Source of the DNA: Candidatus Latescibacterota bacterium | GTDB taxonomy: Bacteria > Latescibacterota > UBA2968 > UBA8231 | Direction of reading: 5' to 3' | NCBI GenBank assembly: GCA_965203175.1 | Contig: OZ241867.1 | Span: 512,001-576,000, forward strand | DNA: 64,000 nt | In this document: piece after piece, positions 1 through 64,000 of the stretch | Numbering within the stretch: the stretch's first letter is position 1 | Layout: each line of letters begins with the position of its first letter | Translations under genes and position numbers: made by a program | Notes under the pieces: model-generated | What the model was told of the DNA's origin: nothing | Seen by the model: only the letters and a program-made list of their open reading frames with translations | Databases searched by the model: none

Positions 1-54
1 CTCGAAACCGACGGCACGGCGGCCAAACGCACGCTAGCGGTGGTGCGCGATTGA
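1..54 (+). CDS. 3' end of a gene entering the window (LETDGTAAKRTLAVVRD*)
   Basis: Frame 1 is open to TGA at 52-54, which overlaps the TTG start of the next gene. The tail resembles the KIAVVR* tail of 38752..40815. Confidence 0.5.
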   Translation, partial: LETDGTAAKRTLAVVRD

Positions 55-1985
55 CACCTTCGCCCCCGCGCCGCGTCTCCCTCCGCGCCATTGCCATCGG
101 GGCCCTCGGCTGCCTTGCCATCGCCGTGGGCGAACCTTTCGGCGTCATGGTGATGCGCAGCTCGCCCATGGCCGCCGACTACTCGACCGGCGCGGCCCTG
201 TTCTTGTTTTTTCTTTTCACCTTGCTCATCAACCCGCTCGCCAAATTACTCACCGGCACCAGCTTGCACACCGGCGAGTTGGCCACCGTGTACATAATGA
301 TGGTCGTGGGAGCCGCCATTCCCTCTTGGGGCCTGACCATGAACCTGATTCCGCTCCTCGGCGGGTTCTTTTACTACGCCACCCCGGAAAACGACTGGGC
401 CAATACCATCCAGCCCTACATATCACAACTCTTCGTGCCGGAAGACAGCGCGGCCATCCAAAAACTGTTCGAAGGCATGGCCCAAGGCGAACGCATCCCT
501 TGGGGAGCTTGGGCGACGCCGCTTATGGCGTGGAGCCTGTTTGCTATCAACATGTACTTCACCACGCTGTGCGTGCTCGTCGTGCTGCGCAAGCAATGGG
601 TCGAGCGCGAGCGACTCAACTTCCCGCTGGCCACCCTACCCATAGAAATGAGCGCCCGCGACAAGGACCAAGCCATCGCGCCTTTTTACCGCAATTACCT
701 GACCTGGATTGGCTTTGCCATTCCCGCGCTCATCAGCTCGGTCAACGCCCTGCACCGCTACTTCAACTTCATCCCCTGGATTGACCTCAACCTCTGGGTG
801 CCCTTTTTGCGCCACTCCATCGGGGTCAACTTCCGCCCGCACTTTGAGGTCATCGGCCTCTCCTACTTGCTCAACCTCGACATCTCCATGGGCGTGTGGT
901 TCTTCGCCATGCTCAACATGCTGGCCATTGGCTTGTTCCGCATGACGGGGTGGAACATCGGCCCGGAGCAGCCCTATTCTTCGCCCTCTCCGCCCAGCCT
1001 CGCCCACATCGCCCTCGGCGCATTGTTCTTTCTCGTGCTGTCCAGCTTGTGGAGCGGTCGGCAGCACTTGCGCCAAGTCTGGCGCAAGGCCCTGCGCGGC
1101 GACGACTCCATCGACGACAGTGGGGAATTGCTCCCGTACCGCGTCGCGGTCTTTGGCTTTATCGTCAGCTTTTCCCTCGGCCTGTTCGCGCTCTACGCCA
1201 CCAACATGAACCTGCCGACCGCCTTTGTCTTTCAGTTGTCGGCCCTCGTGATCTTCGTCGGCTTGGCGCGCATCATCTCGCAGGCCGGGCTGGCCTATTG
1301 CCGTGCTCCGGTAGCTCCGGCCGTGTTTACCGTCAACACCCTCGGGTCATCGTCGGTGGGAGCCCCGGGCCTGACGGCGCTGGCGCTCAACTTCCCGTGG
1401 TCTGCCGACATCCGCACCTTCGTCATGGCCTCGGCCGCTACGGGCCTCAAGCTGGCGGAAGTGACGCGCTTAGAGTACCGGCGCGTGTTCTGGGCCATTG
1501 CCGCAGCCATTGTCGTCACCCTCGCCGGCTCAATCACCGCGATCATCCACCTCGCGTACACCTATGGGGGCATCAACTTGAGCGGTTGGCAATTCGGCTA
1601 TATGACGATCTATACTGGCAACTGGATCACCAACAACATCAACAACATGCAGCCCACCCACGTTTGGCATTTGTCCTTTGCCGGCCTCGGCGCATTCTTG
1701 ATGGGCCTGTTGACATTTATCAAAAACCGCTTCGTCGGCTTTCCCATCCACCCCATCGGCTTGGCCATCGGGCTGCCGCATCCCGTGCAGCTAATCTGGC
1801 CGTCGGTTTTTTTCGCTTGGCTGCTCAAGGCGCTCATTCTCAAATACGGCGGTCCCCGGCTCTACACGCGCTTGCGCCCGTTCTTTTTGGGGCTAGTGCT
1901 AGGCGCGTTCGGCTCAGCCGGGTTGTGGATCCTCATCGACCTCTGCACCGGCATGACGGGCAACCGGCTGATCAACATCGGCTAA
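51..1985 (+). CDS. Polytopic membrane protein, DUF6785/DUF6784-like (OPT-like putative transporter)
   Basis: 644 aa with many TM helices. Motifs LRKQWVERERLNFPL, FPIHPIG and KYGG...RPFFLGLVLG are typical of this family. Confidence 0.7.
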   Translation: MTPSPPRRVSLRAIAIGALGCLAIAVGEPFGVMVMRSSPMAADYSTGAALFLFFLFTLLINPLAKLLTGTSLHTGELATVYIMMVVGAAIPSWGLTMNLIPLLGGFFYYATPENDWANTIQPYISQLFVPEDSAAIQKLFEGMAQGERIPWGAWATPLMAWSLFAINMYFTTLCVLVVLRKQWVERERLNFPLATLPIEMSARDKDQAIAPFYRNYLTWIGFAIPALISSVNALHRYFNFIPWIDLNLWVPFLRHSIGVNFRPHFEVIGLSYLLNLDISMGVWFFAMLNMLAIGLFRMTGWNIGPEQPYSSPSPPSLAHIALGALFFLVLSSLWSGRQHLRQVWRKALRGDDSIDDSGELLPYRVAVFGFIVSFSLGLFALYATNMNLPTAFVFQLSALVIFVGLARIISQAGLAYCRAPVAPAVFTVNTLGSSSVGAPGLTALALNFPWSADIRTFVMASAATGLKLAEVTRLEYRRVFWAIAAAIVVTLAGSITAIIHLAYTYGGINLSGWQFGYMTIYTGNWITNNINNMQPTHVWHLSFAGLGAFLMGLLTFIKNRFVGFPIHPIGLAIGLPHPVQLIWPSVFFAWLLKALILKYGGPRLYTRLRPFFLGLVLGAFGSAGLWILIDLCTGMTGNRLINIG

Positions 1986-3010
1986 CCGTGGTCGATGCCG
2001 AGCTTGATCGAACGCTCGGGATGCTGGTCAATCTCTTGATAGGCGTCAGCGGCTGCGGCAAAGGGCACGATCGGATCGATGAGATCGTCGGCTTGCAAAC
2101 GCCCTTCGACCAACAGGGCCAGCGACTCCGCGCGGATGCGGGCGAAATTCCAGCTCGCCTGCGGCAATGGCTCGCTGTTGGCGCGGCTGGAGATGACCTG
2201 AATGCGGTTGCGGTGCCACTCGCCGGCCAAGCGCAAACCCTGCTCCCCGTGGTAATACGCGGTCGAGACCAAGGTGCCAGCGTAGCAAGTCGCGCGCATG
2301 GCGTCTTCAAACGCGCGGTAGGAACCGCTCGTCTCAAAGGCGATGTCCGCGCCGATTTTGTCGGTGTGCTGCTTGATCTCCAAGCCAGCGTCCATGGCCA
2401 CCGGATCCAGCGCCAAGTCCGCGGCGTGGCGCAGGGCCGCGGCGCGGCGGCGCTCAATGGGATCGACGACCGCCACCCAGCGCGCACCGCACAGCCGCGC
2501 GGCCTGTGCAACCATCAGCCCAATGGCACCGAGTCCGAAGACGGCGACGCGATCCCCCAAGCGCACCGCGCCATCGCGCACCGCACCCACAGCAAAGTCG
2601 GCCGGATCCCAATACATAATGGCTTGCGGCGAGATTCTGTCGGGAGCCTTTTGCACGCGCGCCGCCGCTACAGTGTGCGTCTCGCGGATGGGCAAATGCG
2701 CGAAGACCCGGTCGCCTTCTCGCAGCGTGGAGACCTCGGCACCTACTTCGATGACCGAGCCCAAGCACATGTTGCCGAGGCGACGGGGGAAACCACTAGC
2801 TGCGGATTCGCCGCGGCGGTGCAAGCGCAGTTCGCCGTCCCAGCGGTCGGAAGCGTCGGGCGTGTCGGCGCGGAAACCGCGCAACTCAGTTCCGTGCTTG
2901 ACCGAGCTGAAGAGGCTTTGGACGCGGATTTCATCCGGGGCTAAGGGCGGTTCTTGGTACGAGCTGAGGACCGCGTGACCGGGGCGGTCGGCAATCAATT
3001 CGAGTGGCAT
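1982..3010 (-). CDS. Zinc-binding (MDR) alcohol dehydrogenase-like protein
   Basis: SSVKHGTE motif, Rossmann VAVFGLGAIG, FETSG. Confidence 0.85.
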   Translation of the reverse strand: MPLELIADRPGHAVLSSYQEPPLAPDEIRVQSLFSSVKHGTELRGFRADTPDASDRWDGELRLHRRGESAASGFPRRLGNMCLGSVIEVGAEVSTLREGDRVFAHLPIRETHTVAAARVQKAPDRISPQAIMYWDPADFAVGAVRDGAVRLGDRVAVFGLGAIGLMVAQAARLCGARWVAVVDPIERRRAAALRHAADLALDPVAMDAGLEIKQHTDKIGADIAFETSGSYRAFEDAMRATCYAGTLVSTAYYHGEQGLRLAGEWHRNRIQVISSRANSEPLPQASWNFARIRAESLALLVEGRLQADDLIDPIVPFAAAADAYQEIDQHPERSIKLGIDHG

Positions 3011-3110
3011 GAGGTAAACTCCTGAGAAAGGTTAAGCCGCGTTGACGTAGACAGGCGTTTGCAACCCGCCCCTGCCAACGCATATTTGTCAACATAACCT
3101 GATTAATAAA

Positions 3111-4220
3111 ATGAACGCCTACCAACACTTCGTCCGCCCCCTCCTGTTCCACTGTGATCCAGAGCGCATCCACGAGCAAACCCTCGCGCTTGCCGAGCGA
3201 GTCGGTTCTTCCGCGCTTGGCCGCCATCTGCTTGCCAGTCTCTTTGCCTTTGCAGACGCGCGGTTGACGACCCAAGTGGGCGGCTTACACTTTGCCAATC
3301 CGCTGGGCATGGCCGCGGGGTTCGACAAAAACGGCCGGGTGATCCAAGCGCTTGCGGCCATGGGCTTTGGATTCGTGGAGGTGGGATCGGTATCGGCGCA
3401 TCCTTCGGCTGGGAATCCGCGGCTGCGCTTGTTCCGCCTGCCATTGGACGAGGCCATTGTGGTCAACTACGGAGTGCCCAATGACGGAGCCGCAATCGTG
3501 GCAGATCGCGTGTCCCAGCGGCCAATCGCCGCACCCTTGGGGATCAACCTAGTCGAAACCAATACTGGGCAGGCCATCGAGCCAGATGCGGTCGTGGCGG
3601 AGCTAGCCGCGGCTCTAGTGCCCTTTGTGGGGCGAGCCGACTACATTGCGTTCAACCTCAATTGTCCGAACACGACCGGCGGCGTCAGTCCCTTTACCAG
3701 CGGGGAGCACTTGCGCGACTTGCTGCGGGAATGCGCTGCCGTCGACGACCTGCCCCCAATCTTTCTCAAGCTCACGGCGCACACCGACTCGGCGCGGCTG
3801 GACTGGATGCTGGAGACGGTTGACCCTTTTGCCTTCGTCAAGGGCTTCATCTTCAACCTGCCGCCGGGAACGAATTATCCGCTCAAGTCGCCAGCCCATC
3901 TCCTGGCTTCACTGCCCGGGACCTTGTGCGGCCGACCCGTTCAAGCCCTGATCGACGAAACCGTGCGCTTTTGGTATGGGCGCATCGACCGCCAGCGGCA
4001 CGCGATTATCGGCGTGGGAGGGATTTCATCGGCCTGCGACGCATACCGCAAAATTCGCCTCGGAGCTTCGCTGGTGCAGCTATACTCAGCGCTGGTCTTC
4101 AGGGGGCCGGGAGTCGTGCGGCAAATCAACGTGGGGCTAGCACACCTGTTGGAGCGCGATGGATTTGCCCAAGTGGCAGACGCGGTCGGCATCGACAACC
4201 AAGCAAAAGCAGCGGTGTAG
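3111..4220 (+). CDS. pyrD: Dihydroorotate dehydrogenase (quinone, class 2-like), divergent active-site motifs
   Basis: DPERIHE N-terminus, NPLGMAAGFDKNG, GNPRLRLFRL, IIGVGGI, GASLVQLYSALVFRGP. Confidence 0.8.
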   Translation: MNAYQHFVRPLLFHCDPERIHEQTLALAERVGSSALGRHLLASLFAFADARLTTQVGGLHFANPLGMAAGFDKNGRVIQALAAMGFGFVEVGSVSAHPSAGNPRLRLFRLPLDEAIVVNYGVPNDGAAIVADRVSQRPIAAPLGINLVETNTGQAIEPDAVVAELAAALVPFVGRADYIAFNLNCPNTTGGVSPFTSGEHLRDLLRECAAVDDLPPIFLKLTAHTDSARLDWMLETVDPFAFVKGFIFNLPPGTNYPLKSPAHLLASLPGTLCGRPVQALIDETVRFWYGRIDRQRHAIIGVGGISSACDAYRKIRLGASLVQLYSALVFRGPGVVRQINVGLAHLLERDGFAQVADAVGIDNQAKAAV

Positions 4221-4226
4221 CCATAC

Positions 4227-5114
4227 CTACCGAATGCGGGGATTGATCTGCAAATCCCACGCGCGCCAGTAGTACTTGAGCGGGTCGTCTGCGTCCCACT
4301 TGGCGTAAAGGTCTTCCCAATCCGTAAAGTGCATGTGCGGCTCCAGCGAGTCTTCGCGGACGGGGTGGCTCATGGGCTGGTAGCGATAGTCGAGCGAAAT
4401 GCGCAGGCGGTCGCCACTTTCGTTGTCTTGGCCCTGATGCGCCGTCAGACTGTGGCATATAAGCACATCGCCGGCGACAAAATCGCCGCCCGCCCACAAC
4501 GTGTCCTCGGGCAGCATCACGGCATGGCCTCCCGCGCCGGTCGCCTGTTTAACGTCTAGCTGGCCCAGCTTGTGGCTGCCCGGTGCCACCGCCAAACTGC
4601 CTAGCGTGGTCGGACAGTCGCCGGCCGGGATCCACGCGGTCCACGTCTCATCGGTGCCGCCGATGTAGAAATTGTCCTGGTGCGGCGGGGTGGTGTGAGT
4701 CAGGGCGTTGGGAAAAATTACCCGGCAGATATTGCGGCTGTGGGGCAGGGCATCCTCGCCGAAGAGCGTGGCAAACATCCCCAAGATCGCCGGATGCAGC
4801 GCCAAAGCGTTGAAGGCACGCAACCGCTGGACATCCGTGTAAAAGGCGATCCACTCGGGCGAAGTGCCTTCGACGAAAAGCTCTCCGTCGCGCGAGACTC
4901 CATCCATCAAGGGCGCGTCGTCATCAAGCCAACCGTGCTGCTGACAAACTCCGAGGATCTGGCGGCGCAGGTCCAGCACCGACTCTGTATCCAGCAGCGA
5001 GCGAAAGAACAGATAGCCCTGCTCGGCCGCGCGTTCGCTCAAGGCGTCGGGCGCGTCGAGCAGGGGGGTGGAATCGACAAAAGGTTCGACGTTGGTCATG
5101 GTTTGCTGGGCCAT
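4227..5114 (-). CDS. Phytanoyl-CoA dioxygenase (PhyH) family Fe(II)/2OG oxygenase
   Basis: GYLFFR, TPPHQD (HxD), TAWIP, PGSHK, distal His AHQG, RISLDYRYQ. Start placed at ATG 5114 (MAQQTM), downstream of the previous gene's stop. Confidence 0.85.
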   Translation of the reverse strand: MAQQTMTNVEPFVDSTPLLDAPDALSERAAEQGYLFFRSLLDTESVLDLRRQILGVCQQHGWLDDDAPLMDGVSRDGELFVEGTSPEWIAFYTDVQRLRAFNALALHPAILGMFATLFGEDALPHSRNICRVIFPNALTHTTPPHQDNFYIGGTDETWTAWIPAGDCPTTLGSLAVAPGSHKLGQLDVKQATGAGGHAVMLPEDTLWAGGDFVAGDVLICHSLTAHQGQDNESGDRLRISLDYRYQPMSHPVREDSLEPHMHFTDWEDLYAKWDADDPLKYYWRAWDLQINPRIR

Positions 5115-5118
5115 TGAA

Positions 5119-5571
5119 TCACTCCTCTTCTTTGTCCCAAAAAGCGTGTAAGATGGCGATGTACTCGTCGGAAAGTCCGTGCTCAATCGCACCCTGGATG
5201 ACGGCGTTGAGATATTCCTCCGAGGGCGGATAGTGGTGTCCAGCGTCGAGCCGGGGGAGATACGTCCAAACTTCGCCAAACCCAGGTATCGTTATCTCAT
5301 CCCGCCGGTACTTGGTGCCCTCGCTTTCGTAGTGGTCGAGGCGTCTGAAGTCGTCCTCAGTCATTGCATAGACAACGCCTTCGACGTACGCGTCCTCGTT
5401 GGGCCGGATACTGGCCACGCCCATGCCGCTGCGCGTAAAGGAAATCATCGGGAAACACAGCTCGTAACCTTCCAGGCGCACCACAGAGTGGACGCGGGCA
5501 CCTGGACAGCGGGCCTGCATCTGGCTTTGGAGCAAGTTGGACCCATAGGCGAAGTAGAGCATTTCGGCCAT
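5119..5571 (-). CDS. Gamma-glutamylcyclotransferase (AIG2-like) family protein
   Basis: YFAYGSNL, VEGVVY, LDHYE, PSEEYL...GA.EHGL. Confidence 0.9.
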   Translation of the reverse strand: MAEMLYFAYGSNLLQSQMQARCPGARVHSVVRLEGYELCFPMISFTRSGMGVASIRPNEDAYVEGVVYAMTEDDFRRLDHYESEGTKYRRDEITIPGFGEVWTYLPRLDAGHHYPPSEEYLNAVIQGAIEHGLSDEYIAILHAFWDKEEE

Positions 5572-5613
5572 TACCCGACCTCCTTCGGTTGGGGGAGAGC
5601 TATCCCGCGCAAG

Positions 5614-6786
5614 CTACCACCCCTTCCACGAGCCATCGGCGTGCCGGTACTGGCGATAGGCCATCGGCTCGTAGGGCAGCACGGCTAGATCGGCTTCCTT
5701 GACCTCAACGCCGAGGCCGGGCGCGTCGGAGAGGGCAATATGGCCATCCTCAACGCGCCAATCGTGCTCGACATAGCGGTCGTACATCGAAAGCCAGAAG
5801 TGGTTGGTCTCTTGGATGAGAAAATTGCCCATCAGCGCATCGGCTTGTAGGGTCGCCGCCGTGCAGAGGGGGCCACCGGCGTTGTGCGGGGCCATCAGCA
5901 TCTGTTCGGCTTCGGCGGCGCGGGCGATTTCGAGCAGATGCGCGATGCCAAAACAGTGGGTGAGATCCGGCTGCAAATAGGCGCAGGCGCGCTCGGCGAT
6001 TAAGGGATGAAATTGTCCTAACGTAAAGAGCTTCTCGCCGGTGGCGATGGGGACGGGGCTTTTGCGCGTCACTTCCAAAAGGGCCTCCACCGAGCCGGTT
6101 TTGACCGGCTCTTCGAGCAGCAGCGGGCGGCAGACCGCGGTGCGCCGCGCAAATTCGACGCTCATTTCGGGGGTGGGACTACCGTGGGCGTCGAGGAGGA
6201 TGTCGAACCCAGCACCCACTTCCCGCCGCATTGCTTTGACGCAAGCGACCGAATGGTCAATGGCTTCTCCATCCATCGGCCACGTGCGACCCTCCAAGGG
6301 ATTGCCTTTGACGCCGGCAAAGCCCTGGTATTGGATCCGACGCGCGCCCGCGGCGGCTTGTTCCGGCGAGGCAAAGCTGCCGCCGTTGCTATAGACGCGG
6401 ATTTTGTCGCGCCGCTTGCCACCCAGCAGAGTGTGCACCGGCACGCCCCAAGCCTTGCCCGCTAGGTCGTGCAAGGCGGCGTCAATCGCGGCGATGGCCG
6501 TGCCGAAAACCGGACCGCCCTTCCACGGCAGGCGATCTTGGATATCCTCGGTTAATGCGCGATAGTGGAGCGGATCGCGGTCCAAGAGCAACTCTTCCCA
6601 CGCGGCGAGCGTGGCCTCGACCGAGGGCACCAGCCACTCGCCACTGCCCTCGCCCCAGCCACTGAGGCCGACATCCGTCTCGATCTTGAAGAAGAGCCAC
6701 GTCTTGGAAGAACTGGCAATCAGCGCGGCGGTGTCTTGGCCCGTGGGGACGCTGAATTTGTAGGTTTTGGTCGCGGTGATTTTCAC
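5614..6786 (-). CDS. Mandelate racemase/muconate lactonizing family enzyme (galactonate dehydratase-like)
   Basis: IETDVGLSGWGEG, DLAGKAWGVPVHTLLGG, D/E/E metal ligands (LLDAHG, EEP, TGEK), APHN, PGLGVE. Confidence 0.9.
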   Translation of the reverse strand: MKITATKTYKFSVPTGQDTAALIASSSKTWLFFKIETDVGLSGWGEGSGEWLVPSVEATLAAWEELLLDRDPLHYRALTEDIQDRLPWKGGPVFGTAIAAIDAALHDLAGKAWGVPVHTLLGGKRRDKIRVYSNGGSFASPEQAAAGARRIQYQGFAGVKGNPLEGRTWPMDGEAIDHSVACVKAMRREVGAGFDILLDAHGSPTPEMSVEFARRTAVCRPLLLEEPVKTGSVEALLEVTRKSPVPIATGEKLFTLGQFHPLIAERACAYLQPDLTHCFGIAHLLEIARAAEAEQMLMAPHNAGGPLCTAATLQADALMGNFLIQETNHFWLSMYDRYVEHDWRVEDGHIALSDAPGLGVEVKEADLAVLPYEPMAYRQYRHADGSWKGW

Positions 6787-6874
6787 GGCCGCATCCTCTG
6801 GATTTTGACAAGGAGTGCGGATATAGTACCATTCAGGCTCACCGCACGCAAACCTTCATCTCCTCTGAGGAATC

Positions 6875-7963
6875 ATGGCCCAACAACGCTTTCAACGCAC
6901 CGCACCCAGCGACCTGCTCCGCGTCGGAGTGATCACCGGCCCCGGCGGCCACACCCTCAACATCTGGGGCGAAAAGATGAATCCCCCGCCCGGCGTCCTC
7001 CGCACGACGGGCATGATAATGACCTGCGCTTGGTGCCTCGACGCGGAGATGGGTCAGCGCTTTGCAGAAAAGTACCCCGAGGTCCGCATGGTCGCCGATC
7101 CCCGGGACATGATCGGCCAAATCGACGGAGTGTACATCGACGACATCAACGCGATCTCGCTCTATCCCCTGTTGGCGCGGCCCTTTCTCGAAGCGGGCAT
7201 TCCAACTTTTGTCAATCGTCCCTTTGCCACTTCTATGGCCAAGGGGCGGGAAATGGTGGAAACAGCAGACCAACACGGCACGGCGCTATTGACCGCCTCG
7301 ACGTGGGAGTTTTCCGAGAGTGCGGGCGATTTGCGCGCCAAGGCCGCGGATCTGCCCGACATCAAGGGCTATGTGGCGCACAACTCCATGAGCGATTACT
7401 ACTCTCACGGCCTGCACGGCGTCTGGTACATCCACTCGATTTTGCGCGACGAGATCGCCAAGGGACGGGGCCGACTGCGCGCCGCTGCGTACCACACCCC
7501 CAACTGGCGGGTTCCCGGCGGAATGATCGCCTACGAGCACGAGAGTCCGACGCGCCCGTACTACGGGGCGCTGCACATGAGCTCGGGTGCCGACGGCAAC
7601 GCCTATATGCGGATCTTCGGCGACCACCGAGGCGATGCCGAGGGACGGATTCCGAGTCGGGCCGGCTACTTCATGTACAACGCTTGGAACGCGCTCCAGC
7701 TCGGGATTCAGGAAATGTTCGAGACCGGCCAGTCGCCGGAGACGGGCGAGCAGCTTTTGGAGAAGCTGATGATGTTTCTCCTGCCCTTCTATTCGGCGTT
7801 GGAGCGCGGCGGCGCCATGGTGCAGCGGGAGGAATTGGGCGACTGGGAGGTGCCGCCCCCGTCCGCCGTGCTCATGGAAGACGGCCAGCCGACCGACAGT
7901 GCTTTTGCATCGCCCTACACCCAAGCCCAGCTCACAGAAGCAGCGCAGATGCTGGGAAAATAA
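6875..7963 (+). CDS. Divergent Gfo/Idh/MocA-like oxidoreductase
   Basis: N-terminal LRVGVI Rossmann-like strand, DMIGQIDGV, LARPFLEAGIPTFVNRPFA. AGGA RBS. Confidence 0.55.
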   Translation: MAQQRFQRTAPSDLLRVGVITGPGGHTLNIWGEKMNPPPGVLRTTGMIMTCAWCLDAEMGQRFAEKYPEVRMVADPRDMIGQIDGVYIDDINAISLYPLLARPFLEAGIPTFVNRPFATSMAKGREMVETADQHGTALLTASTWEFSESAGDLRAKAADLPDIKGYVAHNSMSDYYSHGLHGVWYIHSILRDEIAKGRGRLRAAAYHTPNWRVPGGMIAYEHESPTRPYYGALHMSSGADGNAYMRIFGDHRGDAEGRIPSRAGYFMYNAWNALQLGIQEMFETGQSPETGEQLLEKLMMFLLPFYSALERGGAMVQREELGDWEVPPPSAVLMEDGQPTDSAFASPYTQAQLTEAAQMLGK

Positions 7964-7977
7964 AAAGGAAAACACCC

Positions 7978-9069
7978 GTGAAAGCTTGGCGTTTCTATGC
8001 CTTCGGCGACATGCGGCTCGACGACATTGAGCTAGCGCCCTGCCCACCCGACCACGTGTTAGTCGAGCCGCTGGTAGTCCAACCCAGCGCCACCGAAGCC
8101 CAACTCGCCTTTGGAATTCCAACCCTAGCGTACGACCACGTCAAGAGCCGGCTGGAGACAGACGCGCCACTCCAGCTCTTCGGCCACGAGTTTTGCGCCC
8201 GGATCGTAGAAGTCGGCTCAGCCGTCGCCGGCTACGCACCCGGCGACCGCGTGGCAGCCCGCGCCAAGCTGCCCTGCGGCGACTGCCCCATGTGCCACTC
8301 CCAGCGCAGCGACGACTGCCGACTCGGTCCGATCATCGGCTTCCAACTGCCCGGCTGCTTTGCCGAGCGCGCCCTGCTCCCGGCCATCGCGTTGGTCAAA
8401 GTCGATGACCGCATCTCCGACAGCGAGGCTGCCACCCTACAATCGCTGAGCGACAGCATCGCCGGAGTCGAGACCGCGCAGATCCGGCCAGGCGATTCCG
8501 TCGCCGTCTTTGGCCAAGGTAGCATGGGCATCGAGAGCATGCAGGCCGCACGCGCCTGCGGCGCTGGCCAGCTCATCACCGTGGACGTGCGGCCCGAGGC
8601 GTGCGATATCTCGCTCGCGCTAGGGGCCGATTGCGCAATCAACGCCAGCGAGGACGATCCAGTCGAAGCAATCCGCGACCTGACCGGCGGCGAGGGTGCC
8701 GACGTGGTATTCGAGTGCGCCGGCGGCAGCGTCAAACTAGGGCTAGCCGGCGACCGGGCGCTCAAACAGGCCATGCACGCGGTGCGCTCCGGCGGCAAGC
8801 TAGTGGGCGTCTCCTGGTTTGGCGGCCCCCTAGAACTGGATGTGGACCTGATGCGGGAACGCAGTCTGCGCTACCTCTTCCCGGACATCAGCTCACAGGC
8901 CCATCTAGAGTACACAGTGCGGCTAGTGGCCTCGGGACGCATCAGCATGAAACCCACCATCCGGCACGTATTAGAGGGAATCGATAAGGTACCGGAGGCA
9001 TTTGAAATCACCGCGCACAAAGCCCAGTACCAAGCCATCAACCCCGCACAAGTCGTGATCGCCACCTAG
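7978..9069 (+). CDS. Zinc-binding alcohol dehydrogenase (threonine/sorbitol DH-like)
   Basis: GTG start after AAGGA, FGHEF, structural Zn CxxCxxC...C, VFGQGSMG, VVFECAG. Confidence 0.88.
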   Translation: MKAWRFYAFGDMRLDDIELAPCPPDHVLVEPLVVQPSATEAQLAFGIPTLAYDHVKSRLETDAPLQLFGHEFCARIVEVGSAVAGYAPGDRVAARAKLPCGDCPMCHSQRSDDCRLGPIIGFQLPGCFAERALLPAIALVKVDDRISDSEAATLQSLSDSIAGVETAQIRPGDSVAVFGQGSMGIESMQAARACGAGQLITVDVRPEACDISLALGADCAINASEDDPVEAIRDLTGGEGADVVFECAGGSVKLGLAGDRALKQAMHAVRSGGKLVGVSWFGGPLELDVDLMRERSLRYLFPDISSQAHLEYTVRLVASGRISMKPTIRHVLEGIDKVPEAFEITAHKAQYQAINPAQVVIAT

Positions 9070-9920
9070 GGAATGTCTGGATAGTTCAACGGCATCCCCG
9101 TCTTGCCCAAATCGTATTGCGCTATGTGCCAACGCCCCAAGTTGGCGCTGAGAAAGAGCGACCGATCCGGGCCGCAGAAGGCGATATTGGTCGGGGCCGC
9201 CATGGCAGTGCCTTCGTAATCGTCGGCCAAAATGTCGAGTTGGCCGCTGGCATACTGATAGATGCGGTCCGGGCGATAGCAGGAACAATACAGAGTGCCT
9301 TCGTCGTCGAAAGCAAGACCATCGGGAACAGTCTGCGGAAGTTCGAACACAGTCTCGGCGGCACCGGCGCGGCCGTCGGCCTCGATTTTGATGCGGGCCA
9401 CGCGGGGATTGATGCTCACGGCCACGTAGAGATATTCTCCCGCCGCATCCAGCGCCGTTCCATTGGGAAAATCTGCCAAGGCGCGGCTCCAGACCTCGCC
9501 CTGGCCTCCCGGAGCAATCTTGCAAATCCAACCGTCGTTTTTGTGCCAGCCTCCAGAATTAGACACATACAGGTTGCCAGCCGCGTCAAAGACCGGGTAG
9601 TTGGCCCCGGTCAGCGGCACCTCGCCCGCGCCGTCGCAATACGTGCTGACCGCACCATCCGGCTCGACTCGCTTGACATCGCCGTTACAAACGTACAAGC
9701 GATGCTGAGCATCTTGACAGATACCGCCGACAAAGCCATCGACTTGGGCGAACTCCTCGAATTCGCGCCGGGCCAAGTCAATGCGGTAGATCTGACCCGC
9801 TTCGCCGCCGGCATAGGCATAGCCATCGCAGCCCCAAGCAATGCACTCGGGGTGGTCGAGGCCACTGCCAAAATCGCCGATAATCGCTGAAATTTGGGTG
9901 TGGGTATCGAGAAGAGCCAT
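9066..9920 (-). CDS. SMP-30/gluconolactonase/LRE family beta-propeller
   Basis: GLDHPE, NYPVFDAAGNLYVS, FPNG, PDGLAFD, PTNIAFCG. Start at ATG 9920 after AAGGA. Confidence 0.88.
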   Translation of the reverse strand: MALLDTHTQISAIIGDFGSGLDHPECIAWGCDGYAYAGGEAGQIYRIDLARREFEEFAQVDGFVGGICQDAQHRLYVCNGDVKRVEPDGAVSTYCDGAGEVPLTGANYPVFDAAGNLYVSNSGGWHKNDGWICKIAPGGQGEVWSRALADFPNGTALDAAGEYLYVAVSINPRVARIKIEADGRAGAAETVFELPQTVPDGLAFDDEGTLYCSCYRPDRIYQYASGQLDILADDYEGTAMAAPTNIAFCGPDRSLFLSANLGRWHIAQYDLGKTGMPLNYPDIP

Positions 9921-10056
9921 GGCGTTCCTTTCGCAATAGAGGTACAAGGTCGGCCTCGACGGTAATTCAAAGTCGCCGCGCCGACAAGCCCCTTATTGAC
10001 AGCCGACTACGGGTGCGCTATGGTCTGCTCTCCCAACATTCACCCCACGAGGTCCC

Positions 10057-11197
10057 GTGCAAGCCACTAAAATCGAACGCTTGGAGCCTATCCTCTGGGA
10101 CCGCTGGCTCCTCCTGGAAATCCACTGCGAAGACGGCACCGTCGGCATCGGCGAGGGCGGCGTCCACGGCTGGCAGCGGCCCACCAAGACCATGCTCGAA
10201 ACCATGGCCTCGGCCCTCGTTGGCAAGGATCCCGCCCGCATCGAGCACCACTACCAGTGGCTGTACCGCTCGTCGCACTTTATGGGGTCGGTCGTCCAAG
10301 GAGCGCTCTCGGCCATTGACATCGCCCTCTGGGACATCAAGGGCAAACGCCTCGACGTGCCCATCTACGACCTGATGGGCGGCAAGACCCGCGATAAGGT
10401 CCGCTGTTACATGCACGTCGGCGGCGATTCGCTCGACGCGCTTGTCGCCGATGGCTTGGCCAAGGTGCAGCAGGGCTTTACCGCCCTCCGCTTCTCGCCC
10501 TTCGCGCCCGACTCCCGACTATTACTTGCACAAGTCCTACGCCGAGTGGGCCGACGAAGCCGTGCGCCGCGTCGGTGCGTTGCGCGAAGCCGTTGGCAAT
10601 GGCATCGACCTCTGCGTTGAGATCCACCGCCAGATGAATCCCGCCGAGTCGATTTGGCTCGGCCGCCGCCTCGAACAATTTCACCCGTACTTCTACGAAG
10701 ACCCCATGCTACCCGACAGCCCGGTGATCATGGGCGAAGTCCAAGCCCAGTGCAATATCCCCATCGCCACCGGCGAGCGCTTTTCCAGCATCTTCGAGTA
10801 CCAACAACTCCTCGATGCTAAGGCCACGTCCTACATCCGGCCGGACGTCTGCTTGTGCAGTGGCCTGACCGGATCCAAAAAGGTCGCAGCCATGGCCGAA
10901 GCCCGCCACGTCAAAGTCATTCCCCACAATCCCCTCAGCCCAGTCAGCACGGCCGCCTGCATCCAACTCGACGCCTGCATTCCCAACTTCGCCTTGCAGG
11001 AGTACACCGGCGAAGCCGAGCCACCGAAAAGCGAGCTGTTGGTCGAGCCGTTGCAATTAGAAGAAGGCTACTTGATCGTACCCGAAGGACCCGGCCTCGG
11101 AATCGCCCTCGACGAGGATGCCTTGCGCCGTCACCCCGTCCAAGACAAGATCCTCGACACACCCATCGGCTACGACGGGTCAGTGCAAGACCGCTAA
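10057..11197 (+). pseudogene. Galactonate dehydratase-like enolase-superfamily gene, frameshifted by a 7-bp duplication
   Basis: The N-terminal half (ORF 10057..10620) and C-terminal half (ORF ending 11197) join into a 377-aa protein if one CCCGACT copy at 10507-10520 is removed. Confidence 0.88.
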
Positions 11198-11207
11198 GGA
11201 TAACACC

Positions 11208-12059
11208 ATGGATTTTGCCAAATTAGCAGACGAGCAACGCGAATTCTTCGACGCCAACGGCTATCTCATCATCCCCGACGCGCTCGATCAAGATACCATC
11301 GATCAAGTCGCCACAGCCGCCGACCGCCTGATGGACGACTTCGCCTACGAGGGCTATTACCAGCACCGCCGCGACGGGCTAGTTCAAGACCCCACCCTCG
11401 CCAAGCTGGCCACCGACTCGGCGATCATCCCGCTCGTCATCCAACTCCTCGGCACCCACATCCACATCACCAACACGGCCCTAATCTACAAACACCCCCA
11501 CCCCGTCGACGATCCCGGCGACTGCACTTGGCACCGCGACGTCGGTGTCCACCTCGACTTGGGCCACGTCCATCTCCCGCGCGTTGGCCTCAAGGTCGGT
11601 TACTGCCTCACCGACATGGACGGGCCTCACACCGGTGCCACGCTCTTCGCGCCCGGCAGCAACCGCCTCGCCGAACCTATCGTCATTCCCAAAGACCAGA
11701 TCCACCCCGCAGAATACCTCGAACCTCGCCTCAAAGCCGGCGACGCCTTTCTCTTTGAAAGTCGCATCTACCACGGCGCGGAGATCAACAGCCAGGACCA
11801 CGTCTCCAAAGTCGCGATGTTCGGCTATCACTACTGCTGGGTCCGCCCCGACTACTACCTGCGCTACTACGCCGACGAGGTCCAGCCGAGCGCGGACGTA
11901 GTCGCCAATCTCGACGACGTCGGCCGCCAACTCCTAGGGGCCACCGCCGACGCGCAGGGACGCGAAGCCCCCAACGGCATCGACTGGGCCATCGCCGAAT
12001 GGGCCGCAGAGCACGGCCTGTCTTTGGAAAGAGCACCGCAGCGAATCGACGCGGTATGA
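11208..12059 (+). CDS. PhyH family dioxygenase
   Basis: FFDANGYL, WHRD, PGSN, AGDAFLF...YHG. ATG after AAGGA. Confidence 0.85.
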   Translation: MDFAKLADEQREFFDANGYLIIPDALDQDTIDQVATAADRLMDDFAYEGYYQHRRDGLVQDPTLAKLATDSAIIPLVIQLLGTHIHITNTALIYKHPHPVDDPGDCTWHRDVGVHLDLGHVHLPRVGLKVGYCLTDMDGPHTGATLFAPGSNRLAEPIVIPKDQIHPAEYLEPRLKAGDAFLFESRIYHGAEINSQDHVSKVAMFGYHYCWVRPDYYLRYYADEVQPSADVVANLDDVGRQLLGATADAQGREAPNGIDWAIAEWAAEHGLSLERAPQRIDAV

Positions 12060-13465
12060 GTAGACATCTCTCGCGTTGTATCCTAGCCACCCTCAGCACC
12101 ATTATAGCCTCCATGACCCACGCCCAAGCTGATTCCGACCGCATCCAGCCCTACGCCGCCAATCCGCGCTACTGGCAGTACAACGGCCAGCCCGTGCTCC
12201 TCCTAGGCGGCACGATCAAAGACTGTCTCTTCCAAATACCCGACCTCGAAGCCCATCTCGACCTCCTGCAATCAGTCGGCGGCAACTACGTGCGCAATAC
12301 CATGAGTGACCGCCGCGTCTACGGCTATGAGGTCCCAGCCTTCCACCAAGCGGCCGACGGTCTGTACGACCTCAACCGCTGGAATCCGACGTATTGGCAG
12401 CGCTTCGCCGATTTTTTGCGCTGGACCGCCGAGCGCGATATCATCGTCCAAATAGAAATGTGGGATCGCTTTGACCACAGCCAAGAACATTGGGAAAAGA
12501 GCCCTCTCAATCCAGCCAACAACATCAACTATACCGTCGAGGAATCGGGCCTAGAAACGGACTATCCCGCCCACCCCGGCGGCAACTGGCAACCTTTCTT
12601 CTACACCGTCCCCACCTTGCGCAACAACCAAGTCGTGCTACCCTATCAACAGGCCTTTGTCGATCAAGTTCTCAAGCACTCCCTCCCCTACGACCACGTG
12701 CTCTACTGCATGGATAACGAGACCAGCGGCGACCCGGCGTGGGGCACCTATTGGAACGACTACATCAAGGAGCGGGCGCAGCAAGCGGGCAAGACCGTTG
12801 AAACCACTGAAATGTGGGACGAGTGGGACGTGCGCGGGCAGACCCATCGCGCCACCTTTGATCACCCAGAACAGTATTCTTTCATCGACATCTCGCAGAA
12901 TAGCTGGCAGCGCGAGCAGACCAATTGGGATCGAGCCCAGTGGGTGTGGCAATACATCGCCGCACAGCCCCGGCCGATCAATTCGACCAAGATCTACGGT
13001 GCCCAGACGCATCGGGACCAAAGCCGCGGCATTGACGACCGCCACGCCACCCAGTGCTTTTGGCGCAACCTCATCGGCGGCTTTGCCTCCAGCCGCTTTC
13101 ACCGGCCGGATTCCGGCATCGGGCTAAACCCCCAAGCCCAAGCCCACATTCGCAGCGGTCGCATGCTGTCTGAGGTCTTCGACTTTTTCAACGCCGAGCC
13201 GGATTCCGACAGCGCCCTACTGAGTGACCGCGCAGCCAATGAAGCCTATCTCAGCCGCGTCCCCGGCCGCCAGTACGCGCTCTACTTTACCGATGGCGGT
13301 GCCGTGGGTCTTGACCTGACCGGGACAGAAGGAACCTTCCAAGTCCAATGGCTCGACATTGCCGCCAGCACCTGGACCTCCGCCACCGACTTGGACGGTG
13401 GCGGCGTAGCGCAACTAGCTCCGCCCCAAGGAGGCCCTTGGGTCGCCTTGCTGACGCAGCGCTAA
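12056..13465 (+). CDS. Secreted putative glycoside hydrolase (TIM barrel plus C-terminal beta-sandwich)
   Basis: Signal-like N-terminus, NPRYWQY.GQPVLLLGG, YDLNRWN..YW.RF, MDNET. ATGA overlap with the upstream gene. Confidence 0.6.
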   Translation: MSRHLSRCILATLSTIIASMTHAQADSDRIQPYAANPRYWQYNGQPVLLLGGTIKDCLFQIPDLEAHLDLLQSVGGNYVRNTMSDRRVYGYEVPAFHQAADGLYDLNRWNPTYWQRFADFLRWTAERDIIVQIEMWDRFDHSQEHWEKSPLNPANNINYTVEESGLETDYPAHPGGNWQPFFYTVPTLRNNQVVLPYQQAFVDQVLKHSLPYDHVLYCMDNETSGDPAWGTYWNDYIKERAQQAGKTVETTEMWDEWDVRGQTHRATFDHPEQYSFIDISQNSWQREQTNWDRAQWVWQYIAAQPRPINSTKIYGAQTHRDQSRGIDDRHATQCFWRNLIGGFASSRFHRPDSGIGLNPQAQAHIRSGRMLSEVFDFFNAEPDSDSALLSDRAANEAYLSRVPGRQYALYFTDGGAVGLDLTGTEGTFQVQWLDIAASTWTSATDLDGGGVAQLAPPQGGPWVALLTQR

Positions 13466-13538
13466 GTTATGAATACTATTCTGCGTCCATCTGCGGATAA
13501 TTTTAATGATGTAGGATTGCCATAGCATTGGAGCAACA

Positions 13539-14477
13539 ATGAACCATAGTGACCGCGTCTTCTTCGGCCAGACCGATCTTCAGGTCTCGCGCTTGTGCCA
13601 AGGCACCGCCTTCCGCCACCTGCCCCGCGCCGACAGCCCCCAATCCCTAGCCGTACTCCACCACTGCTTGGACCAAGGCGTCAACTTTTTCGACACAGCA
13701 CAGGCCTACGGTTGGGGCGGGGCCGAGGAGGTGCTGGGACGGGCGGTCGCGGGTCGGCGCAACGAAGTCGTCATCTGCACCAAGGTTCCCGCCTCGCTGG
13801 CCCCCACAAGCGACGGCGACCCCGGCGAGCGCGTCCGCTACACCCGCGATCATCTCACCGACCGCCTCGAAGAAAGCCTCCACCGCCTGCGCACCGATCG
13901 CGTCGATCTCTACCTTTTGCACCACCGCGACAAGGGCACGCCACCGGAGGACATCGCCGAGGTCATGGAGGATTTGGTGCAGGCCGGCAAAACTCGCTAC
14001 TGGGGCGTCTCCAACCATTGCGCCGCCGAAGTCGCAGCCTTCCTCGCCCTAGCCCCCATCGCTGGCGTCGAGGACTACTACAACATCGCCGGCAGCCACT
14101 GCGACGAAACGGGACGCTCGCGAGTGGAGATTTACGAAGAGGAAATGCTGCCCCTGCTGCGGCGCACCGGGCTAGGCTGCCTAGCCTTCAGCCCAATGGA
14201 TACCGGACTCCTAGCCCGCCCCAACGACCCAGCCCTCTCCGCCTTAGTCGCCGCCATCGACCAAGTCGCCGCCGACTTGGACACCTCCCGCGCCACCGTC
14301 TGCGTCGCCTGGGTCCTGCATCAGGGCCTTACCTGCGTACTCGCCGGTGCCGAGAGCGCCGAGCACGTCGACGCCAATCTTCAAGGCACCCGCCTCCAAC
14401 TTCCCGCGGACACCCTCGCCGCCATCGACCAAGCGCGCCGGACCTACCGCGCCAGCCAACAGGAGCAACGCCCGTGA
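13539..14477 (+). CDS. Aldo/keto reductase
   Basis: FFDTAQAYG, ICTKV, LRTDRVDLYLLH, GKTRYWGVSN. Confidence 0.92.
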   Translation: MNHSDRVFFGQTDLQVSRLCQGTAFRHLPRADSPQSLAVLHHCLDQGVNFFDTAQAYGWGGAEEVLGRAVAGRRNEVVICTKVPASLAPTSDGDPGERVRYTRDHLTDRLEESLHRLRTDRVDLYLLHHRDKGTPPEDIAEVMEDLVQAGKTRYWGVSNHCAAEVAAFLALAPIAGVEDYYNIAGSHCDETGRSRVEIYEEEMLPLLRRTGLGCLAFSPMDTGLLARPNDPALSALVAAIDQVAADLDTSRATVCVAWVLHQGLTCVLAGAESAEHVDANLQGTRLQLPADTLAAIDQARRTYRASQQEQRP

Positions 14478-15355
14478 ACATCGTCGACGCCCATATCCAC
14501 GTCTGGACCTCCGACTTCGACCAGTATCCGCTGGCCCCCGGCTTTACGCCCGCCGATCTGTGGCTGCCCTCTTTTACCCCCGACGACCACTTTGCGTACA
14601 GCCGCAAGGTCGGCAAAGTCCGCCTCAACCTAGTACAAATGACCTGGTACGGCCTCGACCATAGCTACATCCTCGACCTAATCGCCTCTGATCCTGAAAC
14701 TTACACGGGCACCGGCATCGTCCCCGGAGTCTCCGACGTGTCGCTGGCCGACCCAGGCAAGACCATGCTCGCCTTGGCCGAGGGAGGCATTCGCGCCTTC
14801 CGCGTGCGCGGCGGTAGTACCGGTCGTCCAACCGCCTTTGGCCGTCAGGATCGCTGGCTCGACTACCCCGGCTACGAATCGATGTTCCGCACCGGAGCCG
14901 AGCACAATCTGGCCCTCAGCTTCCTCATGGGCCTCGCAGACCTGCCCGGCCTAATCCGCCTCTGCCGCCGCTTCCCAGAGACCCCGGTCATCCTCGACCA
15001 TATCTGCGGAGTGCGCATCCGCGACGGCGTCTGGCCCGAAGGCGATATTCGCACCCTCTGCAACATGGCCCGCTATCCGCGCGTCATGGTCAAGCTCGGC
15101 CCGTTCCAAGGCCTCGGCAACGGCGAGGCTCCTTACTTCGACCTCCTGCCCCTCATCGAACGCATCGTCGATGCCTTTGGCCCCGAACGCCTCATGTGGG
15201 AAAGCGACAGCGGCGGGCCCGTCCGCATGAAAGATCCCGCCAATGACTTTGCCGCAGCAATCGCCCTAATCCGCGACCACGCCGACTTCCTCAGCCAAAG
15301 CGACAAGGAGCAGATCCTAGGTAAGACGGCCGAGGACTTCTTCTTTAACCGCTAG
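14474..15355 (+). CDS. Amidohydrolase family protein (lactonase-like)
   Basis: GTGA overlap start, IVDAHIHVW, ILDH, FGPERLMWESD. Confidence 0.85.
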   Translation: MNIVDAHIHVWTSDFDQYPLAPGFTPADLWLPSFTPDDHFAYSRKVGKVRLNLVQMTWYGLDHSYILDLIASDPETYTGTGIVPGVSDVSLADPGKTMLALAEGGIRAFRVRGGSTGRPTAFGRQDRWLDYPGYESMFRTGAEHNLALSFLMGLADLPGLIRLCRRFPETPVILDHICGVRIRDGVWPEGDIRTLCNMARYPRVMVKLGPFQGLGNGEAPYFDLLPLIERIVDAFGPERLMWESDSGGPVRMKDPANDFAAAIALIRDHADFLSQSDKEQILGKTAEDFFFNR

Positions 15356-15367
15356 GAAAGGACCGCC

Positions 15368-16186
15368 ATGGAACTCACCGACGCCCATCTCGACGAATTA
15401 GAACAACGAGGTTTTATCATCTTGCCCGGCTTCCGCCACGGCGAGGAGCTAAAAGCAATGCAGCAAGCCCAGCGCCGCGTCTTGCCATCGTGGGATGAAG
15501 TAAAAGACGACCCGCCCCCTGGCCGCGCCATGCTCACCGAATTCCCACCCCCCGAAATGGCGCTGCTGCGCGGCATCGTCCACCATCAAGCCTGGGCCTT
15601 CGCTAGGAAGTGGTTTGGCAGCGAGCATATCCACTTCCGCGCCGGTTGCATGATCGCCCGCTATCCAGGCTTCAAAGGCGGCGGTACCGGCTCGGACGCC
15701 TCCGCGCTGCATCTCGACAACGGCAACAACTCGCTGCTGCCGCCCTCCGACTCAGCCCGCGCCTTCGGCCAACTCGGCTTCTGGCACCACCTCGAAGCAG
15801 TCGGCGAGGACCAGGCACCGCTGCGATTGATCCCCAAAGAACACGGCCGCGATATGAGCAAAGCCGTGCCGCTCGTCTGCGAAGCCGGCACCCTCTGCGT
15901 CTTCACCAATTACACCATGCACTCCGCCAGCGACTATCTGCGCGCCGATGGCCAGCGCTACACCTGGGGTTTTGGCCTCGGCCGCGCCGACCACTACTGG
16001 GAGGGTTTTCGCCATTACACCGACAAGGGCCAAAACCCGATCTTCCGCGAATTCATCGGCACCCTCACCGCCGCAGAAAGGGAAGTTTTCCGCTTCCCGC
16101 CCGCCGGCCACGCCTATTACACACCGCAAACCCTCGCCGCCCTCGAAGAACAGTACCCCGGCTGGAACGCCCGCAATGAATACTAA
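15368..16186 (+). CDS. PhyH family dioxygenase
   Basis: LEQRGFIIL, LHLD, AGTLCVF...MHSAS. Confidence 0.75.
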   Translation: MELTDAHLDELEQRGFIILPGFRHGEELKAMQQAQRRVLPSWDEVKDDPPPGRAMLTEFPPPEMALLRGIVHHQAWAFARKWFGSEHIHFRAGCMIARYPGFKGGGTGSDASALHLDNGNNSLLPPSDSARAFGQLGFWHHLEAVGEDQAPLRLIPKEHGRDMSKAVPLVCEAGTLCVFTNYTMHSASDYLRADGQRYTWGFGLGRADHYWEGFRHYTDKGQNPIFREFIGTLTAAEREVFRFPPAGHAYYTPQTLAALEEQYPGWNARNEY

Positions 16187-16277
16187 CTCGGCGGAGGATC
16201 TGCCTTGATGCGCCCTCCTCCATTCCGTACACTCCCCCGCAACTAGCCCATTTTACCTTCTCAAAGGAGTCTCCATC

Positions 16278-17084
16278 GTGAAAATCGGCCTCTACGCCTC
16301 CATGTTCGGCAAAGACGATCCGCCCACCCTGCAAAGCATCGAAAGTTACATCGATCACGCCTACGACCTCCGTCTCGACTTAATCGACTTCCGCCGCGAC
16401 CGCGGCTTTAGCTCCGAAGACGCCGACTACCTCATCAAGACCAAACTCGCCTGCATCGAAAAGGGCCTTGCCATCGGCTATTTAGCTTCCGGTGGACACT
16501 TCGTCGGCAGCGACGAGGACCTGCGCGACAAGGTCGCCACTGCCAAGGCCGATATGGACATCGCGCTGATTTTGGGTGCGCCCATGATCCGCCTGTTCTG
16601 CGGCCAGCCCCTCACCGAACCAAAGGAGCGCGCCCGCGAAATCCGCTGCTTTCAAGAGGTCGCCGACTACGGCCTCGAAGTAGGCATCGCCATGGGCCTG
16701 CAGAACCATCCCTCCACTGGCGACGACGTCATACGCATCATCGAGGAAACCGACCGGCCCAACTTTAGCTTCCTGCTCGACACCGGCCAGTGGTGCGGCT
16801 CGCCGGCCCGCAACCAAGGCATTCCCGACCCGGACCACGACATCTACGCCTACATGCAGCAGACCGCCCATCTGGCCACCCACGTCCGCGCCAAGTTCTA
16901 CAAGATCGACAGCGGCAAGGAGGAGTGGATCGACTACGAGCGCATCGTCCCCATCCTCGCCGAGGCCGGGTACAACGGGCCGCTCTCCGTCGTCTTTGAA
17001 GGCCAAGACATCAACGATTGCGACGACAAAGAGGTCATGCGTTTGGCGGCCGCACAACTGCGGGATTTGGCCTCCCGGCTCTAA
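16278..17084 (+). CDS. Sugar phosphate isomerase/epimerase (xylose isomerase-like TIM barrel)
   Basis: LGAPMIRLF, LQNH, LDTG, HVRAK, IDYERI...GYNG.LSVVFEG. AAGGAG RBS. Confidence 0.85.
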   Translation: MKIGLYASMFGKDDPPTLQSIESYIDHAYDLRLDLIDFRRDRGFSSEDADYLIKTKLACIEKGLAIGYLASGGHFVGSDEDLRDKVATAKADMDIALILGAPMIRLFCGQPLTEPKERAREIRCFQEVADYGLEVGIAMGLQNHPSTGDDVIRIIEETDRPNFSFLLDTGQWCGSPARNQGIPDPDHDIYAYMQQTAHLATHVRAKFYKIDSGKEEWIDYERIVPILAEAGYNGPLSVVFEGQDINDCDDKEVMRLAAAQLRDLASRL

Positions 17085-17097
17085 TGGAGACTGCGCC

Positions 17098-18318
17098 ATG
17101 CGCGTCAACCGGGATCAATTCTTAGAACAAGGCTACGTAATCCTGCGCCACTGCATCCCACCGGAGATGCTGGATGCGGTGCGTACGGCCTGCGAAAAAA
17201 TGGTCGATCGCCAGCGGGTAATCTGGTCCCGCGAGCGAGCACCCGATGCGCCCGCTGGCGGCGTCTGGGAAACTGCTGCCCAACCTCGGCTGCACCTGCA
17301 AACCATGCAGGACCAAATCGATGCGGAGACCGCCCTGTCGATAGAAATCTGGCTCCACGAAAACTTGCAGGGAGCCAGCAGCGAGTTGCTGGGGTTAAAG
17401 GACGCCGCGGTTACCGAGATGATGATGATGTGCAATCCGGTCCGCGACCACGGCCCGGCCAAGTGGCACCGCGACTTCTATCCGCCTTACTGCGCCCCAC
17501 TCCAAGGCTACGTCGACGACATCCTCGAAAACGGCCCGCGCTATGTGCAGTGGAATATCCCGCTCTACGACGACGACGTGCTGTGGGTCGTGCCCAAAAG
17601 CCACATCCGCCGCAACACCGAGGAGGAAAATCGCCAACTTACCAAAAACAACCGCGTCCCGCTCGCCAGCGGAGTGCAAACTCACCTCAATGCCGGCGAC
17701 GGCGTGGCCTACATCCTGCCGATCCTACACTGGGGCAGCAACTACAGCACCAAGCTGCGCCGCACCATCCACGGCGGCTTTTCCGACTTCACCCACTACC
17801 CGGACCTCAGCTACCTCGAATATCTCTCGCCAGCGGCCCAAACCACCTTCACTCGCTGGGATCAACACAGCCACCAGAAATTGGGCCAAACCGAGGCCGC
17901 GCTCCGTGCAGCCTTGCAAAAGGACGGCGCGGCCTACTGCGCCGCGCTCGACATCCTGCATCCAAGCCGCGGCCCCAAGGGCCAGTTGCAATCGACACTG
18001 TTTTTGAGCAAAGTCGCACGCCGCATCAACCACCTCAAACGCCCCGATTTTGCCGCGCTTCCCGCCCAAGACCAACGCTACGCCACCAGCATGCACCCGA
18101 TGACCTTGCAGTGGGGGCAACGCATCGCCGACCGCTTTTCAGCAGCGGAAGCCGCCGCGCTGTGGGCGCGATTCAAGCCCGTGGACGACGCCCTCCAGGC
18201 CCCGGAGTTGCAATGGGGCCCCGGTTTCCAAGGCGAGGATACCCATTACTACCTCAACGATGTGCCCGCCGACCTCAGCGTCGAACGCTTTATAGCCGAT
18301 TGGGATCAAAAAGCGTAG
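17098..18318 (+). CDS. PhyH family dioxygenase with long C-terminal extension
   Basis: FLEQGYVIL, WHRD, QWNIPLYDD, VPKSH, LHWG. Start at ATG 17098 after GGAG. Confidence 0.8.
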   Translation: MRVNRDQFLEQGYVILRHCIPPEMLDAVRTACEKMVDRQRVIWSRERAPDAPAGGVWETAAQPRLHLQTMQDQIDAETALSIEIWLHENLQGASSELLGLKDAAVTEMMMMCNPVRDHGPAKWHRDFYPPYCAPLQGYVDDILENGPRYVQWNIPLYDDDVLWVVPKSHIRRNTEEENRQLTKNNRVPLASGVQTHLNAGDGVAYILPILHWGSNYSTKLRRTIHGGFSDFTHYPDLSYLEYLSPAAQTTFTRWDQHSHQKLGQTEAALRAALQKDGAAYCAALDILHPSRGPKGQLQSTLFLSKVARRINHLKRPDFAALPAQDQRYATSMHPMTLQWGQRIADRFSAAEAAALWARFKPVDDALQAPELQWGPGFQGEDTHYYLNDVPADLSVERFIADWDQKA

Positions 18319-18944
18319 CTCAGCGCCACGCTGGGCGTACCCGTCCGCGCTGCCGCTTGCAGTTTGAGCCGCTTGCCGTACTTATACCGCACCCGATCGC
18401 GTTTGGTCTCAATTACTTGGATGCCGTGCAAGAAGTCGTATATCATACTGCCGGCGATGGTAATCACTCCCAACGCAACCAGCGGTACGCCTATCCCGCG
18501 ATCGCGATGGAACTCCTGCAGGCGGTACTTGGGCGTCTCGCCTTCTAGCGAAACGGGAATCTTCTCATAGCGGCGCTCGTTGTCTTTCCCGGCGTTGAGC
18601 ACCAAGACGTCAAAATCCGTATCTGGGAAATCGCCCTCGTTCTCCCCAAGCGCCGCCCCAGCGACAATCGCGGCGACACCCGCAAGACTCGTGGCCAAAA
18701 GCCACTTCCCGGTCGTAGGTTCCCCGGCGTAAAAGTGCATCATACCCGGCACCGGAATCGCGCTCCGCATCAATCCGGTGGAGATGCGGCGGTTCATGTC
18801 CTGGTACTCTTCATAGGTCATGTCCTGCGGTATGGGCATTAGCGGTGCCTCGTTCAGCACATCGCCTGTTCCCTGCGCTACAGCCAACGACGGCACGACG
18901 AGTGCCAGCACAAGCGTCACTATCCCTAGCGCGTATTTTCTCAT
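18306..18944 (-). CDS. Exported/membrane hypothetical protein (DUF5683/P13-like)
   Basis: Signal peptide (AVA-Q), PGMMHFYAGE motif, two hydrophobic segments, C-terminal Phe. GGAGG RBS. Confidence 0.6.
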   Translation of the reverse strand: MRKYALGIVTLVLALVVPSLAVAQGTGDVLNEAPLMPIPQDMTYEEYQDMNRRISTGLMRSAIPVPGMMHFYAGEPTTGKWLLATSLAGVAAIVAGAALGENEGDFPDTDFDVLVLNAGKDNERRYEKIPVSLEGETPKYRLQEFHRDRGIGVPLVALGVITIAGSMIYDFLHGIQVIETKRDRVRYKYGKRLKLQAAARTGTPSVALSYAF

Positions 18945-18962
18945 AGTTAATCCTCCTGTCTT

Positions 18963-18986
18963 AGTAGTGATCGAAGTAGTGATCGA
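18963..18986. repeat. Tandem 12-bp repeat AGTAGTGATCGA x2
   Basis: Read directly from the sequence. Confidence 0.9.
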
Positions 18987-19047
18987 AATGGCCGTACAGC
19001 CTGCTCTTGGTTGTCAGCCAGCACCTACTACTCCATTACAAGGTAGA

Positions 19048-21348
19048 ATTGCTATCTCAGAAAGTCGAAGAAGCGGCGAGACGGTTTAATCGACCGGTCG
19101 AGGAATTTTTCAAGCTCGTCGCGTTTCATGGCGACCTGGTCGTTCACGCTCGCAGTGTCGTCCAGTATCCAGTCGGGTATGTCATTTTTGACCTGACTCG
19201 ACGCCATGGGTTGCACTCCAACAATTACCAAATCTCCCGAGATAGTCCAGCTTCCTGTGGGCGGTCGGCGGTCCTTGGTGTATTTGTCGCGATGAAGGAG
19301 GTTTTTCAATACCAAACGGGGTCGTTCAAATGCGCGACTCTGGTATTCGTCCAGAGTCATAATTTTACACCAGTTGGGCAGTTTTGAACCCGGCGGCAAA
19401 TTTTCCTCAAAGAGGTGGCACAACACCGATGAGGAAAGCCTGAGAATGTCCATATCTTGGTATTCTGCATCGGCGGTGGAGTTCATCTCGTGCAAAACCT
19501 GGTTCAGATATTCCCGGTAGAGAGCCGTAGTCAACTTTTCACTGATACCCGAAACCGATCTTTGAAGATTGCGGCGAGTTGGAGTGTCGTCGCCGGGCAG
19601 CGATGTTCGGGTGTAAATCATCAGACATCGCTTTATAATCTCAGGCGGGAAGTTGCGGGCCTCTGCATTCATAGACAGCGCGAAGCATGGATACTCAGGA
19701 TACTGTATCGTTTCGTCCTTGATGATTTCCGGTGCATGACGGCTGAAGCGATCTCGGGTCACGTCGTCGAACACAACGGGGAACCGCTTGTATGATTCCT
19801 GCAAACCGCGCAGATTGCTGCGCGTGAAGTACCGCGTCTCGACTATCCGGGGATAGGAGAACATGGACCTCATCAGCGTTTCGATCAGGATGCTCTTGCC
19901 GCAGTTGCTCTGACCGTATAGCACAGCGAACATGGGCTGGTCGAAGCTAAAGTTTCCCTTTCGGAGAGCGTTATTCCTTAGATCGCACATTAGCGGCGAA
20001 AAGTAAAACCAGCACATGAACGTGTAGTAATCCCGCTGCAACCTAGGAACGTCTCCTGCAAATCCGTTTTCGTAGTTTCCAAAGAACTCCAGCCATGCCG
20101 TTACATCACTTCGCACCTCGGCAGGGTCAGCCTCTAGGCTCAGTTCGTTACCCGAAAGGATGAACCTTTTTCCATCGTAAGACAGAAACGTCCTAGGGCC
20201 ATCATCTTCCTGCCTCGATGTCACTATTCGGGTCATCTGCTTGACGATTCTCGAATCGAATCGGATGTGACCTTTGCCGTTGGGACGAATATCCGCTAGG
20301 GCCTGTCGGCGGATCGGTGTAATGCGTTCTACCTGCGACAGAACCTTCGAAATGCTGTACTCGGCTTCGGCCTCCTGTTCAGGTGGAACGTATATCGTCA
20401 TTCCGCTTGGGCTAGAATCGGCTTCTTTCAGTACCGGAGTCTCTTGGATCGGCATTAGCTCTGCCGAGACGGGGTTCTCTCTGAGGGGCACTCGGTTAGC
20501 GGCAATGGCACGTACAGCTTCGTATTGGTTGGAATAGTGCGTCCAAGCCACATCGTCGTTGTCGAAGGCGATCAGGGTCTCGGCTTGTCTGCCAGAAAAC
20601 GCGGTCTCGGACAGATTAGCCGATCCGACGATGACACGCCTGAATCCCTCTCTTTCTAGCAGATAGATTTTAGCGTGGGCGATGGCGTCCTTCACTACGA
20701 AGAAACGCGCTGTTCCTTTGGCGGCACGATCGTAGATGATTCTCCGGCGCTCGTCAGATAACTCTGCGATCCCAACAAAACCTTTGTTCAGCTTTTCGTT
20801 CACGACGGTCTGGAACGCCAAGAGATTCGCGGCGTCCCGTGTCAATATCCCATTGTGTCCAAAGACGCACTCGAAATCATCGTAATCGAAGTCCCTTAGT
20901 AGCCCTAAGATCATCGGAATGCTTGGGGTGTACGTGAGTGTACGCATGGACGAAAAGCCGCCGAAGAGGTCCATATCAAAACGCTCGACTCTTTCGGCAC
21001 GTGCATAAACGACTTCCAGCCCATTGCTTTGCGTACGAGAGTCAGGATCATCAAAGGCAAAATTAGGTTGTAGCGTCATCAGCAATGTTCCTCGCGATTA
21101 AATTTTTACGCAGATTGAGAAGCTGAATCCCTTGGCATTGGATCCGGCGTTATTCGGAAAATCCGCTGGCGTTATACTTACCTTAATAACATAACTCTTA
21201 AGAATGCCAAAAGTGGCACCGCCATATTCACCGTCACGCCGAAAGGACCGTCACTCCATGATCTGGCCACTTAGGTCGTCCATTCAGCCATCGGTTGTGA
21301 CTTATAACACCTGAACGCGGCAATGGTGTCACCGCTATTGCTATCTCA
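19048..21348. repeat. 12-bp direct repeat ATTGCTATCTCA (19048-19059 and 21337-21348) bracketing the PLD-ATPase gene
   Basis: Exact match read from the sequence. Its significance is uncertain. Confidence 0.6.
19052..21085 (-). CDS. PLD-like (HKD, NgoFVII/BfiI-type) nuclease fused to a P-loop AAA+/SF3-like ATPase
   Basis: AHAKIYLL...VIVGSANLS...QAE, Walker A GQSNCGKS, Walker B VVFDD, sensor-like LSMN, IIKRC. Lower GC than the flanks. Confidence 0.75.
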   Translation of the reverse strand: MLMTLQPNFAFDDPDSRTQSNGLEVVYARAERVERFDMDLFGGFSSMRTLTYTPSIPMILGLLRDFDYDDFECVFGHNGILTRDAANLLAFQTVVNEKLNKGFVGIAELSDERRRIIYDRAAKGTARFFVVKDAIAHAKIYLLEREGFRRVIVGSANLSETAFSGRQAETLIAFDNDDVAWTHYSNQYEAVRAIAANRVPLRENPVSAELMPIQETPVLKEADSSPSGMTIYVPPEQEAEAEYSISKVLSQVERITPIRRQALADIRPNGKGHIRFDSRIVKQMTRIVTSRQEDDGPRTFLSYDGKRFILSGNELSLEADPAEVRSDVTAWLEFFGNYENGFAGDVPRLQRDYYTFMCWFYFSPLMCDLRNNALRKGNFSFDQPMFAVLYGQSNCGKSILIETLMRSMFSYPRIVETRYFTRSNLRGLQESYKRFPVVFDDVTRDRFSRHAPEIIKDETIQYPEYPCFALSMNAEARNFPPEIIKRCLMIYTRTSLPGDDTPTRRNLQRSVSGISEKLTTALYREYLNQVLHEMNSTADAEYQDMDILRLSSSVLCHLFEENLPPGSKLPNWCKIMTLDEYQSRAFERPRLVLKNLLHRDKYTKDRRPPTGSWTISGDLVIVGVQPMASSQVKNDIPDWILDDTASVNDQVAMKRDELEKFLDRSIKPSRRFFDFLR

Positions 21349-21619
21349 ATCAACTCTACGAACTCGATCTATTGCGGTATCACTATCGGCGGGCTCACTA
21401 TGAGCCGTCCCACTCCTTGCCCTAGGACCGGGAGCAGCCTACTTTCCTTGGGTATCCGGCCAGACTCCTCCGCTGCGAAGCCGAGCGGGAATTGAACTTT
21501 TTGACGTGGTCGGTCCAATATTTCTCTGTTGGGACCGACCCCGTTCCACTGCAAATCCGTCAAATCTTCCCATGCAGGGTGCGTGGCCGCAACGCCCATC
21601 TTTCACGCGGAGAAATCTC

Positions 21620-22315
21620 ATGAAGATAGCACGTCTGCTAGGGGTAGGTTGTACCTCGCTCGTCCTGCTCGCCTGCAACGGCCAAGAAGTCAAGACCGAC
21701 ACCCCAGCCAAAGTGGAGACCGAAGAAGAAAAGGTCCTCTACGCCTTGGGCCTAGTCATAGCACAAAACACCATGGAACCGTTCAAGGGGCAATTCAGCG
21801 ACGCGGAAATAGCGGTGGTCCTTAAGGGTTTTGCCGATGCCCTCAAAGGTGGCGAGCCCATCGTCCCCCTAGAGGAATTCGGCCCCAAGATCAACCCCAT
21901 GTTGCAGGAGCGCTTGCAAAGAGTTCAGGCCCAAGCCGAGGCAGAGGGCAAGGCCTTCATGGAAAAGGCCGCCCAAGAAGAAGGCGCCGTGCAGACAGCT
22001 TCCGGCCTCATCTTCAAAGAGTTGAGGGCCGGCACCGGGGTCTCGCCCAAAGCCACTGACCGGGTCAAAGTGCACTACCACGGCTCGCTGATTGACGGCA
22101 CTGTCTTCGACAGTTCGGTGGAGCGCGGCGAGCCTGTCACCTTCGCCCTCGATCAGGTAGTCAAAGGCTGGACTGAGGGACTGCAAATGATGAAAGTGGG
22201 CGGCAAGGCCAAGCTGACCATCTCGCCCGAATTGGCCTACGGCCCGGGGGGCCGCGCAGGGATTCCGCCCAACGCCACCCTGATTTTTGAAGTCGAACTA
22301 CTAGGCATTGAGTGA
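21620..22315 (+). CDS. FKBP-type peptidyl-prolyl isomerase (FkpA/Mip-like lipoprotein)
   Basis: Lipobox LLAC, YALG N-domain, VKVHYHGSLIDGTVFDSS, GWTEGLQMM, IPPNATLIFEVELL. Confidence 0.93.
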   Translation: MKIARLLGVGCTSLVLLACNGQEVKTDTPAKVETEEEKVLYALGLVIAQNTMEPFKGQFSDAEIAVVLKGFADALKGGEPIVPLEEFGPKINPMLQERLQRVQAQAEAEGKAFMEKAAQEEGAVQTASGLIFKELRAGTGVSPKATDRVKVHYHGSLIDGTVFDSSVERGEPVTFALDQVVKGWTEGLQMMKVGGKAKLTISPELAYGPGGRAGIPPNATLIFEVELLGIE

Positions 22316-22318
22316 GGT

Positions 22319-23335
22319 TCACGTCTCCCACTCCGCGTAAATATCCGCGATCACTTCGTCGATCGGCGCCCGATGCGTCTCCGCGTCGAGCACCGACGCC
22401 TGAGCCGAGGCCTCGGCGAGCAGGGCCGGCAATTTAACTTGTTCCGCGTCAAAGACGTACTCGTGCCAGCCGGCCTCCGTTGTCAGGAGTTCGGCGCGGC
22501 TCAAGTCAGGTGCCTCCTCCCCGCTCGTCTGCAAGCGCAACCGCCGTCTGTCCCCAAAGTGATTGCGCAGCTCGTCAAAGGGGCCGTCAAAGGCGATTCG
22601 CCCCCGATCTATCATCACGATTCGACCGGCCAACTGTTCCAACTCGTCCATGTCGTGGCTGGTGATCATCACCGTTACGCCTTTCTCTCGGTTCAGATCC
22701 TTGATAAAGTCGAGGATATGGCGCCTAGCCAGCACATCGACACCGATCGTCGGCTCGTCCAAAAAAAGGATCTCCGGCTCGTGCATGAGCATCAGCCCGA
22801 GGTCTGCTCGCATCTTCTGCCCTAGGCTCAACTGCCGCGCCAGACTGTCCATGAACTCGCCGAGACCCAGCAACTCGCGCACAAAGCCAAGCATCCGCTC
22901 GTAGCGCTCCTGCGGAATATCCCACACGACCCGCTTCCATTCGAAACTCGCCGACACGGGCTGGTCCCACCACAGTTCGGTGCGCTGGCCAAAGACCACG
23001 CCAATGCGGCTGACATAGGCTACCCTATCCCGCATCGGGTCCATTCCCAAGGCCCGCACGCTCCCCGACGTCGGTGCCAGCACGCTCGACAGCAGCTTGA
23101 CCGTCGTCGATTTGCCCGCGCCATTGGGGCCAGCGTAGGCGACGATCTCGCCCCGGCGCACCACAAGGTCCACATCCTGCAGGGCGCGAATCTCGCGCAC
23201 CCGGGGCCGAAAGAGATTCTTGAACACATCGCGCACATGGGCCGAGCGCTGGCGTTGGTAGAAGGTCTTGTTGACCCCCTGCAACTCAACTGCGATGTCC
23301 CCAGCGCAAATAGCGCTGCGATCCAGTGTGTCCAT
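22319..23335 (-). CDS. ABC transporter ATP-binding subunit (ABC-2 exporter)
   Basis: GPNGAGKS, LSLGQ, LFLDEPTIG, TSH. Confidence 0.93.
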   Translation of the reverse strand: MDTLDRSAICAGDIAVELQGVNKTFYQRQRSAHVRDVFKNLFRPRVREIRALQDVDLVVRRGEIVAYAGPNGAGKSTTVKLLSSVLAPTSGSVRALGMDPMRDRVAYVSRIGVVFGQRTELWWDQPVSASFEWKRVVWDIPQERYERMLGFVRELLGLGEFMDSLARQLSLGQKMRADLGLMLMHEPEILFLDEPTIGVDVLARRHILDFIKDLNREKGVTVMITSHDMDELEQLAGRIVMIDRGRIAFDGPFDELRNHFGDRRRLRLQTSGEEAPDLSRAELLTTEAGWHEYVFDAEQVKLPALLAEASAQASVLDAETHRAPIDEVIADIYAEWET

Positions 23336-24137
23336 AGTGATTCATTCCTTTCTTGATAGCTATCAGCGCCACAAAGCTCAGGGCGCAGGCGAATATCGGC
23401 GTAGTCCACAGCGATCCAGCACCTTGGTCGATCTCAAGCAGGATCCGACAGGGATACCAAGCGACAAAACCCACCGGCAGCACGCTCAACAGGCCGTGGA
23501 CCAAGAGCGGATGCAGCCCATCGAGGGGGAACGACTTCAACTGCCAGGCGAAACCAATCGCGCGGGAGCTGATCTCCTCGGCCCCCACCGGCGACCAAAA
23601 CGCCAGCGCGCTCCACAAATAGCAAAAGGCCAAAACCACCACGCATGAAGACAGTAGGTGGACTCCATAGCACAGCCACCAGCCGGGTTCCAAGGCCATA
23701 TCCAGCCGCCCCAAAGACCAAGCGCTGATCCCCAATCCGACGATGGCTCCCCAGCAGCCGGAGAAGGGCATAAAGCCTTCCGTGAGCAGGGCCATCCACA
23801 AAGGCTGCGGCTGCACCAGCGTGTGGTCGAGCTGGCCGCGGCCAATGCGGCGGCTGATGGCCAGCACGTTGTAGCCGAAGAACATTTCGAGTAGTCCCTG
23901 TACTAGGGCGGCGTAGCCGAGCATGAAGAGAATCTGGTCTTGGCTCCACGCCCCGATCCCAGCAAAGCGCTCGGCTAGGAGGAATACCGCCACCACCCCC
24001 GAGAGGCTGAGGATGAAGTCGGAGACGACGTTGATGAGAAAAAACTTGAAGTCCCGGGTCATCCACATGAAGTCGAGATAGGCCTGCACCCGCCAGCGCC
24101 TGATAACCTGGACTACGGGGTTACGGTTAGCCGCCAT
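23286..24137 (-). CDS. ABC-2 family transporter permease
   Basis: Hydrophobic; GQLDHTLVQP, FPLD, LPVGFVAWYP. Confidence 0.85.
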   Translation of the reverse strand: MAANRNPVVQVIRRWRVQAYLDFMWMTRDFKFFLINVVSDFILSLSGVVAVFLLAERFAGIGAWSQDQILFMLGYAALVQGLLEMFFGYNVLAISRRIGRGQLDHTLVQPQPLWMALLTEGFMPFSGCWGAIVGLGISAWSLGRLDMALEPGWWLCYGVHLLSSCVVVLAFCYLWSALAFWSPVGAEEISSRAIGFAWQLKSFPLDGLHPLLVHGLLSVLPVGFVAWYPCRILLEIDQGAGSLWTTPIFACALSFVALIAIKKGMNHYGHTGSQRYLRWGHRS

Positions 24138-24921
24138 GGGACACCAGCCTTTCGCGATTGTGGCACCAGAGTGCGTGCGCGCTAACCCACAGCACTACAG
24201 CCCAAGTTATCTGCAACGGGATGAGGTCGTGTGGATCGCCCGTGCCGGTGTACAGGCGCAGTGGTGCCGACGCCAGCGAGGCAAAGGGCAGCCATTCGAG
24301 ATAGTCCCCGAGGCCCCACGGCAACAGCGCCAGCGGCACCAGCCGGCCCGACAACAGCACCGTCAATGTGGTGCGGATCCGTTGCAGCGCGTACACGCTG
24401 TGCTCTAAGAATACCATGCACGCGGCAAAGAACAGATCCAACGCCGTGCCCACTGCCACGCCCAGCGCCAAACTGAGCAGGAACCACAGCCCGGCCGTCC
24501 ACGTCGCCGGCAAGGGGTCAACTCCCAGCAGCGGCGCGACGAGCAACAGCGGTAGCGCAAAGAACAGCAGGCCGGGGATCCAGCCGCCGACCATCTCGGC
24601 CAGCATCTGCCCGTAGATCCCCATCGGCCGCAAAAAGCGGTTGGCTATATTGCCGCTCCACAGATCGTCGTCGATCTGGGTGCGGCCCGATAGCTGGTCC
24701 GCAAAAATTGCCGCGACCATGGTATAGGTCAGCACCGCCTCCAAGCTCATCCCCGCAACCACGCCTTGGCCCGCCATCACCGTGCGCCACAGCGAGAGCA
24801 AAATCGCCACGTGGAATAGCCGTAGCGCGAAATCGCCAATCAGGCCCCAAAGCGCGTCGTTGAGCGACTGTGTCGCGACGATGGCGATGGTTTTCCCGTA
24901 TTTGTGCAGTAGTGTTATCAT
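24127..24921 (-). CDS. ABC-2 family transporter permease
   Basis: Hydrophobic; GNIANRFLRP, LSGRLVPL, WLPFASL. Confidence 0.85.
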   Translation of the reverse strand: MITLLHKYGKTIAIVATQSLNDALWGLIGDFALRLFHVAILLSLWRTVMAGQGVVAGMSLEAVLTYTMVAAIFADQLSGRTQIDDDLWSGNIANRFLRPMGIYGQMLAEMVGGWIPGLLFFALPLLLVAPLLGVDPLPATWTAGLWFLLSLALGVAVGTALDLFFAACMVFLEHSVYALQRIRTTLTVLLSGRLVPLALLPWGLGDYLEWLPFASLASAPLRLYTGTGDPHDLIPLQITWAVVLWVSAHALWCHNRERLVSHGG

Positions 24922-24932
24922 CGGTTATCTCC

Positions 24933-24966
24933 AAAAAAAAGACCGCAGACAATAAGCCCGCGGTCT
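24933..24966 (-). terminator. Intrinsic terminator directly upstream of the ABC operon (attenuator candidate)
   Basis: Minus-strand RNA AGACCGCGGGC-UUAUU-GUCUGCGGUCU (11 bp, two G:U) followed by a U-tract. It ends 12 nt before the ATG. Confidence 0.8.
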
Positions 24967-24978
24967 CTGATAATCATG

Positions 24979-25006
24979 AAAAAAGCCGGAAGCGAGGCTT
25001 CCGGCT
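24979..25006 (-). terminator. Second intrinsic terminator in the ABC leader
   Basis: Perfect 10-bp stem AGCCGGAAGC/GCTTCCGGCT, 3-nt loop, U-tract on the minus strand. Confidence 0.8.
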
Positions 25007-25240
25007 AAATTATATAACTCATTGTTTATAAATATCTTAGCTTGGCCTCTTCAGAGCGGCGTGGGCATACCTATCCTGTGCGAGGCCCCAGTGGAACCTC
25101 TCATGCGGCTCAATTCGATGCCCACGCGCAGGGCAATGGAAAAAAGATGGCAGTTGTTCGCTTGCATGGCAGGCCAATTATATGGAGGAGAGATTCATCA
25201 TGTCAAGGCATGCAATACGGCCAAAGGGCGCGTCGGTGCA

Positions 25241-26215
25241 TCATGTCCCCGAGATGGCGTCGATCATCTCCATCGTCTTCACCGCGTCGTCCAGACTACA
25301 GGCCGGGAACGGAAGTGCGCCTCCATCCAGGACCCATCTCAAGAACGTGCGATCCTGCTGATAAAATCCCGGTTTGTAGCGGCGATCGATGTCATCCCCT
25401 TCGACGTTTTCCGGCTGTCCGCCCCTGCGTCTCAAGGTTGCGGCTGTCCCAAGAGCGGACGTGAAGGTAACCCCATTGCCGCGCACTTCCACGCGGTGCC
25501 CTCCCGGAGCGAACCAGTCCATAGAGGCACGCCCGACAGCCCCGCCTGCGAAGGTCAACAGCGCCGAACAGCAGTCCGGCATGGGACCTTCCACAGTATG
25601 GTGCATCGGCTGGACGCTCTCCACGTCACCGCCGAAGAATCGCAGCAGGTCCAAGGCGTGGATGCCGTTTGCCACGCTCCAGCGTTTCAGGACCTCTTGC
25701 GGAAATTTCGGGTTTTCCCGGACCCGCTGGATATCTTCGTGGGCGTCCACGGTGACACTTTGTACCGGCCCGGATTCGAGGATCAACTCCCTGCCCTTGA
25801 GAAGCGTCGAATAGAACCGCCGATTCACGCCCACCATCGCCGGCGTACCCACCGCTTGCGCCAGATCGGCCAACGCCCGGGTCTGGGACGTATAAAGGCC
25901 AGGAGGCTTTTCCAGAAAGGTCGGGATACCGGACCGAATGAAGTCTGCGGCGACTGCGGCGACCTGGAGGACACTCACGAGAACGAAAACGGCGTCGGGC
26001 CGATTTCCTTCCAGCAGGCTCTCGTGTGAGTTCAGGCGATTCGACACGCCGAACCGCGCTCCTGTCTCTTCCAGAACGCGAGGATTGCTGTCCACAAGCG
26101 TCGTCACACACCCCTCGCGAAGGTCGGTGAGCACTTTCAGGTGCCTCTGGGCTATATTTCCGGCTCCAACTACCGCAATGTTCAGCATTTCGTCCTGTTC
26201 CATGTAGTATTGCAT
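25241..26215 (-). CDS. Gfo/Idh/MocA oxidoreductase
   Basis: VVGAGNIA, LEKPPG, VGVNRRF, NGIHALD. True start may be 26203 or 26188. Confidence 0.88.
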   Translation of the reverse strand: MQYYMEQDEMLNIAVVGAGNIAQRHLKVLTDLREGCVTTLVDSNPRVLEETGARFGVSNRLNSHESLLEGNRPDAVFVLVSVLQVAAVAADFIRSGIPTFLEKPPGLYTSQTRALADLAQAVGTPAMVGVNRRFYSTLLKGRELILESGPVQSVTVDAHEDIQRVRENPKFPQEVLKRWSVANGIHALDLLRFFGGDVESVQPMHHTVEGPMPDCCSALLTFAGGAVGRASMDWFAPGGHRVEVRGNGVTFTSALGTAATLRRRGGQPENVEGDDIDRRYKPGFYQQDRTFLRWVLDGGALPFPACSLDDAVKTMEMIDAISGT

Positions 26216-26255
26216 GTCTTGGCGCTGGGGAGAAGGACGCGGGTCGGCGGCGTCA

Positions 26256-27689
26256 CTAACAGCCCGTCGGCAAGGGGTGGTACTTCACCTCGACTTCCAC
26301 GTCTGTGACTCTCAGCGGACTCACCAAATCGTCCGGCCGCCCCACCAGCGCAATCTCCAAGCGGTTCGCCCCCTGCTGTGGCCGCACCTCCTGCAAGTCA
26401 AAAATCAGCCACATGCCCTGATAGGGGACGACCTTATAGCCGAACTCGCGGCGGCAGATCTCCCCTTGCAGCGACTGGCCGTTGAGCGCGACCTCCAAGC
26501 GGTCGTCCGAGACCAGATCGACGATCCTGATCCGCAAGAGCACCTGACTGACGCGGCCTTCTCGCGCGTCGTCCGCTAAGTAAAAGGGAATGGTATGCTG
26601 CGCCCGGTCGTCGGCTGCAATCTCCACTGGCAGCGCCACGGGGTACTGGTTTTCCTCATCCGCTGCCCGCCGCGCCAGCACGTAGTGCTTGTCCTTCTCC
26701 TGCATCAGATCCCGACTGCCCAGTTCGCTCAGCGCGCTGCGCTCTTGGTCTCCTAAGGGCCAGGGCATAAACCACGAGTACAGCCCGTCACAGCCCCGAT
26801 CTAACAGATTCATCGCCGCCGCCCGCAGCTGGGCAGGAGAAGGACAAACCCGCTCGGCCCCAACCGACTCATCAGATACGTAGGGCTGCAGGGTGCCATA
26901 GACCGCCGCGTCGGCTGCGTGCGCCGCCTTGACCAGCCAATCTATCGGCATATCCCCGTCGAGAATCATATAGCCGTAGCGGATCGGCACCAAGAAATCC
27001 ACCAACCCGCGCTCTAGCCAAGTCCGCACGTCCAACCCCTGCGCTAGGTTCATCTCCTCAGTGGGCAACACCCGCGCTCCGACCACCCCTGACCGCTGCC
27101 CACGCACCCGCTCGGCGAGCTGCTCTACGTAGTCGGTCAAAATGGGCGTCGTCTCCTCCACATCCTCCTCCCGCAAAATGCGTGGTGCCCCGCCCGGCAG
27201 GGCAAAGTCCAACTCGACGCCATCGGTTTCGTACTCGGTCGCCAACTCCTCAACCACTTGCAATATGTGCGCCCGCACCTCCGCGTGCGCCAACCCGCCA
27301 CCGCCGTCGGCCAGCCTGTGGGCCGGATCCATATTCCCGTAGGCGGCCATCCGCAAGCTAGCCCAAAAGTCCATGCTGTGGTCGTGGGCCCGGTCAATGA
27401 GCACCGTCAGCGGGTCGAAGCCGCGCTCGATCAGGCTCTGCATATTGTGCCACGTGCGCCAATAGGCGGCCTGATCAAAGGGCTGAATATCCGCTCCGAA
27501 CATCATCCCCACCCGCGATGGATAAAAAAGCCCGTCTCCGCGCTCGACCCCGTAGGCAAAAGTATCCACCCCCGTACCTGCAACCTCGTCTACTGGCACC
27601 CAAGCGTCTTCGAGTACCATCGGCGGCTCAAAGGCAAAAAGGTAGTAGTGCCGAGCATCGTTAAAGTAGATAGTGCGCTGCTGTCGCAT
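26256..27689 (-). CDS. Putative glycoside hydrolase (GHL10/DUF187-like TIM barrel)
   Basis: YFNDARH, DPLTVLIDRAH...WASLRM, EELATEYETDGVELDF, GLDVRTW. GGAGG RBS. Confidence 0.6.
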   Translation of the reverse strand: MRQQRTIYFNDARHYYLFAFEPPMVLEDAWVPVDEVAGTGVDTFAYGVERGDGLFYPSRVGMMFGADIQPFDQAAYWRTWHNMQSLIERGFDPLTVLIDRAHDHSMDFWASLRMAAYGNMDPAHRLADGGGGLAHAEVRAHILQVVEELATEYETDGVELDFALPGGAPRILREEDVEETTPILTDYVEQLAERVRGQRSGVVGARVLPTEEMNLAQGLDVRTWLERGLVDFLVPIRYGYMILDGDMPIDWLVKAAHAADAAVYGTLQPYVSDESVGAERVCPSPAQLRAAAMNLLDRGCDGLYSWFMPWPLGDQERSALSELGSRDLMQEKDKHYVLARRAADEENQYPVALPVEIAADDRAQHTIPFYLADDAREGRVSQVLLRIRIVDLVSDDRLEVALNGQSLQGEICRREFGYKVVPYQGMWLIFDLQEVRPQQGANRLEIALVGRPDDLVSPLRVTDVEVEVKYHPLPTGC

Positions 27690-27928
27690 GGCGTATCCTC
27701 CTTGTTTTAAAGGGAGTTATATACCCAAGTGCCAAAAATCATGTTCGCGGCTAATAAGCATTAATTATCAACTGCTGACAATTAAAAAAAGAGCTTGACG
27801 ATGTGAAAGGGTTGTCCGTTAGTGAGAGCACCCCTTGCACTTCCCCAGCGGAGGCGGATCGCCTCTGCGGTCCAACGCGACCAAGAGTAAGTGTCCGTCG
27901 GAGAACATACCAGGGTCGGATTGATCGC

Positions 27929-28215
27929 ATGAAGATCGCTGCCTATCAGGCACCACTGCTTGAAAACGGCTCAATGGAAGCATTGAGCTATTTACGGACA
28001 CAAATAGATGTATGTGAAGACAAAGGCGTCGAAATACTGTGCTGTCCAGAGGCGGTCCTTGGCGGCCTAGCAGATTACTCCGACAGGCCGGCCGAACTCG
28101 CATTCAATATCGAAAATGGTCAATTAGAAGAGTTTCTTTCGCCTCTCACCAGCGAAACAGTGAGTACGATTATTGGCTTTACCGAGTCGGCAAACACAGG
28201 ACTATACAATACAGC
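27929..28215 (+). pseudogene. Carbon-nitrogen hydrolase (nitrilase superfamily), 5' fragment truncated by IS
   Basis: MKIAAYQ, CCPEAVLGG, LYNTA, then the IS end. The catalytic Lys/Cys region is absent. Confidence 0.8.
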
Positions 28216-29375
28216 GGCGTTGTTGCATGAATCATATCTGGGGCATCATTGTCGAATGTTGTTTTTTGTTCAGTTGATTTTTTCTACTCGATACGACTGG
28301 GGTTTGCCCACATGGATCATTCGATTGAGGAGGGCACAGCCGAGGCGACTTTCGACCTGTTGGTTGATCCAGCTACGCGCCTTCAGCTTGTCGCCGATGA
28401 GGTGCTTATAGCGATAGATTTGCGTTTCGGCCAACGAGCGTCGATGATAGCCACTGGCCTGTTTCCACTCCTTGCGTCCCTTTCGTCGTATGGCCCGCAG
28501 GATTTCATCGCGCGCCAACGGGGGGACCTTACAATTACCATGCTGATGGATTGTAGCGTCTTTGCGCAGTGCGATGATCGGCCGAATCGAGGGATCACTC
28601 CGCGTGGCCAAGGCGTCGAACACCTTCTGTTTGTCATAGGCCCCATCGCCGCCTACCGCCTCCACCGCCTCGTCGACTTGGGTCAACAGAGGGGCCACCT
28701 GCGAGGCATCATCGATCCGATGGGACGTCAACGTCTGCGCGACCACCTCGCCGGTGGCCTCGTTGACCCCCACATGCAGTTTGCGCCACGTGCGCCGTTT
28801 GGTCCAGCCGTGTTGACGGACTTTCCTCTCGCCCTCGCCATAGACTTTCAAACCCGTCGAATCCACTACCAAGTGCATCGGGCTAGCCGGGCTATCGGGC
28901 TGCTTTTTCGGCAACTCCACCGCCAAGGCCCCTTGGCGACGCGACAAGGTCGAGTAGTCCGGCACGGCCAAGGCCAACCCCATCAAGTCCAACAGCGATT
29001 GGATAAACCCCTGCGTCTGGCGCAACGGCAACCCAAGCAACACCCGCATCGTCAACATCCATTCAATCGCTGGATCCGAATAGACAAACTGAGCACCCCG
29101 TTGCGATGGCCCCTGAGCATACCATTGCTTCCACAGACCATCGTCCAGCCACACCGTCAGGCTACCACGAGCCACCAACGCCCGATTATACGACGACCAA
29201 TTCTTAACCCGATACACCGGTTGCGACTTGACCGAGGGCGAACTGCCAGATACTTTGCTCATCACAGGCTCTTTGGGAAGAAAGGAACGTGTTTCTTGCT
29301 GGAAACCACGAACCAATCTAACCGAAGAGCCTGACTCATTTCAAGACCCGAACACAGCTTTCATGCAACAACGCC
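28216..29375 (-). mobile_element. IS5-family (IS903 group) insertion sequence, 1160 bp
   Basis: 16-bp perfect terminal IRs GGCGTTGTTGCATGAA (28216-28231) and TTCATGCAACAACGCC (29360-29375). No target duplication. Confidence 0.92.
28270..29262 (-). CDS. IS903-group DDE transposase
   Basis: NWSSYNRALVARGSLTVW, VPDYSTLSRR, VDSTGLKVYGEG, WRKLH, DGAYD, YHRRSLAET. Confidence 0.93.
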   Translation of the reverse strand: MSKVSGSSPSVKSQPVYRVKNWSSYNRALVARGSLTVWLDDGLWKQWYAQGPSQRGAQFVYSDPAIEWMLTMRVLLGLPLRQTQGFIQSLLDLMGLALAVPDYSTLSRRQGALAVELPKKQPDSPASPMHLVVDSTGLKVYGEGERKVRQHGWTKRRTWRKLHVGVNEATGEVVAQTLTSHRIDDASQVAPLLTQVDEAVEAVGGDGAYDKQKVFDALATRSDPSIRPIIALRKDATIHQHGNCKVPPLARDEILRAIRRKGRKEWKQASGYHRRSLAETQIYRYKHLIGDKLKARSWINQQVESRLGCALLNRMIHVGKPQSYRVEKIN

Positions 29376-29823
29376 GTTTGCAACTATAATCATTCAATGT
29401 ATCAATATTAGCAATAACTGGGCCAGTTTCGCTCTCTACAAGGACAGTTGCGTTGCGCTTCACAGCGTCTCTGCTGAGTACTTGGGTTGATCTGACGGCC
29501 GTTTCGTGCAGGAAGGGCAAGTGGCGCTTGATCTTTGCGGGTGTGAGAGGAAGGGATAGTGGCGAGATTTCGACTTCGTGCCGAGCCTGAATGGGGTGAA
29601 GCGAAAACTCGACGTTGTGCAATATTTCGGGATTGGCGAACTCAGGCACTGAGCGCTCAATGACTACATGGTCACGGAGATTCCAAGTGTGAAGAGTATA
29701 AAACGTAATGATCTCGACGAGCGTTCCCAAAGCACGGCCTGCGGCTTTCTTTTTGTCCTTGGCGTACTCAAAGACCGTGTCCGCCAGAGTTTTTTGAAGT
29801 GCATCGACTGACTCAAAAGCCAA
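29376..29823 (-). pseudogene. 5' fragment of an unknown, restriction-endonuclease-like gene truncated by IS
   Basis: TTG start after AGGAG. The ORF runs into the IS end. Lower GC. GRALGTLVE helix motif recalls PD-(D/E)xK enzymes. Confidence 0.5.
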
Positions 29824-29917
29824 TAGGTTTCTCCTAGCTTGTTTCGCCCATACTGTCTAAATATAGAGGTCCGCCACGGTTTGCCTGCGTCGTTTGTCCG
29901 GAGCGTAACGTGACTGC

Positions 29918-31414
29918 CTAACGGCGATACTGATCGAGCGCCCCTCGCCTTGGATCGAAAGTCGTATGGTGGTTCCACGAGGCGTCGTGCTTGTACATCA
30001 CGTCCCGGATTAGGCGGCGGCGATAGAGGCTGTCGAGATTGTCGGTAGCCATTTTATCGGGGTCAAAGCGGTCGAGGATCAGCTCGCGTAGGCGCGTTTC
30101 AGTTGTAGCATGCTCGGCTGCACCAGCGAGGTTGTTCCACTCGCCGGGATCGCTCTCCAAGTCAAAAAGCTGCGGCTGGTGGCCGTGAATGTAATTGTAT
30201 TTGAATTGGCCCTCGCGGACCATGATGCAAGGCGCGCCCACCGCTTCGTGGGCTTGAGCGAAAATATGGCGTCCCGCTTGCTGACCCTCAATGATCGGCA
30301 GGAGGCTGGTGCCATCGTGGGGCAAGCTCGCCTCGGCACCGGCTAACTCGCAAAACGTCGGCAGCAGGTCGAGGAGCGATGTCGGCGTCTCGACAGTGGT
30401 GCCGGCCTGCCACTGGTCGGGGAAGCGGACGATGAGGGGGACGCGGCACGACCACTCGTAAAAACAGCGCTTCTGCACCATTTCCTTTTCACACAGCATG
30501 TCGCCGTGGTCGGAGGTAAAGACCACGACCGTATTGTCGAGCAGGCCCGTTTCCTCCAACGTCGCCAGCAGGCCACCGACCTTGTCGTCGAGGTACGTCA
30601 CCAAGCCGTAGTACGCGCGGCGCAGACGGCGCAGGCTCTCGGGATCGCGCAAGTCGAAGCGGCGGGTGCCGTGGTAGGCATTGAGCCAGCGATCCATCGC
30701 CGAGTAGGTCTCATCGAGATTGGCCGGGAATTCGGGGATGGCGATCTCGGTGTCGGCATAGCGATCCCAGTACGCCTGCGGCGGATGGAACGGCTCGTGT
30801 GGGTGGTGGAAAGAGGCGCAGAGCAAGAAGGGGGTATCGCCGCGTTGGGCGCGGAGGTATTCGACGGCGCGGAAGTGCGTCTCTTCGTCGTAGCTGAGAG
30901 CGTTGTGCCAGAAGTTGACGCGCACGGCTTGGCCAGTGTAGCCACCGGCGTTATACGTGGGACGGCTGTCCATGACCTCTTCGTAGTCTTCCCCCTTCGT
31001 CTCCTTAATGCGAATCCACTCTTCCTTGACCCACGAAAAGTCGGGCGGGTAAATGTCGGTCGTCAGCCGACGGTGAAAGCCGTGTACCTGGTCGGGGCCG
31101 ACGAAGTGCATCTTGCCCGAAAGCACGGTGTCGTAACCCGCGTTGCTGAGATAGTGGGCATACGACGGCACGTCCGCGGCCAAAAGCGCGCCGTTGTCCC
31201 AAGCACCGATCTCGGATGCGTGGCGTCCGGTGGTGATGCAAGCACGGCCTGGAGCACACAGGGGGAACGGAGTATAGGCCGAGTCAAAGCGAACGCCTTC
31301 GGCAGCGAGGCGATTCAAGTGCGGCGTCTGGACGACTGGATGGCCGTAGGCACCGGTCAGAGCGGCGATGAGCTGATCGGACATTATGAAGAGGATGTTG
31401 GGTCGGTCGGACAT
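29918..31414 (-). CDS. Sulfatase (choline-sulfatase-like)
   Basis: RPNILFIMSDQ, CAPGRA (CxPxR), GKMHF, HPHEP, SDHGDML. Confidence 0.92.
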   Translation of the reverse strand: MSDRPNILFIMSDQLIAALTGAYGHPVVQTPHLNRLAAEGVRFDSAYTPFPLCAPGRACITTGRHASEIGAWDNGALLAADVPSYAHYLSNAGYDTVLSGKMHFVGPDQVHGFHRRLTTDIYPPDFSWVKEEWIRIKETKGEDYEEVMDSRPTYNAGGYTGQAVRVNFWHNALSYDEETHFRAVEYLRAQRGDTPFLLCASFHHPHEPFHPPQAYWDRYADTEIAIPEFPANLDETYSAMDRWLNAYHGTRRFDLRDPESLRRLRRAYYGLVTYLDDKVGGLLATLEETGLLDNTVVVFTSDHGDMLCEKEMVQKRCFYEWSCRVPLIVRFPDQWQAGTTVETPTSLLDLLPTFCELAGAEASLPHDGTSLLPIIEGQQAGRHIFAQAHEAVGAPCIMVREGQFKYNYIHGHQPQLFDLESDPGEWNNLAGAAEHATTETRLRELILDRFDPDKMATDNLDSLYRRRLIRDVMYKHDASWNHHTTFDPRRGALDQYRR

Positions 31415-31448
31415 GGTTTGAGCTTTCGGGTGAAAGGGAAAGAAAGGC

Positions 31449-32420
31449 TTACAGGAATTTTTTTACATAGGCGACCGAACGTTCGAACTGCTCCATCTCA
31501 TAAGCAACCCGAACGTCCGCACTCTCGCCGCGCTCGTGCGGCGTCTGCCAATCGTCTGGATCGCCAGCCGCCTGATGCAGAGTGCGGATGGCATGTATTG
31601 TCTCGTGGAGAGGTCGCTCGGGAAAAGTCGCCCACCAGTCGTCTTCCAAAAGGCGAATGTGCCGGGCGACGCTCGCACCGAGTTCAATGCAGCCCTGGAT
31701 ATGCGGCACCTCGCGGTCGAATAGCGCAATTATCTCCGGCCAATCGACGACCCCGTCGCCGATGGCGCAGCGCTTGAGGCGATAGCCCGAAGGCGTGGGG
31801 TGGACCGTGTAGTCCTTGATGTGGACGTGCTTGAGGATCGGCAAGATGCGCTCGGCAAACGCTAAGGGATGCTCGCCGACGGCAAAGGCATTGCCTACGT
31901 CCATGGTGACGCCCAGTTGCGGACTGCCGACCTTTTCGCACAGCGACAGCAATTCCCACGAACTCAAATCCTGGTGGTTCTCAATGCCCACTGGGATGCC
32001 GTATTCCTCGGCAAGCGGCATGACTTCCTTGAAGGGCTGCACTAGGGCTTCGATGTAGTCCCGCATCCCCTCGGCACCATACTTGGTGCGGTTGCCTTCG
32101 AGGAGGCGGCTGATGGTCGTGCGCACGGCGCGGGCACCAGTTTGGTGCGCCGTCTCAATGGCTTGGCGCAGCGGCGAGATGTCTGCGGCGTAGTTGTCAC
32201 CGCCCGTGTCCAAAAACAGGTCGAAACCAGCGCGCGTCTCGGCAAAAACCGCTCGCTCCTCGGGCGAGCAGTCGCCCAGCCATTGGGACGCAAATTCGAC
32301 GCTGTGGAGGCCGTTGTCGCGGGCCAAGCGCGTCAGGCCCTCGGGAGTATGGGGGTCAATGGCACGGCCAGCTTCTTTGTGAGCGCCGGTAAAGCTCCAG
32401 GCGCAGAGTCCGATGTTCAC
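31449..32420 (-). CDS. Sugar phosphate isomerase/epimerase family
   Basis: IENHQD, TMDVGN, HVHIKD, IGDGVVDW. Confidence 0.87.
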   Translation of the reverse strand: MNIGLCAWSFTGAHKEAGRAIDPHTPEGLTRLARDNGLHSVEFASQWLGDCSPEERAVFAETRAGFDLFLDTGGDNYAADISPLRQAIETAHQTGARAVRTTISRLLEGNRTKYGAEGMRDYIEALVQPFKEVMPLAEEYGIPVGIENHQDLSSWELLSLCEKVGSPQLGVTMDVGNAFAVGEHPLAFAERILPILKHVHIKDYTVHPTPSGYRLKRCAIGDGVVDWPEIIALFDREVPHIQGCIELGASVARHIRLLEDDWWATFPERPLHETIHAIRTLHQAAGDPDDWQTPHERGESADVRVAYEMEQFERSVAYVKKFL

Positions 32421-32447
32421 AGCATTCCTCTTTTGATTGGGTATAGC

Positions 32448-33776
32448 TTATAGCTTCGCCTGCAAGTAGGGCACCAATTCGTCGTCTTTTTTGTCTTCGC
32501 TCGATCCATCGCGCATGTCCTTCACCTGCCAGACGCCTTTCTCCAATTCGTCCGGGCCGCCAATCAGGGCAATGGGAAAGCCCTTGCGGTCGGCGTATTT
32601 GAGTTGCCGACCCATGCCCTTGGCCTCTGGATACAGCTCGGTGCGGAGACCGGCTTGGCGGAGACGGCGCGCGAGGGCGATGTAGGACGATAGGGCTTCG
32701 GCGGAAAATTGGACGATGAAGATATCCGCCGATGTAGCGGCACCCTGCAAAAGTCCCAACTCCTCCATCGCGGCCATCAGCCGGTCTAAACCCAGAGAGG
32801 CCCCAACGCCGGGCAGGTGCTGCTTGGTGTAGAGACCGGCCAAATCGTCGTAGCGTCCACCGCTACAGACCGAGCCGATCGCCGGCAGATCGCCGAGCAA
32901 GGTCTCATAGACGGTGCCAGTGTAGTAATCGAGGCCGCGGGCGATGGACAGGTCGATCACCAAACGATCTTTGGGAAACCCAGCACCCTCAAAGGCGTCC
33001 ACGAGTTGGCGCAGGTTAGCAATCCCCTCGGCGGCGCGGTCGTTGTCGCCGCAGGAACGTTCTATCTGGTCGAGTATCTCGGCATTCGCACCCGCAGTCT
33101 GCACCGTCGCCAGAATATGTTTGGCCTGTTCGCCAGAAACCGAAGCCGTCTCGCTCATCTCGGCGGCGACCTTTTCCGCGCCAATTTTCTGCAGCTTGTC
33201 GAGGGCGCGAAGGATAGCTGCCGACGCCTCGGCCAAACCGAGCGATTCAAGCAGACCATTGAGGACTAGGCGATTGTTGACGTGGATGGCAAAGCGCTCA
33301 AAGCCCAAGGCCGCGAGCAAATCGTGGATGACGAGCACCGTTTCAATATCCGAGGCATTGGCGTCGGTGCCGATGGTGTCAAAATCGCACTGATAGAACT
33401 CGCGGTAACGCCCGTGCTGGGTATTCTCGCCGCGCCAGACCGGGCCGATGTGGTAGCGCCTGAAGGGGGTGCCGAGTTGGCCGATGTGCTGGGCGGCAAA
33501 GCGGGCAAAGGGCACGGTCAGATCAAAGCGCAGAGCCACGTCGCGGCCCCCGTGATCCGCGAAGCGATACATCTGCTTATCGCTCTCGTCGCCGCCTTTA
33601 CCAGTGAGTATTTCGCTGTATTCAAGGGCGGGTGTGTCGATGGGGGCGAAGCCGTAGGAGCGGAAAACCGCGCGGGCCTTGTCGATCAGCTCCTCGCGCG
33701 GCATGGCCAAGGCAGGGGGAAAGTCGCGGAAGCCCTTGAGGGTCCGCGGTGGGATCAGATCTCTTTTGTTGGACAT
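32448..33776 (-). CDS. hisS: Histidine--tRNA ligase
   Basis: LKGFRDF, LRFDLTVP, WRGENTQHGRYREFYQCDFD, RGLDYYTG, SGGRYD. Confidence 0.97.
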   Translation of the reverse strand: MSNKRDLIPPRTLKGFRDFPPALAMPREELIDKARAVFRSYGFAPIDTPALEYSEILTGKGGDESDKQMYRFADHGGRDVALRFDLTVPFARFAAQHIGQLGTPFRRYHIGPVWRGENTQHGRYREFYQCDFDTIGTDANASDIETVLVIHDLLAALGFERFAIHVNNRLVLNGLLESLGLAEASAAILRALDKLQKIGAEKVAAEMSETASVSGEQAKHILATVQTAGANAEILDQIERSCGDNDRAAEGIANLRQLVDAFEGAGFPKDRLVIDLSIARGLDYYTGTVYETLLGDLPAIGSVCSGGRYDDLAGLYTKQHLPGVGASLGLDRLMAAMEELGLLQGAATSADIFIVQFSAEALSSYIALARRLRQAGLRTELYPEAKGMGRQLKYADRKGFPIALIGGPDELEKGVWQVKDMRDGSSEDKKDDELVPYLQAKL

Positions 33777-33780
33777 AGGT

Positions 33781-34914
33781 TTACCAGTTAGTGAAGGAGC
33801 CGTCTTCACGGCGCAGGATCGGGCCGCCGAGCCATTTAAACTCGTAGTGCTCGGCCGCTTCATCGTTGAATTCTATTCCCAAACCGGGGAGCTCCGGCGG
33901 TAAGATGCACCCAGACTCATAGGGCAATTGCACCGGAAAGACATCTTCCATCACAGTGTGGCCGATGAGGCCGCCCTCTTGCACGGCGAAATTGTCGCAG
34001 GCAATGTCGAGGTGGGCACAAGCTGCGGCCGAGACTGGGCCGAGGGGATTGTGCGGGACGATTTTGATGTAGTGCGTCTCGCACCAATTGGCCACTTTGC
34101 GCGCTTCCGTCAGCCCGCCGACGATGCACAGGTCAATCCGCGCATAGTCCAGCAACTCCTCTTCGATCATCTGCCGAAACTCCCACTTGGTCGCGTAGTG
34201 TTCGCCAACGGCCAGCGGACAGCTCACGTGATGGCGCACTTGGCGATAGCTCTGAGGGTTTTCGCAGCGCAGCGGATCCTCGATGAAGAAGGGATCGTAT
34301 TCCTCAAGCTGGCGACCGAGGCGGATGGTGTCGGGCGGGTCGAGGCGGGTGTGGACGTCAATGCAGATTTCGATTTCCGGCCCAACGGCCTCGCGCGCGG
34401 CGGCAAAGTGGGCGATTGAATCGCGGACAGCCGTGCGCGGTTCGAGGATTCCATCGCGGGAAAAGACCGACATCCGCAGGTACTTCCAGCCCTCGGCGAC
34501 CCGTTCCTGAGCCGCGCGGGCTGTGTCTGCGGGCGTCTTGCCGCCGATGCCGGTGTAGCAGAAGACGCGCTCGCGCATCTTGCCGCCCAAGAGCATGTAC
34601 ACGGGTTGCCCCAGCGCCTTGCCCTTGATATCCCACAGCGCGATATCAATAGCCGACATGGCAGCCGCGTTGATCCGACCGCCGGGAAAGAAATCGACGC
34701 GGAACAGCAGTTGCCAAATGTATTCGGTGTTAAGCGGATCCAGGCCAATGATGTGGCGCTTCATGTGTTCGATAGCGCCAACGCCGGCCTGCTCCTTCCA
34801 AGTAATGCCAAACTCGCCCACACCGTACAAGCCCGCGTCGGTCTCGACTTTGACGAAGAGGTAATTGCGCGACCCGTGGCAGATCGGAAAGGTTTTGACG
34901 TCGGTGATTTTCAT
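33781..34914 (-). CDS. Mandelate racemase/muconate lactonizing family enzyme
   Basis: VKVETDAGLYGVGE, WDIKGK, DVHTR, IEDP, VGE, PHNPLGP. Confidence 0.92.
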   Translation of the reverse strand: MKITDVKTFPICHGSRNYLFVKVETDAGLYGVGEFGITWKEQAGVGAIEHMKRHIIGLDPLNTEYIWQLLFRVDFFPGGRINAAAMSAIDIALWDIKGKALGQPVYMLLGGKMRERVFCYTGIGGKTPADTARAAQERVAEGWKYLRMSVFSRDGILEPRTAVRDSIAHFAAAREAVGPEIEICIDVHTRLDPPDTIRLGRQLEEYDPFFIEDPLRCENPQSYRQVRHHVSCPLAVGEHYATKWEFRQMIEEELLDYARIDLCIVGGLTEARKVANWCETHYIKIVPHNPLGPVSAAACAHLDIACDNFAVQEGGLIGHTVMEDVFPVQLPYESGCILPPELPGLGIEFNDEAAEHYEFKWLGGPILRREDGSFTNW

Positions 34915-34957
34915 AGAGAATCTCCTTTATTAGTAGCTCCATAATATCAGGCCGCGC

Positions 34958-35848
34958 CTAGCCCAAAGCAAAGACGGCCTCGCCGACGACGATGGCCACA
35001 AGTCCCAAGAACATACCGACTTTGAGCAAGCGGCCGAGGTGGTCGTCGGCCAGCACAGCGCGTTGGCGATACAACTGCCAGAGGACGTAGCCGACCAAGA
35101 CATGGACCGGCAGCAAAGCGAGCGCGTAGAGTGCGCCGTAGATGCCCGTGAAAAACGGCATCCAAGTAAACCCAACCAAGATCAAATAAACGATAGCCAC
35201 GAGCACCCCAGCTTGGGCACGTCCCCAACGCAGAGGCAAGGTGCGCTCGCCGCGGATCTGATCCCCGGCCACGTCTTCGATGTCCTTGACAATTTCCCGC
35301 CCCAAGTGAAAGAGGAAAGCAAAGAGCGCCGGAATCCACGAGCGCCCGATATCGCCAGCGGCCAAGGCACCATAGGGGAAGGCAATAGCCCCGACAAAAG
35401 CGACGAGCACATTGCCCCACAACAGGCTGTTTTTTAAGGAAATACTATAGACGGCGAGCAAGGCGACAACGGCTAAGGCGATCAATCCATGCCAGAGGCT
35501 GAGCCAAAACGCGAGCGCACAGCCAGCTAAAGCGAGAAGCACACTTTGCATGCGGGCCGCGTTCGGGCTGAGGCGGCCGGAAGGCAAAGGGCGCAGCGGG
35601 CGATTGATGCGGTCAATGTCGATATCCATCAAATCGTTGAAGGCATTGCCGGCACCATTGATCAACGCAGCAGAAAGAGCGGCGAGCAGCATGGCGGGCC
35701 AAGCGGGGGCTTGGCCCGCGGTCAAAGCGCCAATACCGACCGAGAGCGCGGTGATCAGGCCGTTGAGCGGCCGGGGCAGGAGGAAAAAGGCGCTGAGTTG
35801 CGCCAAGAAAGTTTGTGACGAGATCGAGTAAAGGGCTTCTATTCTCAT
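34958..35848 (-). CDS. UbiA-family prenyltransferase (DGGGP synthase-like)
   Basis: NDLMDIDIDRINRPLRPLPSG, REIVKDIEDVAGD...TLP. Confidence 0.85.
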   Translation of the reverse strand: MRIEALYSISSQTFLAQLSAFFLLPRPLNGLITALSVGIGALTAGQAPAWPAMLLAALSAALINGAGNAFNDLMDIDIDRINRPLRPLPSGRLSPNAARMQSVLLALAGCALAFWLSLWHGLIALAVVALLAVYSISLKNSLLWGNVLVAFVGAIAFPYGALAAGDIGRSWIPALFAFLFHLGREIVKDIEDVAGDQIRGERTLPLRWGRAQAGVLVAIVYLILVGFTWMPFFTGIYGALYALALLPVHVLVGYVLWQLYRQRAVLADDHLGRLLKVGMFLGLVAIVVGEAVFALG

Positions 35849-35961
35849 TTAAGAAATTAGCCGCTGTCTAAAACTAGGCGGGGCCGGCACTATATAACGC
35901 GATTTCGTCTGGGCGCAGCCAAAGGACGCTGGCAAGCCTAGCGTCGTTCGGCGCACTCCTG

Positions 35962-38478
35962 CTACTGTCCGCGCCGCATATTTTTAAGGTAGGTCTGCGC
36001 CGATTCCAAGTTCGGATCCAAAGATAGGGCGCGTTCGAGGTTCTCAATCGCCTCGTCGGTGCGGCCTAGGTAGAAAAGCGAGGCGGCCATGTTGGTGTGG
36101 TTTTGCGCCTTGGCGTGACCGATATCGATCAGAGTCCGATACAGACCGAGTGCCTCCTCGTAACGCTTCTGCCCGAAACGCACAAAGGCTAAGCGATCGA
36201 GCGCTTCCGTGTTGTGCGGTTCGACTAGCAGGGCGCGTTCGTACTGCTCCGCTGCAACTTTGGTCCGCCCCAGTTCCTGCGATGCCTGACCCATGAGGAC
36301 ATGAAGTCTAGCCGCCATCGGCAGGTCCGATTGCAGAGAGATGGCCTGTGTCAACGCCGCAAGCGCTTCCTCATAGCGCTCCAATTGGAATAGCGCATCG
36401 CCCATGCCGGCATAGGCCAGCGCGTGCTCGGGGTCAATTTCGAGCACTACGCGGTACGACGCGATGGCTTCCTCATGGTGCCCCTGTTTCCTCAGGACCT
36501 CGGCAGTGTTCTGAAGGGTGGCCAGATCGTGCGGCTTCAGTTCTCGGACGCGGAGCAGATATTCGTCGGCTTCCGCAAAACGCTGCTGTGCAATCCGCAG
36601 ACAGGCCAGATATACGAGAGGTTCCACAGTACCGGGGTTGATCTCTATAGCGCGCTGGAAATGTTTTTCCGCTGTCTCGAGCCGGTCCAGCTCAAGCGAC
36701 GCCCGGCCCATAAGGACGTAGAGAACACCCGAGATCGGCTGGTTCGGTTGAAGAGAGACTGCCCTGCTCAGCGACTTGATTGCCTCGTCGTATCGACCGA
36801 GGCGGAACAAAGCATCGCCCATGCCGGCATAAGACAGCGCGTACTCCGGGTCGCTCTTCAGCACAGTGCGGAACGACGCGATGGCTTCCTCATAACGCTC
36901 CTGTCTCCTCAGCACCGAGCCCAAATTATGCTGGGAGGTATTATGGCGAGGATCGAGTTCCAAGGCGCGGAGAACGCTCTCTTCGGCTTCTTTGAGATGG
37001 TTCATTTTTATAAGTGCGAGGGCGAGGGTGGAATGTGCGTTAGCGAAATCTGGGCGCTGTTCCACCGCGATGCGGGCGGCGGCGTGGGCTTCCTCCGCAC
37101 GGTCCGCTTCGGCCAATGCCGCGGCCAGATTGAGATGTGCATCTCGCGCCTCGGGATTGAAAGAGACAATGTGGCTGAAGAGACTGATCTCGTCCCGGTA
37201 GATGCCCGCCTGCTGCCAGGTCATCGCTCCGAGAAGCGCCAAAACGACCACTGCGAGGCCGCACGCGCCCATCCTGAAAGAACTCGCTAGCCTACCCACG
37301 CCATGAACGGCACTACCGATGAGTACCGCCATCACGCCGATGCCGGCCAGATACTGAAAGCGATCAGCGACGAGGGAAAACTGCATGTAGCCGTAATCCA
37401 CAAAACCAAGCACTGGCGACAGCGTCACGGCAAAGAACGCCACCCCGGCCAGTGGCCCACGGCCCAAGCGCTCCCGGCCGAACCAGAGCAGTGCCACAAC
37501 CGCGACGCCGGCAACGACATAGACCCAGGCCAGCGGGTCGCTGATGCTGATATCCCACAGCGGATAAACCACAGCCAGTTCGGTCGGCCACAGCAGTTTA
37601 CCGGCGTAAAACCACAGGGCACGCGCCGCGATGAGCGTCCGCTCGATCAGCGAGTAGCCCAGCGAAAGCGGCTCCCGGGAGGTGTAAAACGACAGGTCTG
37701 CGGCCGTGATGCACAGCGCGACTAGGAAAAACGGCATCAATCGAATCAGGTCGCTCTGTGTTACGCGGCCCCACTGCCACCAGTGATAGATCAGCAGGGT
37801 TGCTGGCAGGGTGACCACAATGGACTTGCTCAACAAACCAGCCACGAACAGCACTAAGACGAGGATATAGCGTTCCCGTCGAGGCTCTTCCACAAATCGG
37901 ATCCAGCCCAGCACCGCGGTCAGATAGAACAGGGCCGAGAGCACATCCTTGCGCTCGATGATCCAAGCGACCGATTCGACGTGCAGGGGATGGACGGCAA
38001 ACACCGCGGCAACCAACCAAGCACCGGGCACACAAAGCCGCAGCAGCAGACGCCACAGCAGCGCCGTGTTGGCAAAGTGCAGCAGAATGTTGACGACGTG
38101 ATAGCCGGTCGGAGCCAACCCCCATAGTTTGTGTTCCAGCCAGAAGGTAGAGTACGTCATGGGCCAATAATGGCCTTCCCCAACGTCTCCTTGCAAATAG
38201 GCACTGCCGGGAGCAAACCACAACTCCGCAATGCCGTCCCAGTCTCGAATGGCCGTCAATGTCGTCACTAGCTTATCGTCCCAGACGAAGCCGGCCTGGG
38301 TAGCGGGAAAATAGCTGACGGCGACCAGCAGAGCGAGAACTAGGAGGGCCAGAGCGTCCCGGCGCGAGAACCCGGTCGCTGTGCAAGGCACGGGTGCCTG
38401 TTGCGTCTTGCTGGGTTCACTCGCCTGAGAGCTGATCCGCCGCGGCGCGTGGTTTCCCCTATTCTTCCGTTTCGCCAT
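35962..38478 (-). CDS. TMTC-like GT-C membrane glycosyltransferase with C-terminal TPR array
   Basis: FVWDD, YHVVNILLH, FAVHPLHVESVAWIIERKDVL, ADRFQYL, then many TPRs. Confidence 0.88.
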   Translation of the reverse strand: MAKRKNRGNHAPRRISSQASEPSKTQQAPVPCTATGFSRRDALALLVLALLVAVSYFPATQAGFVWDDKLVTTLTAIRDWDGIAELWFAPGSAYLQGDVGEGHYWPMTYSTFWLEHKLWGLAPTGYHVVNILLHFANTALLWRLLLRLCVPGAWLVAAVFAVHPLHVESVAWIIERKDVLSALFYLTAVLGWIRFVEEPRRERYILVLVLFVAGLLSKSIVVTLPATLLIYHWWQWGRVTQSDLIRLMPFFLVALCITAADLSFYTSREPLSLGYSLIERTLIAARALWFYAGKLLWPTELAVVYPLWDISISDPLAWVYVVAGVAVVALLWFGRERLGRGPLAGVAFFAVTLSPVLGFVDYGYMQFSLVADRFQYLAGIGVMAVLIGSAVHGVGRLASSFRMGACGLAVVVLALLGAMTWQQAGIYRDEISLFSHIVSFNPEARDAHLNLAAALAEADRAEEAHAAARIAVEQRPDFANAHSTLALALIKMNHLKEAEESVLRALELDPRHNTSQHNLGSVLRRQERYEEAIASFRTVLKSDPEYALSYAGMGDALFRLGRYDEAIKSLSRAVSLQPNQPISGVLYVLMGRASLELDRLETAEKHFQRAIEINPGTVEPLVYLACLRIAQQRFAEADEYLLRVRELKPHDLATLQNTAEVLRKQGHHEEAIASYRVVLEIDPEHALAYAGMGDALFQLERYEEALAALTQAISLQSDLPMAARLHVLMGQASQELGRTKVAAEQYERALLVEPHNTEALDRLAFVRFGQKRYEEALGLYRTLIDIGHAKAQNHTNMAASLFYLGRTDEAIENLERALSLDPNLESAQTYLKNMRRGQ

Positions 38479-38751
38479 TGACTTTGCTCATCTAACCTGC
38501 ATCCGCTACCATCCGATCTGCCGTAGAACGTGGCATGATTTGGAGCCGGACGAGAACGGATTCGTCAAATTGTCTATCACTGAGTTCGGCTCATAGGCCA
38601 CTAGCACCATTGAATTATATTAAAGCAAAACAAAAAGGTCGCCGCCAAGAGACCTTTTGCCGCCAAAGCGCGCGGACAAATTTGCTCTTGACAGGCCCTA
38701 ACTCGCAAAGTAGGTTCCCTAACGTTTTGTTTCTCAACGAGTAAGCTAGCT

Positions 38752-40815
38752 ATGAACTCAGTTAAAGGGGCGTTGTGCGCCTCTCTTTTTTTTCTCAGCT
38801 CCGCCTTGGCCAATCAGCCCTTAGTCGGCGTGTCTTGGAATGCGCCAAGTGAGCTAACCGCGATCGCCGCGCTGAGCGAGCAGGTGCGCTACGTGGCGCG
38901 GAGCGTGGCTTTTGTCGAGGCCAGCGAAAGCGCGGTCGAGGAATTCACAAAGCGGGGATTTGCCATCCTCTGCCTCGACAGGCCACAAGCGAACGACCGC
39001 TATTTTGTCGCCGATCACCTCCATTTTCCTCTACCCCAAGGCATTGAGCTAGTCTTTGATGGAGGGGGCGAATGGGCGCTCTTGCGGGTGGGGCCGACTG
39101 CGCGTTTGCACGAGGCTCCCCATTTCCTCTGGCCGCTGCCCAACAACTACAGCCTAAAAGGGTGGCTAGATGCACCGAGGCGCGCGCCCAAGGCCCTGCA
39201 AACGGCCTCGCCGGCTGTGGCGGCCCTCATCGAGGAAGTCGCAGCCGAGCGCTTGCAAGCCCACGTCGAAGCCCTCGCCCTAAAAGACCCGGCCTTGGGC
39301 AGCATCCCCGGCAACATCCGCAGCCGCTTTGCCGTGCATCCAGAGATACTCGAATCAACCGAATACATCCGCTCGCAATTGGCCGCGGTCCTCGGCGACG
39401 GAGCAGTCGAACTGCATTCCTTCCCCATTGACTCTCAGCGCGTCATCTCCCACACTTCGCGTCGGGGCAACCAGGGAAAGGCACCAAGCGATACCACCGC
39501 GTACAACGTCATCGGCACGTTGGCTGGCACCGACCCAGAGGCTGGGTACTACATCGTCTGCGCCCACTACGACGCCACGGGCGTACGCTCAGCCGGGGGT
39601 TGGGACTGGCAACGCGACCCAGCACCCGGTGCCGACGACAATGCCAGCGGCGTGGCCTTGGTCTTGGAGAGCGCTCGGCTGCTGGCTGGACAGCAATTCC
39701 CTTGGTCCATCCGCTTTATCGCTTGGTCGGGCGAGGAATTGGGGCTGTTGGGAAGCCAAGCGTACGCGGATTTGGCGGCCGAGCGCGCCGACAACATTCT
39801 CGGCGTCCTCAACTTCGACATGATCGGCTTTAACGACTTGCAGCAACGGCTGGAGGTAGTGACGAATCCCGGTTCGCAGTGGCTAGCCACCGAGATGGGG
39901 GCCGTCGCCGAGCGCTACGGAATCGGTCTGGATATCGACGTGTTCGAAGACGCAGGCTCGCGCATCAGCGACCACGCGCCGTTTTGGATGTGGGGCTACG
40001 ACGCGATAGTTGGCATTGAAAACCACATGCCCTCGGACACGACGACCTACGGGGTGCGCGAGGGGGTCTATCGGATCAACTCGCAGTACCATACGGTCGT
40101 CGATTTGCCCGATAGCATCAATTGGGAGCTAGTGCGCCGCACCACCCAGCTAGCCGTGGCCACATTGGCCCAGTACGGGTTGGGGGAGGGCATGCCAAAC
40201 TTGGCGGTCTTCACCGACGATCTGCGCAGCGACCGCGCGGACGATCTCCGCGTCCGCGTCAACAACATCGGGCTGGGCGCGGTCGCCAGCAGTTTCTCGG
40301 TGCAAATCTCGCAATGCGCACTGGACTCCAGCCAGTGCGAGGTCATCCACCGCGCACATACTCCGGAGGAATTAGCCCCTGGCGCGAGCGCGGAATTGCA
40401 CATTCCCTGGCAGCGATTTGGCGAGATGGTCTTTTTGATCGAGGTCGATGCAGAAGGGCAAATCGGCGAGGTCAGCGAAGCGGACAACCGCGTCTTCCAG
40501 CGCCTGCGCCTAGTGCCGCAGTCGAAAATCGCGGTCTTTCCCAACCCCTTTCGCCTTGGCAACGGCAGCGCGCTCCGCTTCAGCGGCGTGCCCCTCAAAG
40601 CCGCGGTGCGGATTTTTGGGCCAGCGGGCGATCTAGTGTGGGAAGCGATTGAGGACGACAACGCCCAGCGGCGCTTGGGAACCTTGGCCAACGAGGTGCT
40701 GTGGTACGGGGTCAACCACACCAATATACCGGTCGGCAACGGCGTCTATATCTACGCGATCCACTCCCCTGAAGGCACCCTGCTAATGAGGGACAAAATC
40801 GCAGTTGTGCGTTAA
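38752..40815 (+). CDS. Secreted M28 metallopeptidase with CARDB-like domain and T9SS/FlgD-like C-terminal domain
   Basis: Signal peptide, CAHYD, GADDNASG, GEELGLLGS, NFDMIG, SDH, YHT, EVSEADN, FPNPF...GVYIY...KIAVVR. Confidence 0.88.
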   Translation: MNSVKGALCASLFFLSSALANQPLVGVSWNAPSELTAIAALSEQVRYVARSVAFVEASESAVEEFTKRGFAILCLDRPQANDRYFVADHLHFPLPQGIELVFDGGGEWALLRVGPTARLHEAPHFLWPLPNNYSLKGWLDAPRRAPKALQTASPAVAALIEEVAAERLQAHVEALALKDPALGSIPGNIRSRFAVHPEILESTEYIRSQLAAVLGDGAVELHSFPIDSQRVISHTSRRGNQGKAPSDTTAYNVIGTLAGTDPEAGYYIVCAHYDATGVRSAGGWDWQRDPAPGADDNASGVALVLESARLLAGQQFPWSIRFIAWSGEELGLLGSQAYADLAAERADNILGVLNFDMIGFNDLQQRLEVVTNPGSQWLATEMGAVAERYGIGLDIDVFEDAGSRISDHAPFWMWGYDAIVGIENHMPSDTTTYGVREGVYRINSQYHTVVDLPDSINWELVRRTTQLAVATLAQYGLGEGMPNLAVFTDDLRSDRADDLRVRVNNIGLGAVASSFSVQISQCALDSSQCEVIHRAHTPEELAPGASAELHIPWQRFGEMVFLIEVDAEGQIGEVSEADNRVFQRLRLVPQSKIAVFPNPFRLGNGSALRFSGVPLKAAVRIFGPAGDLVWEAIEDDNAQRRLGTLANEVLWYGVNHTNIPVGNGVYIYAIHSPEGTLLMRDKIAVVR

Positions 40816-40848
40816 AAACACACTTTTGGTGTTGAAGAAGAGGAACTT

Positions 40849-41487
40849 GTGATCCACGCAATTTTGTGGGATAATGATGGCGTGCTGGTAGATACCGAGG
40901 GGCTGTACTTTCAGGCGGGGCAGGAGGTCATGGCAACACAGGGTGTTGAACTGACGCAGGAGGATTTTGTCGAGCAGTCATTGCAAAAGGGGCAAAGCGT
41001 ATTTGACCTATTGCCCAACCAAGATGCTGAATTAATTGATCAACTGCGCCTGCAGCGCAATGCGCGCTACAGTGCGTTGTTGCGGGAGCGCGTGCGGGTT
41101 TTGGATGGAGTACTGGAAACGCTCCAGACCTTACACGGCCGCGTGCTCATGGGGGTGGTGACGGGGTCGCGGAGAGATCACTTTGACATTATCCATGCCC
41201 ATACGAATCTGCTGCAATTTTTCGAGTTTGTCGTCGCGCGGGAAGACTACAAAGAAGCAAAGCCCCATCCCGATGCGTACTTGACGGCCATGCAACTACA
41301 TGGGTTAGAACCTGAGACATGTGTCGTCGTGGAAGATTCTGAGCGGGGATGCGTAGCAGCAGCAAAGGCTGGATTGCGCGTGCTGGCCGTGCCAAATGAG
41401 TTGTCGCAACACGGCGACTTTTCGCCTGCGTACAAAGTACTAGGATCGGTGCGCGAGGTGATGGACGAAGTAGAAAAGTTGCGTTGA
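40849..41487 (+). CDS. HAD-family phosphatase
   Basis: WDNDGVLVDTE, VVTGS, KPHPD, VEDS. Confidence 0.92.
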   Translation: MIHAILWDNDGVLVDTEGLYFQAGQEVMATQGVELTQEDFVEQSLQKGQSVFDLLPNQDAELIDQLRLQRNARYSALLRERVRVLDGVLETLQTLHGRVLMGVVTGSRRDHFDIIHAHTNLLQFFEFVVAREDYKEAKPHPDAYLTAMQLHGLEPETCVVVEDSERGCVAAAKAGLRVLAVPNELSQHGDFSPAYKVLGSVREVMDEVEKLR

Positions 41488-41521
41488 CAGTTTTTTCGCC
41501 CAGCCATGGGATCTTCCCAAC

Positions 41522-42217
41522 TCAGCTTCCCAACGGACAACCCTCACACCGCTCTTCCGTCCCACAAAATTCCAACTCACACGTCAGCAGCGCGTCCACG
41601 TGCCGTTTCCAGTCTGCGGGATAGCGCAGCGTCCCTTCCAAGCGGAAACCGCTGACCAAAGAGCGCAGCAGGGCAAAGCGCGTCTCGCGGTCGGCGACTT
41701 TGGCGCGCACTCGCTGGCGCGCCTCAGCCAAGCAGTCGAGATACGCAGCAAATTCCCCGTCGAAAATCTCTTCGAAATCTTGCCGCAAGCGACTGGATAG
41801 CGCAGGACTGGCATTAGAGGTAGAGATGCTCAGCCGCAAGTGGCCCGGATGCACCAAGGCCACCATGCCGATATTGGAATAGGCCGGGTTGTCGTAGGAG
41901 TTGATCAGGGCCTTGCGCTCCGTGGCGAGTTCGTACACCCGCGCCGTCAGCGCGCTATCGCGCACGGTATTCAGCACCAAGAACACGCCTTCGAGGTCGG
42001 ACTCCGCAAAGCAACGCGGGTGGTGGGTAAGGCGTCCCGCCGCGGCCCATTCGACGAGCGCGGGCGTCGCACTTGGGCTTACCACCGTCAACCGCGCACC
42101 CGCGGCTAGCAAGCGACCGACCTTGTCCTCGGCCTCGCGTCCCCCGCCGATGACCAAGCAGGGCTGCTCCATCACGTCGAGCCCCACTTGGAAATAGGGA
42201 TTGAGCAACTCGCTCAC
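41522..42217 (-). CDS. Precorrin-2 dehydrogenase/sirohydrochlorin ferrochelatase (CysG N-terminal/Met8/SirC-like)
   Basis: CLVIGGGREAEDK, LINSYDNP, ISTSNASPALSSRLR. Confidence 0.85.
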   Translation of the reverse strand: MSELLNPYFQVGLDVMEQPCLVIGGGREAEDKVGRLLAAGARLTVVSPSATPALVEWAAAGRLTHHPRCFAESDLEGVFLVLNTVRDSALTARVYELATERKALINSYDNPAYSNIGMVALVHPGHLRLSISTSNASPALSSRLRQDFEEIFDGEFAAYLDCLAEARQRVRAKVADRETRFALLRSLVSGFRLEGTLRYPADWKRHVDALLTCELEFCGTEERCEGCPLGS

Positions 42218-42636
42218 GCGCCCGAACCGCCGCTTAGGGCCGCGTAACCTTTGTCGTCGCTGGCACCAGATTCGACCGGGAAGCCGAGATCCAGCCAGCC
42301 GCGCTCAGTGCGCGACCCACCAAATCCAGCGGTGACATTGGCCACATCCGTGAAACCAGCGGCGGCGAGCGCCTCACAAGCGCGCATGGAGCGCGCGCCC
42401 GACTGGCAGCCGACGAGCAGCTTGGCATCCGTGGCAAAATTGGCTTGAACGACCTGGACGAAGTCGAGGTTGGGAACCATGCCCGCGGCGTGGCGTTGCA
42501 TGATGGGAATGTTGAACGCGCCGGCCGGATGGCCGTTCTCGTATTCGGGGATGGAGCGGACGTCGATATAAACCGCGCCCGCGTCGCCTTCGAGCAGTTC
42601 CTTCGCCTCAGTGGGACTGACGTTTTGATAGCTCAC
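42214..42636 (-). CDS. Rhodanese-like domain protein
   Basis: IDVRSIPEYENGHPAGA, GCQSGARS. Confidence 0.92.
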   Translation of the reverse strand: MSYQNVSPTEAKELLEGDAGAVYIDVRSIPEYENGHPAGAFNIPIMQRHAAGMVPNLDFVQVVQANFATDAKLLVGCQSGARSMRACEALAAAGFTDVANVTAGFGGSRTERGWLDLGFPVESGASDDKGYAALSGGSGA

Positions 42637-42746
42637 GATACTTTATCTCCATTTGACAATGTCCGCTTTGCAGAGTTGGATTATTACATAAGGTAACGCA
42701 CTACTTTCGCCATCTACAAGCCCACAGACTCCGGAGAAAGACGATT

Positions 42747-43883
42747 TTGAACGCATGGCACAGGGCTGGCGTACTGTTATTGGCTGTAGTTTTGGGAGCT
42801 TGCAGTGTGCAAGTGGGTGGGCAAGACGAGGGCGACGACGCAGACCCAGCGGCCCAAGCCGACAGCACGGCCGCCGATAGCCTCTCCAAGCCCATAGAAG
42901 CAGTACCCGTCGAAGTCGCCCTCGCACACACGGGCGAGATTTCCGCGCATTTGCTCTTCAACTCGACCATCGAAACCGAGGCGGCCGTCGAGATTTACCC
43001 CCAAATCAGCGGCCTCGTCAAACAGCTCAACGTCGAGGAAGGCGATCGCGTCGAAGTGGGCGACACCCTCCTCAGCATCGAAGACAAGCAGTTGCGCATC
43101 GCCGTTGAAGAGGCCCAAGCCAACTACCAGTATCAGCAGACTGGCTTCAAGCGCACCGAGGCCATGTTCGAGCGCAACCTCATCAGCGACCAAGAGTTTG
43201 AGACCAACAAATACAACTTTGAACAATCTCGCCTCAGGCTAGAGCGCGCTCGCCTAGAGCTGGAATACGCAGAAGTCCTCGCGCCGTTCTCCGGCGTGAT
43301 CACCGAGCGCTACGTGCAGGTCGGCGCTCGGGTGGGGCCGAGTAGCAAGCTCTATGACCTCATCAAACTCGACGACCTCATCGCCCGCGTCTTTGCACCC
43401 GGCCAGTACCTCACCACCATCGGCAACGGCCAGCAGGCCCTTATCACCTCGGACTTTTTGCCCGACAAGCGCTTCCACGGCTGGGTCAAGCGCATTAGCC
43501 CCGTAGTCGATCCCAGAAGCGGCACCTTCAAGGTCACGGTAGGACTGCGCGACCGCTGGGAGTACTTGCGGCCCGGCCTCTTCGTCAACGTGCGCATCGT
43601 CACCGACACGCACACCGACGCCGTATTGATACCCAAGCAGGCCATCGTGTACGATGGCGGCGACCGGTTCGTGTTCGCCGTCGTGGACACCACGGCCGCG
43701 CGGATCAAGTTGCAGCCTGGGTTCGAGGACACCGACTTTATCGAGTCGCTCGCCGGCATCGACTCCGGCACCCCGATCATCGTCGTCGGGCAAAATGGCC
43801 TCAAGGACCGCACGCGAGTGCGCATAGTCAACTCAGCCGACGACGGCTCGGCTGAGCTCTCCGAAGACGCGGGCCAAGGCTAG
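42747..43883 (+). CDS. RND efflux periplasmic adaptor (lipoprotein)
   Basis: Lipobox LGAC, VEEGDRV, APFSGVI, ISPVVD, LRPGLF, IPKQAI. Confidence 0.92.
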   Translation: MNAWHRAGVLLLAVVLGACSVQVGGQDEGDDADPAAQADSTAADSLSKPIEAVPVEVALAHTGEISAHLLFNSTIETEAAVEIYPQISGLVKQLNVEEGDRVEVGDTLLSIEDKQLRIAVEEAQANYQYQQTGFKRTEAMFERNLISDQEFETNKYNFEQSRLRLERARLELEYAEVLAPFSGVITERYVQVGARVGPSSKLYDLIKLDDLIARVFAPGQYLTTIGNGQQALITSDFLPDKRFHGWVKRISPVVDPRSGTFKVTVGLRDRWEYLRPGLFVNVRIVTDTHTDAVLIPKQAIVYDGGDRFVFAVVDTTAARIKLQPGFEDTDFIESLAGIDSGTPIIVVGQNGLKDRTRVRIVNSADDGSAELSEDAGQG

Positions 43884-43891
43884 GCTTCGGC

Positions 43892-46800
43892 ATGAGCTCA
43901 GCCGAACGGCCCCTGCAGCAGCCCGTTAGCACATCTCGCTTCGCTATTGCAACCCGGCGGCCAGTCGCCATTCTCATGGTGGTGCTGGCCGTCTGCGTTT
44001 TTGGCTGGGTCTCCTATCAGCGGCTCTCGCTGAACCTAATGCCCGACATCTCCTATCCGACTCTGACGGTGCGCACCGAATATCCAGGCACGGCACCGGA
44101 GGAAGTCGAGACCCTGCTCTCCCGCCCTTTGGAGCAGGAACTGGGCATTGTACCGCACCTCGTCAACATCAGCTCCATCTCCAAGGCCGGGCAGTCGGAC
44201 ATCATCCTCGAATTTGAATGGGACACCGACATGAACGCGATGTCCCAAGAAATCCGCGAGAAGGCCGACCGCGTCTGGCTGCCCCAAGACGCCGAGAAAC
44301 CCCTCCTGCTGCGCTACGACCCCTCGTTAGACCCGATCATGCGCATTGGCCTGCACGGCCCGCAGGATCTCTACGCGCTGCGCTACCTCGCCGAGCACGA
44401 AATCAAGCGCGAACTGGAAGCTCTGGTCGGAGTAGCAGCGGTCAAAATCAAGGGCGGCTTGGAAGAGGAGATCCACGTCGCACTCAACGAGCGCCAAATC
44501 TCGGTGATGGGCTTGGACATCAACCAGATCAACAACCGCCTAGCTCAGAACAACGTCAATCTGCCCGGCGGCAACTTGCGCGAGGGTCAAGTCGAATACC
44601 TGATCCGCACGCTCAACGAGTTCGCCACCGTCGATGAGATCGCCGAGTTGATCGTGGCGCGGCAGGGCGACGCCGATGTTTATCTGCGCGATATTGCCAA
44701 GGTCTCCCGCTCGCACAAGGACCGCGAGATCATCACCCGAGTCAACGGCCGCGAGAGCGTCGAGATCGAAATTTACAAGGAAGCCGACGCCAACATCGTC
44801 GCCGTCGCCGACAGGGTTCGCAACGCGCTCTTCGGCTTGCCAGAGCAGCGTGCGTACGTGGAGCAGAAGACCCGCGAAGCCCAAGAAATGGCCAAGCGCA
44901 GCGAGGAGCAAAAAAAGCAAGAGCAAGAGGAAGCGCGAAAAAAGCAAGAGGCTGCAAAAGCCGATTCGACAAAGAACGAGGAAGAGCAAAAAAAGGAGCT
45001 GGAAAAGAAAAAGCAGGAGGAAGCCCGCAAGGCGATGGAGCATTTGCGGATGACCGACTTCATCGGCCACCGCCTGCCCCCAGGAGCCAAGCTGGAGATT
45101 TTGTCCGACCAGTCGGGTTTTATCGAGAATTCGATCACCGAGGTCCAAATCAATGCGATCATCGGCGGGACGATGGCCGTGCTAGTGCTCTTGGTGTTCT
45201 TGCGCAACGTGGTCCACACGCTGATCGTCGGCCTGACGATCCCAGTGTCGATCATGGCGACCTTCGCGCCGATGTACATGTTCGACGTGTCGCTCAATAT
45301 CATGTCGCTCGGCGGGTTGGCCCTCGGAATCGGGATGCTGGTCGACAACTCGATCGTGGTGCTGGAGAGCATCTTCCGCTGTCGGGAGGAGGGCGACGAT
45401 CTGGTCCAAGCCACCGTTCGCGGCACCAGCGAGGTCGGTACCGCGGTGTTGGCCTCGACGCTGACGACGATCACGGTGTTTTTTCCCATCGTCTTCGTCG
45501 AGGGCGTAGCCGGGCAGATCTTCGGCGACATGGCGCTGACGGTCGTGTTCTCGCTGTTGGCCTCGTTGGGGGTGGCGCTGTACTTCATTCCCATGCTGGC
45601 CTCGCGCCAAATCGACCGCCAAGGCGGATTGGCCGAGCAGATCGGCCGCAGTGACTTTTTGCGCCTCCAGGCACTGAGCCGGGCCCGCGCGGTATTAAGT
45701 GAGCCGGGGAGCCGATGGCGCAAGGCGGCGCAGGTGGCCCTTTCGCTGCCTTACCTAGTCGGCGAGGTATTGTTGCGGGTGGGGCTGGCCGCAGCAACCC
45801 TCGTCGCGGCGCTGATCAAAGGAGCCTTTCTGCTCGTCGCCGAGCTGTTGTGGTGGCTAATCAAACCCGTCGAGTTCTTCTGGTTCAAGCGCGAGCAGAC
45901 CTTTCAGAGTTGGTTGGGCGCTTGGGCCGCGGAAAGCCGCGTCGGCCAGTGGACCTTCTTCGAGCGCGTCTGGCCGGGCATCCTCGGCTTTGAGTCGCCG
46001 CGCATCCTCGGCGAGACTGTACAGCGCTACTGGCGTTGGGTGAACAGGTCCGAGCACTTAGCGTGGAAGATACTCAAATCCTTGTCGCTACCGCTGGTGT
46101 TGTTCTATCTGGTGGCTATGCGCTTCGTCTTTGGCACGGCGCTCAGGCTGGTGGGCATCGTCCTGCAAGTGGTGCTGATGCTCGTCGGGCTGGTGCTGGT
46201 GCTGGCACTGTGTCTGTTGGGCATGGCGCTGATGCCAGTCTTTTTGCCGTTGCTGTTCGTTTTTGAACGCGGCTTCGGGCTGGTGCAGCAGACCTATCCG
46301 GCCCTGTTGGGCTGGGCGCTCAGGCAGCGCTTGCTGATTATCGGCGGTGCCCTAGCTGCCCTGTTGGTCTGCTGGTACAAACTCCTGCCCGAACTGGGCA
46401 CCGAACTGATTCCCCAAGTCCACCAAGCTGAATTCAACCTCGACCTCAGACTGCCGGTGGGTACGCCGCTGGAAGAGACCGCCGAGATCGTGCGCCAGAT
46501 CGAAGAACTCGCAGGCAAACAGCCCCAAGTCGCGCGCGTGGCGACGACCGTGGGCACCGACCGGTCGGCGAGTTCCTCGGCCGAAGAAGGCGAGCACACC
46601 GCGCAAGTAACAATCCGCATGCAGGAGGGGTCCAGCGCCGCACAAGAAGCCGCGTTAATTCGACATCTGCGGGACGAGGTTGACGAGATCCCCGAAATCG
46701 AGGTCGAAGTCTCTCATCCGGCGCTGTTTAGCTTTAAGACACCCATTGAGGTCGAGATTCGCGGCTACAATCTGCGCCAGTTGCGCCAGTTGAGCTTAGA

Positions 46801-47797
46801 GGCCGAGTCGCGGATGGCCAGCTTGCCCGGGCTAGTCGACGTCAAATCGTCGCTGCAGGCGGGCAACCCCGAGCTACAGATCAGCTACAAGCGCGACCAA
46901 CTCGCAACCTACGGCCTGTCGCTGCGCAACGTCGCCGAGTTGGTGCGCCACAAGGTGCAGGGCAAGGTCGCCACTGACTTCCGCCAAGACGAGCGCCAGA
47001 TCGACGTACTAGTGCGGCTGCGCGAGGAGGACCGCCTCGGGCTCGACGAGCTGCAGCGGCTGGTGATCAATCCCAATGCGCCTATTCCGATTCCGCTTTC
47101 CTCGGTGGCCGATATCCGGGTCAACGAAGGGCCGAGCGAGATCCGCCGTATTGACCAACAGCGCTCCGCAGTGGTCACGGCCAATATCCAAGGTGTCGAT
47201 CTGGGCACGGCCTCGGGCCTGATCCACGACGAACTGAGCAGAATGGACTTCCCGGTGGGTTTCGACTTTATGATCAGCGGCCAGAACGAAGAGATGGAGA
47301 CCTCGTTGCAGAGTCTCTACTTCGCCTTGGTGCTGGCGATCTTCCTCGTCTATGTGGTGATGGCCAGCCAGTTTGAGTCGCTGGTCCACCCCTTCGTCAT
47401 TATGTTCACGGTGCCCCTAGCGTTGATCGGCGTGGTGGTGGCGCTCTATCTGGCGCAGGCAGCTCTGAGCGTGGTAGTTTTTATCGGCCTGATCATGCTG
47501 GCCGGCATTGTCGTCAACAACGCCATCGTGCTCATTGACTATATCAACACCTTGCGCCGCACCGGCATGGAAAAGACCCAGGCCATCATCCAGGCCGGCA
47601 CCGTGCGGCTGCGCCCGATTACCATGACCACGACAACGACAGTCTTGGGGCTGTTGCCGATGGCTTTGGGGCTGGGCGAGGGGGCCGAGATCCGCACGCC
47701 GATGGCCCTGACCGTAATCGCCGGCCTCGTCTCTTCCACCTTCCTCACCCTCGTGGTGATCCCGACCGTTTATTCACTAGTCGATCGCCGGGCCTAG
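43892..47797 (+). CDS. RND efflux permease with two large insertions
   Basis: RRPVA, PEEVE, GMLVDNSIVVLE, VVNNAIVLID, RLRPITMT. 1301 aa versus about 1030-1050 aa typical. Confidence 0.92.
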   Translation: MSSAERPLQQPVSTSRFAIATRRPVAILMVVLAVCVFGWVSYQRLSLNLMPDISYPTLTVRTEYPGTAPEEVETLLSRPLEQELGIVPHLVNISSISKAGQSDIILEFEWDTDMNAMSQEIREKADRVWLPQDAEKPLLLRYDPSLDPIMRIGLHGPQDLYALRYLAEHEIKRELEALVGVAAVKIKGGLEEEIHVALNERQISVMGLDINQINNRLAQNNVNLPGGNLREGQVEYLIRTLNEFATVDEIAELIVARQGDADVYLRDIAKVSRSHKDREIITRVNGRESVEIEIYKEADANIVAVADRVRNALFGLPEQRAYVEQKTREAQEMAKRSEEQKKQEQEEARKKQEAAKADSTKNEEEQKKELEKKKQEEARKAMEHLRMTDFIGHRLPPGAKLEILSDQSGFIENSITEVQINAIIGGTMAVLVLLVFLRNVVHTLIVGLTIPVSIMATFAPMYMFDVSLNIMSLGGLALGIGMLVDNSIVVLESIFRCREEGDDLVQATVRGTSEVGTAVLASTLTTITVFFPIVFVEGVAGQIFGDMALTVVFSLLASLGVALYFIPMLASRQIDRQGGLAEQIGRSDFLRLQALSRARAVLSEPGSRWRKAAQVALSLPYLVGEVLLRVGLAAATLVAALIKGAFLLVAELLWWLIKPVEFFWFKREQTFQSWLGAWAAESRVGQWTFFERVWPGILGFESPRILGETVQRYWRWVNRSEHLAWKILKSLSLPLVLFYLVAMRFVFGTALRLVGIVLQVVLMLVGLVLVLALCLLGMALMPVFLPLLFVFERGFGLVQQTYPALLGWALRQRLLIIGGALAALLVCWYKLLPELGTELIPQVHQAEFNLDLRLPVGTPLEETAEIVRQIEELAGKQPQVARVATTVGTDRSASSSAEEGEHTAQVTIRMQEGSSAAQEAALIRHLRDEVDEIPEIEVEVSHPALFSFKTPIEVEIRGYNLRQLRQLSLEAESRMASLPGLVDVKSSLQAGNPELQISYKRDQLATYGLSLRNVAELVRHKVQGKVATDFRQDERQIDVLVRLREEDRLGLDELQRLVINPNAPIPIPLSSVADIRVNEGPSEIRRIDQQRSAVVTANIQGVDLGTASGLIHDELSRMDFPVGFDFMISGQNEEMETSLQSLYFALVLAIFLVYVVMASQFESLVHPFVIMFTVPLALIGVVVALYLAQAALSVVVFIGLIMLAGIVVNNAIVLIDYINTLRRTGMEKTQAIIQAGTVRLRPITMTTTTTVLGLLPMALGLGEGAEIRTPMALTVIAGLVSSTFLTLVVIPTVYSLVDRRA

Positions 47798-47806
47798 GAG
47801 GAACCG

Positions 47807-50800
47807 ATGGAAAAGCCAAACCAGTATCCTCTGCCGCGCTTTTCGGTCAACCGGCCGGTGACCGTGGTGATGTCGCTGGTCGCGCTGCTAGTGGTGGGCT
47901 ACATCGCCTACACGCGGATCCCGCTGACGCTTTTCCCCGAAGGCTTTGACTATCCCCGACTCTTCGCCTGGGCTCACTATCCCAACGCTGGAGCAGTCGA
48001 AGTCGAGCAGAAGGTAGTGCGCCACCTCGAAGAGGCCGTCGCCCAAGTCAGTCGGGTCAAGCGAATCCGCTCCAGCGCCTATAACAGCGGCGGCAATGTC
48101 CGGGTCGAGTTCCAGAAGGGCACTGACCTGCAATTGGCCTTCGCCGAGATGAAGGACCGACTCGACCGAGTGATGCCCGAACTGCCCGACGAGATCGAGC
48201 AACTGTGGGTGCGGCGCTGGGATCAAAACGACATCCCGATCATGGAGGGCGCCATCATCTTAGAGGGCCAATACGTCGATCCGCGCAAACTCATCGACAC
48301 CTATGTGGAGCCGGCGCTGCGCCGCGTCGATGGGGTCGGCAATATTGAACTTTGGGGCTCGCCCAGCAAACAAGTCATAGTCGAGTTAGACAAAGGCAAG
48401 GTGCGCGGCCATGGGATCAATGTCTTTGACGCGCTCACCAGCCTGCGCGCCCAAAATCTCACCGTGCCCGGGGGCTGGGTGATCGAGGGAGGCAAGAAGA
48501 TCTACGTGCGTTCAGTGGGCCGCTTCCAAAACATCGAAGAGCTTGCCAACACCGTGGTCGATCCCGAACACCAGCTACGGCTGGGCGACATCGCCGAGGT
48601 CGCCTATAAGCAGCCAGAGAAAGACTGGGTCAACCGCATTGACCGCAAGGAGTCGCTGGGCTTCGGCGTCACCAAGGCGTCGGGTGCCAATGTCGTCGAG
48701 GTTTCCAACGGCGTGAAGGAGGAGCTGGAAAAGCTGAAGGATCATCCCAAGCTCGAAGGCTTGGACTTCAAGATGTTCTGGAACCAAGGCGACCAAGTGA
48801 TCAACTCGGTTAACAATCTCAAAACTTCCGGCCTATGGGGTGGGCTATTCGCGGCCATCGTGCTCTTTTTCTTTTTGCGCGCAGTGCGCATCACGCTGAT
48901 CATCACCTTGGCGATCCCGCTGTCGCTTCTGACGACGATTATCGCCCTGTACTTCATAGGCTGGTCGTTGAATGTGTTGACGATGATGGGCCTGATGCTG
49001 AGCCTAGGACTGGTGGTTGACAACGCCATCGTCATCGTCGAAAACATCTACCGCAAGCGCCAAGAAGGCATTGCCCCGCGCACGGCTTCGGTTGACGGGG
49101 CCGGCGAGGTGGGGCTGGCAGTGACCATGGCAACCCTGACGACGGTGGTGGTCTTCCTGCCCCTGATTCTGATGAGCGACGAGGAGATGTTTTCGTTCTT
49201 CATGCTCAGAATCGGCCTGCCGGTCATCGTGGGGCTGGTGGCCTCGCTGATCATCGCCCTGATCTTTATCCCCCTCGCCGCACTCAAGCTCTCGACGAAA
49301 AAGGAACGGGGCGAGTCGAGGATGATCCTCTGGTCCCGCAAGCACTACATGCGCTCGCTGGGCTGGGTGCTAAACAATCGCCTCGACGCCTTCGTCATCG
49401 CCTTGGTCCTTTCTGCCAGCATCATGATCCCGCTGGATGGCATGGAGCGCACCGACAGTCAGGAGCGCAACGAGGTGCGGATGGACTTGGCCTTTGAAAT
49501 GCCTTCGGGCCAGTCGCTAGACCAGGCCGAGAAGTTCATGACCGCCGTCGAGGACACGGTGATGGCCCACAAGGCCGAGTACAACGTCGAAATGCTGCGC
49601 ACCTACTTCCGCCGTGGCTGGGGCCGGGTAACGCTGTTTTTCGTCGAAGAAGAGGACGTGGAGTGGTATGAGGTGGCCTGGGACAATCTGAACATCGCGC
49701 TGGGTCTGAAGGAACAGGAGTACCTCTCCTACAAGGAAGTCGAGAAGGATATCCGCGAGCGGCTTTACCTGCCGCCGGGCATTACCTTGCGGGTCAACTG
49801 GGAAAACTCCGAGCAGGATGCCCGAGTCAATGTCAGCCTGTATGGCGAAGACACCAAGGTGCTGGTCGGGCTGGCCGCCGAGGTCGAGCGGCGGCTGGAG
49901 AGCATACCCGGCTTGCTGTCGGTCAACACCGACATGGACCGCGGCGGCACCGAGCTACAGTTGCGCCTCGATCGCGACCAAATTCAGCGCTTCGGCGTGG
50001 ATCCCCAGCAGGTTTCGGGAGCCATCGCCTACGCACTGCGCGGCACGGACATCAACAAGTTCCACACCGACGATGGCCGCGAAGTCGATATCCGCGTGCG
50101 GCTAGCCAACTACGACAGCCAGAGCCTAGACGACCTGCGCACCCAGAACTTTCCCACCGACGACGGCCGCGAAGTATCCCTCGAAGCGCTGGCCGACATC
50201 TACGTCGAGCGCACGTTGGGCAATATCCGGCGCGAAAACCGGCAGACCATGCTCAATGTCAGCGCTCGCGCCGCCAAGGACCGGGCGCAACATCTTTTCG
50301 GCCAAGTCGATCGGGTGATGCAGGGCTTTGAGATGCCGCGCGGTTACCGCTGGGACAAGGGCGCTCGCTTTGTGGAGTTGGAGGAGCAGGACCAGTCGCG
50401 GAACTTCGCCCTTATCATGTCCGTGACGTTCGTCTTTTTGCTAATGGGGGTGCTCTTCGAATCGTTCGTGCTGCCGCTATCGGTGATCGTGTCCATCCCA
50501 TTCTCCTTCCTCGGCGTTTGCTGGGTTCTATATGTGACCGACACGCCCTTTGAAATCATGTCCGCGATCGGCTCGGTGATCCTGATCGGCGTGGTGGTCA
50601 ACAACGCCATCGTGCTGATCGATTTGGCCAACCGGCTCCGGGCCGAGGGCAAGTCGCGCTACGACGCATTGGTGGCGGCCGGCCGCCACCGCTTCCGGCC
50701 AATCCTGATGACGACCTTCACCACTGCTTTCGGGTTGATCCCAATGGCCGCGGGCAATTCCAAGATGATAGGCACAGAGTACGCGCCGCTGGGACGGACG

Positions 50801-50950
50801 ATGATCGGGGGCCTGCTGGCTTCCATGGTACTGACGCTGCTGTTGGTGCCGCTGTTTTACACCTTTTTCGACGATTTCCGCACGGCGATGCAGCGGATTA
50901 TGACATCGGCGTTTGGGCGCAAGGAAGAGGCGAGCGACTCACCGTCCTAA
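47807..50950 (+). CDS. RND efflux permease (second subunit)
   Basis: NRPVT, GLVVDNAIVIVENI, VVNNAIVLID, RFRPILMT. GGAGG RBS. Confidence 0.93.
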   Translation: MEKPNQYPLPRFSVNRPVTVVMSLVALLVVGYIAYTRIPLTLFPEGFDYPRLFAWAHYPNAGAVEVEQKVVRHLEEAVAQVSRVKRIRSSAYNSGGNVRVEFQKGTDLQLAFAEMKDRLDRVMPELPDEIEQLWVRRWDQNDIPIMEGAIILEGQYVDPRKLIDTYVEPALRRVDGVGNIELWGSPSKQVIVELDKGKVRGHGINVFDALTSLRAQNLTVPGGWVIEGGKKIYVRSVGRFQNIEELANTVVDPEHQLRLGDIAEVAYKQPEKDWVNRIDRKESLGFGVTKASGANVVEVSNGVKEELEKLKDHPKLEGLDFKMFWNQGDQVINSVNNLKTSGLWGGLFAAIVLFFFLRAVRITLIITLAIPLSLLTTIIALYFIGWSLNVLTMMGLMLSLGLVVDNAIVIVENIYRKRQEGIAPRTASVDGAGEVGLAVTMATLTTVVVFLPLILMSDEEMFSFFMLRIGLPVIVGLVASLIIALIFIPLAALKLSTKKERGESRMILWSRKHYMRSLGWVLNNRLDAFVIALVLSASIMIPLDGMERTDSQERNEVRMDLAFEMPSGQSLDQAEKFMTAVEDTVMAHKAEYNVEMLRTYFRRGWGRVTLFFVEEEDVEWYEVAWDNLNIALGLKEQEYLSYKEVEKDIRERLYLPPGITLRVNWENSEQDARVNVSLYGEDTKVLVGLAAEVERRLESIPGLLSVNTDMDRGGTELQLRLDRDQIQRFGVDPQQVSGAIAYALRGTDINKFHTDDGREVDIRVRLANYDSQSLDDLRTQNFPTDDGREVSLEALADIYVERTLGNIRRENRQTMLNVSARAAKDRAQHLFGQVDRVMQGFEMPRGYRWDKGARFVELEEQDQSRNFALIMSVTFVFLLMGVLFESFVLPLSVIVSIPFSFLGVCWVLYVTDTPFEIMSAIGSVILIGVVVNNAIVLIDLANRLRAEGKSRYDALVAAGRHRFRPILMTTFTTAFGLIPMAAGNSKMIGTEYAPLGRTMIGGLLASMVLTLLLVPLFYTFFDDFRTAMQRIMTSAFGRKEEASDSPS

Positions 50951-52429
50951 GCGGAAGACCTGATAGGACACGGAGGGGCAGCCGGCACGGCGGCGATCTA
51001 TTTCCGCGATCAATTCCCGCTGCGGATACGTAGCGCGCAGCGATTCGGGTACCTTTCCACCTGTCCGCACGGCGAAGAGCACTTCTTCTGGATAGGACGC
51101 CTTGCGCTGCCCGTAAAAATCCGTCAAGTCCCGAAACCTCGGATCATCGACCGTGTAGTATTCCCGCTCCACCCTTCCATAATACGCCAGCGCAAACGGT
51201 ATGCTGTACTGCGTGCTCAGCAGCGGCAGCGGTGGAATAACCTCCTCCACGTCCGCAGCGAAACGGTACCAGCCACCGTACTCGCAGAGCCGCTCGCTCC
51301 ACGAGTAGGAAGGCTCGCGGACCCGGTCTTCCTCCGACACCAAGCCAACATAGCTTTTGTCCAGCCCACTGCGCGCGGCTAGATCGCCGTAGAGACCGGG
51401 GTATTTCAGTCCTAGGCCGATGGCGAGCGCTTGCAGCAGCCCGGTGGCGACGACAGCGACGAGCAGCCAGCGCCTAGGCTGCGCCGCAAACGCCACAGGC
51501 CACAGGCTCAGCAAGCCCGGCAGGAGCCAGTTGCCCTTGATCTGACCGCGGCCGAGCGCGAAAAACAAAAAAGCGCCGATGGTACACAGCGCGGGAAGCA
51601 GGACGAGGAGGTCGCGCTGTTTGGCTGCCCGCACCAAGCCGGCATAGAGCAGAAACAGCAAAAACGGCGACGAGAAAAAGAGCGGACTGACCGCAAAGAA
51701 GAGCAGACGCGAAAGAGGATGGCTAAGATCTTCAATGCGCGAAAGGGAGCTCAACGTCTGCGGCAGATAGAAGTCGGTACTAAACTGGGCGTAGGAGAGC
51801 GGTGCGGCGACAGCGACAGCGGGCAGTAGAAATGCGGCGAGCCGGTGCCAACGCTCTTTCCCTCGTTGATCGAGCGCGATCCACAGACCAAGCCCGCCGA
51901 CGAGAAAGGCACCCGAGTATTTACAGAGGACGGCCAAGCCCGCCGCTAAACCCGTGTATACATACGGCCGGAGCGCATTGGTTGCTTCGGCCTGCCGCGC
52001 CATGCACAGGGCCAGTAGCCAACAGGGGACTAAGAAGCCATCGGGATGCAGGTAGGAACTGGTGTGCCAAATCCAATGGCTGAGCGCGAAGGCAGCGGCG
52101 GCCCACAGCGCTAGTTGCTTGGCGAGACCCTGCATCTTGCAAAGCCAATAGACGAGCGCGGTAGAAAGCGCGCCCAATAAAACAGAGGGAAGCCGTAGGA
52201 ACCACTCTTGGTGTGGGTAGAGCGAATGGGCCAACTTGAAGACGGCCAAGGGCAAGAGCGCGTAGGAGGCGTCGAGGTGCTGTCCCCAATACCAGTAAAC
52301 GGCCTCGTCCTTGCCCAGCTCCACATCGGCAATCAGCCTGAGCTTGAGCAGGGTATAGGCGCCCAGCAGGACGAGGCACAGCAGATTGACGCTGTTGGGG
52401 CCGCCGCGTATATTGAGAAACCTGAACAC
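50939..52429 (-). CDS. ArnT/PMT-like GT-C membrane glycosyltransferase
   Basis: DEAVYWYWGQHL, LRLPS, HPD, GLAVLCKYSG. Confidence 0.8.
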   Translation of the reverse strand: MFRFLNIRGGPNSVNLLCLVLLGAYTLLKLRLIADVELGKDEAVYWYWGQHLDASYALLPLAVFKLAHSLYPHQEWFLRLPSVLLGALSTALVYWLCKMQGLAKQLALWAAAAFALSHWIWHTSSYLHPDGFLVPCWLLALCMARQAEATNALRPYVYTGLAAGLAVLCKYSGAFLVGGLGLWIALDQRGKERWHRLAAFLLPAVAVAAPLSYAQFSTDFYLPQTLSSLSRIEDLSHPLSRLLFFAVSPLFFSSPFLLFLLYAGLVRAAKQRDLLVLLPALCTIGAFLFFALGRGQIKGNWLLPGLLSLWPVAFAAQPRRWLLVAVVATGLLQALAIGLGLKYPGLYGDLAARSGLDKSYVGLVSEEDRVREPSYSWSERLCEYGGWYRFAADVEEVIPPLPLLSTQYSIPFALAYYGRVEREYYTVDDPRFRDLTDFYGQRKASYPEEVLFAVRTGGKVPESLRATYPQRELIAEIDRRRAGCPSVSYQVFRLGR

Positions 52430-52462
52430 AGTAGAACAATTCAGAATTATGGAGATGTTTTA

Positions 52463-53071
52463 ATGGCTGAAAAAGAAGAAGATCTGCTCAAAACCCTCCA
52501 GGAAAAAAACTTGGAGGAGAGCCTGTACAAAGCGCGTAAAATATTTCTCTGGTCCGACGTCAACGACGAGTCGGCCAAAGCGGTGGTCACTCGCCTGCTT
52601 TCTCTGGACGTCGAGGATCCAACCGAAGAAATCGTCCTCTACATCAACAGTCCCGGCGGCTCGGTTCACGACGGCATGGCCATCTACGACGCCATGCTGG
52701 CGATTCAGGCACCCGTTTCCACCGTGTGCATGGGCATGGCCATGAGCATGGGCTCGTTCCTGCTGTCGGCTGGCGAGCCAGGGCGTCGCTTCGCCTGGCC
52801 ACACGCCCGGATTATGATCCATCAGCCGAGCCTTATGCACACCATCACCGGCACGGCGATCGACCTCGACATCCGCGCTAAAGAAACCATCCGCCTGCGC
52901 GAAGAGCTAAACGCGCTCTACGCCAAGCACACCGGCCAAGATGTCGAGAAAATCGCCAAGGACACGGACCGCGACTTCTTCATGTCGGCTGAGGAAGCCA
53001 AAGAGTACGGCCTGCTCGACGACATAATCACCACCACGGCTCCCTCGCCCAACGGGTACGCCAAAAAGTAG
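52463..53071 (+). CDS. clpP: ATP-dependent Clp protease proteolytic subunit
   Basis: LYINSPGGSV, GMAMSMG (catalytic Ser), MIHQP, DTDRDFFMSAEEAKEYGL. Confidence 0.96.
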   Translation: MAEKEEDLLKTLQEKNLEESLYKARKIFLWSDVNDESAKAVVTRLLSLDVEDPTEEIVLYINSPGGSVHDGMAIYDAMLAIQAPVSTVCMGMAMSMGSFLLSAGEPGRRFAWPHARIMIHQPSLMHTITGTAIDLDIRAKETIRLREELNALYAKHTGQDVEKIAKDTDRDFFMSAEEAKEYGLLDDIITTTAPSPNGYAKK

Positions 53072-53098
53072 CTCCGTCCCTTCGTTTCTTGCTCATCG

Positions 53099-53126
53099 CG
53101 CCGGTCCCCAACGGGGCCGGCGTTTT
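53099..53126 (+). terminator. Intrinsic terminator after clpP
   Basis: CGCCGGTCCCC-AAC-GGGGCCGGCG-TTTT, between convergent genes. Confidence 0.65.
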
Positions 53127-53932
53127 CATTGGCAACTCGGGCAATAGAAGGTGTTGCGGCCTCCCAAGTAGAAGCTCTCGATGGGCGCATCGCAGACGCG
53201 GCAGTCCTCGCCTTGGCGACCGTACACGTGGAGCCGCTGCTGGAAGCGTCCGCCCGCACCCGACCCCTGATAGTCGCTAATAGTCGTGCCGCCTTGGTCA
53301 ATGGCGACGCGCAGCACCTTTTTGATCTCCTTGGCCAGCAGGGCCAAGCGCAACGGCTCAATGGCCGCGGCTGGGGTCGCTGGGTGGATGCGCGCTCGGA
53401 AGAGGGCCTCGCTGGCGTAGATATTGCCCACTCCGACGACCATGCGACTGTCCATAATGAGGCTCTTGATCGGGCTTTTGCGCCGCTGGCATTGAGCTTG
53501 AAGATAGCGGGCATTGAAGGCGCGGGAGAGCGGCTCGGGACCGAGGTTTTGCAAGTACCGGCACGTGTGCTCCTCACCCCCGTCGAACACCAGCACTAGG
53601 CCAAAGCGCCTCGGATCGTTGAACGCCACAGCACCCCCGTCGGCAAACTCAAAGCCCACGTGGTCGTGCTTGGTGCCCCACGGCCGCAGGAGCAGATTGC
53701 CGCTCATGCCGAGATGGACCAAGAGCGTCCGACCCGATTGCAGGTCGAGAAGGAGGAACTTGGCACGGCGGCGCGCGGCCGCAAAGCAGTCTCCGACCAA
53801 GGAGCGCAGCGCAGTCCTCGGCAACGGCTCGCGCAGGCGTTTCGCACTGACGCGGACGCGAGTGATCGACCGGCCTAGCAGGTGGCACTCCATTGCGCTA
53901 CGGACGGTTTCTACCTCGGGTAACTCAGGCAT
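53126..53932 (-). CDS. mutM: Formamidopyrimidine-DNA glycosylase
   Basis: MPELPEVE, HLGMSG, DPRRFG, GVGNIYASEALF, C-terminal zinc finger. Confidence 0.97.
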   Translation of the reverse strand: MPELPEVETVRSAMECHLLGRSITRVRVSAKRLREPLPRTALRSLVGDCFAAARRRAKFLLLDLQSGRTLLVHLGMSGNLLLRPWGTKHDHVGFEFADGGAVAFNDPRRFGLVLVFDGGEEHTCRYLQNLGPEPLSRAFNARYLQAQCQRRKSPIKSLIMDSRMVVGVGNIYASEALFRARIHPATPAAAIEPLRLALLAKEIKKVLRVAIDQGGTTISDYQGSGAGGRFQQRLHVYGRQGEDCRVCDAPIESFYLGGRNTFYCPSCQ

Positions 53933-54034
53933 GGGCAGAGTATAGAAGCCTCCCGTAGAAGCGTCAAACATTGCCGACCCGTCTGCGGTTGGTATATTGA
54001 AAACCCTCACCCCAAAACCTAGGAGCTTTGATCC

Positions 54035-55396
54035 ATGGATCTGACGAGACAACCACCCCGCCGACCCTCCAACGCTCAAGTCGCCGGCATCGTCGGGCTA
54101 GCGCGCATGATCGACAAGGCGCGCGGCCACAACGCCGAGACCATCGGCGAGTTCAAGTACGGAGACGACTCCGGCCTCGACGTCGAAGTGCTCGAATTTA
54201 TCAATATGGACGCCGCCGAGTTCGCCGAGGCTGTCGCCGAACTAGACGACGAGACCTTAGGCGTCATGGCGCTGGAAAGAGCACAGAAAGGCCAGTCGGA
54301 GATCGACGCCTTCAACGAGGAACACCTTGCGCGCGAGCCGCAAGACGAGCTACACGAGCGGCTGCTCGTCGAACGCATCGCCAAGTACGCCCCAGACCGC
54401 ACGGACATCAAAACAGTCTTCGCCTCCATCGAGCTAGACGATTGGGGCGCGTTCAGAGACCTAGACCTAACCTCCCAACCACCGCGCAGCCCATATATCC
54501 GTAGCGTCTTCGGCGTAGCGGGCACGGCGCGCATGGCCGACAAGGCGCGGGCAGTCACCTGCGGCAAGTTAGGCGAGTACCGCTTCGGTGCCGACTCCAG
54601 CCAAGACGCGGCCATCCTAGAATTCTTGGGCATTGCAGAGGACGCCTTTCGCCAAGCGGCGTACGAAAACCCCAACGACGACGAGCTGAGCGAGTGGATC
54701 GCCGAACGCTGCGAGAGATCAGCCGCGGACAAAAGCGCCTTCAGCGTCTGCCGCGCTAATGTCGGCCGCCATCCTGCCCACCCGCTCCATCATTCATATC
54801 ACCCGGATATATTCGACGCCTCCGGTAACTACGACCAGATGCGCGAACGGCTCGCCTCGCGCCGCGCCGAAATCGCGCCCGAGCGCACAGATGTCCAGAG
54901 CTTCTTCGACCTGCAAGACCTCGACGACGAGTTGAGTTTTGGGCTGACGGACTTGCGCCGGCATCCACCGCGCAGCCCATTTGATCTGAGCGTCGGCGGC
55001 CTCGCCTGCCTAGCGCGGATGATCGACAAATTCCGCGCAGCGCACTGCAATTGTCTGGGCGAGTACTGGTGCGGCGAGGATTCGGGTTTTGACCGCGCAG
55101 TGCTGGACTTTCTTGGCCTCGACCAAGAAGCCTTCGCCGAGGCAATTGCGGCCAATGAAACCGACGCGGCGATAGCGGCGTGGCTGGGCGAGCGGCTCTC
55201 CAACAAAAACGAGGAAGACAAGGCAGAGTTTAACCAACGGCTCCTGACCGCCAGCCCGCGCAACGACCGGCAGCAGAGCTTTTTGCTCAATGCCGTCTCC
55301 CAGCTCGACGCCTCGCGCACCGACATCGAGAGCTTTGCAGCCCTGACCCTGCTCGACGACAAGGTCTCCTTCGCAAGGCTCAAGGCCGGCGTCTGA
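54035..55396 (+). CDS. Protein with three tandem DUF5069-like domains
   Basis: Three repeats of PPRxP...ARMxDKxR...GEY/F.xG.DS..D...L.F. AGGAG RBS. Confidence 0.75.
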   Translation: MDLTRQPPRRPSNAQVAGIVGLARMIDKARGHNAETIGEFKYGDDSGLDVEVLEFINMDAAEFAEAVAELDDETLGVMALERAQKGQSEIDAFNEEHLAREPQDELHERLLVERIAKYAPDRTDIKTVFASIELDDWGAFRDLDLTSQPPRSPYIRSVFGVAGTARMADKARAVTCGKLGEYRFGADSSQDAAILEFLGIAEDAFRQAAYENPNDDELSEWIAERCERSAADKSAFSVCRANVGRHPAHPLHHSYHPDIFDASGNYDQMRERLASRRAEIAPERTDVQSFFDLQDLDDELSFGLTDLRRHPPRSPFDLSVGGLACLARMIDKFRAAHCNCLGEYWCGEDSGFDRAVLDFLGLDQEAFAEAIAANETDAAIAAWLGERLSNKNEEDKAEFNQRLLTASPRNDRQQSFLLNAVSQLDASRTDIESFAALTLLDDKVSFARLKAGV

Positions 55397-56088
55397 TGTC
55401 CCGCCCGCTCATCGGCATCACCAGCAGCCTAAACGCCGACGGCGATCAAGTCCTCGAGTACCAATACGTGGACGCGGTCGTGCAGGCGGGTGGTGCTCCG
55501 CTCGTGCTGCCCATGACCATGGATCGCGCTCCGCTGCAAGCGGTACTAGAGCGCATCGACGGTCTGTTGATCACCGGCGGCCCGGGCATTGAGCGCGGCC
55601 TGATCGGCACCCTGCCCAGCGATCTACCGCCGGTGGCAGCCAAGCGCGACCAATCCGACCGCTGGAGCTTTGCGGCCGCGCAAGAGCGCCAGTTGCCGGT
55701 TTTGGGCATCTGCTACGGAATGCAGTTTATCAGCGCCGAGTTGGGCGGCACGATTTGGGCGGACGTGGAAGCCCAACTCGGCGTTGAGCCGCATGCGCAA
55801 CAGCGGACTGCGGACAATTGGATCGAGCACGATCTCCAGGTAGAGTCGGGCACAGTGCTAGCTGCGCTGGGCCTTGCTGGGCCTTCGCAAGTCAATTCCA
55901 ATCACATGCAGGCCATTGACCGGCCCGGCGCGGGCTTGGACATCAGCGGGCGCAGCGGCGATGGCATCGTAGAGGCGGTTGAGAGCGCGGATGGCCGCTT
56001 GATTGGCGTACAGTTTCACCCGGAGCGCATGCCTACGACGATTTGGGTGAAGCTATTTGAGCACTTAGTGAAGCGGGCGGTGGGATAG
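55396..56088 (+). CDS. Peptidase C26 / gamma-glutamyl-GABA hydrolase (PuuD-like)
   Basis: RPLIGIT, DGLLITGG, LGICYGMQ, VNSNH.QA, GVQFHPE. TGATG coupling to the upstream gene. Confidence 0.9.
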   Translation: MSRPLIGITSSLNADGDQVLEYQYVDAVVQAGGAPLVLPMTMDRAPLQAVLERIDGLLITGGPGIERGLIGTLPSDLPPVAAKRDQSDRWSFAAAQERQLPVLGICYGMQFISAELGGTIWADVEAQLGVEPHAQQRTADNWIEHDLQVESGTVLAALGLAGPSQVNSNHMQAIDRPGAGLDISGRSGDGIVEAVESADGRLIGVQFHPERMPTTIWVKLFEHLVKRAVG

Positions 56089-56283
56089 GAGCACTAGGTT
56101 TACTATGGATTGCCTAGCTGGGGTGTGATTGTCTGCGAACCATAGAGGACCTGCCAACAATATGCGACTGCCGCTCAAAACGTGGCTGGAGGCAAGACGA
56201 GCGGGCGGAGATCACGGGGAGGACGGTGAAGTAGATGGAGGGTACCGTTTTCCTGTGATTTTCTCTTGATTTATTAGCCAAAT

Positions 56284-56329
56284 CAGACATATTGACACTA
56301 TTTACAATTAAGTGGAGGCAATATGTCTG
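56284..56329. promoter_or_regulatory. 11-bp inverted repeat CAGACATATTG/CAATATGTCTG, probable AbiEi operator
   Basis: Perfect IR spanning the RBS and start codon of abiEi. Confidence 0.65.
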
Positions 56330-56928
56330 GAGCAAAGAAAGAGCGTCCTGAAGAAATATTCCGCAGGTACGGCGGCCAACTCCGAATGAGCGAGGCCATC
56401 GCGCACGGGATCACACGCTACATGCTGTATGCGCTCAAGGACAGGGGCGTCATCGAGCCGGTCAGCAGAGGCATCTACCGACTGCAGGAACTACCTCCAC
56501 TCGACAACCCTGATCTGGTCACGGTAAGCCTTCGCTTTCCCAATGCCGTCGTTTGTCTCACCTCCGCGCTAGCCTACCATGGTATCACGACCCAAATTCC
56601 CCATGAGGTTTCCGTGGCTGTGCCAAGAGATTCGCGGGTGCCGTCCCTCGACTATCCCCCCATACGGGTCCACAGATTCTCGCAGGAAGCGTACAAACCC
56701 GGAATCGAAACACATCTGCTTGATGGCGTACCCGTCAAAATCTACAGCCGCGAGAAAACCCTAGCCGACTGCTTCAAATTTCGCAACAAGATTGGCATGG
56801 ATGTGGTGCTGGAAGCCGTGAAGCTCCACAAGACGCGAAACGGGTTCAACCTCGGCAAACTGCTCAAATACGCCAGAATCTGTCGAGTGGAAAAGGTGAT
56901 GCAGCCCTACTTGGAGGCACTGGTATGA
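56323..56928 (+). CDS. abiEi: Type IV TA antitoxin AbiEi
   Basis: wHTH with SRGIYRL, CLTSALAYHGITTQIP, EKTLADCFKFRNKIG. Confidence 0.9.
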   Translation: MSGAKKERPEEIFRRYGGQLRMSEAIAHGITRYMLYALKDRGVIEPVSRGIYRLQELPPLDNPDLVTVSLRFPNAVVCLTSALAYHGITTQIPHEVSVAVPRDSRVPSLDYPPIRVHRFSQEAYKPGIETHLLDGVPVKIYSREKTLADCFKFRNKIGMDVVLEAVKLHKTRNGFNLGKLLKYARICRVEKVMQPYLEALV

Positions 56929-57827
56929 CGGCTCCCCGCAATGCGTCCGCGTCCGTCCGGCAACGCCTCCTCAATCGGTCCAGAAGTGAAAGACGGCCAT
57001 TCAACGAACTGCTTCAATACTTCGCTATGGAGCGATTCCTCTACCGGCTATCCCAATCCGCTCATGCCCAGCGATTTGTGCTCAAGGGTGCGTTGATGCT
57101 GAGGGTTTGGGACTCACCGGAATTCCGTCCGACCATGGACATCGACCTACTTGGCAGGACTCGTAACGCGGAAGCCGACATCGTCTCTCAGATGCGGGAC
57201 ATCCTGATGGTCAATGTGGAAACGGACGGACTTGCGTTCGACCTAGATTCTATCCAGACTGAGCGGATCACCGAAGGTGCGTATTATGACGGGATCAGGA
57301 TTCGTTTCTTGGGCGCATTGGGATCCGCGAGAATTCATATGCAGATCGACATTGGCTTCGGCGACATCGTGTATCCCGAGCCGAAAGAGTCGGATTTTCC
57401 GACCATACTGGACTTCCCAGCACCGCGATTGCTCTGCTACAGTCGTGAGAGCTCCATCTCGGAGAAGTTTGAAGCCATGGTCAAGCTGGGTATGCTGAAC
57501 AGCCGGATGAAGGATTTCTACGACATCTGGTTGCTATCCCGGCTGTTCGACTTTGAGGGCCCAAAGCTGACCCAAGCCATTCAGCGGACCTTTGAGCAGC
57601 GTGGCACGGCGCTGCCCTCAGAAATCGAGATGTTCACTCAGCCTTTCATCGATGTCAAGCAGACCCAGTGGGCGGCATTCCACAATAGGCTTCAGCAGGG
57701 TCACGTGCCCGCCTCGTTCGGAGAAATCACAGCTTCGGTGAGCAGATTCCTGTGGCCCGTTGTCGCAGCTCTTTCTTCTGGAAAGTCCAGTCCGACAGAC
57801 TGGATCGCACCCGGGCCATGGACCTGA
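56925..57827 (+). CDS. abiEii: Type IV TA toxin AbiEii/AbiGii nucleotidyltransferase
   Basis: ERFLYRL, LKGA, RPTMDID, EKFEAM, NSRMKDFYD. ATGA overlap. Confidence 0.92.
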   Translation: MTAPRNASASVRQRLLNRSRSERRPFNELLQYFAMERFLYRLSQSAHAQRFVLKGALMLRVWDSPEFRPTMDIDLLGRTRNAEADIVSQMRDILMVNVETDGLAFDLDSIQTERITEGAYYDGIRIRFLGALGSARIHMQIDIGFGDIVYPEPKESDFPTILDFPAPRLLCYSRESSISEKFEAMVKLGMLNSRMKDFYDIWLLSRLFDFEGPKLTQAIQRTFEQRGTALPSEIEMFTQPFIDVKQTQWAAFHNRLQQGHVPASFGEITASVSRFLWPVVAALSSGKSSPTDWIAPGPWT

Positions 57828-57891
57828 GCCGGTGTCCTTTATTAAAACAAAGAATTCAAATAAAGGGACCGGTCTGAGGAGAGCATGAGTC

Positions 57892-58218
57892 TTATGCCCA
57901 CAACAAGCGCCGCTGTAGTAATGTCTGCATACCCCTCCGCCCATCGGCGATCAAGAGCACATAGACGTTATTTTTCATCGCCCGATAGATGATGTGGTAG
58001 GGCCTGGAGAAAATCTCCCGGTATTCCCGAATCCCTATGTCCAGCAGTTCCGCCGGGTAGTTCCCGCGCTCGGGATACTCGGAGAGGCTGCTGAAAGCCT
58101 TCTCAATCTGCTCCAGCACATAATCCGCCCGATCCGGTTCATCATGCCGATCGATGTAATCGTATATCTCCTCCAAGTCGCGCGTCGCGTCATCGGTCAA
58201 CTGAACCAAGAAAGCCAT
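57892..58218 (-). CDS. RelE/ParE family toxin
   Basis: ATRDLEEIYDYI, YPERG, YREI...Y.IIY, IADGRR. Confidence 0.9.
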   Translation of the reverse strand: MAFLVQLTDDATRDLEEIYDYIDRHDEPDRADYVLEQIEKAFSSLSEYPERGNYPAELLDIGIREYREIFSRPYHIIYRAMKNNVYVLLIADGRRGMQTLLQRRLLWA

Positions 58219-58493
58219 CAGCGATCCCGTCGCCGCTCCCGAAGCCGGGCGACGACATCGGCGGCGGGTTGCACCTGACCTGCTTCGATCTGTCGGCTAC
58301 CCAACGCGAGAGTCTTGAGCAGCGCAACCGTTTCTTGCATCTGCTCGTAGCTGTCGATATCCTGCATGACCGCCTTGGCTTCACCATTCTGGGTGATGAT
58401 CAAGGGTTCTGATTGGTCTCCAAGTGTGCGCACGATCTCAGCGGCGTGGGCCTTGAGATAACTGATCGGCTTGATCTGGCTGGACAGTTTCAT
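58218..58493 (-). CDS. Phd/YefM family antitoxin
   Basis: IKPISYLKAHAAE, IITQNGEAKAV. GGAGG RBS before ATG 58493. Confidence 0.92.
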   Translation of the reverse strand: MKLSSQIKPISYLKAHAAEIVRTLGDQSEPLIITQNGEAKAVMQDIDSYEQMQETVALLKTLALGSRQIEAGQVQPAADVVARLRERRRDR

Positions 58494-58509
58494 GGGCACC
58501 TCCTTTTCG

Positions 58510-58535
58510 GACCAAATATAGACCATAAACAGGTC
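58510..58535. promoter_or_regulatory. GACC/GACC/GGTC boxes at 11-bp spacing, probable Phd-RelE operator
   Basis: Directly upstream of the antitoxin RBS. Confidence 0.5.
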
Positions 58536-58630
58536 AATAACAATAGATGCGCTTCGGCCTGCCCGGCTTGACAAAGACCTCGTTTTTCCTAGCCTCCTAT
58601 CGTCTTAACGCCCCAAAGGGAGACAATCCC

Positions 58631-59449
58631 ATGCAACTGCCGCTCTATCAGATTGATGCCTTCACCGGTTCGGTTTTCAAAGGCAATCCCGCGGCCGTCA
58701 TGCCGCTCGAAACGTGGTTGGAGGACGGAATTCTCCAAGCCATCGCCACTGAGAACAACTTGTCGGAAACCGCCTTCTTTCGTCCTACCGAGGAAGACGG
58801 CGCGTTTGAGTTACGCTGGTTCACGCCATCCGTGGAGGTGCCACTATGCGGCCATGCGACGCTGGCAAGCGCGTTCGTACTCATGACGGAGATGTGCCGG
58901 GATCTCGACCACGTCGCGTTCGGGACCCGTAGCGGCCGCCTTACGGTCAGGCGCGACGACGACCGCTACGCCATGAACTTCCCAGCCATGAACCTGCAGT
59001 CCACCCGTCGTCCCGAGCGGGTTATCGCCGCGGTGGGTACCGCGCCAGCCATGGTGTTGAAAAGCGACAACTGGCTCCTGATATACGACAGCGAGGACGA
59101 GGTCGCCGCGCTCGACGTCGATGTTTCCGCGCTCGCATCGGCGCTCGCCGAGGACGACGCGGACGCGGGCGTGATCTGCACAGCTCCAGCAGCGAATGGC
59201 CGCGCCGATTTCGTCTCTCGCTATTTTGCACCCTGTCACGGCATTTCCGAAGACCCGGTCACGGGTTCGACCCATTGCAGCCTAGTGCCGTACTGGTCTG
59301 AACGGCTCGGACGCCGCGAGCTCCACGCCCTGCAGATCTCGGCCCGCGGCGGAGAGCTATTCTGCCGCGATCAGGGCAGGCGGGTGGAGATCGCGGGGAA
59401 GGCAGTGAAGTATATGGAGGGAGTTACTCACATTCCGGCATCGCCATGA
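58631..59449 (+). CDS. PhzF family (DAP-epimerase-like) protein
   Basis: IDAF...GNPAAV, NLSETAF, LRWFTP..EV.LCGHATLA, EDPVTGS. Confidence 0.93.
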   Translation: MQLPLYQIDAFTGSVFKGNPAAVMPLETWLEDGILQAIATENNLSETAFFRPTEEDGAFELRWFTPSVEVPLCGHATLASAFVLMTEMCRDLDHVAFGTRSGRLTVRRDDDRYAMNFPAMNLQSTRRPERVIAAVGTAPAMVLKSDNWLLIYDSEDEVAALDVDVSALASALAEDDADAGVICTAPAANGRADFVSRYFAPCHGISEDPVTGSTHCSLVPYWSERLGRRELHALQISARGGELFCRDQGRRVEIAGKAVKYMEGVTHIPASP

Positions 59450-59555
59450 TCGGTCGGTAGCCTCTTCCGGTTGTTTGCCCATCCGGGAGACTGCCCGGAC
59501 CGGATTGAGACAACAGACCGCTTCCTAAAGGCGTGTGAGGGCCAAATCTTGCTGC

Positions 59556-59610
59556 AATTTTGAACCGCTACTTCAAATTATCATGTAATTTTGAACTACT
59601 ACTTCAAATT
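59556..59610. repeat. Two 24-bp palindromic direct repeats AATTTTGAAC(CG/TA)CTACTTCAAATT, 31-bp period
   Basis: Copies at 59556-59579 and 59587-59610, each TTTGAA-N7-TTCAAA. Confidence 0.85.
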
Positions 59611-59636
59611 TGCACGGCACTCCGCGGCAACCTCAC

Positions 59637-60320
59637 CTAAGCCAGCCGCTTCCAAACATCCGCCACTTGCTGGCTCTTCACCTGTACAAGCCGCGCCTCC
59701 TCAAGCACATAACCACTGAGTTGACCGCCATAGATACAGCCCGAGTCGAGGCCGAGAAGATGGGGGCAGCCATCGCGCTTTTTGACCACCAAGCCGCCGG
59801 GCGCGTCGTGGCCAAAGACAAGCAGGGGATACTCCGGCTTGTAGAAATCGTGCCAGCGCGGGCTGGCGAGATCGTCGGAGGGCGGCCATGTGCGGATCTT
59901 CAGGAATTCTTTGCGGCGGGTGCCTTGTAAGCCCTTTTTCGGATTGATGCCGGCGTGGACTAGGAGGAAAGCGTCTTCCGCGATGTAGAGCGGGCACTGC
60001 CGGAGCCAAGCGAGGATCTCGCCGTGGGCGGGCTGAAGTTGGGCGAGGGTATAGCGCTGATCGGGGAACTTCACTTTGGGCTTGCGGCCCTTCTTTAAGG
60101 CGGTTAGCTGCTTCAAGAGGCGGGCGTCGTGGTTGCCCAAGACCATCTCGGCCTCGGTCTCGCAAATCAACTGCCACACCGCCAACGGGTCGGGACCGCG
60201 GGCAAAGGCATCGCCGGCTAGCAACAGGCGATCTTGAGCGAAGTCGTAGTCTACTTTTGCAAGGAAGGCTTCAAACTCGGCGGCGCAGCCGTGGACGTCG
60301 CCGACAAAAATGGTACGCAT
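59637..60320 (-). CDS. Metallophosphoesterase (ApaH/PPP-like)
   Basis: GDVHG, GD...RGPD, GNHD, VHAG, FGH, LDSGC..GG.L. Confidence 0.9.
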   Translation of the reverse strand: MRTIFVGDVHGCAAEFEAFLAKVDYDFAQDRLLLAGDAFARGPDPLAVWQLICETEAEMVLGNHDARLLKQLTALKKGRKPKVKFPDQRYTLAQLQPAHGEILAWLRQCPLYIAEDAFLLVHAGINPKKGLQGTRRKEFLKIRTWPPSDDLASPRWHDFYKPEYPLLVFGHDAPGGLVVKKRDGCPHLLGLDSGCIYGGQLSGYVLEEARLVQVKSQQVADVWKRLA

Positions 60321-60392
60321 CTGATTTCCTTATATTTGCATTGCGGAAGGGCAAACGCTATCATACTCCCCACCTTGAAAAGATAGCCCCTG

Positions 60393-61733
60393 ATGGAAAC
60401 TACGACCACACTCAACCCTGCTCCGGCGTCTTCCCACATAATGGCCAAGCCCTCGGGCTCGGTCTGCAACATCGACTGCAAGTACTGCTTCTACCTGGAG
60501 AAGGAGAAGCTCTACCCGGACGCGCGCAAAAGTTGGCGCATGTCCGACGAGACGCTCGAACTATACGTCAAGCAGTACATCGAAGCTCAAGACGTGCCGC
60601 AGGTGGACTTCGCCTGGCAGGGCGGCGAGCCGACCCTGATGGGCGTGGACTTCTTCCGCCGCGCAGTCGAGCTACAGAAGCAATACGCCAACGGCAAGCT
60701 CGTCACCAACGCCTTCCAGACCAACGGCATCCTCCTCGACGACGAGTGGGGCGAGTTCCTCGCGGAAAACAAATTCCTAATCGGGCTGTCGATCGACGGG
60801 CCGCGCGAATACCACGACTACTACCGAGTTGACAAAGGCCAGAAACCGACCTACGACCGAGTGTACGCCGGTCTGCAAATGCTCAAAAAGCACGGGGTAG
60901 AATTCAATACCCTGACCGTGCTGCAAAACCACAACGCCGATCAGCCGCTCGAAATCTACCGCTTCCTGCGCGAAGAGGGCTCGGGATTTATGCAGTTTAT
61001 TCCCATCGTCGAGCGCATCGCGCACGAGCCGGACGAGGACGGATTAGAGTTAGTCGATCCCGAATACGAGGGCCGGGCACCCGTTTCCAAATGGTCGGTG
61101 GGGCCAGGGCAGTACGGCAAATTCCTCTGCGCGATCTTCGACGAGTGGGTGCGCAACGACGTCGGCCAAGTCTTTGTGCAGCTTTTTGACGTGACGCTCG
61201 GCTCGTGGCTGGGCCAAGATGCGAGCCTGTGCATCTTTGCCGAGACCTGCGGCAAGGCGCTGATCATCGAGCACAACGGCGACCTGTACTCCTGCGACCA
61301 CTTCGTCTACTCGGATTATCGCCTGGGCAATGTCCACGAAGAGAGCATCCGCGACATGGTCGCCAGCCCGCAGCAGACCAAGTTCGGGCAGGACAAAAAG
61401 GACACCCTGCCCCAGTACTGCATTGAATGCGACTACCGCTTCGCCTGCAACGGCGGTTGCCCCAAGCACCGCTTTACCAAAACCCCGCGCGGCGAGGACG
61501 GCCTCAACTATTTGTGCAAGGGGTACAAAATGTACTTCGGGCACGTCGATCCCTACATGCGCTTTATGGCCAACGAACTGCGGCACGGCCGACCAGCTAC
61601 CGGCGTAATGGAATGGACCCGCAAACGAGACGCGGTCAAGGCCGCCCTGCACCAAAAGGCCCCAGGCCGCAACGACCCGTGCTCCTGCGGCAGCGGCAAG
61701 AAGTACAAGCGCTGCTGTGGCCGAGCCGCATAA
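60393..61733 (+). CDS. Anaerobic sulfatase maturase (radical SAM/SPASM) with SEC-C motif
   Basis: CNIDCKYCFY, WQGGEP, YSCDH, CxxC...GGCPK, GRNDPCSCGSGKKYKRCC. Confidence 0.95.
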   Translation: METTTTLNPAPASSHIMAKPSGSVCNIDCKYCFYLEKEKLYPDARKSWRMSDETLELYVKQYIEAQDVPQVDFAWQGGEPTLMGVDFFRRAVELQKQYANGKLVTNAFQTNGILLDDEWGEFLAENKFLIGLSIDGPREYHDYYRVDKGQKPTYDRVYAGLQMLKKHGVEFNTLTVLQNHNADQPLEIYRFLREEGSGFMQFIPIVERIAHEPDEDGLELVDPEYEGRAPVSKWSVGPGQYGKFLCAIFDEWVRNDVGQVFVQLFDVTLGSWLGQDASLCIFAETCGKALIIEHNGDLYSCDHFVYSDYRLGNVHEESIRDMVASPQQTKFGQDKKDTLPQYCIECDYRFACNGGCPKHRFTKTPRGEDGLNYLCKGYKMYFGHVDPYMRFMANELRHGRPATGVMEWTRKRDAVKAALHQKAPGRNDPCSCGSGKKYKRCCGRAA

Positions 61734-61746
61734 CGGAAAGGAAGCA

Positions 61747-62649
61747 ATGATCGATATCGAGCTAATTCCCGCAGACTGCAAGGCCGTCGTCACCATCGAC
61801 GGCCAGCTTTTTACCGAATACCGCTACGGCCACTACGTGTGCCGCCCGTACTTCTACCCCGTGCTGACGCCCAGCGGCACTGGCCTCACCCGAGCCTATC
61901 CGATGGAAGGTGTCGAAGGCGAGAACCAAGACCACTACCACCATCGCGGCATCTACACGGCCCACGGCCTCGTCAACGGCCACAACCTCTGGGACGAAGG
62001 CACCGGCCACGGAGCCATGCTCCAACGGGGCGAGCCGGTAGTAGGCGCAGCCGACGGCGCAGCGCAGATCGATGGGATCGTCGATTGGTTTGGGCCGGAG
62101 GGGGAGAAGCTGCTAGAGGAGCGGCGCACCATCGCCATCCGCGCCGAAGGTGCGTTGCGCATCATAGACCAACGCAGCGAGTTCCGCGCCCGCTACGGTG
62201 ACTTGACTTTCGGCGACACCAAAGAGGGCGGGCTGTTTTCGATCCGGGTGCCGACCTCCATGGATGCCAAGGTCGCGGGGCGGATTGAAAATTCCGCCGG
62301 CCAAGTCTTTGAAAACGGCCAAGGCGAGGAGGTTACTTGGGGCCAGCAGGCAGCTTGGGTGGATTACTCCGGACCGGTAGCCGATGGCGAGGAGTGGGGG
62401 CACACCGTCGTCGATCACCGCGACAATCCCCGCCATCCAACCTACTGGCACGTGCGCGGCTACGGGCTGTTTACCGCCAACCCCTTTGGAGTGCACGATT
62501 TTAAGGGCGACGAGAACATCGACGAGAGCCTGACCATCCCCGGCGGCGACCAGGCCGTCTTCCGCTACCGGCTAATCATCCACCCCGGCCGCAGCGTGGA
62601 CGGACACCCAGACGTGCGCCAGCTAATCGAGCAGTTCCAAGCGGAATAG
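61747..62649 (+). CDS. DUF6807/PmoA-like family protein
   Basis: RPYFYPV..P.G..LTR.YP, DHYHHRG, GDTKEGG, WHVRGYGLF.ANPFG. Confidence 0.75.
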   Translation: MIDIELIPADCKAVVTIDGQLFTEYRYGHYVCRPYFYPVLTPSGTGLTRAYPMEGVEGENQDHYHHRGIYTAHGLVNGHNLWDEGTGHGAMLQRGEPVVGAADGAAQIDGIVDWFGPEGEKLLEERRTIAIRAEGALRIIDQRSEFRARYGDLTFGDTKEGGLFSIRVPTSMDAKVAGRIENSAGQVFENGQGEEVTWGQQAAWVDYSGPVADGEEWGHTVVDHRDNPRHPTYWHVRGYGLFTANPFGVHDFKGDENIDESLTIPGGDQAVFRYRLIIHPGRSVDGHPDVRQLIEQFQAE

Positions 62650-62666
62650 GATAGCATCTGCACGAG

Positions 62667-62695
62667 AAAAAACCGGTCTGCGGGCCGGTTTTTTT
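62667..62695 (+). terminator. Intrinsic (bidirectional-type) terminator
   Basis: AAAAAACCGGTC-TGCG-GGCCGGTTTTTTT. Confidence 0.8.
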
Positions 62696-62728
62696 GTGCC
62701 TCGCCACAATTTCAAAAAGCGGAGAGCA

Positions 62729-63793
62729 ATGACCAAGAACAAGCAAGACAAGCTGCGCGTCGCCCTGATCGGCGCTGGGGGGATCGCTGGATCGCACATG
62801 CGCTATTACCAAGACATGGACGACGTGAAGATGGTCGCCGCGGCAGACGTGGTCCTCGAACGAGCGCAAAAATCCTGCGAGGAATACGAAATCCCCGCAG
62901 CCTACGCCGACTACGAGGAGATGCTCCGGCAGGTCGCACCCGACGCGGTGAGCGTCTGTACGCCCAACGGCCTACACGCTCCCTGCTCCATCGCCGCGCT
63001 CGACGCGGGGGCTCACGTCCTCGTCGAGAAGCCTTTGGCCATGAATGCGCGCGAGGGGCAGCAGATGCTCGACGCCGCGGAGAAAAATGGCAAAAAGCTG
63101 ATCATTGGCTTCCAGAACCGCTACGATCCGAAGACGCAGTTTATCAAGAAGCTCGTTGACGACGGCGAGTTGGGTACAGTCCTGTACGCCCGAGTGCAGT
63201 CCCTGCGGCGACGCGGCATTCCCAACTGGGGCGTCTTCGGCCGCAAGGACCTGCAAGGCGGCGGCCCGCTGATCGACATCGGCGTCCACATGCTGGAGGC
63301 CACGCACTATGCAATGGGCTCGCCCAAACCAGTGGCAGCCAGTGGCAGCACCTATACCTACATCGGCGACAAGCCGTCAAACGTGGCCTCGATCTGGCCC
63401 AACTGGGATTACAAGACCTATACAGTAGAGGACTTAGCCGTGGGTCACATCCGCTTTGCCAACGGCGCGATGATCAGCATTGAGACCAGCTTCGCCGCCC
63501 ATATCGAGAAGGGTGAGGGGAACTTCACACTGATGGGCGAGAAGGGGGGTACCACCTGGGATCCGCCGGGTTTTTTTCACGACGCCAACGACTACATGGT
63601 CAACACCCGGCCCGACTGGCTGCCCAGCGGCCCGGCAGCCGACGGCTTTGGCCAGAAGATGCGCAACTTCGTCGATCACGTGCTCTACGGCGCGGAAACC
63701 CTATCGCCCGGAGAGCACGGGCTGATGGTGCAGAAAATGATGGACGGGATATACGAGTCGGCAGAGCAGGAGCGGGAAGTGCGGATTGAGTAA
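62729..63793 (+). CDS. Gfo/Idh/MocA oxidoreductase
   Basis: IGAGGIA, VCTPN..H, VEKPLA, GGGPLIDIGVHMLE, VEDLA. Confidence 0.92.
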   Translation: MTKNKQDKLRVALIGAGGIAGSHMRYYQDMDDVKMVAAADVVLERAQKSCEEYEIPAAYADYEEMLRQVAPDAVSVCTPNGLHAPCSIAALDAGAHVLVEKPLAMNAREGQQMLDAAEKNGKKLIIGFQNRYDPKTQFIKKLVDDGELGTVLYARVQSLRRRGIPNWGVFGRKDLQGGGPLIDIGVHMLEATHYAMGSPKPVAASGSTYTYIGDKPSNVASIWPNWDYKTYTVEDLAVGHIRFANGAMISIETSFAAHIEKGEGNFTLMGEKGGTTWDPPGFFHDANDYMVNTRPDWLPSGPAADGFGQKMRNFVDHVLYGAETLSPGEHGLMVQKMMDGIYESAEQEREVRIE

Positions 63794-63877
63794 GCGTCAA
63801 TTTTTTTAAAATGGCGTAAATTTTGCAGTGATGCTTACAATTTTACGCCAAATCTGACAAAACCGCTCAGCGCACAT

Positions 63878-64000
63878 TTAATCCCACTCCACCTCAACCC
63901 CCAACTCGCGCCCGCACGCCGCTAGCCTTTCCAAATCGTCCAATCCTATCGGCACCCCTTCGCGGGCGTATTCCTCGCTCTTGCGGTGCTCAATAGTGCC
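63878..64000 (-). CDS. 3' end of a gene entering from the right (GTIEHRKSEEYAREGVPIGLDDLERLAACGRELGVEVEWD*), Ldh_2 oxidoreductase-like tail
   Basis: Open minus frame from 64000 to TAA at 63880-63878. Pattern E...EGVP+...L...LGV. Confidence 0.5.
   Translation of the reverse strand, partial: GTIEHRKSEEYAREGVPIGLDDLERLAACGRELGVEVEWD

Follow-up and report, generated by a model that had tools for sequence, protein, structure and literature searches.

The 64-kb stretch of DNA analyzed here, which we refer to as the window, carries on its minus strand (positions 19052–21085) a gene that encodes an AgaP-like fusion of a PLD nuclease with an AAA+ ATPase (Aq_aa27 family); AgaP is the PLD effector of APAP, a pAgo-AgaP system found in haloarchaea (PMC11442185). 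Counted from a TTG, the frame runs uninterrupted for 677 codons, and the AlphaFold model of the product has a mean pLDDT of 88.6. The ATG at 21079, giving 675 aa, is the more plausible start because GAGGA lies 9 nt upstream of it and the homologs P0002–P0005, which are 88–95% identical, are all 675 aa long. The leader upstream of the gene (21086–21350, minus strand) contains a likely ribosome-binding site (21089–21093), and blocks of this leader recur in a related locus, L054, before a radical-SAM gene inserted directly behind that locus's copy of the PLD-AAA+ gene. An Rfam scan of the window returned 0 matches, and promoter and terminator scans gave signals no better than chance or below it. 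As originally noted, the gene has a lower GC content (0.519) than the window (0.599), and its GC3 is 0.61, whereas of the 21 further ORFs called within the surrounding 22 kb, 18 have a GC3 of 0.68–0.82. Purifying selection acts on the intact gene, with dN/dS between 0.05 and 0.17 in all 10 pairs among five close copies. Its neighbors are a 212-aa ORF with no Pfam match (18306–18944, minus strand) and a divergent FKBP peptidyl-prolyl isomerase identified by Pfam scan (21506–22315, plus strand). A perfect 12-nt direct repeat, one copy of which spans the stop codon (19048–19059) while the other lies upstream (21337–21348), reaches a length seen in 4 of 2000 shuffles and is a possible trace of a cassette-like insertion; because L054, with a repeat of 17 nt, is alone among 67 related loci in having one of at least 12 nt, we rejected the flanking repeat as a family-wide mobility signal.

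The protein consists, in order, of a PLD domain, a linker, an AAA+ module, a small C-terminal domain, and a basic amphipathic tail. The single-HKD PLD nuclease domain (residues ~35–200; 20486–20983, minus strand, as are all parts of the protein given below) was assigned from Pfam and fold matches: it scores 27.0 bits against PF09565 in a Pfam scan of the protein (cut-off 23.8), and its fold matches Nuc (1bys; Z 12.3, rmsd 3.0 across 132 residues), NucT (Z 12.1), and NgoAVII R (Z 11.4), with the Zucchini and FAM83 domains almost tied (Z 11.1–12.3). The linker or helical region that follows (residues ~200–296; 20198–20485) is weakly conserved (0.23–0.29 per 25-residue block), and pLDDT falls at residues 238–245 and 292–296, between nuclease and motor. 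All named motifs were found: the catalytic H137-x-K139 (20669–20677), the second half of the PLD active site, G154-S155-A-N157 (20615–20626), E169, the Walker A motif G391..G396-K397-S398 (19892–19915), the Walker B residues D440-D441 (19763–19768), and a sensor-1-like N473 and arginine-finger-like R486 (19628–19669), roles that we assume from AAA+ motif order. The motifs are not due to chance: none of the 96 aligned homologs, whose mean column identity is 22%, deviates at H137, K139, S155, N157, S159, E169, G391, K397, or R486. In a set of 85 that includes archaeal members, all 85 keep H137, K139, S155, N157, G391, G396, K397, N473, and R486, and position 441 is Asp in 83 and Glu in 2. The predicted fusion of a single HxK PLD domain to an AAA+ ATPase is thus borne out by motifs that are present and conserved and by matching folds.

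The AAA+ module (residues ~297–592; 19310–20197) was delimited by fold comparison, and its modeled fold is closest to the ring helicases SCCmec Cch and SaPI Rep, followed by MCM and SF3/D5 helicases. Foldseek matches of the ATPase region include 5dgk (E 1.7e-6) and 8tch (E 2e-5), VIA Z is 13.0 for both Cch and SaPI Rep (rmsd 4.6 over 252 and 7.0 over 296) and 9.8 for MCM, and PF00910 matched at E 0.002 in the Pfam scan, under its cut-off. A resemblance to BrxL (Atlas 0.84; Z 8.4) scored under both Cch/Rep and MCM, and the Lon domain is absent; we therefore rejected an assignment to BREX. The Walker A, Walker B, sensor, and arginine finger are present as in Cch and SaPI Rep, which share 11–12% identity with the motor; unlike those proteins, however, the motor is fused to a nuclease and has no primase or integrase neighbor, and its DNA-binding hairpin region looks shortened. 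Rep helicases require a DNA-gripping hairpin (PMC9371898). Few residues separate Walker B from N473 (32–33 in 57 of 85 members), and the AlphaFold model has no hairpin strands between them; the hairpin may therefore be absent, which would make processive translocation doubtful. A replication module of primase, origin iterons, and integrase is not conserved around the gene, and no iteron array lies beside it.

The C-terminal domain (residues ~575–665; 19091–19363) is a small alpha/beta unit that reaches a pLDDT of 86.6 when modeled separately. Its fold matches are weak, with Cch first in Foldseek (E 0.068), WhiA giving the best Z (6.0), and SaPI Rep a Z of 4.4, and it is possibly winged-helix-like and DNA-binding as in Cch/Rep. 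The protein ends in a basic-aromatic amphipathic tail (19055–19090) that, from composition and hydrophobic moment (0.88), is a candidate membrane-targeting helix; a maximum 19-residue hydropathy of 0.91 indicates that a transmembrane helix is absent. Using thresholds set after tails had been seen, we found such a tail in 75 of 96 family members versus 52 of 545 control neighbor proteins and, within the halophile subset, in 9 of 14 members versus 1 of 50 acidic halophile neighbors. MinD-type membrane-targeting sequences are short C-terminal basic amphipathic helices, and by sequence the family tail resembles them. Neither the Cch/SaPI Rep-like motor nor the conserved tail had been noticed in the original prediction. 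The tail could in principle place the PLD domain at the membrane to act on lipid or, as in Zucchini, on RNA, a reading to which its conservation and the near-tied Zucchini and FAM83 folds lend themselves; we consider it very improbable, given that the PLD domain is fused to a DNA-helicase-like motor, that its top Pfam match is to restriction-enzyme PLD domains, and that the active site of AgaP causes plasmid loss (PMC11442185).

Comparison with haloarchaeal proteins connects the family to AgaP. A 717-aa ORF behind the Argonaute gene on plasmid pNATPE02 of N. pellirubrum is the published NpAgaP, its residue numbers agreeing with those of PMC11442185 in 9 of 9 cases, as does D630 of the Argonaute (NpAgo). 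A profile of 96 family members finds NpAgaP at E=2e-29 (Z=1e9), and a reverse profile of 14 haloarchaeal members finds the protein studied here at E=4e-11 (Z=1e9), covering the PLD domain (35–177) and the ATPase (292–473); with this reverse profile 89 of 96 family members score E<1e-3, and the best of 1460 neighbor proteins E=5e5. An hhalign comparison with the Argonaute-linked protein of locus L005 gave a probability of 99.7 over 576 columns, whereas identity to NpAgaP is ~21% within local BLAST segments. By profile alignment, H137, K139, G154, S155, and N157 correspond to H105, K107, G157, S158, and N160 of NpAgaP. On these alignments the protein is a distant full-length homolog of AgaP, from PLD domain through C-terminus. 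The spacing between HxK and GSxN is 14 residues here versus 49 in NpAgaP, but because only 3 of 8 Argonaute-linked haloarchaeal members have it, the long spacer marks one subclade; at the position of E169, all 14 haloarchaeal members have Asn. The APAP paper describes AgaP only as a PLD nuclease and mentions an ATPase in neither text nor supplement (PMC11442185), yet by its sequence the ATPase of AgaP is intact and helicase-like, and its basic tail is conserved. Our claim that the protein matches no named system is therefore not supported, and close homologs also carry a Pfam family of their own: those up to 95% identical have PF27394 (Aq_aa27) together with PF09565, so that the assignment here is made via homologs, and the top Atlas clusters for the protein score 0.99. 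Homologs are annotated as "NgoFVII family restriction endonuclease" or "phospholipase D family protein."

The expected lack of an adjacent methyltransferase or partner gene was upheld in the window and beyond it. Tblastn searches of the 64 kb with two Argonautes and five methylases found none at E<=1e-3, none of 123 long reading segments contained the methylase motifs screened for, and the 79 related loci have no conserved partner gene in common, where the commonest neighbor families are metabolic or transport genes and no family occurs in more than 19 loci. DNA-methylase domains lie 3–8 kb away, never adjacent, in 4 of the 79 loci (L012, L014, L020, and L034), a generic SAM-methyltransferase occurs in the neighborhood of L045, and methylases are absent from the 150 nearest neighbor families. 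Because methylases are not linked, we rejected an orphaned restriction–modification subunit. The gene occupies many unrelated sites, with 54 different downstream families among the 79 loci, although its position is stable within lineages (sets of 7, 6, and 5 loci, for example, each share a downstream family), mostly between metabolic genes. The defense-island enrichment originally suggested as a check on homologs was not seen in the close clade, where PADLOC matches were obtained for 11 of 147 near versus 16 of 150 more distant neighbor families; plasmid copies sit amid toxin–antitoxin, restriction, and helicase genes, and the neighborhoods of the 25–45% identity branches are those of a few plasmids only. 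With the protein as the single query, 796 clusters (50% identity) were retrieved at E<=0.001. Phyla are intermixed on the tree, on which the 7 Latescibacterota rows force at least three changes, and the full-length ORF is missing from 11 of 79 copies, of which two lie at contig ends or close to them and at least one is interrupted by an IS1-type gene. No match to the protein or to the distant member P0180 was found in the GenBank phage collection, none was found in E. coli genomes at the DNA level, a weak test at that level only, and longer fused forms (1186–3385 aa) numbered 0 among 6386 candidates, which is weak evidence. In some loci a recurring 214-aa family (F11) that, by our own reading of its sequence, looks like LexA lies two to four genes away. 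This neighbor, the missing enrichment of defense genes, the stable within-lineage position and low dN/dS, and a motor nearest to mobile-element replication helicases would all suit a domesticated mobile-element helicase–nuclease that serves recombination, DNA repair, or the processing of DNA taken up by the cell. We regard such a nondefense role as quite unlikely since no primase, integrase, or repair partner is conserved, the cross-phylum spread is patchy, copies are broken, and the sole tested relative is defensive.

A long-A Argonaute gene was likewise not found in the window or among the proteins called in the 79 related loci, and Argonaute is often missing beside family members, even beside copies that share 81% identity with NpAgaP. 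Specificity might nevertheless come from a factor encoded elsewhere, such as an unlinked Argonaute or methylase, as H. hispanica tolerates AgaP only with pAgo (PMC11442185) and in H. halobius the Argonaute and the AgaP-like gene are on different plasmids. It might also come from the C-terminal domain in a modification-dependent restriction like that of SauUSI, a PLD-ATPase described as acting alone on methylated DNA (bioRxiv 10.64898/2026.09.23.753747). Both are improbable in our estimation: Argonaute is absent from the neighborhoods searched, namely the window and the 79 loci, DNA-methylase domains occur within 10 kb only in the four loci named above, and the ATPase is of the AAA+ rather than the SF2 type.

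We favor, at a probability of roughly 0.55, a self-contained, methylase-independent defense enzyme directed against incoming DNA (plasmids and/or phage), that is, an Argonaute-free form of the AgaP family. The methylase-independent nuclease with a defense role that was originally proposed thus stands as the best reading, although close relatives are not enriched for defense neighbors. Action against invaders without Argonaute is probable given the distant relationship, along the full chain, to AgaP, whose HxK motif is needed both for plasmid restriction and for the toxicity of AgaP expressed alone (PMC11442185). Autonomous self/non-self discrimination, on the other hand, is not supported by the tested relative, since AgaP alone is toxic to H. 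hispanica and E. coli gained no immunity from APAP (PMC11442185). An abortive-infection effector, in which the ATPase senses infection through a DNA intermediate or a protein of the phage and frees a nonspecific DNase that destroys host and phage DNA, would be compatible with a single gene whose full-length ORF is missing in 11 of 79 copies and with the HxK-dependent, about 1000-fold drop in transformation efficiency caused by NpAgaP alone, for which its authors speculate on a nonspecific nuclease (PMC11442185). Toxicity in a foreign host is no proof of regulated suicide, however, and AgaP with Argonaute enhanced virus immunity without abortive infection or cell death (PMC11442185), so we judge this explanation unlikely.

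For the Argonaute-free defense enzyme we envisage the following mechanism. Each chain would hold half a PLD active site, so that two PLD domains would have to meet to cut DNA, as in BfiI and MtsD. The Cch/Rep-like ATPase would form a ring on DNA, at ends, at forks, or where the DNA is single-stranded, with the arginine finger acting in trans, and because ring assembly would pair the PLD domains, the licence to cut would be ATP and DNA structure rather than methylation. The tail would keep the complex at the inner membrane, off the nucleoid and near the entry of foreign DNA. We are less sure of half-site pairing, ring licensing, and membrane tethering, taken one by one, than of the overall reading, and least sure of tethering. 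In some lineages such a ready-made effector may later have been recruited by haloarchaeal Argonautes. A wider and more doubtful generalization is that widespread membrane-tethered ring motor-nucleases, derived from mobile-element replication helicases, destroy entering DNA and distinguish self from non-self by its location and structure, free of guides and methylation; if so, APAP would be an Argonaute that captured such a machine, and the overlooked ATPase of AgaP would account for the ability of APAP to deal with double-stranded plasmids when Argonaute is not catalytic.

A large, poorly annotated family is now tied to one experimentally studied defense protein, and the reading of AgaP itself changes to include a helicase-like ATPase and basic tail beyond the PLD nuclease. 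The question raised by the APAP paper, how plasmids are removed without Argonaute catalysis, becomes directly testable: its authors did not obtain soluble salt-adapted AgaP (PMC11442185), for which the nonhalophilic, Argonaute-free protein described here is a tractable stand-in. If protective alone, it would be a single-gene defense system combining PLD with a Cch/Rep-like AAA+ motor, an architecture of which we found no description. A search for earlier descriptions, with most subscription journals outside its reach, found the AgaP paper alone, the defense-discovery preprints examined contained no PLD passage of relevance, and PF27394 Aq_aa27 P-loop NTPase is a domain label whose function is not described in the literature searched. 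PADLOC DB 2.0.0 (2023) contains no full-length system HMM for the protein, the matches being ZacB (E 7e-6, residues 137–176) and mad8 (E 0.05); NCBIfam has no full-length family, and PDB sequence searches with protein and profile gave nothing significant.

Among known systems, the BfiI, NgoAVII, and NgoFVII enzymes have the single-HKD PLD fold in common with the protein (Z 9.2 and 11.4) and presumably dimerize to one active site, but the gene here is partnered by neither a cognate methylase nor an SF2 helicase, and the C-terminal side of its product is an AAA+ motor. Restriction enzymes of this type have a B3-like DNA-recognition domain; the fold matches of the C-terminal domain here are weak, as given above. 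SauUSI and MANTIS MtsD, as described, likewise fuse PLD to an ATPase motor and follow an ATP-driven nuclease logic, and the PLD fold also matches 7clg; their motors are SF2 helicase-like, whereas the motor here is AAA+ by motif order and by all fold matches of the ATPase region. Neither a fused SF2 helicase-like motor nor a conserved partner carrying one, as in SauUSI, MtsD, or DISARM, was found at the loci surveyed, the MtsA–C operon of MANTIS is absent, and since the architecture differs from that of MANTIS/Gao_RL we rejected that identity. SNIPE (PMC13190303) offers a functional analogy only, as a single-gene nuclease that separates self from non-self by membrane position; it is a GIY-YIG nuclease that has a transmembrane anchor but lacks an ATPase, and we claim no homology with it. 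AgaP differs in that its system has an Argonaute, whereas the gene here, in a bacterial host, has none nearby; the two proteins nonetheless share the HxK(x4)E and GSxN center, the Walker A and B motifs, the sensor Asn, the arginine finger, and the basic tail.

The minus-strand gene at 19052-21085 is a real, uninterrupted open reading frame whose product, probably starting at the ATG at 21079, has 675 aa as in its closest homologs, and its nearest relatives are encoded in Candidatus Latescibacterota genomes (94% and 89% identity), which makes an origin of the window in this phylum probable. All motifs named in the original prediction of a PLD nuclease-AAA+ ATPase fusion were found and are conserved; nine positions are invariant in all 96 diverse homologs, and all 10 tested pairs have dN/dS values of 0.05-0.17. 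The gene is also, as noted originally, low in GC (0.519 vs. 0.599 in its surroundings), and the homologous gene falls below its flanks in 58 of the 76 related loci with sufficient flanking sequence. Blocks of the upstream leader (21086-21350) recur before a radical-SAM gene in a related locus (L054:2496-2935), where the radical-SAM gene is inserted directly behind the stop codon of the homolog, and a 12-nt repeat has copies at 19048-19059 and 21337-21348; together, these features hint that leader-plus-gene units have been inserted in a cassette-like manner in this lineage. In the gap downstream of the window gene, a 12-nt unit occurs twice head to tail (18963-18986), an arrangement not seen in the relative L007. 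Elsewhere in the window, a second low-GC patch contains a type IV toxin-antitoxin pair, AbiEi/AbiEii, adjacent to a toxin of the ParE family (56323-57827, plus strand; 57892-58218, minus strand), and an IS5-family transposase (28270-29316, minus strand) is adjoined by a low-GC ORF of 160 aa without clear family (29341-29823).

The AlphaFold model of the window protein (pLDDT 88.6) has four parts. Residues ~35-200 form a single-HKD PLD domain that matches the folds of Nuc (Z 12.3, rmsd 3.0 over 132 residues), NucT, NgoAVII, Zucchini, and BfiI, and a variable linker (residues ~200-296) separates it from an AAA+ module (residues ~297-592). This module is closest in fold to two ring helicases, SCCmec Cch and SaPIBov1 Rep, both by Foldseek (E 1.7e-6 and 2e-5, respectively) and by structural Z score (13.0 each, followed by MCM at 9.8, the SaPI5 primase-helicase at 9.4, and BrxL at 8.4). 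Modeled separately, the C-terminal 110 residues gave weak matches (Cch, E 0.068; WhiA, Z 6.0; SaPI Rep, Z 4.4), and a winged-helix-like role is possible for this domain. According to PMC9371898, unwinding by Rep helicases requires channel hairpin residues. Walker B and N473 are separated by just 32-33 residues in 57 of 85 sequences and the model contains no hairpin strands between them, which argues against a working helicase. Among the homologs, the 790-aa protein P0007 contains the Walker A region twice, which seems to reflect a partial duplication or an artifact of assembly; some members (P0133, P0138, P0145) carry an extra N-terminal segment of ~60-70 residues; and HTH_3 is present in 89% of the members of an Atlas cluster in Bacillota.

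A plasmid homolog in Natrarchaeobaculum overlaps an Argonaute gene, and this led us to AgaP, the PLD effector of the haloarchaeal Argonaute system APAP. The ORF behind the Argonaute gene on N. pellirubrum pNATPE02 translates to 717 aa, and residue numbers agree with published AgaP (PMC11442185) in nine of nine cases. This frame is open throughout (L006:5998-8151, NC_019963.1); the plasmid's gene table lists just a C-terminal fragment and two antisense hypothetical ORFs. Homology between the window protein and AgaP is distant, covers both domains, and holds in both directions. The terms "ATPase," "NTPase," and "P-loop" have no occurrence in the text and supplement of PMC11442185; the Walker A lysine, sensor Asn, and arginine finger are conserved in 14 of 14 haloarchaeal members, all of which have D or E at the position of the Walker B acid D441. 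What was described as the "unique split motif" of AgaP corresponds to an insertion in one subclade, found in 6 of the 14 and in only three of the eight Argonaute-linked members.

PMC11442185 reports that AgaP, when present alone, is toxic to Haloarcula hispanica via H105/K107/G157/S158/N160, that plasmid loss is driven by AgaP catalysis and not Argonaute catalysis, that AgaP enhances immunity against the virus HHPV-2 and does so without abortive infection, and that APAP gives no immunity in E. coli. Abortive infection by the window protein would fit the toxicity and sits poorly with the HHPV-2 result, and we judge it rather unlikely. The PLD fold could also accommodate lipid or RNA as substrate; beside AgaP-driven plasmid loss, such a substrate seems very improbable.

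Among the 14 haloarchaeal plasmids examined (of 20 listed records), an Argonaute gene lies within 4 kb of the AgaP-like gene in eight and in none of the other six, which are also missing from the 44 plasmid records matched by NpAgo, the N. pellirubrum Argonaute. Three of these six encode proteins 81% identical to N. pellirubrum AgaP with intact motifs, and one host among the six has an Argonaute on another plasmid. On the haloarchaeal plasmids L089, L091, and L087, two small genes come after the AgaP-like gene, then a gene for an adenylyltransferase of the ThiF family and, in L089 and L091, one for a DEAD-box helicase; this arrangement occurs with or without Argonaute and is possibly another defense module.

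The bacterial survey comprised 79 genome loci from the best 80 of 332 confirmed matches (40-94% identity). Within this set, no Argonaute was present among called proteins within 10 kb, no neighbor family occurs in more than 19 loci, downstream genes fall into 54 different families, and the commonest neighbors are luciferase-like monooxygenases, transporters, and oxidoreductases. Like the window gene, which has no adjacent methyltransferase or partner, the relatives have no conserved partner; confirmed DNA-methylase domains were found in 4 of these 79 loci, 3-8 kb from the gene. Neighbors were called with a simple purpose-built ORF caller that missed the target gene itself in three loci, so small neighbors may be missing. 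Dependence on an unlinked specificity factor or on DNA modification would fit the toxicity of AgaP by itself; beside such neighborhoods, we consider it quite unlikely.

Evidence on a defense role points both ways. In its favor, the characterized relative AgaP is a defense protein; the gene occupies scattered, unrelated sites and is mixed across Chloroflexota, Latescibacterota, Binatota, and Pseudomonadota in a quick tree; of the 79 copies (from the best 80 of 332 matches), 68 are intact and the other 11 have no full-length ORF; on plasmids of acetic acid bacteria, Athalassotoga, and haloarchaea, the gene is found amid toxin-antitoxin, restriction, helicase, and nuclease genes; and some chromosomal copies adjoin Mrr, GmrSD, AbiE, PDC-M23, or PsyrA genes. 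Against it, the majority of close relatives are flanked by ordinary metabolic genes, and the proposed check for defense-island enrichment gave no excess: PADLOC matches involve 11 of 147 families at 1-3 kb versus 16 of 150 at 5-8 kb, both counts containing housekeeping look-alikes. In all, the scans covered 447 of 751 neighbor families plus 30 picked proteins, some repeated. A plasmid copy in Arcobacter adjoins parA/parB and replication genes. A DNA-processing role outside defense would suit the lack of excess near defense genes; beside the activities of AgaP, it appears distinctly unlikely. In a second Latescibacterota/Gemmatimonadota clade (loci L013-L015, L018, L019, L023, L025, L062, and L067), the gene is kept next to an ABC-transporter cluster, though not at a fixed position, in a small defense hotspot where adjacent toxin-antitoxin-like or GmrSD genes come and go.

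At the C terminus, family members have a short segment that is basic and aromatic. A simple rule, which requires a net charge of +2 or higher and three or more F/W/L/I within the final 12 residues, selects 75 of 96 members versus 52 of 545 neighbor proteins and, in halophiles, 9 of 14 members versus 1 of 50 acidic neighbor proteins, the halophile members themselves being acidic overall (5-12 net negative charges per 100 residues). With hydrophobic moment as a further requirement, the rule becomes stricter and selects 28 of 96 members, 26 of 68 close copies, and just 1 of 14 halophile members, with 5 of 545 neighbor proteins and 16 of 1920 internal windows as controls. The thresholds were chosen after the tails were seen, and the sequences, being related, are not independent. 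The pattern is similar to that of the membrane-targeting helix in MinD. The window protein has no transmembrane helix, and its tail may bind the membrane.

The best-supported reading, with a probability of about 0.55, is that the window protein acts autonomously as a DNase against invaders. To cut, two half-site PLD domains would have to meet, as described for BfiI and MtsD in bioRxiv 10.64898/2026.09.23.753747. The AAA+ module may assemble on DNA and bring these half-sites together, in which case ATP and DNA structure would be the license in place of methylation. The tail would hold the enzyme at the membrane, providing spatial discrimination of self from non-self, a logic demonstrated for the unrelated nuclease SNIPE (PMC13190303) and reviewed in PMC12904381, and haloarchaeal Argonautes may have recruited the same effector. 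In this reading, anatomy, conservation, gene context, and homology rest on direct evidence, and oligomer state, DNA cutting, localization, and protection are predicted.

Earlier surveys treat PLD neighbors of Argonautes only as predicted nucleases (PMC6299218, PMC5995195), and a similar name is applied to an RNase according to the title of PMC11162769. Neither the Argonaute-free form nor the ATPase nor the tail had a prior description in the literature searched, which excluded subscription journals and preprint supplements. That the protein matches no named system holds for PADLOC 2.0 and fails at the family level, as it is a member of the AgaP / Aq_aa27 (PF27394) family. Assignment as a restriction-modification subunit was rejected. 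Argonaute is part of APAP, and because it is absent from the window locus, the gene is not an APAP system; SauUSI and MtsD differ from the window protein in having a motor unlike its own.
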